From: Antechinus flavipes
Lineage: Eukaryota
DNA: 64,000 nucleotides
Reading direction: 5' to 3'
Assembly (NCBI RefSeq): GCF_016432865.1
Contig: NC_067398.1
Location: 295,120,001 to 295,184,000, forward strand
This document shows positions 1 through 64,000 of the stretch, one piece after another (the stretch's first letter is position 1; the number at the start of each line of letters is the position of its first letter). A program made the translations under genes and the position numbers. The notes below the pieces were generated by a model. That model saw nothing but the letters and a program-made list of their open reading frames with translations. It did not search any database and was not told where the DNA came from.

Positions 1-524
1 TCAGGGTTTTATATGCCATCCCCCTTTTCCTCTTTTCTATTTGTATATGTAGAAATATTTGTATTTGTTGGTGAGCAAGCTAGGTAGTACAATAAGTCAC
101 CCCTGCATTTTAGCCTCAGTTTTCATTTCTGTAAATGTCAATGATAACAATAGCATCTAAATCAAAGGATTATTATGAGAAGCAAAATGAGAAAAGAAAT
201 GTGAAGCTCTTTTGTAAATGTTGGCTATCATCAACAATTGATTTTAGATTTTAAGATATTTTAAATAAAAGAAAATATAAAGAAGAATGAATTTATTTGG
301 TGCCATAAATCTAATTAAAAGAACTCAAAACTGAAAAGGAAGAGGGGTTTTAAAAATTCATGTATATTCACTATCATTACAAGTAGACACAGTTTGGGTG
401 ATGAATTTGTTAACCATGGCAAAGAACATGAAATAGACATCAATTATGTGTGCTTTTACAGACATAGGAAAGGAAGGAAAGGAAAGCAAAAAGTCCTGAG
501 AATTGCACAGTATTTAGATTATCT

Positions 525-1110
525 AAATCTTTATTTTTTTTACTTAATAGTATTTTCTTTTTTCCAATTACATGTAAAGATAGTTTTCAATATTCATCTT
601 TTTAAGATTTTGAGCTTCAAATTTTCCTCCCTCCCCTGCCCTTCTCCCTCCCCAAGACAGCAAACAATCTGATATAGGTTATACATGAATAATCATATTA
701 AACATATTTCCACATTAGTAATGTTGTGAAAGAAGACTCAGGACAAAATGGGAAACCCCTAAGAAAGAAAAATACAAAAAATAACAAAAAAATGAAAATA
801 GTATTTTTCAATCTGCATTCAGTTTTCTTGTTATCCTTACAATGAGATTCTTGGCCACTGACCAATGAATAGACATACTATGGGAAAAAATTAAATGGTA
901 TATGTTTTTATATTTTTGCTCTAAATGAAAAAAAAAAAGAAGTTGCCTCTCAATGGAAGATGATTCATAAGTTCTACTATGAAAATAAAGTGGTAGAATG
1001 AGTTCTATCATATGGTCAAAGGTAAAGATCTTTTCATGGGACAATTGACCACCATGGATTGCAGTTTTCATAAGTAGTTGCAAAAAGAACACTGTTAAAT
1101 TACTGTCACT
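525..1110 (-). mobile_element. Old marsupial L1-type 3' UTR fragment
   Basis: ttttccaattacatgtaaagatagttttcaa... motif shared with 28700-29160. Confidence 0.65.
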
Positions 1111-1252
1111 CACTAATCTCTGTTCCAGAGTGTTAAAGAGGTAAAGAAATTTTTCAAAGAGTTTGATCAGATTTAGAAGATCTGTTCTTCTTTGATACTC
1201 AGTGACTTCAATAAAGGTTGAAATAAGAGAGGACAGTGAAAAATAGATTTGT

Positions 1253-1383
1253 NNNNNNNNNNNNNNNNNNNNNNNNNNNNNNNNNNNNNNNNNNNNNNNN
1301 NNNNNNNNNNNNNNNNNNNNNNNNNNNNNNNNNNNNNNNNNNNNNNNNNNNNNNNNNNNNNNNNNNNNNNNNNNNNNNNNNNN
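1253..1383. other. Assembly gap (N run)
   Basis: N characters. Confidence 1.
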
Positions 1384-1577
1384 TTATAAAGAAACTTCAT
1401 ACTTATATGCTATACATACTTTCTTGTAGAAGAGAATTTAGAAGCTCTGAAAGTGGGGAGGAACTAATAGTATGATGCAAAGGAAATTAATTTTATCTCA
1501 ATAGAGAGAAAACAACTCATTGATGTAGAATTATTCCTTGAATTGGTTATCAGTGTATAGTCATACTACCAACTTAG

Positions 1578-2033
1578 TGAAATATCTGGGCGAGAGAAAA
1601 TACAGGACAGCCAAAATAATATAAATTTAAGAGTGTTTATTGCTAGCTGGCCAGCGACTGAGCCCCACCAGAACAGGGAAGTCAGTCCTGAGCAGTTTTG
1701 GGAATAAATATTTATAAAAGAAAACCACAGGAATGCTCTAAAACATTTATCCTACTAAAAATTCCATTCCCAGACAGGTAGCAAAGGTTAACAAAGAGAC
1801 AATATTTCTTTAAGTTTTATATTTGTCAAATTGTAAAGGTCTTTGGTTACAGATAAGGTTTAAGGTGGCATATTTGGGGGCTGTGTGTGCCTGCAATTTC
1901 AGACAGAAAATACTACCTGCATTAGGGAGGGAAAAGTTGGTGACATAGTTTTGACTACATACAGAGTTCAAACAAAGATAATATTCTCATGATTTCAGGA
2001 GTACAGGACAGAGGTTAGTGTCCCTCCATTTCA
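1578..2033 (-). mobile_element. 3' LTR of the provirus (456 bp)
   Basis: Starts TGAAATGG right after the PPT and ends CA. AATAAA at 1641-1636 and TATA-like TATAAATA ~1716-1709 on the minus strand. Homologous to 9316-9758. Confidence 0.95.
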
Positions 2034-2045
2034 CTCCCCCCTTTT
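2034..2045 (-). other. Polypurine tract (AAAAGGGGGGAG) abutting the 3' LTR
   Basis: Read directly on the minus strand. Confidence 0.9.
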
Positions 2046-2059
2046 ACTTGTGACTGGTT

Positions 2060-3959
2060 AGAGACTGGATTCATCAAAGGCCAGGGGGAAATAGGTGGTC
2101 TTAGCAACAAACCACTTACCTGCGTTTCCTGATTTATATGGTTAAACAGTTAATCAGACAAGGGGCAATTAGTAGAGCTAGCAGAAATAGAATAAGGGGG
2201 CTTATCAGGGAGGTTATAAAGGAGGTCATCTGGGGGATCAATTAAAAAGTGACTGATACCAGGACATTGTTGTTGGGCATTCTCTCACTCCTCCATGTCT
2301 TCTGACTGTAGATAGAGACTCCCTTACCACCCCTGAGTTGTTAGCATAGAAACAGCAAGCTTCCCCGAGAGCCATACATAGCCCTCGTTTAAAACAGCAA
2401 ATCTAGGCCCATTGATTTTGTAGGACAACCTCTGTCTAGGAGTTTAAGGAGTTCTCCAGGAAGGACATGTGATTTTCTAGGTCCTTTAAATCCTGGTTCA
2501 CCTGGGAATCCAGAGCTAACAATTGGCTGTCACCCTGGATCAGGGCAGCGGTCCCAACAGCCATGGAGCCTCCTATTCCTGGTCCTACTAGCAGGGGAAC
2601 AAGAATAGGAGCAGCTCTCCTTGGCCAACCAAAATGTTCTTCAGCCCCTTCTTCAGAGTACAGATACACTTGAGGGAGCATGTACACAAGTAAGCAAAGC
2701 TCTGGGGATTCTTCCAAAGCTAAAGTGTATTCACTGATACAAGGGCACATGTAAAATAGGACCCTGTTGGGGTCTGTATTAGGGAGTTGGAAGTGTTTTT
2801 GTAGGGCGAACCTCGGTAACCACTACTTAGTGCTTCTTGTATGGGGAGCGCTCCAGATCGTAACTTCTGATTTGAGGCACCATACCTCACCCTCCACCCC
2901 TCCCAAAGTTAACCTGGGAACATGGGCGGTGTGCTCTGGGGGCAGGTTCTCGGCTGAGAGTGAAAGAATCAGGATGGAGTGGGCCTCTGTCCCCCAGGTG
3001 GCACATATATCTATGCCTACAAAGTAAGGGGGGGTCCAGGCAGAGCCAACAGCTTGGCGAGGGTGGGGCTGGTCAGGTTTATCAGCCAATATACTTCATC
3101 AAGGGCTGATATAAAGGTCTTATAGGGAGACAGCAGTCCTCAGGGGAGTGGAAGCTGCGGGGAGGGGAGTGGTGTTTGTCCTGGTTTCCTCCCTTTAGAC
3201 AAAAAGTGGTTGTGGCTGGTCTCAGGAGTAAAGGAGCAGGTTAATAACTGCATTAGGGCTTCTGGGGATACTTTCTCTTGGGAGGGTCCTTTAGATTGTG
3301 AACAGGGCTCCCAAATCTCTTCCTGCCACATAAAATCTGGTACCCCAGCTCCTTCCCAATTCCCAGGCCTCATAATGCCATCCTTTCATGCAATGGGATT
3401 GCAGGTGCCTTCCTTCTGACATTGTTGTGGTGACATCAGTTAACCAAGTGACCATTGATGTGGTAACATCAGTTAACCTATGTATCTTAATGTAGGAGTC
3501 CTTACCTCCCTCCGAGAGCCAATCTCTATGGTCTCACAACCCCATGATCCACAGTGGTACTGGCTCAACCCTTGACACTTAGACGGTCCATTCGCTGGGC
3601 ACATATAGTACTGGGTTTTCCCCAATCCTTTCGCCATGCTCAGGGACCCACATCCATAGGAGGGAAGGACTGTGTTTCTACATTCCCTTCCCTTAATTTG
3701 GAGGGACCGTTTTTTCATGAGTGTTGTAAACCAATGTCAGCAGGAAGGGGGAAGATTCCAAGAGCTGCTCAAGAGCTGGCATAGACCCAGATAAAACCAT
3801 GGCTCTCTGTAAGTATCATTTTGGGCCATCACCTCCCCCCAGTAGTTATTAGGGTCCACACATATCTATGGGGGAAATGTGGCTGGGCTTCCCCAATAGA
3901 GTGGGGGAAACAAGAGGGAGGATCAGGCCATAAAAGAGGATAAGATATGAAAACATCAT
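2060..3959 (-). pseudogene. env: ERV env (gamma-type), disrupted by stops and frameshifts ('env-2')
   Basis: Signal peptide MMFSYLILFYGLILPLVSP; SU motif YYMCPANGPSKCQGLSQYHCGSWGCET; CWLC at 3051-3040; furin site and fusion peptide WPRR|AAPILVPLLVG; frameshifted ISD LQNxxGLDLL; CX6CC (LCMALGEACCFYANNSGVVRES); hydrophobic TM anchor. Confidence 0.93.
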
Positions 3960-5060
3960 CTTCCAGGGTCGGGTCCTGCAGACACCTTGGGAGCAGGGCA
4001 AGGCCTCACATGCAAACGATGGATCCATGTCTTGACCACCTTCACTGCTGAGGGATTAGAGAGGATGACCTGGTATGGGCCAGTCCAGCGGGCTTCTAAT
4101 ACAGAGCCACGAGGAAATTTTCTGGTCAGGATCCAGTCACTGGTTGGAGGTCCAGTCCACAGGCTGGGGTGAGGGAGACTAGGCAGAGGCTCGATATAGA
4201 GCTCTGACCGCTGCCCGGATGTCCTGGAGAGCCTGCAGGGACTTGAAAAGGGAACCATTAGTAACATCATAAGAGCTGTTCTGCCCCATGTGGGGAAGAA
4301 TAGGGGTAGAGCACTGAATAGGATCTCAAAGGGTGAGAGGGAAAGAACGGAAGGATTTGGAGTACACCCAGCCCTAATGAGGGCAAAGGGAAGGAGTCCT
4401 ACCCAGGTCTCGCTAGTTTCCAACTGGAGCTTAGAATTGTGCTCCTTAAGAGTCCTGGTCATTCCTTCCACCCGACCCTAACTCTTTGTCTATAGAAACA
4501 GTGCCAGGGAGTGAACAACATTAGGGAAAAAAAAAAAAAGCTGGGCCATTGTCAGACCTGAGGGAGAGAGGAAGGTTGAACCAGGGGATAATTTGATTCA
4601 TAAGTTTCTTGGCTAGACCAAAGTGGACTAGACTTGATGGGAAAAGCTTAGGGCCAACTGGAGAAGGTGTCAACAAAAACTAAAAGAAAACGATGTCCTT
4701 GAATCTACGTCTCCATATCCATGAAATTAACTTCCCAGTGTTCACTGGGTGTGAGTCCTTGGGGCACAGAGTAGACACAGTGGGGAGATGGGCAGGGTTC
4801 ACTTTGGCACAGGTCAGGCATTGGCAGGCAGCAGTCTCAGTGAGGGTTTTCATTCCAGGGAAGAAAAAGAAATGGGAAAGCAGATCATATAAGGGAGTCC
4901 CCCCAAGTGAGTTAGAGAGTACAGTTTTAAAATAAAAGGATAGCTCAAGGCTTTTGGAAGAATCACACGTCCTTCTGAAGGGCGCCACCAGCCTTGACCA
5001 TCAGCTGAGCCAGGAGGATCTTGAGGTCTGTGCGAGGGTTGGTTGCCCATAGGTTTTGTT
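3960..5060 (-). pseudogene. pol: ERV pol, integrase portion only, disrupted
   Basis: GWW..EGRVILP, THLG...CLTCAKVN zinc finger, FVDTFS, SDNGPAF, VEGMTRTLK (DDE core) and C-terminal WTGPYQVIL motif (ORFs 4850..5050, 4680..4988, 3956..4471). Confidence 0.93.
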
Positions 5061-5279
5061 GAACTCCCCCTTATCTTGAGTTTGTAACCTTAGAGTAACT
5101 AGCCCTAACTTATATCAGCTCTAATGAACAGAAGGAGGGTTTGCAAACGGGAACTGAGGCAGAACAATTAAAGGGAACTGTGGCACAGCATTCTACATGC
5201 TCTCTTCTGAATATTTAAATCATTGAATTACCTTCCTCTAGATACCTGGAAGGTCTCAGCACCATAATTTTTAACCAAT

Positions 5280-5960
5280 CCTATGTGAAGCAATAAATCA
5301 AAATAAAACTAGAAAAATGTAAAGACTTATGGCAAGGACAAGTATTTCTCTGACAACCCCAGAGTTTTCAGCAGTACAAAGGCTCCCTGTTGCAGCATGT
5401 CAGATCCTCTGCAGTTGGGGCACCATCTCAGCCAGAAAATCCAGTTTGAGATGGACAGTTCACTGTGAGTTAGGTGGTCTGCAGTCATTTATGCATGTAA
5501 CTCAGCCTCTGCTTATAGAGCAGCAGGGCTCAAAACAGCCCATTCATAGGGGCAACCCACTCCACCAGGGGAGAAGGGTGAGGCTTGGAGTAGCTTCACC
5601 TGTTCCCACCCAGAGGAACAGACAGGGCTGGTACTAGAATACAGGAAGGATCCAGATTTCTGAGCAGAGTTATCAGCGTATGCACAGTTAGGCCATCAAA
5701 GCAGGCAAACCCTGAACTTTTAGAGGTCTTAGCTCAAAACTACAATGTCCTTTGAAAATGCTGAGACACTAATTAAGAAATGAGGGTTACAGGACTGGAG
5801 ACTGCCAAGTCCCAAGGTGTTTGATTTCTAGTTGTTTCTAAAAAAAAAAAAAAAAAAAAAAATTAGTCCCAAAAACTGAGAGTGCTAGGGCAATTCTAAT
5901 AAAATAAGGGATTCCAAAGCTAAAGTATAACCAGCAATTATAGTCCAGTAAGTTTAAAAA
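5280..5960 (-). pseudogene. Second, more decayed env remnant (SU C-terminus plus TM; 'env-1') upstream of integrase
   Basis: Minus-strand translation with frameshifts: YTLALES; FACFDGLT...CILV; NR(*)-ATP..PLV; AVLSPAAL; SISN/KLDFLAEMVPQ..RG.DML.QQG.LC; AENSGVVRE; then hydrophobic ILVLAISLYIFLVLF. Motif order is that of a gamma-type env. Confidence 0.7.
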
Positions 5961-8900
5961 CGAAAAAGGACTGTTAGAAGGCTTTCAATTCAATCTGAAC
6001 TAGTGAAATAAGGGGTGGGACAGAAGCACCTAAGGCAAAGTGAATAGGAACTGGGGGTTCCCATTCTTTCAGGTATTTTGAGAAAAATCCACCAGTTTCC
6101 CCAATTTCCTATCTCTTCTTCCCTTCTTTTACTTTCAGGCAAATTTACCAAAAAGGCAAATAAATTGTTAAATAACCATCCCACATGTAAATCCCAAGAG
6201 TGAATTCCTATACATATCACAGTAGGGTTTAACAGCAATAGTTACACAATTTTAACAATTTCCATCCCAAATCTTAAACACACAATAATAGATGACCCAA
6301 TCAGGGTTTAACAGTCATTCATCAAGAATTCCCAAATCCCCATATCAGTCCATCATGGGTAGGGGATGAAACTTCATTCGAAACTGCTTCATACTGAGTA
6401 TGGGTGGAGAGTCATATCCAATCCAAGCAGGGGGATGGGTGTGGTGTGGCTTGATGAAAATGATCAAAACTTCCATGTACCAGAAGCAGGTCAATATAGC
6501 TGTAATTTGACCAAAATCTAGAACAAAAAACAAATCTAACAAATAAAGGTTAGAACAGACTAATACAAAATGTGAAAAAGCCAGTATGGCCAGCAGCTTC
6601 CCATGAAAGGAGACAGGCAAATGGCTGCCAGCTGTAGTCCCAGTAAAAACAGCAGGTAAGTTTCACAGATCACTATGCTAATTGTCCTCTCATTAGTTAG
6701 AAACCTTTAAAAAATTGAATATCCACAGACAAAATATTCAGTAACAGATGACCAGGCTAAATACTTATTTGCCTAAGTATTTAGGATATAATAATTATAT
6801 ACAATCAGATTGGAAACAGCAAGATATAATTGAATTGCATTAACAGTTCCTAACATTCCTAAAAACATCATTTCTGATAAGTCACAGGAGGAAAAAAATA
6901 CAGGGACATAACTAAAACATAACATAAGTAGTTAAAACTATCCTTCAGCGCATACAGTATAAAATAGCCTTAACTCAGTTTTAACCAGATAATTAACCTA
7001 ACAGAGCTTTAAAACTCCCAAATAATATTAACCACAAGTCCAAAAATTCGAACTCCACTAACAAATCCCATTAACCAAAGCTTCAGAGAAATCTCAAACA
7101 GGTTTTTATCATAACTTTATATTGATAACAGTAAGAAATTTGTCCCAGTAAATTCACAATTTACCTTTCATATTCAAGTAAATGTTTCCTAAGTGAGCAT
7201 TATACAAATCATTTTGCTTTAAAATACCCAGTACATAGAGAAATCCCAAATTATATTGTCCATAACAGAAACATTTTCAAAAGGACAAAGAAGAAAAAAA
7301 CTATTATTCTCAGAGGTCCTTTAAATGATGGACATAACCTCAGGATACAATCAATTAAAACTTATACAGAATATCCTATACAGAATCTATATTCTATATA
7401 TCATATATTATTATAATTCCACATAAAAGAATCTGAAAGATTCTTAAAAGTATTAAACTTTTAGAAATAACCCTACCAAAGTGGGAATCACATTTATGAT
7501 CACATTCCTTAAACAAGGAAACCATGATATAGCTAAAAAAAAAAATTCAGTTAATTAACTTAAAAGTAGGTCTGTCCCTTTAAATCACAGTTTGCTTTTT
7601 TCAGCAGAGGGCCAAGAGGCAGCAACTTGATTTAAAAAAACAAAAACAAACAAACAAACAAAAAAAAACCAGTTAGAACACACTTAGGGGGAGGGAGGAA
7701 GGGGAAAGGAGAAAGGAGAAGGGAATGCAAGCTAAATCTGCACAAAATATTCCCTCCTGTTCCCCACTCAATTTTTCTCCATCCTTCCATTAAAAACTTT
7801 CCTCTTTTTCTGTTCCTACTTAACTTTTTTCTTTCCCTCTTGTTATATACTTTAAACAAATTCCAACAATCTTTCTAACTAGATGCTCCATTGCTAAAGT
7901 AGCAGAAAGCAATGGGGATGGGAAATGAGCTGAATCTTTACCTTTGAAAACAAAAGATCTCCCATTTCTCCCTCCCCCATCTCTTCTCTTCCTTACTTCT
8001 AAAACCCTTCAAACCTACAACTGCTCCTACAAACCAATCTTTCATAAATCACCTTCATTCTCTTTTCCTTTCCCTTCAAAACGTTTAAGATTCACAATAC
8101 AGTGAATAGCTAAATAACTTCATAAAACCCACATGTCCAGCAAGACATAATTTGTAATGTTAACAAATTACCCAGTGTTTCAGAAGGTAACAAACTGAAT
8201 CAAACCAAATAGTTTTTTTTTTTTTAAGTTTTTCTTTCTTCTGCTTGAGTGTTCTTCTCACAGCAATTAGCTGTCTTACCTCTAGAACTTTTTTTATGGC
8301 CCACCGAAGGCCATGATTGAATTTTATTGCTTTTTTCCTCCTCTCCAACTAGAGCAGGCTGCTTTTTGAAGGGAAAATTTTTTTGCCATTCTTAAAATAA
8401 CCAAGTATTTTCTTTTTCCTCTTTAGTAATAAAGATTTCAATATTCAAACAAATTCTTAAGATCTTATATTCAAAATGACGAAATCTAGCATGTACAGGG
8501 TAGTAAATAGTAAATCATTTCCCATAATTTCAGAATCATCCTAAAATTCCTAACCAAATGTTTTCTTCTGCCTGAGTTTCAAAGCAACTAGCATAAACTT
8601 CTTTTCCCCAGGTGACTTCAATCAGATAAGGTTTTTTATTGTCCTTTTTTCTCTAGCAGGCTTTGAAAACCTGTCTGCCAGTTTTAAAATAGCTAAGCTT
8701 TTTTTTTTTCTTTTTCTGTTCCTTTTACTTACAAATTAGTACAACAGGTTAAAAAAGTTTAAAATCATAAGCAAATGTTTATACTAAGCACAGTTACAAC
8801 ATTGAAATAACCAATTCTTAATCATTGTTTTTAAAACTTTAATACAGCTCTTAAATCAACAATCACACAGAACACAAATCACACAGACATAGACTACATA

Positions 8901-9295
8901 GTTACAACATTAAACAAAACATTTAACATTCCCATTTCAATAGACACATTTAAACACAAAGAGGAGGAAGACAAACAATTACCGAACATAAGACATACAA
9001 TCCAGACAGAAAAACCAGGGCACTCTGACAGCGTCCTGTGGAGGTCAGTAAGGAGTACTGATGCCATGTCCAGTGTAGCCACCTACTCATTCCAGAGTAT
9101 TCACTTGAAATTTAATCGGTTCCTAAAATGCGTGAAGACAATTTGAGCCAAATTAGGTCTCACTCTTCCAATCTGCAGAAGGACGTTACCAAAGTCAGGG
9201 GCTGAGGAACGTCTTCTCAGTGGCCACCCCCTAGAGACGGTAATCCCCTTTGCTCTCCAGAGAAAGGGACTAACAGTCGGATAGAGACAAAGGCT

Positions 9296-9313
9296 ATCTC
9301 GCTGGAGCCTCCA
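9296..9313 (-). other. Primer-binding site, tRNA-Thr type (TGGAGGCTCCAGCGAGAT)
   Basis: Lies 2 nt after the 5' LTR CA. 17/18 complementary to the mammalian tRNA-Thr(UGU) 3' end (TGGAGGCCCCAGCGAGAT, recalled). Confidence 0.85.
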
Positions 9314-9315
9314 AC

Positions 9316-9758
9316 TGACATACCAAGGAGAGAAAATACAGGACAGCCAAAATAATGTAAGTTTAAAATCGTTTATTGGTAGCTGGCAAATGACTGAGCC
9401 CCGCCAGAACAGGAGTCAGCCCTGAGCAGTTTTGGGGACACATATTTATTGAAAAAACCACAGAAATGCTCTAAAACATTTATCACACTAAAAATTCCAT
9501 TCCCAGACAGGTGGGAAAGGTTAACAAGGGGACAATATTTCTTTAAGTTTTATATTTGTCAAGTTGTCAAAGTCTTTGGTGATAAGTTTTAAGGTGGCAT
9601 ATTTGGGGGCCATATGTACCTGCAATTGGAGACAGAAAATACCACCTGCATTAGGGAGGGAAAAGCTGGTAACATAGTTCTGACTACAGACAGAGTTCAA
9701 ACAAAGATAATATTCTCACGGTTTCGGGAGTGCAGGACAGGGGTTAGTGTCCATTTCA
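9316..9758 (-). mobile_element. 5' LTR of the provirus (443 bp)
   Basis: TG...CA termini, followed by the PBS. Roughly 55-60 differences from the 3' LTR by eye (~85-88% identity). Confidence 0.95.
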
Positions 9759-10239
9759 TTAGAGCAAAAATAAAATTCAGCCCAAAGCTAAAAGAATATG
9801 AATGAGAAGAGGATATAGTATACTGCTAAAATGATTCAATTCCAAACAATTTAACCAAATTTTGAAAAATGAGTTATCAATGGAAGAAAAAAAATTATAA
9901 TAATTTCATGTATTAAAAAATTCAGATGTGGAATTTCATTAGTATTGGAATTCCTGTTGAAGAAAATTCTTCGAGGGTCCAAAGCCAGTCTCCTTGTTGT
10001 TAATGTTATACTCTATTACTGTTTCTTCAGAACTACAGAAGTTTAGTCATAATTAATCAGTTATCATAAAGAGAACAAAAAAAGCTTAAGAAGTATCTCA
10101 ATTATCAAACACTGGACTTAATGATCAAATTGAAAGATATGGCAATCTAGGATTTAGCTTGGAATATAAATTAACTTATAAAATATTACAGAGAAAGATG
10201 ATGGAAAATTATGAGCAACATAATTTCATAAAGCAGAAG

Positions 10240-11020
10240 TGATAGAAAATAAAAAAATTTTCTTAAAAATTTTTGGAAGCAAACAGAATGAAAGCAGAGA
10301 AAGAAAACTATAGATCAAATTTCCTAATGAATATTGATGCAAAAATTTTATTTTATTTTATTTTTTAAATTTTATTTTATTTAATAATAACTTTATATTG
10401 ACAGAATCCATGCCAGGGTAATTTTTTACAACATTATCCCTTGTACTCGCTTCTGTTTCGATTTTTCCCCTCCCTCCCTCCAACCCCTCCCCTAGATGGC
10501 AAGCAGTCCTATATATGTTAGATATGTGATGCAAAAATTTAAAATAATATACTAACAAGGAGATTATAGTAATCTATCAGAAGGATTATACTCTATGATC
10601 AGGTAATTAAGGACTGATTCAATATTAGGAAAACTATCAGCATAATTTACCATAGCAATAACAAGACCAACAGAAATATGAATATCTTAATAGATGCAGA
10701 ACTTCTTTTTTTTCTTTCCTTTCTTCCTTTCTTCCTTTTTAAAATAAAATACAACCCCAATTCTATTAAAAAAAAAAAAAAGAAAGAAAAAAAACCATAC
10801 ATACTAGAGGGCATAGGAATAAGTGAAACTTTCCTTAAAATCATAAGTAGTATCTATCTAAAACCATCAGCAAACAAGCATTACTTATAATGGGAATAAA
10901 CTAGAAGCCTTCCCAATAACATCAGGAGTAAAGCATCAAGATGCCCATTATCACCATTATCATTCATTATTTTACTAGAAGTGTTAGCTATAGCAATAAG
11001 AGAAGAAAAAGAAATTGAGG
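10240..11020 (+). mobile_element. Old L1 ORF2 (RT) fragment
   Basis: Degenerate KENYRxISLMNIDAKI, QGCPLSPLLF.I.LEVLAIAIREEKEIEG. Confidence 0.85.
10349..10526 (-). mobile_element. Young, severely 5'-truncated L1 3' end nested in an older L1
   Basis: T-rich tail, dasyurid-type L1 3' UTR, 14-bp TSD TGATGCAAAAATTT (10335-10348 and 10527-10540). Confidence 0.92.
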
Positions 11021-11034
11021 GAAAAAACTAAGCA

Positions 11035-11256
11035 AAGCACCTAGGCTGAATCTGGAGTCAGGAAGATTTGAATTCAAATTGACCTAAGAAACTTGCTGTG
11101 TGATCTTAGGAAGTCATGTAACCTCTGTTTGCCTTAATTTCCTCATCTATAAAATGGAGATGATATTAGTACTTATCTCCTAGGATTGTCGTGAGGATAA
11201 AATAAGATATTTGTTAAGTACTTTGCAAAAAGTGCTTTATAAATTCTAACTTATTA
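11035..11256 (+). mobile_element. MIR
   Basis: CORE ttcctcatctataaaatggagatg..ggattgtcgtgaggataaaat. Confidence 0.8.
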
Positions 11257-11639
11257 AAGATAAAAATGGAAGAAAGCAACATATAGAAGAAAAAAGTGAA
11301 CAATCTGCAAAGACTTTTATAGCAAAAAAAAATTTTTATCCTCAAAGACAGTGAACTTACCATACTTAGCTTTAACATGAATCATAATAATAATTATGTA
11401 GTCCTTACTATGTGTGCCAGGCACTGTGTTAAGTGCTTTACAATTTTCTCATTTGAACTTAATGACTGGTTTACTAAACTGGTAAATGTCTGAGTCTGTA
11501 TTTAAGCTCAAAGTAAAAAGACTTTGAACCCAGCTCTTTATTAATTTTGCTCCTTAGCTGACCCTTTTGTGCTTAAAGAGGAGGTATCAATGATAGAATG
11601 AAAAAGATAGGGAGAAAAGATGGATTGGAACTAGAATAG

Positions 11640-12110
11640 AGAGAGAAGATCCATGCTGGAAGCAATATAACTAGGAAGGCCTTGATTAATAAGTTAACAA
11701 GGTACCTAAGAGAAGGAAAAATAATAAAGGCATTTAAATGCCTATTTTCACACGAGATATGATTTTATATAGTGAATCTATATACATATTGAGGGCATAT
11801 TTGATAAAGGAATTAGTAGGGAGCAGGAAGGTTTTCCCAATTGACATTCCACAATAGATTACATTTTCACCATTATACAACTAACCAAAAGATGTAGAGA
11901 ATATAGGATCCATCTGTGCATATCATTTATGGATTACAGTAAATTCTTTGACCCTGTAGAACCAAATGCCACCTTAAAGATTCTCTTCCAGCATTCTATA
12001 CACCCATGAAAATTGTTCAATATTCCATAACAATACAATCTTGTTCCTAATTATGATTCTAAACATAAGGTAAGACATAAAACAGGGCACATATGTTTAC
12101 TAAGGGTGTT
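11640..12110 (+). mobile_element. RTE LINE reverse-transcriptase fragment (may extend to ~12900)
   Basis: EQEGFPN*HSTIDYIFTIIQLTKRCREYRIHLCISFMDYSKFFDPVEPNATLK, the RTE RT signature EQAGF..STIDHIF...CREY.IPL...F.DY.KAFD. Confidence 0.88.
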
Positions 12111-13239
12111 TGCCATGAAGGAAATCCAGTGCAGAGTCCAAGTTGAAGAGGGATATGTAACAATATCCAGGAAGGGCTTGGAGTACCTCTTTTACTAAAG
12201 GGTCCCAACTTCTGAGTTCAGGTGGATCAGATTTAGTGCTGGAAAAGTCTAAGCTCTAAAGAGAGAGTTTGGGACCTCTTTGTAACACATTTTGGCTCTT
12301 TACACTGGTACTTAACACCCCTAGGAAAAATTCCTTAAAGCTTATGTTTGTATTATATCTCTCATCAAAAAGAAGTACAAGGTATATCAGGTTTGGCAAC
12401 TATTTAATTCTCCTACACAAAAGAAATGTTTAAAATGCCAAAGATTAATGAGTTTGTAATGGGGTCTGGAGAATACTCAGAGCCTCGAGAAATTATCCTT
12501 ACCATGTGTAGCTGAAGAGCCTGCTTCTAGAAGAATTGTGATAATATGAAATGGAAATATCTTGTATAGACTATGGAGAATACCTAGATATTGTATAACT
12601 GGGCCCACTCTGCTAACCATATGTTTGATAGGAGGATTTTTTGATTGGTTGCATAACCTTAAGCAAGAATCTTCAAAAAAGACTGAGTTTAATCTGGCCA
12701 CTTTGCCTCAGTGCTCTTTGGGCATCTTGGTGCCTCTTTTGTTCATGGAAGATTTGGGGCTTTTCCTCCATTTGAATTGATAAAGTCCTAAGACAAGCAG
12801 TGCTCTGGCATCCCAGCATTCCAGAGTCTGGCTTCTGTAGCTAGTACAACATCAGTGTACCAAAAAACAAGATCAAAAGAGCTTTAGGAGTTACCTTCTG
12901 GATTCAGATGAGCCAAGAAAGATGAGATGAGGATTCAATTGGCAGTTAGAAAACATCTGAATATAAACGATGCTATATAGAGAAAGGACAATGCTATGTA
13001 GAAGCTGAGCAAGAGTGTGTTGTCAGCAAAGTGCTGGGAGGAAATATGTATATGTAATTCTTACTATATCTTTGAAGTAAATATTTTGTAAAAGCTATGA
13101 AATAGTTAAGTAAATTAGGTGTAAGTGACTGGCATTTAATAGTGAGAGAAGAATATAGTTGGTTAGGAGTTAAGCTAATGGCAGTAGAGAAACATTCCTT
13201 CAAACTTCCCAAGGCAATCAAGAACAGAAATGTCAAACT

Positions 13240-13410
13240 TGTGGACCACATGTGACCAAGTATGCTGAAATAAGATTAAAATGTAATTGAGAAATTTTTA
13301 ACAAGATAAAAATCCAATAAAACATAGATAATGTCAATTTGTGATTTTCTAAGTCTTTCTAAGTAGCCTATAGGGATCCATTTCTATTTAAATTTGATGT
13401 TACTATCCTG
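13240..13410. mobile_element. Small non-autonomous DNA element (MITE-like); inverted homolog at 15530-15720
   Basis: gattaaaatgtaattgagaaat..aataaaac..tttctattt(a/g)aattt is shared in opposite orientation; superfamily not determined. Confidence 0.55.
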
Positions 13411-13633
13411 CAACATGAAAGGCATCTGTAACCTGTCTGACTCTGAGAGAAAAAGCCAGAGAATATTTACTACATTTGTACTGATAAAAATTATATACAC
13501 ACAGACATATATGATATATAACTGTTATATATATTCACATGAATATATATTCATATATATAACATAAATACATATATAACATATGTAATATATAAACATA
13601 TAATAGGCTATGTAAATATATGAGATATATTAT

Positions 13634-14085
13634 TGTAATACCTAAGAAACTGAGGGATTGGTCTTTAATCTTTATTGTGGCGAGTTGAGGTTAGCTGACC
13701 AAATGGGACTCTTGTCCAAAGCATTTGGCACAGATAAATTGAGGCAGTGAACTTATATAGGATTTTGGTTAACTAGGGCTTAACAAAAGCAGATAAGGGG
13801 GATGAGGACGCTGGGAGGACAAACCATAATTTCAGGAAAGGATCATAAAAGGATCATAACTTAATCCTGACAGGATAGGGGTCAAGATAAAAAAGTCACA
13901 GAGAGGAGAGAGTAAAATAAGGGGCAATACTCAAAAGGAGGAGGAATTATTTGAGCAAGGACTGAGATGAAGCACCTGGAGTTTATGACTCAATGGTTTG
14001 TAAGGATAATCAGAGCTCCAAGGATTTTTTAGTCCTAATGACAAGGAAGGGAGGAGTGATCATAATTTTTATTCAGGATTTACCA
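13634..14085 (-). mobile_element. Probable solo LTR (class I-like)
   Basis: TG...CA termini, AATAAA on the minus strand near one end (~13670), candidate 4-bp TSD TTAT (low complexity); splits an AT-rich tract. Confidence 0.55.
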
Positions 14086-14914
14086 TTATATAATTATATA
14101 AAAGTAATACATATGAATAATATAATATATATTTAACATAATATATAATAAAATATATCTTAAATATCTTAGGACAGTATTTAAAACATCATAATATGAA
14201 AACATTTTGCAACACTTCTAAATAGCTAGTTCATTTTCATCTTAGCTCTGTGCTGTCCAAACATCAATCCAGTGTCCATTTCTTCTATTTAGTCACAGGT
14301 CATAGCTCGCGTTCATTTTCTGCCTATGGTCTTTTTCTCTGAGAAGAATGCAATTACAAAGAATTCCTCTGGCTGCTCTAACAGGAGGAACCAGATGCTC
14401 CTCAATTTTTGAACTAACAAGGACTGCCTCCAAGGCAACCTTGCTTTTTTCAGGGTCTTTGTTCAGTCACTTATACTCAGGGAAGGAAACCCAAACCAGA
14501 AGAGGCAGTGCTTAGAAATCCAGGTTCAAGCTTACTTGGGCTAGTATGAGGGCTTAATGCCACTAGTGACAAGTTACTGTAGTTTGCCAAAAGGGAGAGG
14601 AGCCCCTTCTTCCCACCTTACAGGAAGTCTAAGAGTCTCTAATAATAATGATTTCGACTCAAAACATAGTAGGAGAAAGAAAAGGGGTGGCATTACTTTC
14701 AGGAAATTGCAAGATTTCTTTTATTAACCACAGATTTATCTCAGAAGCAAAAGTCTAACTTCTTTTTTGATTCTACCTTTCTTTGATAATATCTCTATAG
14801 TTATATTACTATAATTCTTTATAGTTCTTTATTTTTAATATGCTACAATCTGCTCACACCTACCACACTCCTTTCTGTCTCCCTTTTAGGCATTTTTCAA
14901 TTTCAATTTATCAG

Positions 14915-15080
14915 AAGAAATTGGGTTGCTCATGTGGTGAAAGTGCGAAACATCCAGGGAACAGTCCTGTCACTTGCTACTAGGTTTTCTATTTCAAGAA
15001 AAATCAAGGAAGCATTATGTGGATACCCTATGGTAAATTTAGGAGAGAATATGGATAAGAATTGCATAGAATGGACAAAT
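14915..15080 (+). mobile_element. RTE 3' end fragment
   Basis: Degenerate WAGHVAR..RW...WTRIAQ coding remnant. Confidence 0.6.
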
Positions 15081-15378
15081 ATAAATGGGTTGCATATGAG
15101 TTGTTGAAAGGAATATTAATAAGATCATAGACCCATTTGAGTATTTAAGTATATTCAACAAACTAAAAATAATAGCAATAATGTTGAAAGAAAAATAGTA
15201 GTTAATGCACTCAATAAGTTCACAGGAGACAAAATCCAAGAAAGGAACCTAATAAGACTCACTGCCTCATATGTCTATACACAATTGTACAAAATGTAGT
15301 TAAAAATAAATAACGAGATATTCTTGAAAGGAGACCAATTTGATCTATGTATGAGTCAATGAGAGGCAGTGTGACCCA

Positions 15379-15388
15379 AGAGAGAGAG

Positions 15389-15435
<47 letters not shown>
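15379..15435. repeat. (GA)n microsatellite
   Basis: Read directly. Confidence 0.95.
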
Positions 15436-15436
<1 letters not shown>

Positions 15437-15929
15437 CTCTTTGAAATAATGAAAATAGACATGGTTTAAAGTCCTTCCTCTGATACATTCTGACAGTTTT
15501 TAACCTCTCTGTGCCCTAGGCCAATGTTTATAAATTCAAATAGAAACTGGGTCACTAATCCAGACTAAAAATCTCTGAGGGACATTATTGACAGTTTTAA
15601 ATGTGATATGTGTTTTACTGAATTTTAACTTATTTTGTTAAATATTTCTCAATTATATTTTAATCTAATTTAATCTAGTTTACTTGGGAATGTTGTAAGT
15701 TGCATGCTAGCCAAGGCCTATAGGTATTAAATGCTTCTGGCCTAGGTAGCTCTTTAAGACTATAAATTACTAAAAAAAAGTATGATCTGCATTGGATTAA
15801 GGAATTTCCTTCCCTATAAAAGTATCTCTGGTACTTAAGATCTATGATTGGAATATGTTTCTATATTAAAGGGTATGATTTATTCAAAAGGAATAGAATA
15901 AGCAAAAGGGCAGGATGGAATGTCATGAT

Positions 15930-16700
15930 ATGTTAAGATGTATTACTCATATGAGGAAATGCAGGAAGCATGGTGCTTGAGAATTTGGGTAATAATTAAT
16001 GGAGACATGAAAAGAAGCCATGTTGTTAGCAGAATATGTTATCAACCATGTGAACAGAAAGAGGAAATAAATGAGGTTGAGAAACAGATCATGAGCTTGG
16101 CATAGAGTCATGATACAGTAGTGATGGGAAACTTCAGTTATGTGAACAGCTGCTAAAGCATTTTCTGTTGCCAAAAGCATGGCAGCTCTAATTTCTTGAC
16201 TTTCCTCAATGATAATTTCATCTTTAAAACTGTGAAGGAATCAACAAGGGAAAATTATATTCTGAATCTTATTCTCACCCACAGGAAGGAGTCAGTTGTT
16301 GGAGTGGAAATAATGGGAACAGTGAGAAAAATTTACTACTTCATCTTAGATTTGTAATAGAGGAGATATGAGCTATTAATTTCAAAGGATTCAGAAGGAG
16401 GACAGGTAGGATCCCATGAATTTAAGTTTTATGAGTTCATGATAGTTGGGAAATTCTCAAAAATGATGAACAATTATAATAAGGTAAAGAAAACTGTTTC
16501 AAGATAACAATGTAGATGGCACAAGGAATTCATCAATAACTTCAGATTTTAAAAAGATGTGTAAAAGATGAAAACAAAGACAAATAACAAAGGTTGAATA
16601 CAAAAATTCATTAATGTCCTGCAAGAATGGTCTTAGGAGTGCTCAAGCTCAGAAGGAGCTAAAGTTAAAGGCAAGGGCAGCTAAGGACAACACAAAAAGT
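15930..16700 (+). mobile_element. CR1/L3 endonuclease fragment
   Basis: Degenerate VVMG.F.Y...FL..LNDNFI...V.E.TR..IL.LILT. Confidence 0.75.
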
Positions 16701-18329
16701 TTTGTTTTGTTTTCTTTTTTAGTACAGCAATTATAATTGAGTCTTATTTTCAGAGGTTTTGTATGCCCCCTCAAAATTTAAAGAGGTATCTTAAAGAGCT
16801 GAGTATCTCTCTTCTCTAATGCTATTGATTCAAACCTTTACCAGTTGTACTCACCCTACCATACAGTTAGCCAATCATTAATGACTAGGACCCTAGTCTC
16901 CCATTACCAGTCATAGTGATTTCTGTCTTATCACCAGACTCCAATGATTCTGGAGAAAAGAGTAAGGTTGATAATTTTGGGCAGTTCTGACTCACTTAAA
17001 TACAATTCACAAGCATGTCAAGATGTCACCCTCGTGATGGCATTGGTCTGCTTTGAGAATGGACAGCAATAACCCTAGTCCAATTAACATCAATTAGCTT
17101 TAGAGAAGGATATGTACTTCAAAGATATTCAAAGAAACAAAAGTACAAACATTCCTTTTGCTTCTAACTCCTAAGAGAAACATTATACTACTATGCAAGT
17201 TTGTAGTAGTATAGTAGTGTATCACCTATACTACTATGGGCTCTGGAGTAAGTGTGTGTATGTGTGTACATAAAGGCAAAATGCAAATTTAGGCTTAATA
17301 TTTAAAAAAAAAAACACAACTCTTTTATGATTAGAACTATCCAAAAGTAGAATGAGTTGCCTCTGGAACAATAAGCTCCTTTTCTATAGAGGATGGAGAT
17401 ATTGTAAAAGGAATATTTTTCAGTTTGGGCTTAGATTAAGTGGTTAGTGATGTCCTTTCCAACTCTGAAGTTCTGTGAATTTCTGATTTTGTCCTTCATT
17501 ATACCTATGTCTTAGATAGACACTGGAAAATGAATTATGAATTAACGCCCATATCAAATATCAGGATAGACTATTCTGTATCTGTGTGAAGTACAATATT
17601 TTCAGTTTTTCACAAGTTCATCCCTGATATAAAAGCCCAATATTTTAATACTAATATTCTTATGGCATATTGTTATGTCAATGGAAAATCTTGATTTCAG
17701 AACACTCAAGATATTAGCAATAATTCATTTTTACATAATGCTTTAAGATTTGCAAAATGCATTACATATATTATAGCATTTGAACTTCATAACAGAAGTA
17801 TGAGGAAAGTAACTATCTCCATTTTTATATCTCCATTTGTAAATAAAAAAATTTAGGCTGAAAGAAATTAAGCCCGGTGTTACATAGCTATCTGAGTGTT
17901 TTGAGGCAGAATCTGAACCGAGGTCTGCCTGAAGCTTTCTGTTGCTAGTGATCTAAAGGGAAATAGATGAATAATATTTAATAAAATCTTGTTGCCTGAT
18001 GGAATAGTGGATATGTTAGTCATTCAATTAGTTAACTACAAGGGTTCCCTATGACTTTCAGGATGCAGCATATTATTTACCCAGTAAAGAATTGGCATAC
18101 CAGTATTATAAAAACAAAAAGAATATTGCCATGTTGGCAATACTACAACATACTACAAGAGCAAGAGCATGGATGTGTTGGAGTCAATTTCAACAAGCTT
18201 CCTAAGCTTGTTGGATAATTAAATTTTTAGTCTGAGTAATAACACCTTGGAAATCTACAAATGCTACAAATCAGTGCTTGATTTATTGTCAATTGTGTAG
18301 ACTTAAGTGATGATGAAAGTGTTAATAAT

Positions 18330-19289
18330 TACCACTCATATGAGTGTTCCAAATCACTATTGATCAGAGAAATGCAAATTAAGACAACTCTGAGATACCA
18401 CTACACACCTGTCAGTTTGGCTAAGATGACAGAAAAAAATAATGATGAATGTTGGAGGGGATGCAGGGAAAACTGGGACACTGATGCATTGTCAGTGGAG
18501 TTGTGAACGAATCCAACCATTCTGGAGAACAATCTGGAATTATGCCCAAAAAGTTATTAAACTGTGCATACCCTTTGATCCAGCAGTGTTACTTCTGGGC
18601 TTATATCCCAAAGAAATACTAAAGAAGGGAAAGGGACCTATATGTGCCAAAATGTTTGTGGCAGCCCTGTTTGTAGTGGCTAGAAACTGGAAATTGAATG
18701 GATGCCCATCAATTGGAGAATGGCTGAATAAATTGTGATATATGAATGTTATGGAATATTATTGTTCTTTAAGAAATAACCAGCAGGATGAATATAGAGA
18801 GGCTTGGAGAGACTTACATGAACTGATGCTAAGTGAAATGAGCAAAACCAGGAGATCATTATACACTTCAACAATAATATTGTATGAGGATGTTTTCTGA
18901 TGGAAGTGGATTTCTTTGACAAAGAGACCTAACTCAGTTTCAATTGATAAATAATGGACAGAAGCAGCTACATCCAAAGAAAGAACACTGGGAAATGAAT
19001 GTAAACTATTTGCATTTTTGTTTTTCTTCCCGGGTTATTTTTACCTTCTGAATCCAATTCTCCCTGTGCAACAAGAGAACTGTTCGGTTCTGCAAACATA
19101 TATTGTATCTAGGATACACTACAACATATTTAACATATATAGGACTGCTTGCCATCTAGGGGAGAAGGTAGAGGGAGGGAGGGGAAAAATCAGAACAGAA
19201 GCGAGTGCAAGGGATAATGTTGTAAAAAAAATTACCCTGGCATGGGTTCTGTCAATAAAAAGTTATTATAAAATAAAATTTAAAAAAAA
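18330..19289 (+). mobile_element. Young 5'-truncated L1 (ORF2 C-terminus plus 3' UTR)
   Basis: ORF2 cysteine-rich tail (ORF 18442..18738), A-tail, 15-bp TSD GAAAGTGTTAATAAT (18315-18329 and 19290-19304). Confidence 0.95.
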
Positions 19290-20317
19290 GAAAGTGTTAA
19301 TAATGCAGATTAAAGTTTTTTTTTAATTTTGGTTAATTTTAAACAAATTCTTTGGTTATTAAATACTTATCAGAATATCACTATAGAGGGAAGACTCTTT
19401 TATATTGATTGGTTCCTTCATGGAATATTTAAGAATGCTAAGAAGCATAGACAAGAATGACAAAAGGTAGATATTGTTAGTCTGTGATCTTCACAACTGA
19501 AAGAAATGTTCACACAGATGATTATCAAGCTACTTTTCAACTACCAAAGATGTTTAAACATTGTAATAAAGGAAGAGAATTTACTAGGATCCAAGGGGGG
19601 GGAAATAGCTGCAAAGGTCTTTAAAGGTCATCTATTCCGACTCCCTTTTCCAGATATGATATCTGAGGAGGAGAGAAGTTAAATATGACTTGTCTCAGGC
19701 CATACAGATAGTAAATAGAAAAGGTGGGGTTTGAATCTCTCTTTATACCCAATGTTCTTTGCATTTCACCATGCATGACCTAGCTAGGATGTAGAGCATC
19801 AGACTTATTTTAGTTAAGGGCTTCAACAATCATTAGTTATGTTATCCCAGACTAAATGACTTTAGTATTTTTCTGCTCCTAAGTTGTCTCTTTTGTAAAA
19901 TGGGTAAAATTCTTATGCTATTTTATCTCCAAAAACATTTGTAAAAAAATGCTTTGTGACCATCAAAGTTAAATGGAATCAGGTGTTCTAGAAGCTCCAT
20001 TCCACAATTAGTCATCTGACAATTCATTCCAGTGTTTCTCTAAACCTTCAGGATCCACAAGTCAAGTAGAATTTATCAAGCTTCTACCATGTGTCAATAA
20101 TTGTACTAGGCCTGGGAATATGAAGAAACCTCTCCTCCACATCCCTGCTTTCAGTCAAATTAAAGGGGAAGACTATGAACAAACAATCATGAATAAAGAA
20201 AATATATGCAGAATATAAACTGGAGATATTAGAGGAAAGGCTTTTTTTTTTTTTTTTGGAGCGGGGAAGAGGAATCAGATAAGACTTCTTGGAGAAAGTA
20301 CGACATGAAGGAAATAC

Positions 20318-20515
20318 GGGTAGCTAGGCTTCTTAGTGGATAGAGTACTATGTTTGAATTCAGGAAAGACTCATCTTTTTAAATTCAAATCTGGCCTCAG
20401 ACATTTTGCTAGCTGTGTGATCTTGGGCAAGTCAATCCAATTTCCTCATCTGTAAAATGAGTTTGAGACGGAAATGGCAAACCACTCCAGTATGTTTCTC
20501 AAGAAAACCCCACAA
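20318..20515 (+). mobile_element. Mar1-like CORE-SINE
   Basis: CORE domain and ggaaatggcaaaccactccagtat tail. Confidence 0.75.
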
Positions 20516-20529
20516 CTTGGCTCTTTTCA

Positions 20530-20825
20530 ATAGTGAGGTGATTCAGGCCAATTCCAATAGACTTCTGAGAGAGCCATCTCACCTTTTTGTTTAGGTTACT
20601 TTTTTTTTTCCTTTCTCATCTCTCCCCCCTTCTCCCACTTTGATCTGATTTTACTTGAGCGCATGATAAATGTGCTCATTTTGAATTACTTGCTGTTTAG
20701 TGGAGGGATAGAACGAAAGGGGGAAGAAAAATTTGGAACAAGAGGTTTTGCAAGGGTGAATGTTTATAACTATCTGCATATATTTTGAAAATAAAAAGCT
20801 ATTATTAAAAAAAATAAATAAAGAA
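20530..20825 (+). mobile_element. L1 3' UTR fragment with A-tail
   Basis: aaaatttggaacaagaggttttgcaagg...aaaataaaaagctatt-A tail, homologous to the 32352 copy. Confidence 0.75.
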
Positions 20826-21099
20826 AATTCCACAAGTGGTCACGAGGAGTTGGACAAGGTTGAACAATAATGAAGGAAGCCAGAGTTGAAGGCTGAAAAT
20901 ACAAGGAATAGGGAGATGTAGTCTACTGTTACCTGGGACAAGGCCTATTTCCTTTTCTGTAAACCAGGTGTTTCTTCTTTCTCTCAAGAAAGAAGGGTTG
21001 AATGTGGAAGGGTTGAATTTCTTTTCGTTTTTAATCTAATCTAATATGATTTATGAAAGGTCCTGCCACGAAGCAAAGGTTGAAGGGCCTATGGGCTGA

Positions 21100-22140
21100 G
21101 CTCTAAATTCAAATCTGCACATCTTCCCAGCCCCACTCGCTTCCCTAGTCACGTGCAAGATGCTAACCCCACGCATGGGCCGGTGTAAGGCTCTCCTGCC
21201 CTCGAGCGAGTGACCTGGTCTTTTCAACATCTTTTTGGAGGAAAAGGGAAAAAGAGGCATTGGGAAACGAGACAAAAAGGATCGGCAATTGTGGCAATAT
21301 GCCACTTGGTTTTTATGACAAAACTATTTTTTTAAGGAATGACGGTAACAAGTTCCAGCGTCGACCTGAGTAGATTCTATTCTGACCCATGCCCCCCTCT
21401 CTCTACTCTCTCCCCCGGCCTACCAATACAAGGGGCTGTCACGTTGACGTCACCGAGATGGAAAGCCGGATGGCTCCACCCACTTCTGCGTCGCGCAGGT
21501 CTGCCCCGCCCCCTTCTGGACAATCCTTCGTCTCCTCCCTCTCCCCTTCTCCTCCTCCTTTTCCCCTCCTTCCTCCTCCCTCCCCACCCCCCACCCCCCA
21601 TGGCGGATTGGCTGGGACGTCAGCGCTGCCAGCGTGGAAACGGCAGCGGAGGCGCAGGAGGCGGAAGTGGGACACGGGACCGTCCGGCTGCCCTCCGAGC
21701 CCGGGGCTCGTCCCGAGTCATGGACATTTCTCTGGAGAAGGTTCGTGGGAAGCCAGAACTGAGGGGAGGGGAGACCCCGCTTCTAGCCTCCCGGGCGGCA
21801 CTCCCTGATTATCCGGGCGCTGGGACGATCTTCCCTCGGGGGAGGCGGCTGCTGACTGGGGCTGGCGTCGGGGCCCGAGCCGGGCCGAGCGGGGGGCGGG
21901 GGGCGGGGCTGTTCCCGAGGAGGGGGCTGCGGGCCGAATGGGCAGCGGGAGCGGGCTGCCCGGGGCTGCGCGGCTTGGTGGGATTGTGAGCCCATGCATA
22001 CGTCACGGGGGGCGGCGGCGGCGGCGGGTACGAGCCCCGAGGGCTGTCCTCTGGGGCGGGGGGCGGCAAATTGACGCTTGTTTGGGTCTGGCCTCGGTGT
22101 CAGCACGTGACGGGTTGTAGCTGCAGAGCTGCAGGAAGCG
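21100..22140. promoter_or_regulatory. CpG-island promoter of PDXDC1
   Basis: Sharp GC/CpG-rich island in an AT-rich, CpG-depleted background, surrounding exon 1. Motifs: GTCACGTG 21148-21155, CCAAT 21423-21427, full CRE TGACGTCA 21445-21452, GC box ~21504-21511, ATTGG 21607-21611, ETS-like GGCGGAAGTG ~21660-21669, CACGTGAC 22104-22111. No TATA box seen. Confidence 0.9.
21720..21740 (+). CDS. PDXDC1: PDXDC1 coding exon 1 (MDISLEK)
   Basis: ATG in strong context (GtcATGG) inside the CpG island; donor AAG|gttcgt at 21741; phase 0. Confidence 0.92.
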
Positions 22141-25100
22141 AAGCTGAGATTTGTCAGTCATAAGACATTGATTAAGCGCCTACTGTGTATGGACTAAGCA
22201 CCTAGTAAGATAAGCTCTATGGAGTGCAAGAAAGGTCAAATACCGTCCCCGCCCTCCTGGAGCTCACTGTCTACTGGGGGAACTACATGCAAAGAAGCTA
22301 TATAGCTCGGGATAAATTGGAAATAATCAATAGAGGGAAGGCACTAGACGCAAGGGAGGGGCAGAAAAGACCTAGTGGGGGGTGGAGGGCTATGTGCTTC
22401 CCATTCATCCTCGTTAATTAAGAATGAAGATGTTAGTGAGGGGCTATCTGCACCCGGAATCATGAGATAACAATCTCAGGGTCACTGGTCGCTGACACCC
22501 TGAACTTCCCAGATTCCTTCCTCCTACCTACTTTACCAAGAACAGCTCAGAGACCCACGTGTCAAAAAATAAAATAAATTATGTCAAATTAGGGAAAAAA
22601 GCTTTCCCTCTCATCTTTCCTTCCAATTTAAATATCATTAAATGAAATGGAGGCCAGAATTTGGATCTTGGAAATGAGAATCAATTTTGGATTTATTTAA
22701 AATTGTACCTACAACCAGTTCCCTGTGCTTACAATAAGTTGGACTGCAATTACTATCGCTTGAAGTATCCACACTACTTTGCTGACTATTGCTAGTCCAG
22801 TTTAATAATGACCAAACTTTTTTATCTGTGTGGTTTTTAGTCATTAGCTGTGTTCTAGTGGCTTCATTTAAACTTCAAAATGCAAAATTAGTTGACTTCC
22901 TTTTAAGTTCAGATACTGAAGTGTTGTTGTAGACTTGTTTACAAGTCATAAGAGAATTGAAAGAAGTAATTGTATGAGAGTGCCAGTCAATAAGTACCTA
23001 CCATGTACCAAGAATGTCCACAAAATGATATGTTGTCAGTTTTGAATAATCATTGCAGAAGGGAAAACAATTAAAATATTTCATTTTAAAGCTGTTTTCA
23101 TTTGTGAATATTATAACATCGAAATTGTGGCTAAATGGAAAATGTTCAGACCATTGTTTAATTGTATAGTACTTTCTTTCACTTTTATTGTTTACAGTTT
23201 CTTTTGCTATCTCAGCATCACCAGTGATGAGAGAAAAAAATTTGTAGGAAGCTATTCAGTATGAAAGAGCTTTCTCTTCATTATTATGGTTTGCCATAGG
23301 TCTTAAGGGAGAGATGACAGTGGGAGGGCTTGTGTATAATTTCACTGAGACATATAAGGAAGTGGAATGATTTACTTGCAAGTCCAGTATTTTTTTAGGC
23401 TAGCTATCTATAGGAAGTAACTCTCACCTGCCATTTTCAGTGTAGGACCCAAGGTTAAATATTGCTTTCTCACCATTTGATTAGTATTTAGATCATTGTG
23501 GATGCTTGGTAAAAGTTAATTGGTCATAATGAGAAGTATTAAGTATTTTACTAGATCATGTTGCCTTCGAAAAGTTTCAGCATTCTTTAGAAATTCAAAT
23601 GTATGGGAATTTTCTGTAGGAACCCAGTTTGCAGGGAATTATGGACATAACCTCCTTGAACTTCTCTGTACTCTACCAAGTAAAAGAGAATCTTATCTAA
23701 AGTCAACTATTCCTCATGACATAGTTTTGTCAAGGGAAGAATGGTGTTAAGGAAAAAGTCTTAATCTCAGACTTAGGACCCAAGTTTGAGTTCTGGCCAT
23801 TTCTTATAGTATATTGGACAAGTCACTTAACCTTTCAAAGCCTAATTTGCTTTATCTTCAAAATTTAAATCAGCTAATAGACAATGCCTAGATGTAGATA
23901 GAGAGCTAGCTGTCAAGTCAGGAATATCTGGGTACAGTTCCTGCTTCTGTCATATACTTATATGATTATGGTGCAGGTAAGTCACTTAAGCAGTCAGTGC
24001 TCCAGACAGCTTTGTCAGACTTTAATTTTCTGGGGAGGTATCACTTGCATTAGTAAGGAAATTTTTCTCTTTCAGAAGTTGTTATATACCAGTTAAGTTA
24101 CACAGTCCAATCTCTATCCTGGTTTATTGTATCCTGTTTATTAAGCAGCAGCTAATTTCCAGATGCTTTGCTAGATGCTGGAAACTCAAGACAAAATTCA
24201 ATTATTCCCTGCCTTCTGGAGGTTTTGTTCTACTGAAGGGATACAACTTGTTCACAGACAAATAAGTATGGGATATAAACAAAACAAATATGACGTGATG
24301 TGGCCAGTTATCTTTTGGGGGCATCAGGAAAGGCCTCTTGAATAATCTTGAAGAGAATGGGGGAGAGTTAGAAAGGGAAGGGTTGTTAGAGCATATGTAC
24401 TAAGGCACAGAAGTGGGAGATAGAGCATAGCTTGTACCTGGAGACAGTTTGATCATAATGTAGACTGTGTAAAAGTCATCTATAATTTGCCTGGAAGATG
24501 GAGTTAGAACCAGACCTCAAAGGACTTTCTATGCCAAATCTGAGTTTCTTTTTTCTCTCTTGGCAATAGTGATCCCCAGTGCTTCTTGACAGGTGCTTGA
24601 TTAGGGGCAACTAAGTGGTACAGTGGATAGAGCTTCAGCCCTGAAGTCAGGAGGACCTGAGTTCAAATCTGGCTTCAGACACTTAAGCCCTGAAGTCAGG
24701 AGGACCTGAGTTCAAATCTGGCTTCAGACACTTAACATTTCCTAATTGTGTGACCCCGAGCAAGTCACTTAACTCCCCAATTGTCTCAGCAAAAGAAGCA
24801 AAAAAAGAGAGAGAGAGGTGCTTGATTAAAACTAACAATTGGCCTGTTGTATGGACATATTCTCTACAAATGTATGTACTTATTTAAGTGTGCAGAAAGA
24901 AGATGTAAGTGATTCTTGACTGTTTCTTGAAGTGCATATATCAGCAGTGGTAGTATGAAAGATTTGAATAACTCTTTGCTTCCAAGTTCATTTGAGGTAG
25001 TAGAATAAATTGCAATAGGATCATAGATTTAGATCATCTTTAATGATTCTGTTTTATCTACTTAAACAGAACATCTAAGGTTATTTACCTCATTCATGAA

Positions 25101-28100
25101 ATGGCTTTTTTAAAAAAGAACTTATATGAACTCAGTTAATGTAATTTGATGGGGGGAGAGCAAATATATCAGCTCCTACAGGAAAACTTTTTTGATACTA
25201 AATGTTGTAGTGTTCTTTTTCTTTAAAATATAATATAAGATGGTTCTCTCTGGGAGCAGGTTTCTTGGGGAGGGTTTTCTGGAGGCAACCTTAGTTTCGG
25301 TTAAAAGTAATAATTACTCCAAATGCAGCCAGGTGATAAAAGTTCAGATCTTTTGTTGCTTCCTCCAAAATAGCCTGGTTAGTTTTTCTTAGAGACCTAT
25401 CTTTCTGCTTGGTTCCAAGAGCTCTTGTAGTTGTCCTTTGTCTCTGCTTTCTTTAGCCTCCAGCCAGCACAAAGGTGGAAAATGGAATGAATCTCTTGTC
25501 TCCTTGCCTGGGGCTGGGCAGCTTTCTGGAGAGCCTTTCAGACCAGCCTTGGTCTCAGTGGGGGAAGTGCAGGAGGCCAATCACCATTCCAAATATCTGC
25601 AGCCAGCACCAAGGTGAAAGTTGGAATGAATCTGTTTTGCCTCCGAGAGAGGGCTTCTGGCTCTCCCAGAGTGCTCTGTGTCTGTCCCAGAGTGCTCTCT
25701 GTCCCTAAGAGCTTCTTGTGTATATGAGCTCTCTAAAGGTGTGAACACAAGCATTGTTTCTCAGTTCCACTTAGTACCTTGTTTCTTCTGGCCCATAACA
25801 TCTCCTTGTAAGATCAGATCAATCATACTGAACCATGCTAAATTAGATAATTATTGTCTCTATCAACTCTAATGAGTTAACACTTTGTAAGGATTCCAAC
25901 AAAATTTCTTCTCAAATTATCTTGAATTTATTTACTTGCTTACAGATTGTATGCTCCTTGAAGCCAGGAACTGTTTCCTGGGTATCTTTGGTGATTGTTC
26001 CTAGTACTGAGTACCTAATATAGAACCTTGCTCTTAGTTCTCAATTTTAAGTAGTGCTTGTTGAATTGAATTTTTAATTTAGAAAGCTCATTATTTTAAA
26101 ATTGTAAAACTACGTATATATTTAATGCTAGTTGTAGAGAGCCAGCACTCTGGAGAAGTATACTTGAAACAAGGTATTAATAACTCAGTAGAATTGATGA
26201 GATAATGGTTCTCTAGTTCACATACATACTTAGTATTTAGTATGGTGATGTAATGGTTCCCTAGTTCACATATGCATAGTATACTGTAATGATGTAATTG
26301 TAATAATAAATGTAAATGTAATAATAAGGACTGGAAGAGAGACATTCTATCTTTGCCCAGCCTTATAGTGGCTCTCATGCCTCCTGCCCTAAGATCAAGA
26401 CTGGGCCAGAATCAAGAATCTAGACTCTATTCTAAATATTCTCATGGTGTCTATTTTGCTGGGACCAAGGCCCATCCAAAGGACCTCCAAAAGCTAGCCT
26501 GAACATTACAGCTAGTATAAATTTTCTTCAAGGATCATCTGTGGAAGAGGGTGCCCTTGTTCCTTATTGTGTTACATCAATTTAATTCCATTTTTCAACA
26601 ACTCTTAGATATTGTTTTCCTTTGCTGATTTAAAGAGATAGGCTTATTTTAATTGTTAATGTATTAAATGTTCATCTCCAAAAGAGTAATTTTGATTCTT
26701 CTTTTTAGATGAATAATTATTACCAAGCTAATTTTCATTATCTTTTGGGGCAGAATAAACATTTGAACTCATCTTTGTTTATACTACAATTTTTTTCCAT
26801 TGGGCCTTCATTTAATATACTTTTTTCCTTCTTGTGCTACTACCCTATAAAAGGCAATAGCACTTGCCTGAGTGTAATGTCCCTGACCATTACCTGTCAG
26901 TAAAAATTGCCTTTAAAATATCTTCTTGCTCTTTACTTAGAACCAAAAGAAAACCCAAAAACAGTTTTGAAACCAATCAAGATAGCTTGCTTGGCTATGT
27001 AAATGTTATCTAGATATAGATATAGAGTGAGAAAGCTTCCTTTCCAAGGTTATGGATTATGTAATTTTCCTGCTTCTTTAAAGATTTTACACACCTTTTT
27101 CATGAAGGCAGTAAAAGAATATATAGTGCTAAACTTAATATGGCAGTGTGGAAAACTGGTGGACTGCATATATCATCCAAAATTTTTAATACCAAAAGTT
27201 TATAGCCTTATTTTTATGATAAGGAAGAAAAGGCAAATTTCTGTATTGTCTACTAATGATAACTTTGAATCATAGAATTTTGATTTTTTTTTTTGTTTTC
27301 TTTTTAGTTGAAAGGGACTTTAAAGATCATCTAAATAATGGTTTCGAACTTTTGTTCTCAGTACTATTAAAATNNNNNNNNNNNNNNNNNNNNNNNNNNN
27401 NNNNNNNNNNNNNNNNNNNNNNNNNNNNNNNNNNNNNNNNNNNNNNNNNNNNNNNNNNNNNNNNNNNNNNNNNNNNNNNNNNNNNNNNNNNNNNNNNNNN
27501 NNNNNNNNNNNNNNNNCTTTGAATTTGTAGATCCTCTGAAAGCATTTCAGAGACCCCAGGATTCTGTGGACCACATTTTGAAAACCACTAATCTAGACAG
27601 TGTTACTTATTTTACAGAGATTCTAGAAAGATTGAATGATAACCCAAAGTCTGCTAAATCATAGTAGATAAAGGAATAGAATTCAGCTTTCCTGGTTTTC
27701 AGACCAATGTGTGTGTGTGGGGCGGGGGAATTATTTGCTTCGGTTAATTACAAATCATCCCTAAAGTTCAGCTTCTTAGCAGATCATTATTTTGGGGGAA
27801 CTGAGAGTGGACCTTGCTAATTATAAGGTATTGCAGAGAATAAAATAATTCTTGGTCTTTTGAGTAATAGTTATAGGGACGTTTAGAATGGGAATTATGA
27901 TACTAGGTAGTAAGTAATCTTTGTTAGTACAGTACTTGGATCCATGCAACAAAAAAGGTTTAAGAACCCTTAGAGTAGATTCGGATTTTATGATTGATAG
28001 AGTACTGAAATGAGAATTCGAAAGAATTAATTGAGGATCAGATAATAAATATGGTATGTAAACAAAGTAATTATAAATGTTAACAAAGTTTAACAATGTA

Positions 28101-31100
28101 GTAGTTTCTAAAATTTTTTGATTATATACCCATTTGGTTAAAAAAAAAAAAAAAGCAAATTTGAGCATAAATTTCAATATGTATATTTACTTATTTATAA
28201 ATTATATGACTACTTGTAATTATAAATGTTATAAAACTTGTACAAAAGAAGAAAAAGATAGGAAATTTTTAAGGTGTTAATGATTCAAAAACCTTTTTTG
28301 TTCTCACCAAAATATCAGTGATATTTTTAGTGAGAGCAGTGTGAGATGTTTCATTATTTTTTTAAATCTTGGTTTAACTCTTTTGCTACTGTAATTTGAA
28401 AGTTTAGTTCTAAATTCAATTTATTTTGATACTTGGTCTAATAGCTATCACAGCTGAAAAAGATACCTCATAAAGACATGTAGATCCAAATGAGAGAAGT
28501 AAATTGTCCAGCTGTAGTTACTAAATCATGATAACGCATTTTTTCATCCCAATTGATAATTATGCAAAAGATTTTGTTGAAATTCATCCATTAATTTTTT
28601 CTTCCTTGTTTGTTTTTTACAAATTATTCAAAATATGCTGTATTTTAATCTTTTTAATAAATGGGTTCAGAAGAAATTAATTGGAGGTTTTTTTGTAAAT
28701 GATAAATTTTTTTCCAATTACATGTAAAGATAGTTTTCAACATTCATTTTTTTTATAAGATACTGAGTTTCAAATTTTTTTCCTCTCCCACCCTTGTCCT
28801 TAAGATGCAAACTAATGTAGATGATACATGTGCAATCACATAAAATATTTACACATTCATCATGTTTTAAAAGAAGAAGCAGAACAAAAGGGAAAAGTTA
28901 CAAAAACAAACAAAAAATAATATGCTTTGATCTGCATTCAGATTCCATAGTTCTTTCTGTGGATGTGCTTGGCATTTTCCATCATAAACCTTTTGGGATT
29001 GTCTTAGATCATTGCATTGCTAAGATGAGATAAGTCTATCATACATAGTTGATCATTACACGATATTGCTGTTACTGTGTTTAATGTTCTGCTTCTGTTC
29101 ACTTCATTCAGTTTCAGTTAATGTGTCTTTCCAGGTTTTTCTGAAATCCACCTGCTCATTATAATTGAAGAATTTTTAAACAGAAAGATTCTGTTGCCAA
29201 ATTCTTTATGTATGCATATATGAGTATTTATAGGTGGCATACAAAATCTTTTCAGTAAGCTTGAAAAGGTCAAGAACCTACCAAAAGGAGAGAGTGGTCA
29301 ATAGTGTCAAATGATCCAAAGAGGTCAAAAAAAAATGAGGGTTGAGAAAAGGCTGAACTGTTTAATACTTTCATTTGAGTGAGAAGTTAAGGATTACTTG
29401 AGAGACTAGAAGGATGATTTAATGGAAATAAAGACATTTGGAAGATGCACTGTGGGCTGAGGAGATGAGAATGGGAATGTAATGTACTATCTGTGATGCA
29501 CTTCCTGACCCATCCTATGCTATTCACTCCTTTTCACAGGTGGGAAAAAATAAAAGTTTTACTGGCGACTATATGTGAAAACTCAGACCCTATCTTCTTA
29601 ATGGTAGCTTGATAATTATAACAGAATATGAGATGTAGCAGGCATAACCAAGATTAATTTCTAAGAGAGGCTTGTAGTAAAAGGTATTTGATTGAGTATT
29701 GACCCATAAGTGCTTGGTGTAGTTGTGTTGAAAACAAATCCGTGGATTAATTATGTATGGTATGATGGGTAGACTGTAACCCATCTTTTTTTTTTTTTTT
29801 TTTTTTTTTTTGGCTGAGGCAATTGGGGTTAAGTGACTTGCACAGGGTCACATAGTTAGGAAGTGTTGAGTGTCTGAGACCATATTTGAACTCAGGGCCT
29901 TCTGACTTGAGGGCTCGCGCTCTATCCACTGCGCCCCCTAGTTGCCCCACAACTCATCTTCTTAGTTTCCATTTAATTAACCCGTTATTATTGATTCTTA
30001 AGTCCCCACTTTGGAGAAACTACTGGCTTTGTGGACAGCTGGAATTCCTGTATTCATGTCCCTCTGTTGGTAGAACTGTTAGTTTAGTTATTCTGGAAAG
30101 TAAATTGGAATTCACTAAAAAAAGCAAGTAAACGGAGCATACTCTTTGACCCAGCAATATAGTCGGTGTAACCCAAAGAGACCAAAGAAGGAGTTGAAAA
30201 AGACAGCTATGCATAAAAATAATTTGTAACAATTTTTTTTTGGTATAGCAAAGAATTGGAAACTGAGGAGATACTCATCAGTTCGGGAATAGGTGAACAA
30301 ATTGTGATATATAATTGTAATGGAATACTTTGTGTTGTGAGAAATGATGATAGGAATTTTTTTTTTAAACCTGGGAAAATTTATGTGAACTGCAAAATGA
30401 AGTGAGCAGAACCAGGAGAACAATCCATATAATACCAATATTATAAATAAAAAACTTTGAAAGACTAAGTAACTGACCAACAGAATGATTAACCACACAC
30501 CAAACTCCCCATGCTAAAACATGGTTTCTGTCTCCAGATGGAAAATTAATGGATTCAGAACATATCAAATCATTTTGCTGCCATCCTTTTTTCCCTTCCT
30601 TTCTCTCTCTTTCTCTCCCTTTATTCCTCCCTTTTTTCTTTCTCTTTTCTCTTCTTCCTTTTTCCCTTCTTCTTACCATCCCTCTCTCCCTTCCTTCCTT
30701 TCTTCTTTCTTTACATCTTCCTTCCTCTCAGTGGAAATTTGTTTTTGCAGTATATATTTGTAAATAGATTTTGTTTTTCTTACCTTGATAAATGGGTAAA
30801 GGAAAAGGGATGAGGGAAAGAATTTGGAACTGAAAATTAAGTTAAAAAAAAAAAAGACAAGGTAAATAGTTAAGATAATTTGAGGAAAAGCAAGGAAGCC
30901 ATTGTCACTGGATGGTAGAGCACATGGAAGAGAGTAACATAGAAATATTGGAAAGATAGGAAGGAATCAGACAATGAAGATTTTAAAAGTCAAATAAGAA
31001 TTTATATTTCAACCTGGAAATAATAGAGTCACTGGAGTTTATTGAATATGAGGAGATATGACATGGACAGACTGGCATTGTAAGAAAATCAACTTGACAA

Positions 31101-34100
31101 TTGAATGAAAAATGAATTGGAATGGAGAGAGATGAAGCATAGAGACCAACCCACAGAATTTCATTAGGCCAGGTTCTCTGAGTGGAGAGAAGGGGATATA
31201 AGATAAATTAGTTTTATCACGGAGGCATGTTGGTTAGAGCATTGGGCCTGGAATTGGGAATTCAACTCCAGCCTCTAGAGACTTAGAAAGCTCTATTACC
31301 CTGGGCAAATCACTTAACCTTTTTCTACCTCAATTTCCTCATCTATAAAATGGGAAGAATAATAGCACCCACCTCACAGGATTGTTGTATGGATAAAATG
31401 AAATATTTGTAAAATGCTTTGTAAAGCCAAATTCCAGACTTGGAAGTACATGTATAAGTCAAAGCTGATGTAATAAAGGAGTTAAAAATACCTTTTAGTA
31501 ACATTTTCCAATTTGATTTCTATTCTTTGTAATTGCATTAATTAAGGGAATAATTGATGTTTGAATACATTATGATTTTTAAAGATGACGTCTCATTTGC
31601 TATTTGTAGCATGATCTTGTTGAGAACCTGTTATAAAATATTGATGCTTTACATTTTTTTAATTAAAAAGTTTTTTAAAATCTTGTTTTTACATTGTCTT
31701 CATTTCCTAATATATCTCAATAAAATTACAAACAAATTAAAGGACAGAGTTGCAAATGAAACCACAAATTGAGAGGCATTTTAAAATATTTTAATAAAAG
31801 AAAAATATAAAGTGTAACAAAATAATAACAATGATATTTTCTTGTAAAGCTTTGTTGCTTTATTTTAAAGTGGTAATTGCCAAATGTATAAGCAGGAATA
31901 GAGCAGGCTGACTTGCCCTTGGCAAATTATACTTTTCCTTTTTCTTTTAATGACCCAAAACTTGTCCTTGAAACAAAAGCACAATTTTTTAAACACTGTT
32001 GTTCTTTCAGTGATATCATATAATAACTACAGTCTTAAAATACTTCAGTCTCTGAAGAACTGAACTTAAGAATCTCTCTAAAGCAATGGAAAGGCATGTG
32101 GTGGCTATGAACTAGCGCCTATCTATTAGAAATAGAGTTACACAAAAGGAGCCAAATAAAGGATGTCATTAGAGAAATGTATCAGTGAAAAAGATACTAT
32201 GCTGATCATGTAGCAAGAATGAGGAATATGTCAGACATACATTTCTTAATACTACATTGATATTTCTACAATATGAAGAGAATTAGAAGAACTGTAACCC
32301 TCTTTCCTTCCTCCTTCTTCTCCATATTAGTTTAAACGTCCTGTATAGAGATTTTTTTTTATTTACAAGATAAATGCATGGATAGTTTTTCAGCATTGAC
32401 AATTGCAAAACCTTTTGTTCCAATTTTCCCCCTCCTTCCTTCTACCCCCTCCTCCAGATGGCAGGTAGACCAATACATGTTAAATATGTTAAAGTATATG
32501 TTAAATACAATATATGTATACATGTCCATACAATTATTTTGCTGAACAAGAAGAATCGGACTTTGAAATAGTATACAATTAACCTGTAAAGGAAATCAAT
32601 AATGCAGGTGGACAAAATAGAGGAATTGGGAATTCTATGTAGTGGTTCACACTTATTTCCCTGAGTTCTTTCACTAGGTGTAGGTGGTTCAATTCATTAC
32701 TATTCTATTGGAACTGATTTGTTTCATCTCATTGTTGAAGAGGCCCACATCCATCAGAATTGATCATCATATAGTATTGTTGTTGAAGAATATAATGATC
32801 TCCTGGTCCTGCTCATTTCACTCAACATCATTTCATGTAAGTCTCTCCAGGCCCTTCTGAAATCATCCTGCTGGTCATTTCTTACAGAACAATAATATTC
32901 CATAACATTCATATACCACAATTTATTCAGCCGTTCTCCAATTGATGGACATCCACTCAGTTTCCAGTTTCTGGCCACTACAAAGAAGGCTGCCACAAAC
33001 ATTCTTGCACACTGTATAGAGAGATTTGTGAGTGAGACTTGCACAAGATGAACAGTCAGTCATGGATGGTCTGTAAAGTATATTGTTAAAGGGAATGTTC
33101 GGATTAATGAAATAACATCCCTTGAAACACAGGGATCAATTCTCATATTTACTATTGGGGCTGTTATAAGTAAAGCAGCACTGAATACTTTTGTACAGAT
33201 TTTTTCCCCTTTTTATCATTTTTATGATTAGAGTTTTAGTTCTGGGATAACTAAACAAAAGCCTTTTCTAACTTTTGTGTATTGTGTATATTGTATGGAT
33301 CTGTAATAAAATATAGAACTTCTAAGCATTCCTGATAAAAAGATCAGAGCTGCATAGAAACTCTGAAGTCCAAAGACAGGGCTGAAGAGAAACAAAAATA
33401 AACAATGTTAAAGGATCAAACAAGAATAAATTGCTTACATTCAAATATGGGAAGCTATTTGGGTCTCATCTGAACCCTGTTATCATTGGGGTCATAGAGG
33501 GAGTCTAATTAGACGAGGTGTGGGAATGGCTCAGTTCTGTCTTTATCTTAAAAGAAAAAAATGGAACGAGGGAAAGAGGAATACAGTGTTGGTTAGGGGT
33601 GGGAAGGAAGGAAGGATCGAAAAAATTATCTCAATAAGAATGCACAAGTAAACATCTGTAAAAATAAAGATGGTGGGAGAAGCTGACATGTGAATCTTAC
33701 TCTTATCTGAACTGATGAAAGAATACACATATATACATGTAGAATTGAGCATAGAGGTATAATTAACCTGGCCAATCCCTCCCCCACCATAAGAACAAAA
33801 GAAAAAAACCTGTTACAAATATGTATAGTTGAGTAAAAAATTTCAAATTGACCATGTATGAAAACTATTTATTTTATTTTTCACTCCAGGTCTTTTATTT
33901 CTCCATCAGGAGGTGGGTAATATGTGTGTAATATTTCATTCTCCTCTCTTCCCCACTTCCCCCAATAAAAAGAAAGAAAGTTTGGTGAGAGGTTCATTTA
34001 AGCAAAGTCACGCGCCTAATGTTTAAGAAAACAAAGATAAAAAGAAAACTTCAAATAAATTCTTTATAGTGCCAAAGTTAATGGGATGACTGTACTTGGA

Positions 34101-37100
34101 TTTTAACATCACAATTCCAGATAGTCTTAAAGAAGTGAAAAGGACACTCAAGCAAAACAGATAAATAAGGAAAAGACAGTTGGACTAGATTAAGTGTATA
34201 GAGAGACAATCCATGTTGGAAGTGACAGATGTGAAATCATCAAAGTACTAGGTCTCTAATATTTGAAGAAGCAGATGATAAAACATATATTAGTATTAAC
34301 TGGTATATCCACTTTCCTATCTGTGTAAAATAATGAAAATAATCCACACAAATATTGAGAGCATCCTTAATAATAGAATTGAAAAGATAGGTGTTCACAA
34401 ACTATTTCATAGTAGACTACATCTTGATCATTACATGGTTGACAGAAAAATGCAGAAAATAAAATATTCTGTTGTAGTTAGTATTTCTGAACTCTAAAAA
34501 AGCATTTGAGTTATAGAAAAAAATGAAAATCTTAAATTCTCACTTTTTAACATGGTATTTACTGTGCATATTTCAAAATCATGTAATGTTTCTTGAAAGA
34601 GGTAATCTTTTCCAGTCCTCTGGTAATTAATAATAATGGAGTAATAAAATAAGGAGAATTATATGCTTGCTTAAGATGTTTGACACTGTCATGAAAGAGA
34701 GCCTACATAGTCTAAATTGACAGGGGATTCCTTATAGTGATGTGGTCTTCCAAATGCTCCAATTTTCAGATGTTGTCATGCTGATTATATTAAGACCCTT
34801 AACAATGTAAGTTATCCTAAAATGAGGATCCTCTCCTTTTCCCCTCTTGCTTACTCTAGAGTTTGACTTAGCTCTCCATGCAGGAAAACAAAGTGGAGGA
34901 GTAATGATGTCCAGAGAACTTCAAGAGTTCTCTTCTCCTCCTTCCCCCAGCTAGTTGGATTCACCTGCTATGACAAACTTTTGAGAGGACATGGATGAAA
35001 GACACACAAGATGGAATGAGCTTGCAAGGGTTCCATTTGCATCAGTAGAGTTAATACATGCACTGTGATTGCAGCTTTTTTGTTACTCCTGATTCCAGAA
35101 TCCTGTCATCTTGTTGCCCCATGCAGCTCCTTTGGAATATTTACACATTGGAGTATTTCTTAATGATATTGCATTATAATATTATTTTCTTGTTAAGGCT
35201 TGTAATGATGTTAGCTAGTATTTATATGGTGCTTTAAAGTACATTATCTTTTATTTGTCTTCACGCTACCCCTGTGTGGTCATTATTGTATTTTTGGAAT
35301 TATCACATTTTAATTTTATTTTGGGATGAAGCAATAGGGGTTAAGTGTTTTACCCAAGGTCACACAGCTAGTGAGTATTAAATGTCTGGATTTGAACTTA
35401 AGTCCTCCTGACTCCAAGGCTGGTATGCTATCTATAAAGCTATCTAGCTGCCTCTTTTACAGTTTAAGGATAGGAAAAACATTTAATTTCCAAACTTAAA
35501 TTCATTTTATTACTTTTTTTTTTTTTTTTTTTTGCCTCAAATATGGCCTCAGATTTGAATTCAGGTCCTCTTGACTTTAGGGCTGGTGTTATATTCACTG
35601 CACCATCTAGTTACCCTGGTAGATTAATTTTATTATATACAGGTCTTTTTCATGGGAACAAAGTAATATGATAGAAAAGAACAGAATATGGATAGTATTA
35701 TGATTAAGGCAGAAATTAATACAATGGAAAACAAAATAACTGAAATAATGGGAATCAGGAATTAGAGACTTGAAGCTGAAAGGGACCTTAAGAATCATCC
35801 TAGGCCTGCCCTCTCTGGGAGCCATGATTTTTAAAGGGCATTAATTAACTAGAAAATATCCAGAGAAGGGTAACCAGTTTAGTAGAAGGCCTTGAGTCTG
35901 TGTTATGTGAACGATTATTTCTAAGTATTGAGCCTATTTTTCTTGAAGAAAGGGAGAATGAGGTAGAATATTGTAGCTGCAAAGCATATGAAGGGCTGTC
36001 ATGTAGAAGGGATTATATTTCTTCTGATTGATCCTTTAAGACAGAATCAGGAACAATGTATGAAAGAGGAACAATGTATGAAAGATACAAATTGAACATA
36101 CAAAAATCTTTGCATCATAACTGAATCTCTGATCAGCATCTAATAGCCAAAATATATTTGGTATTAAAATATATGTGAAGGACCACTCTCCAATGAATAA
36201 ATTGGCAAAGAATATGAATAGATTATTTAAATCACTAATAAAAGAATTTTTTAAAAAGCCAACTAAAATTTCACCACACAACCAGAAAACTGAAAAATAT
36301 GACAAAAGTAAAAATGATCAATTTTATAGGCATTGAAAAAGCAGGTAGAATTTCAAATTGGTCCATCTATTTTGGAAAGTATTTTGAACATATATTAAAT
36401 GACTTAATTGTTTGTGTCCTTTGACCCAGAGATCTTAGGGCTAAGCATATACTAGATCATATAAATAGGTCAAAGATAGACCCCTGTACACCAGAATATT
36501 TATAGCAGCATCTATTATGATATCAAGAACTGAAAACAATAGATGTCCTTTAATTGGAGAATGGTTAAACAAATTATTGTGTACATGAATATAATGCAGA
36601 CATGATGAATACGAAGAATGGGGAGATTTTTAAAAAGATTTTTATGAAGAGTGAAAGAATCAGAAAAACAGCATGCACAATGACAGTAACAATGATAAAA
36701 ATAAGATAATAATAATAACTATTAAATAATAAAATATTATGAATAAATATTATAAATAATAAGACATGATAAAAATAAGAAAAATGAATTTTTTGCTTAT
36801 TTGTTTAACACACATTGCTTTATGACTCATGTTGAAAGAGAAAAATTGGGGCAAAATGGAAAAAAGCATGGGAGAGAGAAGAAAAACAAAAAAGTAGTGA
36901 ACATGGTATTCAGTCTCCTTGATTGTTTTTCTGGATACAGATGGCATTTTCTTTCCAAAGTCTGTTGGGATTGCTTTGAATCACTGAAGCACCGAGAAGA
37001 ACCAAGTCGTTCATAGTTAATCATTGCATATTCTTGTGTACAACGTATTCCTGGTTCTGCTTGTTTCACTCGGCATCAGTTCATGTAAATCTTTCCAGGC

Positions 37101-40100
37101 CTTTCTAAAATCAGCTTTTTCATCATTATAAAAATTAATTATTTAATTATAATGCCCCAGAATGGCCCCAGAGAAAAGTTGAGAAAATCCACTTTTTTTT
37201 CCTTTACTTCAGGGGTGGTAGAATATTTCATATACTATCCAACATAATTGATGTATTGGTCTTGCTAAACATTTTCTTGAGGCAGCTTTGTCCTTGACAT
37301 TCTTTATTAGTTAGTATTTTTTCCTTAGTGACATGCTTAATGTGCTAGATGATGTTGTCAAATTTTCAGATAACAAAAATATATCAGCATGGAAGATCTA
37401 ATAAGAGAAAATTTAATGAGAATAAATGTAAAATATTCCACTTGCATTAAATCAACTTTTCCATTAAAGGATGGAGGAAAGATGTGTTTAGGTAATAGGT
37501 CTTAGTAAAAAAGTTTTAGTGGACTGCAAGCTTAATGCATCTCAATAATAAAACACATAAATAAGGACAAAAAGCTGATATGATCTTAAACTTTTTTAAG
37601 TCCAGAAAGAGGAAAGTGGTGGTTCCACTGTTCTCTTCCCTACCTTTTGAGGATTGTGCTTAATGCTTGATGCCACATTTTAAGAATAACATTGGCAAAC
37701 TGGCATGAATCCAGAAAAGGGTGACCAATTTGGTGAGAAGATGGAAGAAGTGATAATGTTCAGCCAAGAAAAGAACTTGGGGAGGTGTGATGGGTGGACA
37801 GTAGGTGTCATCAAAGTATTTGAAAGGTCCTCATTTGGAAGAAGAATTTTGTTTAGCTTCACTGCAGAGAACAAAACTAAGAAATGGCTGGAAGGTTTTA
37901 GCTCAGTGTAAGGAAAACTGTCTGAAAATTATAGCTATACAAAAGTGAAATAGGTTGTTTTGAGAAGTAGTGGGATTAAGAGATCTTTAGGCAGGAGGTG
38001 AATGATCTTTTGTGAGGAATGTTGTTAACTTGATTCTTATTCAGGTACATGATAGAACAGATAAATTTGCAAGGCCCTTTCAAAAGCTTTTGCAATTGTG
38101 AAAATAGGATGTATCTTATTATCAACAGCGACTTGTATGCAGAAAATGGCATGAGACCTCATCAAGAACTGATATCTACAGTAAAGGAGGTAGGCTGGTC
38201 ATGTAACAAGAATGAAGCATAACAGATGAACAGATCACATATTGCACTGATTTTCACAGATATTAAAATTGTCAGAGGAAGGAATAAATGTATTAGATGT
38301 TGTACAAAGGAAGAAAGTATGGAGAAATAGCAATCTGCATTAATGAAAGTAGTATCCAGATCAATAATATCACAGATCCATCAGATGAATTGAGTTTTAT
38401 TCAAACTCAGGTGGTGCTTGATGCCTTATTTCATTTTTCCAGCGACTTAATATAATGAATCTCTTGTATTTTACTTTATATCATCCCACATTCCTTCTTC
38501 TGACTTAATACATACATGTCCTTCTTCCCCTTTCTACTTTCCCATACCATCAGTCTTGCTCTTAGGTAACCCTTTTCTCTTGCTGATTATGACCCTGTAA
38601 TACTATATTGTCTTTTCTCTAGAATCCCTTGCTCCCTTGTCACATTATTGCTGTCATCTTCCCACCATTTGCACTCATCACTAATACTCTCATGCTATTG
38701 AACAGAACTATAGGAAGTCATGAAGTATGCTAACTGGGTCCACAGTTTTATTCATATTATCTTATCTTGGTTGATTGGGCCCTCTTTGCATCAAAGCAAG
38801 TCCCATCTTTTATTTTTCCATGATTCCTATGGGGCAAGCACTCACAAGGATACTCTCAAGAACTTTAGAATTGATTGTATGACATAGGAGACACACAGGA
38901 TTATCCAGCATGGCATGCCCTCATCAGAGAAGGTGGTGTACTCTGTGAGCAAAGCAGAATTGAAATATCCCAGAAGAAATGTGAGATGCACAAAGTTAAA
39001 GAATCCACCCCAAGTATTCATATGCACTGTTTGTGTCCAATCTGACATTCTGAGCTCATATTGGTCTGATCAGACAGTCGAACACACTGAAACTCAACTC
39101 TAACATAGTGATTTTGTTTTGGGCTTTTTCAAGAACAAAGGACAGCAACTGACCACAGAGGCTGTTCTACTTGATTTTTGATTGTTGGGTTTTTTTTTGG
39201 GGGGGGGGTGGGATTTGTCTCAAAGTTTCCCATAGTACCTCTACTTCCTTCTTATCTAAGAACCTTGATTTGTATTTAACAAAAAAAAAAAAAAAAAAAG
39301 AAAGAAAGAAAGAAAAGAAAAGGCCCTTTTCCTTGTACTACTTTTCCCCTTTTCTATCTTTTCCTTTACACACCAGTCTCCAAATAAGAGGTAGGCATTC
39401 TCCTTGCCAAAGACAACTCTAATGTATGTTGTTTCCAGTCATCCCTCCCTTTATCTGCAGTTTCTGCCTATCTTTCCTGCTGCCTAAAAAAATGTCCCAA
39501 GTCTCCTCCATCCTTAAAAAAACCCACCACCAAAAAATCAAATCTTTGCTGGATCTTCACATTTTCCCAGTAGATGACATTCTCTTATTTTTCCTTTTCT
39601 TGATTTGGAAGAAATTGTCTACACTTGGTGCCTTCATTTCCTCTCTTCTCATTCTCTTTTAAACCTTCTGCATTCTGGCTTCTTAATTCATCATCCAACT
39701 GAAACAATTCTCTCCAAAATACCACTGGTCTTTCATTGTTAGACCTTTTCTTAGTTTTCATCATTCTAGCATTTGATATTGTCACCTCCTAGATACTTTT
39801 TTCATTCTGAATTTTCATGTTGTTCATTCTTGTTTCTCTTCCTTTCTATTTGATTACTTATTCTCAGCTTCTTTTCACATAATCTTCCATACCACTTCCA
39901 TTAACTGGTTATTATACCTCAAGACTCTGTTCAGATTCTTTTTTTTCCCTTATCTGTATGCATATAACTCCTAAATTTTATGTATCCAACTCCTGATTTA
40001 TCTTCTGATCTCCAGTCCCAAATCAGACTTAGACATTTGAAACTGGGTGGGTATCAAATTCAGCATGTTCCAAACAGAACTCATTGTCATTCCTCCCAAT

Positions 40101-42732
40101 TCTATCCTTCTCCTGAATGGGGCTGTTACTGTTGAGAGTACTGCCAATCTTTTACTTAATGTGGTTCAAAACTTTGATGTTATCTTCAACTCCTCACTCA
40201 TCCCACATATCAAGTCTATTGTCAAATCTTGTCATTTCTCTCTTTACATCTGTTAACCTCTTCTCTCATTTCATACAAACACTGGTGGTGTCGGGAGTGG
40301 AGTGTTGGGCCTGAAGTCAGGAAAATCTGATTTTAAATCTGGCCTCAGACACGTAACAGCTGTATGACTCTGGACAAGTCATTTAACTGTTGACTGCAAT
40401 TCAATTTTAAAATGGGGATAATTATAGCATCTACTTTTAGGGTGGTTGTGAGGATCAAGTGAGATAATTAGAAAATACTTAGCATAATTGTTGGTGGAGT
40501 TGTGAATGGATCCAACCATTCTGGAGAGCAATTTGGAACTATACTCAAAAAGTTATCAAACTATGCATACATATTCAGCAGTATTACTACCGGGCTTATA
40601 TCCCAAAGAGATATTAAAGAAGGGAAAGGGACCCGTATGTGCAAAAATGTTTGTGACAGCCCTTTTTATATGCCTAGAAACTGGAAATTAAAGGGATACC
40701 CACCAATTTGAGAATGGCTGAATGAATTGTGGTATGTGAATCTTATGGAATATTATTGTTGTATAAGAAAAGAACAGCAGGATGAATACAAAGAGGTTTG
40801 GAGAGACTTAAATGAACTGATGCTAAGTGAAATAATCAGAACCAGGAGATCATTATATACTTCAACAACAATACTACATGATGATCAATTCTGATGGACA
40901 TGGCTCTCTTCAATAATGAGAAGATCCAGATCAGTTCCAATTGATCTGTAATGAACAGAACTTGCTACACCCAGAGAAAGAACACTGAGAAATGAGTATG
41001 GACCACAACTTTCTGTTATTGTTTGCTTGCATTTTTGTTTTTTCTTCTTAGGTTATTTTTACCTTCTTTCTAAATCTGATCTTTCTTGTGCAACAAGATA
41101 ATTGTATAAATATGTATACATATATTGTATTTAACATATACTTTAACATATTTAACATGTATGGGACTACCTGCCATCTAGGAGTGGGGGTGGAGGGAAG
41201 GAGGGGAAAAGTTGAAACAGAAGTTTTTGCAAGGGTCGAAATTGAAAAATATGTTTTATATATAAAAAGCTGTAATTAAAAAAAAAAAAACCTGAAAAAA
41301 AATACTTAGCATAGTACTTGGTATGTGGTTAGTGATATATTTTTTCCCCTTTATCACCTCCCTAGATTAGGGGAATAGCCTTCTAATTGATCTCCCTCTT
41401 TAACCTTCTTCCAAGCAGCTGCCAAATTGGTTTTCTTAAAGAGCAGATCTGAAAATGTCAAAGATAAAAATGGTATTAAGTGGTATGAACATTTTTTGAG
41501 AGATTAAATAGTATGAAAGCCAAAGCTAATAGAGTTAACACTTAAAAGATCATTAGTAACTTTAAAATAGCAGTTTTAATCAACTGTTGGATTTGGAAAA
41601 CAAATTGTTAAGAAATCAGAATGGTACAGAAGTATAGAGTTTCTAAGTTGAGAGAGAAGAACTATAGGACTTACAAGCATGTTAGCATCGTGTAAAATGG
41701 ACTTTTGTTGTTGTTCTTAAAGAATGAGTACAGTTTATTGCAGGGAATGGAGGCCTCCAGGACCAAGATTACTATCTCCGATGTGAAGTCATACCAGCTT
41801 TGTGAAGATTCCGTTAGAAAGAGGATAGTGTTGGATGAAGGGAGAATAATTAAGAGTCTATTGGCAAATTTATTCTGTCATATATAAATGATTATTACTC
41901 TATCCTTGACCCCAGATCACCAGATTTTTAAAAAAGTAGAGCTGTTGATTACAGAGTTAAAAAGAATGTACCATACATGTTCTGCATGATAATTAAAAAG
42001 TAGTATTTTAGAGTAATTGTCTTAATAGAGACCTTTAAAAGTAGCTCTTAAATATCTTTTTTATTTTTTAAGACTTGCAGATTATGTAGCTATTTTCTAA
42101 AATATTTCTTTAACTTAAAATAATTTACTGGATTGAAATGCATTTCTAGATGGATAGAATTTTATTAACATGTAGTTTTATCTTTTTATATATTAGATGG
42201 TTGACCCTACACTAGCTGAAATGGGAAAAAATCTTAATGAAGCAATGAAGATGCTAGAAGACAATCAGAGGTAGGCACCTGGAACAATGCTAAGTCTCTG
42301 GAAATCTGTGAAATTTTTGGCACTAATTTCCTCTTATTAGGGCTTCTCATGGTATTTGGCATGTAATGCTTAGTTAGTCAAAATTGCCTTTTGTAAAAGG
42401 TAAAAGATGCTCTAATTAATAGATTTTGAAAATATATAATTTTGGTTATGAATTCAATTGGCTCTCTATTTTTTAAAAGTTTCATTTCCTCAGCATCTTT
42501 ATTTGAATCTATAAACAACTCTTCTTCCTCTATATTCATTTTCTGTATGAAACCAGCAAAATCACCATCCCATTAAGTAAAGAAAATATCTTATATTCTT
42601 TCTTTAGAAAACCAAACTTTTCTTTTAAAGGGGAGGGGGAGATAAGGGAATGTTTGATTTCTTCCAAGTTAGATTTGCTTTAGTAATTTGAAGAGAATTT
42701 GCATAATTAAATGTTGACAGAAAGCAAAGTTT

Positions 42733-42795
<63 letters not shown>

Positions 42796-45700
42796 TTTTT
42801 AATTAGAAAAGCAGAGGAAGAGAATGAAAAGAAGTATGCACCAAGAGATATTCCAGGACCACTCCAAGGCAGGTAGGTAGCACTGTTTGGTAATTTCCAG
42901 TTTGTTTGATAAACTTTTTTTAAAAACCAAAATGGTCAGATCAGTAATATACATGTTTGCATTTAACGTAACGTCTAACGTAAGTTTGAATCAAGTTGTT
43001 CTGTTGGTGTGTGTGTGTGTGTTTACATAATTCTTTATGACTCATGTTGGGAAAAAAAAAAAACAGAACAAAGGGAAAAAACCATGAGGGGGGAAAAAAG
43101 CAAGAAAAATTAATAAATATTGCATGTTTTCCTGGATGTGGATGGAGTTTTCCATCCAAAGTTTATTGGGATTGCCTTGAATCACTGAACCACTGAGAAG
43201 AACCAAGTCTATCAAAATTAATCATCAGTACTATTGTCTTGACACCAAAATAGTAATCCTGATCTTGGAAGGTCTCAGATCCTCTTTTCTCTACAATAGA
43301 TCATACTTCTTTACAAAAGCAAAAGAACCTGTTTCAGTTGACTTTGCCATCCTCTCAAGTATTCATCCTACAACTATTCTCCCTTTTTAAAACAAACTTA
43401 GAAATTTCTCTTCTGTTCCCTAATTTCTCAACCCTTAAAAAAAATCTGTCTTTTAACACTTTATCAGTGATTGGTAGAGTTCTTTTATCTGAGTTTAGAG
43501 TTTTAAAGCTGTTCTTTTAAAAGATACTAATGATCTTTTAACTGTTGTCTGATGGCCTTGATTTTCATTCTGTTTTACTTCTCTGCAGTTTCTGGTATTG
43601 TCAACCAACTCCTCTTCCTGAATACTTTTTCTTCCATTGGCTTTCATTATCCTGCTAATTTGAGTTCTGCTTCCTCTTAACTAATAACCTTGCCTCATCC
43701 TCCCTCCTCAAACATCATTTAGATGCCAGCAGCATTCTCTGCTCCTTGCCTTCTGTCTCACACCGGTACATGCTATCCTGTTTTATCCCACTTTCTCCAG
43801 CAAATTTCTGCCCTCTATCATTCCCTCTTTCTCACTAATCTTAGTAGTTCCCAGTCTGTTGGCTGCTTCCCTGCTACCTCCTGACATTCCCATGTCTACC
43901 CCATCAGAATACCCTGGCCTAAATAGTCATTTCCTTCTGGCTCATTCCTGTGTCTCTCTTTTTTACTAAACTCTGTGATAAGACCATCTGTAATCTATGA
44001 TTCCACTTCTTTACTCTCACTCTCTTCTTAACTCTCTAAAGATTGACTTCCAACCTCATCATTCAACTGAAATTGCTCTCTTCATAGTTATCAGTGATCC
44101 TTTAGTAGCCAAATCTAATGGCCTTTTCTTAGTCCTCATTCTTTTTGACCTCTCTACAGTCTTTGACATTGTCAAGCACCCTCTTCTTGATACTCTTTTC
44201 TCAGGTTTCTGTGGTATCCTGCTTTTCCTTCTACATTTCTAACCTCTCCTCTTTCTCTTCTTTATCTACATCCCACACTAATTCTGATTATGCCCCAAAC
44301 CTCTGTCCTGTATTCTTTTCTCCTTCAATATTAATTTGTGTAGTCATCTCCCTCAGCATAATTTTGCTTGGTAATCTCATCAGTTGCCATTCATTTATCT
44401 GTATCCCATAGACATCTTAAATTCACATTGTCCAAAACTGAACTCACTATCTTTACCCTTAAACTTTCCCACTTCCTAACTTCCGTGTTATTATTCCGTG
44501 TTATTGGATGTCATCTGTGATTCTTCCTTTTTACCTACATCCCTATATCCAGTTTGTTGATTTTACTTTTAGAACATCTCTAGCTGCCATCCTGGTACAG
44601 GGCTCTCATCACTTCATACCTGGATTATTCCAAGAACCTGGAACATGAGACAGGTTCCTGGAATAATCCTGTCTCATATGTATCTCTATGCCAGTTCATT
44701 TTCGATTCCATTTTCGATTGTCATAGTGATCTTTCAAAGTGTCAGGTCTGTCTTTCACCTTTCCCCTCATTCTGTAAACTTCATTGGCTTCCTGTTATTT
44801 CCAATAGCAACTATAAAATCTTCTGTGTGATCTTTAAAGTTCTTCATGACCTGCCCCTCTTCTACCTTTACAATCGTCTACTTCCTTCCTTCCACATACT
44901 CTGCTATCTAATGTTAGATTTTAGCCTCCTTGCCATTTTTGTGTCTATCATTTCTTCTCTTAATTCCAAGTGTTTTCTTACTATCCCCCATGTCTGAGAC
45001 ATTCTTCTCATATTCTCTTGGCTTCCTTCAAGTCTTGCTGAAGTTCCACCTTCTGGCTTCCCTAAAGTCCCTTAATCCTAGGATCTTCCCCTTGAAACCA
45101 CCTCTAGGTTATCCTGTCTTGTTTGTTGTTGTGGCGTCGCCTCTGTTAGACAGAACTTCTTGGAGGCAAGGACTGGCTTGCCTTTCTTGGGATTTCTAGT
45201 GTTTAACATACTGCCTGGCACATAGTGAATGCTATTGACTTGTTGATTTTATAGGATCCTTCACTGGAGAGTGCGGGTAGGAACCTGGGCCCATCTAATA
45301 AAAACTCCTTAGTTTTATAGATGCAGAAGTACACAGAACTTCTGTCCATGAGCTTTGACTCCATGTCTAAGAGTACACTTTTTTTTACTGTAGTATGCTG
45401 TTTCCTACCAGTCTGATCACACCTTATTTTCTTTTGCTGTATTATCATGAGTTTCATTCTTTAAATTTAGGTTTCCCCAATTCTTTGTCCTGGCTTCTTT
45501 ACTCTTACTCTTTTCTCTCCATATTTCCTTCTTTGGTTGAGCATATCCATTCCCATTTTTGTTCAGTTATTTCTCATATCTTTACATATGACCCTGATTT
45601 CTCTTGAGCTCCAGTTCCACACCATCAATGTCTTGATGGATATCTCTACTAGTTCATTGGCAACTTGAACTCAGCATTTCTCAGATGGAACTCATTATCC

Positions 45701-48700
45701 CCTTTTTAGACCATACATCTTCCTCCAAATTTCCTTTCTCTGGAAGGCACTAAATCACCCCTGTTGGCAACTTCATAGTCATCTTGGACTCTTTGTTTTC
45801 TTCCCTGTCTCTAATCATGTATCAAAGCTTGTCTGTTCTACCTTTGTGATATTTCTGATAATCATTACACTCACTCTGATAATCATAGCTTCTTTTCACT
45901 CACATTCTTACTACCCTATTTGAGAGTATTTCTGACTTAGATTACTATATTAACTTCCTTAATTAAGTCTCTTAGTTTGCAATTTCTCCTTTTTCTAATC
46001 CATCTTCAGTACAAAGCCAAAATAATATCTCTAAAGGAAAGGTCACATTGTGTTACTTAATGTTTTCTTATTATCTTTATGATAAAATCAAACTCCTCAA
46101 GCCTGATTTTTACATACCTTCAAAATCTGTTTCTAGCATGTCCCTCCAGGGTTAATTCATCTCACTCTTTATCATCCATGCAGTTCTAGCTATATTATAA
46201 ATTTGTTACCATATCATGTCCTCATATCTCTACCGTGGTTCAGTCTGTCCCCTTTTTTTTTGGAACCTACTCTATTCTTACCTCTGCTTCTTAAAATCCA
46301 TAGCTTTCAAGACTTAACTCGTAGGTCTTATGATCTTGACATCTTTTCAAGATATTTTTTCCCCTCCTCAAATTAACTTTTCTGTGTACATAATGGCATT
46401 TTCTCCCTTTTCTTCCCTTCCCCAGAATGTAAATTCATCAAGATCCATTTCTTTTTTTTTTCTTTTTTTAATCCCCCATAATCTAGCATATTTCCTTGTA
46501 CACAATAAGTGCATAATAATTTTTCATTGAATTAAATGCAAAAGCCAGTACAATCTCACAAATCAAATATATTAAATGAATTTTTAATATGAAATGGCCT
46601 TTATTTACCTTGACTGAAATATATTTTTATTTGATTGGCTTGAAGGAAAGTTATTTTGAAAGATTTATTGGAGAATGTTGTTCTGTTTTGTTTTGGGTTT
46701 TTTTGGTTACTGAAATATAGCTAACGAAAGAAACTTCTGTGATTTTTTTTCATTGGAAGAATCTATATCCAAAATAAGCATGTTGAGTTTTAATGTTTCA
46801 GCTAGGAAAAGAAAAACCAATAAAGTAAATGGCCAATATAATGTAATTGATTCAGTCAAGCAAACTTTTTACCAGTCATAATTATAATAATAATTTACAC
46901 TTACAGCATTCCTACCATGTACCCAGGAAATGTATTAAAAATAAACACTTTATAATTATTATCTCATTTGGTCTTCACAAGAGTGCTGGGCAATAGGTAC
47001 TATTATCATCCCCATTTTATAGATAAGGAAACTGAGGTAATAGAGGTTAAATTTTTTGTTTAAGATCATATTACTAGTATGTGTTCAAGATACATTTGAA
47101 CTCAGGTCTTATTGACTCTAAGCATGCACTCTATCCATTGTGTCCTTAAAACCTTTCACCAAAAGGCAAATCATTAAAATAGCTACCTGGCTTGCTGGTG
47201 AGAAAAACCATCTTTTCACAGATGGTTTCCAAATCTGTTTTTAAGAGCAAATCTCTCCTGCCTCAAGATGATTTGCTTGTGCTAAGCTTAACTTTATTTT
47301 TCTTTTATAACTCAAAACTTGCTAATAGGAAAATAAACGTACTGCTCCCTTAAAGAGTACTTTAATCCAAACATGAATATGCAAAAAAGATACAGAAGAA
47401 GGAATAGATAGATGTAATGGGCTGAGGCTGGAGTTGATGCACTGAGGTCCCAAGCATGTGAGGCTAAATAGTAATTGGACCAAACTCTATTAAATGTATA
47501 TGCTTGGAGAAAGAATGGCCCCCCGCCCACTCTTTGTGCAAGTCCTGATGTGTTGTATAGGAAATGACGATTTTGGTGGGTGGAGGCAGGGGAGTGGAGA
47601 AGGAAAGGGAAAGGGAGACTGCTGGCTGCCGTCTTGACACAGCTGCTCGCATTGCTATTGCGACCCCCCTTCACCTCCGGTCCCCTTTTCGCCTGCAATC
47701 CCCCTTCACCTCTGCTAGCTGGCTTCCTGTTACACTTGCCCATATTACTATCGCAATCCTTCTTCACCTCTACTGAGAATAAAGATTGGAGATTTTTCCC
47801 TTAACCTGAAATCCTGACTTCGGCTGATTTTAAATATGCGGTCATCACAAATAGAGAGAGAGAGGAAAAGGGAGAAGGAGGAGGAGGGAAATGAGCAAGT
47901 CAAGCCAACAAAATTTAATTCTCTGTGAGACCCAGTAGTAGTAACTTTGATGTTTTCTTTCCTATATCAAACTCAGTACCAGTCAGGTTGGTTATTGAAT
48001 ACATCTTAATTAGGAAACTCTACTCTAGATTCCTATAGAGGGAAAAAAAAGGGTTTCAAGTATGTATAGATCTGATTCCTGCAGCAGATATTAGTTAGAG
48101 TTTTTAAAAGAATCTCGTGCTCTGAATAAAACAGATGATATGTATAAATGCACTTGTCAACAGGTGTTTGTACCTAGTCAGCCATTAGCTTTGCAGATCC
48201 AAAGAGGTGGTGTTTAGGAACTTTTTTTGAAAGGAAATATCTTCAAGGCATATCTTCAAGTTTCACAGCTATGGTAAAAGAAACAGAAAGTTCCTCTGTG
48301 GGAGGTGAAAGATGCCTATAATCCAAATATGAATGAGACTTTTATAGAAGGGCCAGTTGATATTACTAGATTTTTTAAAGTAAACTGTGTTCATTAGTGT
48401 TTGTAGCTACAAAGTCCACAAAATTATATAAAATAGTTGTTCTCCTTGACTGTACTTTATAGATGATTGGAGTGTATTTGTAAAATTACATGATTCAGTA
48501 ATGCTGATGTACATTTTTATTTTTCAATAATTCAAAATAATACTTAGCCAGGAAATTAACTTATTTTAGTTAGCTAACTTCCAGAATCAACTAACTTTAC
48601 AATTTTATGTTTGTTTTTTTTAAAGATTTTTACTGTATCTGAACAAAATATAGTCTTTCTTTTACAGCTACATTATTAAAAATATTATCACACTAATTTT

Positions 48701-51700
48701 GGAGGCTAGTGGCAGGGGTGGGGAGAGAAGAGATACATCTTTTTCCCCCCATCCATTTTCTGTTTCTTTTTCTCTAGTGGGCAAGATATGGTGAGCATTC
48801 TCCAGTTGGTTCAGAACCTGATGCATGGAGATGATGATGAGGAGCCCCAGTGTTCTCGGTATTGGTTAACTAGTACATTTACCATTTTGTTTTTACCCAT
48901 AGCAATTGTTGGATTTCAGGGTGTTCTAAAAAATTATAAAAGTTATTTCATTTAGTATAATATATCTTATTTGAAAATCCCACACTTTTCTTTTCAAATT
49001 GACATGTGCATGCTTTAGCTATAGTTTTTGTAACTAGTTAAGTCTTCTGATTATAAAAGCCAATTGTTAAACTTGTTAATTTTCACAATTTGATATCTGA
49101 GACTGGTGAATTAGAGTCACAATACAACTAATAAATTAATTTTGACTGAGTTTGTGATTGATACTATTTGTTGTAGGAAATTGGCCATCCACATTGTGAT
49201 CCATTTTTGTTTTTAATAAAAAGCTATTATTTTCTTTTTCTTTAGAAACTATTGTAAATTGTTATATAAAGTTACTTGAAACAAGGAATTTTTCCTGGCT
49301 TACTGATTCTGTTTTTTCCATTTGTTTTCAAACAACTATATTGTCAAACATTCCATAGTTTTAGATAGAATAATATTTTCCAGTTTTTAAATTGAAAAAA
49401 AAACAAACAAACCCTAAATAAACCCTGTCATGCTATAATACCATATATTCAGTAGGCATTGTATATATTTAATAAGTATTCAACTAATGAATAAAATGTT
49501 TAGTTGATTACATATACTAAAGTTATTTTAATAATGTATTAGGGTAAGAAAAAAGGTAAAAATGAAATCGATTGGACATCATCATCTTTCAATATTCTCT
49601 AAAGCTCTTTTCCATTATATGTCTGTATTCCATTGTATAGTGATTAGTATCTGCCTCCTGTTGCATGCGACGGATTTAACCTATGACCCAGAAGCATCCC
49701 TGGAGAGTTGGGTGGCAAAGTTAGGATTCTAATAAATGTTGTTTCAAATTTGTATTTCTTTTTCAATAGACTCCAAAATGTTGGAGAACAAGGGCATATG
49801 GCTTTGTTGGGACATAGTCTGGCAGCATATATTTCAGTACTGGATAGAGAGAAGCTGAGAAAACTTACAACTAGAATACTTTCAGATACCACATTATGGC
49901 TTTGCAGACTTTTCAGGTAAGGACATTTCTACCTGTCTGTTAAACTATCATACAAATATATGCGTTTAAAAAGAAAAAGATAATAATGATCTAGATGATA
50001 ATATATTCTTCATCAAATTATTTTATCTCAATTGAACTCTATTTAAATTTACCTGCAGGTTTTTATGTTACAAGTAAGCATAGAATGTATTATGAAATTA
50101 AAACTTGTTTACAATGAGGTGATAATTTTGATAAGGATCATCATAGTCAATTGAAATAAGAGTAGTTTTGTAGTTTAGTTTGATTTGTCCTGGGAAAATA
50201 TCACTTCAAGGCATTACTAATATTTTTTTTTTCACATGATACCTTTTTATTTTAATAGCACCTTTTACCACTACTGCTTTCTTCCTTGAGAAGGTTGGAG
50301 GGAAAAAAGGATTAATATATCAGGATTGAACCTGATATAGAAAATAGCCTGATATAGAAAATAGCATTACTAATTTTTTTTTTCACATGATACCTTTTTA
50401 TTTTAATAGCACCTTTTACCACTACTGCTTTCTTCCTTGAGAAGGTTGGAGGGAAAAAAGGATTAATATATCAGGATTGAACCTGATATAGAAAATAGCC
50501 AGGACATTTGACACTGTAGTACTTCTTGAGATGTCCTCTTAGTGAAACTATCAAGTTTGTATGTAGGAGAGCTTTGATTCAGTTATTTGGGCCTCACCTT
50601 AATATAGAATAAGGAATGGGAGTAGGGGAATCATTCTCTTCAAACTTTTATGTACCTATTTGTTTCCGGAATTTCTGTTATCATGACATTAGGGGGAAAT
50701 TTCTGAACTAAGGTAAAAAGTAAGAAATGTCTGGGATCATTTTCTTTCAGGTATGAAAATGGCTCTGCCTATTACCATGAAGATGACCGTGAGGGCCTTT
50801 TAAAGATCTGTAGGCTTGTTATTCATACGCGCTATGAAGACTACACAGTGGAAGGATTCAATGTATTATATAATAGGCAACCTGTTATATATATTAGTGC
50901 TGCATGTAGGCCTGGCCTGGGCCAATTCCTTTGTAATCAGGTAAGATGTATTAAGATTGAAATTTTAGGTAGATGCAAATATTATTTTCTGTACTGGAGC
51001 TTGCTAAATTTGCAAACAAGTTTAGGAGGTGACTTGTAAACATTTGGAGATGTAGGAATGGAGATCCAGAGAAATATTAAATCTAGAGGTAAAGATATGT
51101 GGGCATCACTTACCCAGAAGTGATAGTTGAAGCAATGAGAAGGAATAAGATTGCACAGAATAGCTATAGAGAGAAAAAAGAAAAGAGCCAAAGAAAGGAC
51201 TTTGGAAAATCCAACCTGTTGAATTAAGAAGAAAAATCAGAAAAGGAACTGGTAAAGGTATATAAGAAGGGAAACTGGATTGGTAATGATCAGAGAAGGA
51301 TGAGAGATGAAGGAGAACTAATAAACCTAGCAAATGAAGAAGTCATTGGGACTTCTTATAGAAAGCTTTTTTTTTTTTTTTTTTTTTTTTAACAGTTTAT
51401 TGATGCCTTTTATTTTTACATCATAGTCTTTTCTGGGTATAGGTCTCCCTTCCCTCCAAATCCCAATATTGACTCTCTATTGGTTTTTTTTTTTTGCCAT
51501 TTGTGTAGAAATATTTTCCCAAGAAGTTTTACTTGGAGGGAAGGAGAGAGAGAGAATGGTAACTGAATAAGTCAGAATGGTCAAAGAAGACTATTCTTTT
51601 AGGATTACAAAAGATTGATCACATTTATAAGCAAATGGGGATAAGCCATCAGAAAATGTGGAATTCAGATTTATGAATGAGAGAGGAAAACCATAGCTAG

Positions 51701-54700
51701 GTCTCAAGATCTCAGAGGAGATGGGATCAAAGACATCAGTAGAAGGATTTACTTCAATATACTGAGGTTGCATTGTCCTCTGAGAAATGCGAAAAGGAGG
51801 AGTAAATGATAATGAGTGGAAAGTTGTGAGCAATGGAGGAAGATCCTGTTAGATGTCCTCATTCTTTTCAGTAAAGAAGAAACCAGGTTATCAGCTTGAA
51901 GTGTGGGGAAGGAAAGTGTTTAAGCTTTTAAATAGTCTGGTGTAGCAATGAAATAGGTAGTCAATAAGGGTAAAGGAGAAATGTTGTAAAGCATTGTTGA
52001 ATATCCAGATGAAGTTTAGTGTCTTTATTCTAAGTAAAAATCAGCTTGATTTCTGTGACTTTGTTCAGTGAAGATGAATAACATTTATAGAGAATGAAGT
52101 AGCGGAAGTTTAAAGTTATGAGTGAAAATTACTAGACAGGAAGCAAAAGATGGTTGGAGATGGAGCTGGGCTTTTTAGAGTGGCTGTGTATGTAGATGGA
52201 TTCTAGGTTGGTTATGATGACAAGAATCTTGTTGGAGATGGACTGTTGTAAAGAACAGACAGTCCATCAAATATCATCATGAGAACAAAGAGGAGGTTTA
52301 TTGTGAGGACAGGAAGTTGTGATAAGAGAATAAAAATTTTTTGAGTTTGCTATCTTTAAGGCAAACCATTTCCAAGAGATACTCAGGTCTGAAGTGCAAC
52401 CCTTCCCATGTGTGACTAAAGTGAATTGTTTAGAAAGAGGATCTAAGATACAAAGTTGGGTAATTGTGGAGTCCAAATATTAAAGGAGACATGAAAGTTA
52501 ATATTGAAATTTTTGAAAGTGTTAACAGGATATATGATAGAAAGGAATGCCAGATGCCCCATCAGTAGTGAGGAAGTTGATAGTAACCAGAGATTGGTAG
52601 ATGGCAGCAATGGGCATATCTTTTCATCTAAACTCATATTTATTGCTGCTACTTTAAATGTAGTAATATATAGGAGGCTGTTGACATAGCATTAATTCAC
52701 AAATGATGCTTAGGAAAAATAAGAAGAATCTAAAATTTCCCAAGAAAAATTGCTCAGGGATAATTTTTTACTTTATTTGTGAAACTTTTCATTGTATTTT
52801 CTAAATAGACCTTTAAAAGTTCTTGTTCCTTTTTAAATTAGATTATTTTAGGTTTCTGGACTGAGAGCCTGTACCTTCTTAATTTCTCTGAGAGATTTTC
52901 TCTTTTTTGTGTGTCAAAGAGAAAGGGATAAAGCGTTGTTTAGGACTCTTTATACATAGAATTTTTCAAATAGGAATTGTGACTTTTCTCAGAGCTCTAA
53001 TCACTATTGATAGTCTCTTGAGGAAGTGAGTAATAACATGGACATTTCTGATTCAAAGATTATTAAATAAAAGTTTTATCCCTGCAGCTTGGCTTACCTT
53101 TATCCTGCTTGTGTCGTGTACCTTGTAATACTATGTTTGGATCCCAACATCAGATGGTAAGTTTAAAAAAGTCTTTAGTCAATTAATTTTGAAGAATAGT
53201 AATGAATCTTGTTTTTAAACTTTGTCTACATGATAGTTTTTCCACTAGGTTTCCATACTTTTTTTTTGGCTTATCAACTATAATTTTTATTTATATACTA
53301 TCTCTTTTTATTTATACCTGAAAAACTCAATATTTGGGTGATTAAGGCTTCCTTCTCTGCTTGTGTATATTTATGAATATGGTATGAATTAGCTGAAAAA
53401 CTCATGATTCTTAAGAATTCTTGACTTTTTCTTTTTAAAAACTAAGATTCCTACATTACTAGGACATGGGAGATCAAATCAGTATGGGCATTTCCTTCAA
53501 AAAGTCTGTGCAGTTTAAAAAAAAATTGTCAGCTTTGAAAGACTTAGGAACTCTTATCAATACAATAATTAACACTCTTTGAAGGAACTAATGACTGCTC
53601 ACAGCCAAACATTGAGGCTGTGAATTTAGGATATAGAATGAGACATTATTTTAGACATTTTTTAGTCATTTGGGGAATTTGTTTTGCTTTACTGCTCATA
53701 TTTGTTAACAGTATTTTTGTTTTTCTTTTTTTTTTCCCCATGGATAGCTGATGGAACAGATAAATACTTGAAATAATTTAAAAAATATTAACATTGTTAA
53801 TGAGTTAGCAAGCATGATGGCTTAAAATCAGATTTCTTAATTCTGATCTTTGAAGTATATCCTCCTGTTTCTTAGAAGTGAATTCTAAAACTAAACATTA
53901 ACTAAGAACTTGTTAGAACAGATTTTTTTTTAAAGGCAATTTTATTATTCATTTCACTTGCCTCAGTGAAGTAGTCTCAGAGAAATTATCCTGACTGTAC
54001 CCTTGGAAAATTATTCTCTTGTAGCTGTATTTTTTATTTATCTAGCATTTATTATTTCTTCATTATTCAGTGTCTTACAGAAAAAAACAAAAAAAATTAT
54101 TTCCATATTAATTCTCTGATTTTCAAAAAGAAATTAAAAAAAGTCTCCATTCGTCCTTCATTCCTTCCATTGCTTCCTCCATTCTTATGGAGGAAGCATT
54201 AAGAATTTAGTCATAGTATTAACTTTAAGAATGCTATCTTCCATTTTAAGAATCTGTAGTTCTCTAATTCTGCAACTTTTCTGTTCTGTGCCTAATTTTT
54301 GGTTCTTTTGTGTGTGTGTGACAGGATGTTGCTTTATTGGACAGATTAATTAAAGATGATGTGGAGAATGAAAAATTGCCCCTATTGCTTGTTGCAAATG
54401 CTGGTAGGTATTTCGAATTCAAGGCTTCCATTTTGAATATATGAATAAATAAATGTTGCTGATTTTTAGGTATTGAATAATAGTAGCAAGTATTTTATAT
54501 AGTGTTTTTAGTTTTGTAAAGCAGTTTAAAACTATTATTTTGTTTTACTCTCATAATGATCCTGAAATATAGGTGCAATCATTATACCCATTTAGAGATG
54601 AGGAAATTGAGTCAGAGATTAAGTAGCTTGCCCATGACCACAAAGCAATTAAGTGTCTGAGGTTGAATTTGAACTCAGGTTTTCATGACTCCACTGATAT

Positions 54701-57700
54701 GCTATTCACCACGTCTTAGATGCCTTAAAAAACACAATATACTAAGTGTATATGATGAGTCTACATTAGAATTTCAGTGAGAAAAACAATGTTTAGGATA
54801 GATTATTGTTAAATACTTTGGTCACATTTGTTAACGCGTCTGGGAGATAATATAAATGCTCCCAAATGTAAACCCCAAATTTAGAGAGCTTCACAGAAAA
54901 ATAAGAAATAATTTGTAATCACAAGGATTTAGACTTCTGCTAAAAATGTGTGCAAATTAGAATATAATAAATACACTAAATATCAAAGTACTTCTAATGT
55001 TCAGAGGAGAAAGATTACTTACATATTGGGATATCAATACAGACTTTGTGGAGGAGTGATATTTGCAGTTTGACATTAAATGATGGTTATTCAGCAAGCA
55101 GAAGTTTTGGTGAAGACAAGGAGTCCATTCAGTGTTTAGTCAATTCTCACTTAACCTAAGTGGACCATTCTGCAGACTTTCCCTTCCCTTCATAGAGCTC
55201 TGTTGACCCCTCAGTACTTTGCAGAGGGGCTTCAGTGCAACCCATGGTTCCCTTGGTTTTAATTCCTGGAGCATCTGAGGCTGGACTTAATTCCTCTCTT
55301 CCTCTTCTCTCTATCCCCCACTCCCCACCCCTCCCTGGGAACTGGATCCAGTGCTGGGATCCTGCTGACATACCTGCCTTTCCCCCTCAAGTCCGCCAAA
55401 TTTGCATAATGTGAATTTATAGAAAACCAGAATTGTATGTATAAGGAAATTTGAGGAAAGGGACAAAAGTGAGACACTACTGTCTAGTTTGACTGGAACG
55501 TAGAGAACTTGAAGGAATGAAATGTAAGAAAAAGTAACAAATCAGAGCCCAATTTTGAGGGCCAAGCTGAGAAGTTTGTCTAATGAATATAAACCCTTTG
55601 AGGACAGGTACTGATTCATTTTTGTCTTTGTATACCTAGAATTAATCACTGCTTTCTACATAATAGGTATTTAATAAATGTTCAAATTGAGTCCTAATGA
55701 CTTTAGGGAGCCACTTATCCTTTAAGCCAGGAAATGATTTCTTGAGCTATATATTAGAAAGATTAATCTGAAGTAGTATGTGGTAGGATAGATTGGCAGG
55801 ATAGCGATAATAGATAGAAAGTTATAGAATACTCAGAATTTTAGTGTCATAAATTTAGAGCTGAAATGGACCTTAGAGATTATCTCATTCACTCCCTCTT
55901 TTTGCAGATGAGGAAGTTGAGGCCCTATGGAGGGGCCTATTTGGTCCCAGGCTTTGTGGGTAGTCATAGATTTAGAGTTGGAAGGTCTCTTCATTCTAAA
56001 ACCACTACTCTTTCTCTTATATCAGGACAGCCTGAAATGGGTTGCATACTTCAAAAAGAAGTAATTAATTTAGGAGAGATTGTGGAAATAAAGGTAATAG
56101 AACTGGTTGAATGATTGGCTATGAAAGGAAAAGGAGGAGTCAAATATAATTCTATATTGAATTTAAGTGACTAGGGAGATGGTGGTCAGATTAGCAGAAT
56201 AAGGAAGTTAGAGAAGAGAGAAAGATCATGTGTTTGGTTTTGACTTAGGACATCCTGATAGAGACATTCATTAGACAATAGGAAATATGGTCCTGTAGTT
56301 CAGGATGGTATTCAGATAATATAGACATCATAGTTGAAAAGTTGTCCCCATTGATTTTGGCTCTCTTTGTATTCTTTTCATTGGTGCTCTCAATTGCTCC
56401 CACAGCCTCATAAGTCTTAATTCTAGCCCTGGATAGAGGAGATAATATCAGCTAATATTATGAGTATAGAGAAGAGAAAAGAGCCAAGAATAATGGAGAA
56501 TTTTACATCATTTTTGAAGAGATTATATAAGTATGTAAGAAAAATTAATAGAGGTGTTGAGGTTGGGAAGGAATCCCAAAAGGTTGGGGGTCATAGACCT
56601 GTATTACAGGTGTCTCAAAAGAATTTGCAGATTTGAATCCATGTCTAAGTTAAGGAGCAAAGTTTATTATAATTGTAATGCCAGTTGAAGAGGTCTAAAT
56701 TCCAAGAGAATTTAGCAAAGGAACAGAAGCAAGGAGACACATTTATCTAGTCCTTCATGTTACTGGTATGTTCATTTTATGGCCTAGAGGTAGAACCAAG
56801 GTCTCAAGAATTTGGTTATTACTGACCAATAGATAGGACTGTTAGAACAGAGATCTCAGGATCATTAATATGTCTTCCCTAAAGCCTAAGGGAAGGAATA
56901 TTATATTCCTAGTCCAGAGGACTTTTATAATCATTGACAGAACAATAGCATTCTTAGATCAGAGAGCCTCAGGATCCAATTCCAAAGCTCAATTTTTTCT
57001 AAATCTAAATTAAGATTATAATCTCATTCTCTAAATGAGGTTTAGAATCACTGACAAAACAAGCCCCCTAAAATTATTGCTATCTCCTCTATAAGCTATA
57101 TTATATCAGAGGAAATTTTTTTTAATTTTTATTTATTTTTATTTTTTATTTTTTAAATTTTATTTTATTTAATAATAACTATATTGACAGAATCCATGCC
57201 AGGGTAATTTTTTACAACATTATCTCTTGCACTCGCTTATGTTTCGATTTTTCCCCTCCCTCCCTCCCTCCATCCGCTCCCCAAGATGGCAAGCAGTCCT
57301 ATATATGTTAGATATGTTGCAGTATATCCTAGATACAATACATATTTGCAGAACCGAACAGTTCTCCTGTTGCACAGGGAGAATTGGATTCAGAAGGCAA
57401 AAATAACTCGGGAAGAAAATCAAAAATGCAAATAGTTCACATTCGTTTCCCAGTGTTCCTTCTTTGGGTGTAGCTGTTTCTGTCCATCATTTATCAATTG
57501 AAACTCAGTTAGGTCTCTTTGTCAAAGAAATCCACTTCCATCAGAATATGTCCTCATACAGTATCGTTGTCGAAGTGTATAATGATCTCCTGGTTCTGCT
57601 CATTTCACTCAGCATCAGTCCATGTAGGTCTCTCCAAGCCTCTCTGTATTCATCCTGCTGGTCATTCCTTACAGAGCAATAATATTCCATAACATTCATA

Positions 57701-60541
57701 TACCACAGTTTACCCAGCCATTCTCCAATTGATGGGCATCCATTCATTTTCCAGTTTCTAGCCACTACAAAGAGGGCTGCTACAAACATTTTGGCACATA
57801 CAGGTCCCTTTCCCTTTTTTAGTATCTCTTTGGGGTATAAGCCCAGTAGTAGCATTGCTGGATCAAAGGGTATGCACAATTTGATAACTTTTTGGGTATA
57901 ATTCCAGATTGTTCTCCAGAATGGTTGGGTTCGTTCACAACTCCACCAGCAATGCATCAGTGTCCCAGTTTTCCCGCATCCCCTCCAAAATTCATCATTA
58001 TTTTTTCCTGTCATCTTAGCTAATCTGACAGGTGTGTAGTAGTATCTCAGAGTTGTCTTAATTTTCATTTCTCTGATCAATAGTGATTTGGAACACCCTT
58101 TCATATGAGTGGTAATAGTTTCAATTTCATCCTCTGAAAATTGTCTGTTCATATCCTTTGACCATTTATCAATTGGAGAATGACTTGGTTTCTTATAAAT
58201 TAGGGTCAGTTCTCTATATATTTTGGCAATGAGGCCTTTATCAGAACCTTTAACTGTAAAGATGTTTTCCTAGTTTGTTGCTTCCCTTCTAATCTTGTTT
58301 GCATTAGTGTTGTTTGTACAAAGGCTTTTTAATTTGATATAATCAAAATTTTCTATTTTGTGATCAGTAATGGTCTCTAGTTCATCTTTGGTCACAAATT
58401 TCTTTCTCCTCAGAGCAAATATTTAAAATATCTAAGAGAACAAGTTGAGACAAACCATTGTATTACTAATTATAAATGTTTTCTTACCTATTTATTCCAG
58501 TAGGTCTCTTAAGAACTTTTATTAGGTGACCTTCTGGTAACCTAATTTTAGTTACTATATGTAAGAATAGCTAGTTTTTATATGGCATTTTAAAATTTAC
58601 AAAACATTTTGCATTATCTTATTTGAGCTTCATAACAGCTCTATAAAGTAGGTACAACACATGCCATTTCCATTTTGGTGATATGGAAACTAGAGGTTCA
58701 AATAAATTAAATGACTTGCCCATACTCATGTATAGGAAGTGTTAGAAACAGAATTTAAGTTATTACTGACTCCTCCAACACTTGATTCATTAAGAAAATG
58801 TGCATTTCTTTTTAAATGTTTTAGAATTCAGACTTTTCACAAATTGCTTAAATGCTATACTTCCTCCCAGTAAATACTAATAGTAGCTCTTAAGTAATGT
58901 TAAATAGATTTGAAAGTCTTATGATTTCAATTAGTGAAGTATTTGTCTTTCTGGAGGAAAATTTTGTTGCTGAAGTTTATATAAAATACATGCTTTGTAT
59001 AACTTGAAATATACTATGTTAAATTTGGGCTAACATTCTTAATTATTATTGAAGAAATAAGAGGAGATACTGGTTATTAGCAAGTAGTTATTGTAATTGA
59101 TTAGTAGTAATTAAAGATAAAGAATCAGAATCTTAACAGGTTATTTTTCCTTCATTGTAGGTACCCCAGGAGCAGGACACACAGATAAGCTGGGACGTTT
59201 GAAAGAACTTTGTAACCAGCATAATATGTGGCTCCATGTGGAGGGGTAAGTAGAATAAACTCCTTGAAGCCTAGCTTAAGGCTTCTATCTTCCCTATCAA
59301 TTTGTAATGATACAAAATAAAATATACAAAGGTATTTTTTTCATTTCTCTAGGCAAGAAAAGAAAGTTGAAAGACTTTTCTATAAAGATAATACCATTCT
59401 AATTTTATCCTTCACGTGAGAAAAGTTTTGATTAAAATTCATTTTCAAGGTTTTGTCTAAAGTGTGAGTTTTTAAGTCTTTTTGGTGTGTCATGGCTGTG
59501 TGGTGAACTCAGAATAATGACTTTATATAAATTAAATCATGTCTTCTTGTAAAGTTACAAGGAATAAACTGATAAGTTATTTAAGCCAACAACAGACAAG
59601 AAAAGGTGTTAAAAAGCTTTAACAAATAAGCTATATAATTGGTTGGTAAATTTCTATTTTCTTTTTCAGAGTGAATTTAGCAACTTTGGCATTAGGCTAC
59701 ATTTCCTCTTCAGTACTGGTATGTTATTTTACTAAATGATAAGAGAAAAGAAGTCAGCTCCTTAAAAAGAGCTTTCCTTTTAATAATTGCTATTGTCTGC
59801 CTCTTGACCTTTTTTAATGGAGAGGTTTTTAAATTTTAAACTCTGATTCTGGATAAATAGCAATGAATTCTTCTCTTTTTGGTAGGCTGCAACCAAATGT
59901 GACAGTATGACTCTGACTCTGGGCCCATGGCTAGGCTTGCCAGCTGTTCCCGCAGTAACACTTTACAGGCATGAAGATCCTTCTTTGGTAAGCTTATTTA
60001 CATGGTCAGTTTTTAAAATGCTATTTAGGTTATACTGCAACATATCTAACATATATAGGACTGCTTGCCATCTAGGGGTGGGGGTGGAGGGAGGGAGGGG
60101 AAAAATCAGAACAGAAGCAAGTGCAAGGAATAATGTTGTAAAAAAAATTACCCTGGCATGGATTTGGTCAATATAAAGTTATTATTAAATAAAATAAAAT
60201 TTTAAAAAAATAAAAAATTTTTAAAAATGCTATTTAGGTGCTAGGAACTTTCAAAAATTAAAATCCAGAGAATTCCTGTTTATGGTTTATTTAGAAAAAA
60301 GAACTGTAAAACAAACTCCATTTAGGTTATCTTCTAACACTTAATTTTGTATTTTATTGATAATGTGTTGAATATTGTTATGGATTCTCATATAATAATT
60401 TTTTTTTTCCTTTAGTCACTGGTTGCAGGACTTACATCAAGTCAACCAGTGGAGAAACTTCGTGCCTTACCACTGTGGTTATCTTTACAGTACTTGGGAC
60501 TTGATGGGATTGTGGAAAGAATCAAACGTGCCTCTCAGTTG
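21720..60541 (+). CDS. PDXDC1: PDXDC1 (pyridoxal-dependent decarboxylase domain-containing protein 1), 5' part; join of 12 coding exons, 363 codons, gene continues past the window
   Basis: Exons 21720-21740, 42197-42270, 42807-42872, 48778-48858, 49770-49916, 50751-50940, 53088-53156, 54325-54403, 59161-59245, 59670-59718, 59886-59987, 60416-60541 join in one frame with GT-AG introns. Translation MDISLEK-MVDPTLAEMGKNLNEAMKMLEDNQR...QYLGLDGIVERIKRASQL matches human PDXDC1 (MDASLEKIADPTLAEMGKNL...QYLGLDGFVERIKHACQL) as I recall it. Confidence 0.97.
24604..24815 (+). mobile_element. WSINE1-type CORE-SINE with an internal 49-bp tandem duplication
   Basis: tRNA-like A and B boxes, A-rich tail, TSD AGGTGCTTGATTA (24591-24603 and 24816-24828). 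Confidence 0.92.
25234..25901 (-). mobile_element. Solo LTR in PDXDC1 intron 1, antisense
   Basis: Minus strand begins TGTTGGAATCCTTACAAAG. LTR-like internal composition and short repeats; degenerate poly(A) signal (AACAAA). The other terminus is mutated and the TSD is not resolved. Confidence 0.7.
26133..26510 (+). mobile_element. Solo LTR (378 bp), class II-like
   Basis: TG...CA termini with perfect 6-bp TSD GCTAGT (26127-26132 and 26511-26516); internal repeat aatggttc(t/c)ctagttcacata. Strand is inferred. Confidence 0.85.
27374..27516. other. Assembly gap (N run)
   Basis: N characters. Confidence 1.
28700..29160 (-). mobile_element. Old L1-type 3' fragment
   Basis: Homologous to 525-1110 and 36780-37130. 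Confidence 0.7.
29788..29948 (-). mobile_element. WSINE1-type SINE with a long T tail
   Basis: Reverse complement of the 24604 consensus; TSD aac(c/t)catctt. Confidence 0.9.
30130..30850 (+). mobile_element. Old L1 3' fragment with an expanded CT-rich microsatellite (~30590-30730)
   Basis: ttgacccagcaata...aagaattggaaactgagg... L1 ORF2-end similarity. Confidence 0.7.
31215..31425 (+). mobile_element. MIR
   Basis: CORE ctcaatttcctcatctataaaatgggaagaataatagcaccc. Confidence 0.8.
32030..33070 (+). mobile_element. RTE 3' end interrupted by the L1 at 32352-33011
   Basis: aaagcaatggaaaggc...ggatgtcattagagaaatg...gctgatcatgtagcaaga on the left, tail continues after the L1. Confidence 0.7.
32352..33011 (-). 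mobile_element. 5'-truncated L1 (second subfamily) nested in an RTE tail
   Basis: ORF 32754..33044 is the L1 ORF2 end; TSD CTGTATAGAGA (32341-32351 and 33012-33022). Confidence 0.92.
34050..34590 (+). mobile_element. RTE RT fragment, highly decayed
   Basis: gactacatcttgatcattacatggttgacagaaaaatgcagaaaat...aaaaaagcatttga (DHIF.IT.L.EKCRE...KKAFD). Confidence 0.65.
35270..35612 (-). mobile_element. Two antisense WSINE/Mar-type SINE fragments
   Basis: gaatttgaactcaggtcctcctgact B-box words at ~35390 and ~35560. Confidence 0.7.
36100..37130. mobile_element. Old L1 fragments in both orientations around an AT-rich tract
   Basis: L1 ORF2-end words (ccactctccaat..ataaattggcaaag; ttggagaatggttaaacaaatt) on +; 3' UTR piece on - (36780-37130). 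Confidence 0.65.
37330..38100 (+). mobile_element. CR1/L3 3' fragment
   Basis: aaatttaatgagaataaatgtaaaatattccacttg, ttagtggactgcaagcttaatg and L3-like tail. Confidence 0.7.
38820..39150 (+). mobile_element. RTE-clade 3' end (second family)
   Basis: KDTLK..L....LAQD.PAW..LI.EG and IGLISH-like C-terminal remnant. Confidence 0.65.
39330..41470 (+). mobile_element. L2 fragment (RT to 3' region) hosting nested SINE and L1
   Basis: Pyrimidine-rich L2 sense strand; tcatccaactgaaac..tctctccaaa; aactcattgtcattcctccc. Confidence 0.75.
40487..41298 (+). mobile_element. 5'-truncated L1 nested in a MIR-like SINE inside an L2
   Basis: L1 ORF2 end, 3' UTR and A-tail; TSD AAAATACTTAGCATA (40472-40486 and 41299-41313). 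Confidence 0.92.
42197..42270 (+). CDS. PDXDC1: PDXDC1 exon 2 (MVDPTLAEMGKNLNEAMKMLEDNQR)
   Basis: ttag| acceptor, |gtaggc donor, 74 nt, protein match. Confidence 0.96.
42736..42800. repeat. (AT)~25 microsatellite plus T14 in the exon 3 acceptor
   Basis: Read directly. Confidence 0.97.
42807..42872 (+). CDS. PDXDC1: PDXDC1 exon 3 (KAEEENEKKYAPRDIPGPLQGS)
   Basis: T14-aattag| acceptor, |gtaggt donor, 66 nt, phase 2-2. Confidence 0.95.
42930..43230 (-). mobile_element. Old L1 3' UTR fragment
   Basis: Similar to 28800-29030 and 36800-37030. Confidence 0.6.
43260..46540 (+). mobile_element. Cluster of two to three L2 fragments
   Basis: ORF 43997..44242 DFQPHHSTEIAL..V.SD.LVAKSNGLFLVLILFDLS..FD is the L2 RT signature; L2 3' tails near 45240 and 46530. 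Confidence 0.85.
46880..47140 (-). mobile_element. MIR/Mar-type SINE
   Basis: cccattttatagataaggaaactgagg CORE (antisense). Confidence 0.75.
47413..47849 (+). mobile_element. Young solo LTR (437 bp) in PDXDC1 intron 3, sense
   Basis: TGTAATGG...CATCACA termini, 6-bp TSD gataga/aataga (one mismatch), AATAAA at 47778-47783, retained CpGs, three internal cttcacctc repeats. Confidence 0.85.
48778..48858 (+). CDS. PDXDC1: PDXDC1 exon 4 (GQDMVSILQLVQNLMHGDDDEEPQCSR)
   Basis: Polypyrimidine-ctag| acceptor, |gtattg donor, 81 nt. Confidence 0.96.
49770..49916 (+). CDS. PDXDC1: PDXDC1 exon 5 (LQNVGEQGHMALLGHSLAAYISVLDREKLRKLTTRILSDTTLWLCRLFR)
   Basis: Lies within ORF 49708..49920; atag| and |gtaagg sites; 147 nt. 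Confidence 0.97.
50211..50500. repeat. ~139-bp direct tandem duplication with a 17-bp duplicated junction
   Basis: 50211-50349 and 50364-50500 are near identical (2-nt indel). Confidence 0.95.
50751..50940 (+). CDS. PDXDC1: PDXDC1 exon 6 (YENGSAYYHEDDREGLLKICRLVIHTRYEDYTVEGFNVLYNRQPVIYISAACRPGLGQFLCNQ)
   Basis: tttcag| acceptor, |gtaaga donor, 190 nt. Confidence 0.97.
51040..52320 (-). mobile_element. L2 fragment, antisense
   Basis: Purine-rich + strand; reverse complement resembles the L2 RT/tether region. Confidence 0.65.
53088..53156 (+). CDS. PDXDC1: PDXDC1 exon 7 (LGLPLSCLCRVPCNTMFGSQHQM)
   Basis: ctgcag| acceptor, |gtaagt donor, 69 nt. Confidence 0.96.
54325..54403 (+). CDS. PDXDC1: PDXDC1 exon 8 (DVALLDRLIKDDVENEKLPLLLVANAG)
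   Basis: (TG)6-acag| acceptor, |gtaggt donor, 79 nt. Confidence 0.96.
54500..54725 (-). mobile_element. MIR/Mar-type SINE
   Basis: cccatttagagatgaggaaattgag..ttgaactcagg. Confidence 0.75.
55490..56500 (-). mobile_element. L2 fragments with an embedded MIR3-like SINE (~55860-55990)
   Basis: gatgattggctatgaaagg..gaggagtcaa; ggagatggtgg; L2-like purine-rich pattern. Confidence 0.55.
56555..57100 (-). mobile_element. Possible old LTR fragment, cut by the adjacent L1
   Basis: LTR-like composition and AATAAA on the minus strand (~56663); termini not established. Confidence 0.3.
57121..58409 (-). mobile_element. Young 5'-truncated L1 in intron 8, antisense
   Basis: ORF 57541..58152 is the L1 ORF2 C-terminus; degenerate TSD tcagag(g/c)aaat(t/a)ttt (57106-57120 and 58410-58424). 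Confidence 0.95.
58560..58770 (-). mobile_element. MIR
   Basis: gcattttaaaatttacaaaacattttgcattatcttatttgagcttcataac CORE-type. Confidence 0.7.
59161..59245 (+). CDS. PDXDC1: PDXDC1 exon 9 (TPGAGHTDKLGRLKELCNQHNMWLHVEG)
   Basis: tgtag| acceptor, |gtaagt donor, 85 nt. Confidence 0.96.
59670..59718 (+). CDS. PDXDC1: PDXDC1 exon 10 (VNLATLALGYISSSVL)
   Basis: tttcag| acceptor, |gtatgt donor, 49 nt. Confidence 0.95.
59886..59987 (+). CDS. PDXDC1: PDXDC1 exon 11 (AATKCDSMTLTLGPWLGLPAVPAVTLYRHEDPSL)
   Basis: ggtag| acceptor, |gtaagc donor, 102 nt; frame matches ORF 59907..60176. Confidence 0.96.
60031..60223 (+). mobile_element. Young L1 3' end (193 bp) in intron 11, sense
   Basis: Same L1 3' UTR as 18330-19289; perfect 16-bp TSD AAAATGCTATTTAGGT (60015-60030 and 60224-60239). 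Confidence 0.95.
60416..60541 (+). CDS. PDXDC1: PDXDC1 exon 12 (SLVAGLTSSQPVEKLRALPLWLSLQYLGLDGIVERIKRASQL)
   Basis: tttag| acceptor, |gtgagt donor, 126 nt. Confidence 0.96.
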
Positions 60542-60561
60542 GTGAGTAGATTAGTTAGGTC

Positions 60562-60710
60562 AGGGGACAGTTAGGTGGCATAGCGGATAGAGTACCAGCC
60601 ATGAAGTCAAGAGGACCTGAGTTCAAATCTGGCCTCAGACAATTAACATTTCCTGGCTTTGTGACCCTGGGCAAGTCATTTAACCCCATTTGCCTCAAGG
60701 AGAGAAAAAA
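60562..60710 (+). mobile_element. WSINE1-type SINE 20 nt downstream of the exon 12 donor
   Basis: TSD AGATTA(G/A)TTAGGTC (60548-60561 and 60711-60724). Confidence 0.9.
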
Positions 60711-61199
60711 AGATTAATTAGGTCTCTCCATTCTCAAACTTAATAATAAGTGCTCATATTCATAATGCATTTTCAGTTTTATAAAATTCAGTTTTCTCAA
60801 CAAATGTGTGAAATGAGGAGTGCAGATATTATTGAGATGTGATCACACATCTAGGAAGTACAGAACTTGGGCCTTCAGCCCTGCTTGTCTTGCTTCCAAG
60901 CGCAGCATTCATTTCTCTCTGTCATGCTCCTTGTAGTGAGAACAGTGTATCTCATTCAAATGTCTTCCATTCAGTAATTTAATTTGAATATAGATTTACA
61001 TGTAACCAACCAAAAAGATCCCCTTTGTGAGCATATGAATATTTTTAATAGATGAAAACAGATTGTGGATGTTCTTGATGTTCATTTTGAAGGGGGAACA
61101 TTTAGTTTGAAAAATATGAAAAAGAAGTCTTCCTTATTCTGACTTACTGTTAGGTAGGAGTTATGGTTTAACAAACACACATTTAGTGTCTCTTGTCCA

Positions 61200-62150
61200 C
61201 AATGTTTCTTACTGGTCACTAGAAATACAAAAGAGGAAAACTAACAGTTTCTGCTCAGAAAATTTATAATCCTCTTGGGGTAGTCAAGCAGATTTCCTAT
61301 GAGAGAGCCTGTGTGAGAAACCAAGATAAGATCAGAGAACAGTTAATAAGTTTAGTTTGAATGAAATAAAGCACATATAAAGGGCATAATGTAAAAAAAG
61401 ACTAGAAAGATAATTATGAAGCCAAATTATGGAGCTCTTTAAATGCCAACTGAACAAGTTAATGCTTATTTTGCAGATATTGGGGCCCTCTGAGTGTTTT
61501 GAACACAATCATATGGTCAAACTGGTATAATAGGAAGTAATTTTGATAGCTTTCTGAATGAGGATTAGATTGAACGATTAACAGAAAGTTACAAGATTAT
61601 CACCAAAGAACAGTAATTCTAAAAGAGTTAATGAGAGCCTGAACTAAAGTTGTGGTAGAAAGGAGGGATGGTTAGAAGTGATATGCTGTAAAGTGATGAA
61701 ATTCTTCACTAAAGCTGTAGCTGTAGCTGTGTCACAGGAGAGAAGGAGCACATTTGAGAGATGGAGCAAAGGTAAAAAAAAAAAAAAAAAAAAAAAAAAG
61801 TGATGTGCTGCTAGAATAGATGAGGATTGGCAATGGTTTGGACAAAATAGATAAGTTAGGAGTCACAAATAATTCCAGAGTTACCAGCTTTGGTAACTGG
61901 AAGAATGGTGAGAGACCATCAATAGAAATTGAGAAGTTTGAAGGATAGATTGGAGAATGATGAAGTGTTCGATTTTAAATGTTGTTTGAAACCCATTTGG
62001 AAATGAGGGGCTGGAGGCCAAAGGAGAATTGAGGACTGAATATCTCTAAAATCTAGATTTTAGAGTCACCTCTATAGAAGTGAGTTCTAAAGTCTTTGGA
62101 ATGGAAGCCATCTCCAAGGAGAAAAATGAAAAAAACAAGGAAAGTCTCAT
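61200..62150 (-). mobile_element. L2 3' fragments
   Basis: L2 tail words (aaacacacatttagtgtc..tactggtcactag) and purine-rich antisense L2. Confidence 0.55.
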
Positions 62151-62262
62151 TATATATTTATGAGCTTCAGAGGTTTTCTTAGCCCCAGATGTCTGTCTTT
62201 CTGGATTAATTCAACTACTTTCATTATGGGACTTTTCACAGAATTAAGCCTGTACTGTGACA

Positions 62263-62455
62263 GGCAGCTAGGTGGTGCAGTGGATAGAATATCAGGCCTG
62301 AAGTCAGGAAGACCTGAATTCAGATCTGGCCTCAAGACTCTCAATAGCTGTGTGACCTTGAAAAAGTCACTTAATTCTCTTTGCCTTAGTTAATGGCAAA
62401 CCACTGTAATATCTTTGCCAAGAAAATCCCAAAAGAGTTGGGACATGACTAAAAC
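62263..62455 (+). mobile_element. Mar1-like CORE-SINE
   Basis: tRNA-like head plus atggcaaaccact..tatctttgccaagaaaatccc tail. Confidence 0.8.
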
Positions 62456-62979
62456 TTCCATCATGACTTAAGAATGGCTTTACTTCCTTTTTTTTTTTTT
62501 TTTTTTTTTTAACCATTTTCCCTAACCTTCCCTCATAGAAGTAGAATACTTGTGATTGTGAGATTTAGGATGGGGGCATTTATGTGACTGGGTTAAAATG
62601 AAGGACTATCCAGTTTTGAGGTATGAGAAACTAAGAGAACATAACATAAATGTTGAAGTTTCTAAGAAGAAGGACAGAAGTTATGGAGAAGATAATTGAA
62701 GCAGGTACTGAGCTTCCTGAAAAGTAGGGAAAACAAAATAGACAATAATCTGAATAGTTTTTTGTAAGTTTTGATAGAATGAACTTCAAAGATTTGCTGA
62801 GTGGTAGCAACAAAATTAGTATTTGGAAGTTGCAGTTGGTAATAAGAAATGCTTCAACTTTCATTTCTTTAGCTAGATCCCAACAGATGAGCATCTACTT
62901 TATTCTAATTCTTTGATACCACAAAAAAAGTGTTACTATGAATATTTTACTATTTGTGAGACCTTTCTGTTCTAAATAT

Positions 62980-63480
62980 TTACATGAAGGAATGGGATCT
63001 CTGGGACAAAGAACATTTTAGCTTGGGTCCTACATTTTAGGAAGGACATTTGAGCACATTCAGAGAAGGATGACTAGAATGGCAGGGAATGGCCATGGGG
63101 TGAAAGGGTTGAAACCATGACTTGTGAGATTGATTTATAAAGATCTAGAAGTGTTTAATGTGAAAAGGATTAGACTAAGAAGGGCTGTAATCTTGTCTCC
63201 TGGTAATTGATGCCTTGTTATATAGAAGAGGGAGTAGATTTGTTTTAGTGGGTACAGAGTACAGAGGAATAAGGGGGTGGATATTAAGATGTTAACTCGA
63301 TGCAAAGCCAACACCTACAATTACTGTGGACCAGATATGCTCCACAGTATTTGTTGTTTGAGTTCTCTGTTACAGGTAGTCTTATATTACCAATGGAGAT
63401 ATTAGATAGTCTATTCCTATTCAAATAGAAGTTGAAATTTATGAGTTTTGTGGGTCCTTCCAACACTGAAGTTCTTGTGG
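62980..63480 (+). mobile_element. CR1/L3 3' fragment
   Basis: ttttaggaaggacatttgagcacattcagagaaggatgactagaatgg... ending in a gtccttccaacactg tail. Confidence 0.6.
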
Positions 63481-64000
63481 TTGCATAAGAAATGACTTTG
63501 GTACAGGGAGAACGAAACAAAAATAAAATGGTAATTTATATCACTAAAATGATTTATTTAATGTGTAATAATAGTTTATTTTAATTGATGGTACTTTGAG
63601 GAAAGTACTTTTCCTGTTTCCATCTATGGCTTTTTACATGGAACATTATTTGGTAATTTATAATAGATTATTAAGGAAGTTGTCTTTATCAAGACAGATG
63701 AAAAACTACATGTCTTAGTGATTTTCATACTGTTGTGGCAGTAGCCCTTTGTTTTATGATGGGGATAGTTTCTTCATACATTAGAGGAATAACTGTTAGA
63801 CTTGATATAGGTTTAACATTTTGGAAAAAATATTTTTAAAATACTTTTTTTTCTCTCGAATGACATATTAAAGTTAAAATTATAAATTAGAAGAATTTTC
63901 ATAGAGATCATGTATAAAGATTGTGTAGCACATTGCCATAGTATCTTAGCGTATTTGGGGAATGGGCAGGCATTCACTTGGAGCTTTTAAATTCATTCGT

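Follow-up and report, generated by a model that had tools for sequence, protein, structure and literature searches.

An old hybrid retrovirus family in Antechinus flavipes combines the ends of a gamma-type provirus with the middle of a non-autonomous element

How does a provirus of ordinary length come to carry two env sequences, one of them upstream of integrase, with no gag-pro-RT? The question is raised by an element in a 64,000-nucleotide stretch of Antechinus flavipes contig NC_067398.1, hereafter the window. The element covers positions 1578-9758 (8,181 bp) on the minus strand (Table 1). As an earlier note on this DNA had held, it is a genuine integration of normal length, flanked by TTAG on both sides, with paired LTRs, a purine tract and a primer site (9313-9296) in which 17 of 18 bases agree with the 3' end plus CCA of genomic tRNA-Thr(TGT). 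The two LTRs differ by a K2P distance of 0.109, and the LTRs closest to the 5' LTR are those of L061, L044 and the canonical copies L079 and L058. At least 43 copies of this recombinant exist, and the hybrid retrovirus that they represent is old and dead.

Table 1. Features of the hybrid provirus and its flanks, in window coordinates
Feature	Position	Strand	Basis
Target duplication TTAG, 5' side of element	9759..9762	.	sequence
5' LTR, parent A type	9316..9758	-	LTR pairing and LTR tree
Primer binding site, tRNA-Thr(TGT)	9296..9313	-	17/18 match
Parent A leader through gag ATG (~8935)	8930..9295	-	copy comparison
5' crossover, minor type	8927..8935	-	common to window and L061
Parent B non-coding middle, AT-rich	6000..8928	-	CpG o/e 0.08; without gag/pol match
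env-1, parent B env remnant	5215..6000	-	env profile and motifs
Parent B polypurine tract, now internal	5191..5209	-	comparison with pure B copies
Start of parent B LTR (U3), ~130 bp, including purine run 5076-5062	5061..5190	-	copy comparison
3' crossover, B U3 to A RNase H-integrase linker	5053..5061	-	comparison with both parents
End of parent A pol, with the linker and a whole but broken integrase	3956..5053	-	Pfam, integrase tree
env-2, parent A env, S71/HERV-T-like	2060..3960	-	Pfam TLV_coat
Parent A polypurine tract, 3' end of element	about 2034..2049	-	sequence
3' LTR, parent A type	1578..2033	-	LTR pairing
Target duplication TTAG, 3' side of element	1574..1577	.	sequence

The gene order read from the window in the earlier note was borne out. 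Pfam returned no gag, pro or RT match over positions 6000-9320 and, on the middles of two better-preserved copies, a single spurious weak match (E 0.03); tblastx of gag and pol from the integrase donor (parent A, below) against 40 middle regions reached a best E of only 0.06. Neither search found gag or pol remnants in the middle part. Downstream of env-1, the integrase matched MLVIN_C (E 4e-9), Integrase_H2C2 (8e-4) and rve (0.04), and env-2 matched TLV_coat (E 3e-30). A protein search with the integrase ORF gave zero matches among 456 candidates. The window env-2 is full length yet dead, with 11 stops and at least two frameshifts in its aligned part.

The remnant upstream of integrase had also been called a decayed env, a claim that holds for the family but does not reach significance in the window copy by itself. 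Env-1 comprises a C-terminal part of SU with a CWLC-like motif at ~5940, TM motifs at 5444-5346 and a shortened 3' end. Pfam on single frames found no match in the window or in five other copies, and the frameshift-tolerant score of the window copy alone (23.9) was not significant against 30 shuffles (mean 16.5, maximum 30.1). A profile derived from 61 natural env proteins detected a domain scoring 10 bits or more in 17 of the 41 regions homologous to env-1 and in none of 287 controls, the best match (18.7 bits, per-sequence E 3e-8) falling at the SU CWLC motif. The frameshift-tolerant score exceeded its own shuffle mean in 13 of the 14 copies tested, window included, and its own shuffle maximum in 12, the exceptions being the window and L030. 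Since these copies are related, the repeated detections are one signal seen many times; the identity of env-1 is confirmed at the family level. In the NSGVVRE motif, all five codon differences between env-1 and env-2 lie at third positions, as had been noted.

The junction of env-1, purine tract and integrase is not confined to the window. It occurs in 42 of 76 fetched stretches, which with the window makes at least 43 loci. It is spanned by 40 of 40 scored matches; among loci with an integrase start, 35 of 40 show it and the other five are canonical. The mosaic is repeated over several chains, all in sense and with different flanks; only L049/L053/L054 and L073-L075 have common flanks, which marks them as duplications and not insertions. 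Perfect 4-bp target duplications, all different, flank 10 of 23 recombinant LTR pairs, and the divergence of these pairs spans K2P 0.024-0.152. The same junction is also present in DNA of four other organisms. The age of the recombinant, on an assumed substitution-rate range, would be millions of years.

Both parent families were found in the same genome as the recombinant. Parent A is an ordinary gamma-type class I provirus of ~8.7 kb with an S71-like env, and its gag-pro-pol-env order is canonical (Gag_MA, Gag_p30, protease, RT, RNase H, MLV-type integrase C-terminus, TLV_coat env). In L036, L037 and L039, Gag_MA, Gag_p30, RVT_1 and RNase_H lie between the same leader and integrase that are joined to other sequence in the recombinant, with an RVP match in L037 and L039 only. 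Parent B, which is non-autonomous and abundant, carries a different LTR of its own: ten loci match window positions 5149-8928 (three of them partly) and then enter that LTR. Seven of the ten have LTR pairs, four of these with perfect 4-bp duplications. The likeness of parent B to MER4-group non-autonomous ERVs is a functional one: it has an LTR pair, a Thr-type primer site and an env remnant but lacks gag and pol. Parent A gave the element its LTRs and primer site, its leader as far as the gag ATG, its integrase and env-2; from parent B came the AT-rich middle, env-1, its purine tract and ~130 bp of LTR. The purine run at 5076-5062 was rejected as the parent B purine tract, since pure B LTRs have the same run within U3. 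The earlier idea of a non-autonomous lineage recombined with a second ERV is thus upheld as to the two parents and the recurring junction, but its polarity is reversed, because LTRs, primer site and leader are those of the integrase-env donor A and the non-autonomous lineage has a different LTR. It was an autonomous virus whose gag-pro-RT gave way to the B middle, and not simply B that acquired an integrase-env cassette.

Both crossovers can be read directly from the copies. The window shares the minor type of 5' crossover with L061; in most copies this crossover lies 5 nt before the gag ATG and ~200 bp more of the parent B leader is present. The 3' crossover has no clear microhomology, and ~7 nt there match neither sampled parent. 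Neither crossover coincides with an LTR-B end. We assign a probability of roughly 80% to the reading that the gag-pro-RT of parent A was replaced by the parent B part, with two template switches and spread on proteins of A helpers both being likely. The switches would have taken place between co-packaged A and B RNAs. During minus-strand synthesis, the A 3' end would be copied through env and integrase; a first jump would then lead from A to B RNA inside U3, B would be copied to its leader, and a second jump would return synthesis to A at the gag start. Such a product would retain the cis-signals of A: LTR ends, primer site, purine tract and the leader (8930-9295), which likely carries the packaging signal. 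Because these signals are kept, mobilisation by the A machinery is expected, and the element would likely have spread in trans, on proteins from intact A helpers. Sarcoma viruses derived from VL30 are known. VL30 with MLV is a mechanistic precedent only: the passages on this pair in PMC4997597 present a non-autonomous LTR element that is co-packaged by a gammaretrovirus and open to template switching.

Homology to A at the ends and to B in the middle makes it likely that the recombinant went on swapping segments with both over millions of years. Canonical copies fall at four places among the recombinants in the integrase tree, as forced by starred branches, and at four places in the LTR tree, three of them forced. 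The window integrase is nearest to that of the canonical copy L031, at a distance of 0.107, equal to its own LTR-LTR distance in that comparison (0.106), against 0.15-0.19 to six others. Gene conversion could account for this closeness, given that only ~1 Mb separates L031 from the window. For window positions 6950-6560, the closest relatives are six pure B copies. Trees of the leader and of the integrase C-terminus gave little resolution. Some trees were made by a quick method and have few supported branches; all trees comprised loci above each coverage cut-off, with L056 dropped from the integrase tree and from a second set of trees, and L053/L054 from that second set. Taken together, the trees point to repeated segment exchange with helper copies.

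Helper dependence, which the earlier note had proposed, is supported, and inactivating deletions shared among copies speak for spread in trans. A 73-bp integrase deletion is common to 23 of 31 recombinants and a frameshifting 413-bp env deletion, which takes out the 5' part of SU, to 15 of 31 (16 with L066), mostly the youngest copies; L013 and L068 were too short for this count. Recombinants with both deletions, with either one alone and with neither are all found, which also speaks for repeated swaps; neither deletion is present in the canonical L036, L037, L039 and L079. The suggestion that the element supplied its own envelope did not find support, because the family kept inserting after the 413-bp deletion. 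The integrase and env that the element still carries are most probably passengers.

A version of the earlier idea limited to the older copies would have the early recombinant make a working envelope of its own from env-2 by way of the A splice sites, the loss coming only with a later sub-lineage; we consider this unlikely. Splice-donor-like GGTAA is present in at least 24 of 41 copies and acceptor-like CAG/GC in at least 36 of 48; the window copy has a donor-like GT at 9190, inside the leader, and an acceptor-like AG at 4233, within the pol end. Among the TM variants shared by the 13 recombinants whose env-2 is full, third positions are over-represented (non-CpG 49 vs 14+6, p 7e-8; OR 2.9-4.8), and no common frameshift or other shared inactivating lesion kills env-2 there, so env was under selection at some time in the history of these copies. 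L053 and L054, duplicates of L049, were left out of the codon tests. Group Y pairs retain a p3/p12 of 1.93. Against a self-made envelope, 5' SU has a weak third-position excess (OR 1.4-1.5, p 0.14-0.19, 17 copies) and the TM excess is found in env-deleted copies as well (OR 2.4, p 0.036; p3/p12 1.50). The TM and LTR clades of the recombinants, moreover, include canonical copies, pointing to import from helpers, and LTR pairs are youngest in the env-deleted group (median K2P 0.076 in 11 pairs, against 0.110 in 7). We would hold as equally doubtful the fuller history in which an early recombinant with a working env behind a dead one outgrew its parent about five-fold, formed a three-way recombining swarm across a marsupial radiation, was re-capped by the LTR, integrase and env of each new helper subfamily, and spread best once its env was broken.

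A DNA-level origin is somewhat less probable still. Here B would have landed in an A provirus, two deletions would have taken out gag-pro-RT and the greater part of both B LTRs, and mobilisation in trans would have followed. Nested insertions of the B LTR into these elements are known at L041 and L056, and the 3' junction looks single-origin; however, this route requires two additional deletions, neither junction preserves a 5' LTR of B, an end of the B LTR or a target duplication, both junctions lie within sequence present in genomic RNAs, and a second 5' junction type exists (window and L061). That the layout arose once, by accident after integration, or by duplication of env within a single provirus is already refuted, and nothing was found in its favour: the junction loci have different duplications and no nested-insertion signature, and tandem env duplication was rejected as the source of the two envs, which show no significant similarity when eight copies of env-2 are searched with a DNA profile of env-1 (best E 0.074) or by direct tblastx (best E 0.12).

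The element is of the recKoRV and Harlequin kind; its mechanism is not new and no host function is implied. The koala recKoRV1 is a recombinant of KoRV and PhER (PMC5696478, PMC6112702). Like the present family, it begins with LTR and leader sequence from an autonomous gammaretrovirus as far as the start of gag, continues with the 3' portion of a non-autonomous element, decayed env and LTR sequence included, and closes with a viral 3' end; it, too, occupies many loci with target duplications, and its spread is likewise attributed to proteins borrowed from intact relatives. The PhER env remnant, too, is S71/HERV-T-like and runs from near the CWLC motif through TM; the start of the PhER LTR, compared by eye only, differs from LTR-B. 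The host is different and so, probably, are the parents. Whereas recKoRV1 keeps an env stub, so that its viral 3' part is restricted to truncated env, and a whole donor LTR, the present element keeps a whole integrase, a full-length env and only ~130 bp of donor LTR. The koala element is also younger than 50,000 years, in contrast to millions of years with long-term segment swapping here. Unlike recKoRV1, the present recombinant outnumbers its gag-bearing parent, with at least 43 loci against ~8 parent copies, or ~5 to 1 in this assembly.

Human Harlequin, given in PMC4724089 as LTR2-HERVE-MER57I-LTR8-MER4I-HERVI-HERVE-LTR2, likewise has autonomous class I ends, a non-autonomous middle with an internal LTR and a 3' env, with repeated reintegration and ongoing mosaicism. 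Its lineage is unrelated and its donors are several, against two resolved parents here; the passages on its structure do not mention two tandem env-derived stretches. The paper describes reintegrated mosaics by several same-sense chains with different flanks, as found here, and by the same end LTRs with no third LTR inside; the present element has ~130 bp of internal LTR-B, and Harlequin itself has LTR8. The gag-pro-pol-env order given there for infectious recombinants is absent from the present element. The Harlequin authors already suggest that such elements might provide envelopes in trans (PMC4724089).

Among dasyurid viruses, parent A resembles MEGrv 1-3 (PMC11334065) by description: they are gamma-like, MEGrv 1 and 2 are 8.5 kb long, their LTRs measuring 451 and 486 nt, and MEGrv 3 is called S71-like. 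The recombinants in that paper differ in being beta-gamma env swaps; its main text contains 'non-autonomous', 'nonautonomous' and 'PhER' 0 times, and it reports no KoRV-like clade in the Tasmanian devil. We found no prior description of the recombinant family in the open literature; a repeat-library entry may exist.

The koala work proposes that recombination with old non-autonomous elements disables the invader and remobilises the old element, and covers only the first 50,000 years (PMC5696478, PMC6112702). The present family looks like a finished run of this process in another marsupial lineage, with both parents, both crossovers and a dated copy series readable in one family. It suggests a long-term outcome in which the recombinant outnumbers its parent, keeps exchanging segments and loses integrase and env. 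Gene-based ERV surveys would score such copies as integrase and env fragments of the parent.

The two-env recombinant layout proposed in the earlier note is real and recurs at many loci. Its junction, from the upstream env remnant (env-1) and purine tract into integrase, was found in 42 of 76 fetched stretches as well as in the window. A 141-bp junction query returned at least 40 loci, and 40/40 scored matches spanned the junction. Two trios (L049/L053/L054 and L073–L075) are recombinants copied by segmental duplication, with common flanks and 88–97% identity, leaving ~39 separate insertions. Perfect 4-bp duplications, all different, flank 10 of 23 recombinant LTR pairs. The junction is bridged by contigs from four other organisms (E, F, G, H); the flank and LTR of the window insertion are bridged by contigs of C and of H, which is 8% diverged.

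A search with window 4900–5750 sorted the matches into full-length ones and ones ending near 5149. The latter (10 fetched) represent parent B, 4.6–5.2 kb in total: its own LTR, unlike that of the window element, a Thr-type primer site, a non-coding stretch of ~3.7 kb, the env remnant, the purine tract and the LTR again. B is abundant; its internal piece gave 1,810 first-look candidates vs 67 for integrase, which are candidates rather than copy numbers. Parent A was located by integrase and leader searches in canonical, gag-bearing copies (L036, L037, L039), where the leader and the integrase-env-LTR known from the window enclose gag, RT and RNase H matches. A gag search gave 8 close matches, all 26 candidates being scored. 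L037 also has an insertion 3' of integrase and an inverted env piece.

On the 3' side, the window element is B through the purine tract and ~130 bp of U3, then enters the RNase H-integrase linker of A; ~7 nt at this crossover match neither sampled parent. On the 5' side, A is left five bases ahead of the gag ATG in most recombinants. Among recombinants having the gag-start region, all but the window and L061 cross 5 nt earlier; these two retain the A gag ATG, without ~200 bp of B leader, which suggests repeated crossover at gag start. Neither a B LTR end at either crossover nor a target duplication flanking the B part was found. From the crossover positions, the LTRs, primer site, leader, integrase and downstream env (env-2) are all A and the middle alone is B, and the two-env layout is a by-product. 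The earlier reading of a chimera of two ERVs therefore stands, but its polarity, a non-autonomous lineage picking up an integrase-env cassette, is reversed. The window LTRs (443 and 456 bp) differ by a K2P distance of 0.109, and the primer site matches the 3' end of genomic tRNA-Thr(TGT) plus CCA at 17/18 bases.

Features of the window element and its surroundings (window coordinates)
Feature	Position	Parent	Observation
Element	9758–1578		minus strand; TTAG flanks either end
Second 5' junction type	8927–8943	A/B	
Leader, primer site and middle	6000–9320	A and B	no Pfam domain match
Middle segment	6950–6560	B	closest to pure B copies
Long T run	5836–5860		window copy alone
env-1	~5215–6000	B	
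LAEMV motif	5444–5423	B	within env-1
Purine tract	5209–5191	B	
3' crossover	~5053	B/A	
Integrase domains	~4000–4900	A	Pfam
29-bp deletion	about 4503		integrase; window only
env-2	~2060–3960	A	TLV_coat match (Pfam)
~33-bp tandem duplication	3420–3478		env-2; private to window copy
Short interspersed repeat pair	10361–10527, 19124–19292		opposite orientation, ~90% alike

Taken singly, env-1 of the window copy reached no significance in Pfam or in frameshift-tolerant scoring against shuffles. Across homologous copies, a profile of 61 natural env proteins scored at least 10 bits in 17/41 env-1 regions, and in 0/287 antisense, reversed and shuffled controls. The strongest score sits at the SU CWLC motif, followed by TM motifs in env order. 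Because the copies share ancestry, these matches are one repeated signal. Thus, the upstream env remnant is upheld across copies, but not from the window copy alone. Env-1 as a duplicate of env-2 was rejected (DNA profile, best E 0.074). By eye, LAEMV also occurs in the koala PhER env remnant, in the part of the PMC5696478 supplement consulted, while env-2 differs; as a lead, B and PhER may have a common env lineage. Env-2 is S71/HERV-T-like, its closest proteins being labelled Antechinus flavipes and wombat, the former found at 100% identity in the genome under study, which makes the host a dasyurid. In the window it is broken by 11 stops and at least 2 frameshifts. Long stop-free env-like frames at many loci of other gamma-type families are, as far as tested, unrelated to the element's history.

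A 73-bp integrase deletion is common to 23/31 aligned recombinants, and another, of 413 bp within the 5' region of env-2, to 15/31 (16 with L066); all four combinations occur. Canonical copies fall at four places amid recombinants in the integrase tree, and likewise in the LTR tree, three of the latter forced by strong branches. Window integrase is closest to canonical L031 (0.107, equal to its LTR-LTR distance), the LTR to L061, L044 and canonical L079, and env-1 is sister to B copies (98/98). The window element is a patchwork of segments. In the simplest reading, it would result from reverse transcription that switched repeatedly between its own RNA and co-packaged RNAs of A and B; VL30 co-packaging is the mechanistic precedent (PMC4997597, in part). 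Alternatively, L031, which lies 1 Mb away, could have donated the integrase by gene conversion.

Both deletions are frame-breaking and absent in canonical copies covering them, and the youngest LTR pairs are among env-deleted copies; the family therefore inserted with no Gag, RT, integrase or Env of its own. For the env-deleted group, dependence on helpers for spread is as good as shown, and the notion of an element supplying its own envelope is not supported, since copies with frame-broken env-2, youngest pairs included, spread. That an early recombinant had a working env is unlikely. Recombinants retain splice-site-like motifs, which we assume to be splice sites from MLV anatomy, and the 13 full-env recombinants have no killing lesion in common and show a strong third-position excess among the TM variants that they share (p 7e-8, CpG excluded). 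However, the excess is not significant in 5' SU (p 0.14–0.19), the dead-env group likewise has it in TM (p 0.036), and canonical copies fall inside TM and LTR clades. Imported helper 3' ends explain the excess without env function in the recombinant.

Recombinant LTR pairs span K2P 0.024–0.152, overlapping B (0.083–0.138, n=7) and A (0.090, n=1). Our literature search found no published substitution rate for dating. At 1–3e-9 per site per year, a range we assume, the window copy would be ~18–55 million years old and the youngest ~4–12 million.

The recombinant is a real, recurring dasyurid family of a known kind, apparently undescribed: the literature searched, which did not extend to repeat libraries, held no prior description, and the family is not among the gamma-like clades and beta-gamma env swaps in the consulted part of a dasyurid ERV survey (PMC11334065). 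As far as the consulted parts of PMC5696478 and PMC6112702 go, recKoRV1 is built likewise: it opens with the LTR and leader of KoRV, continues with 4.9 kb from the 3' side of PhER, a non-autonomous element whose decayed env and LTR are included, and closes with the end of KoRV env and the KoRV LTR. What gives the family its value is that it parallels recKoRV while being old and fully readable. A counterpart in humans is Harlequin, and it was proposed earlier that such elements might supply envelopes in trans (PMC4724089, in part). L060, L063, L067, L069, L077 and L081 derive from the recombinant by deletion and are shorter, and several of them have LTR pairs; L041 has a solo B LTR inserted within a recombinant (~3857–4353), and L056 holds a B-type piece and a recombinant in tandem.
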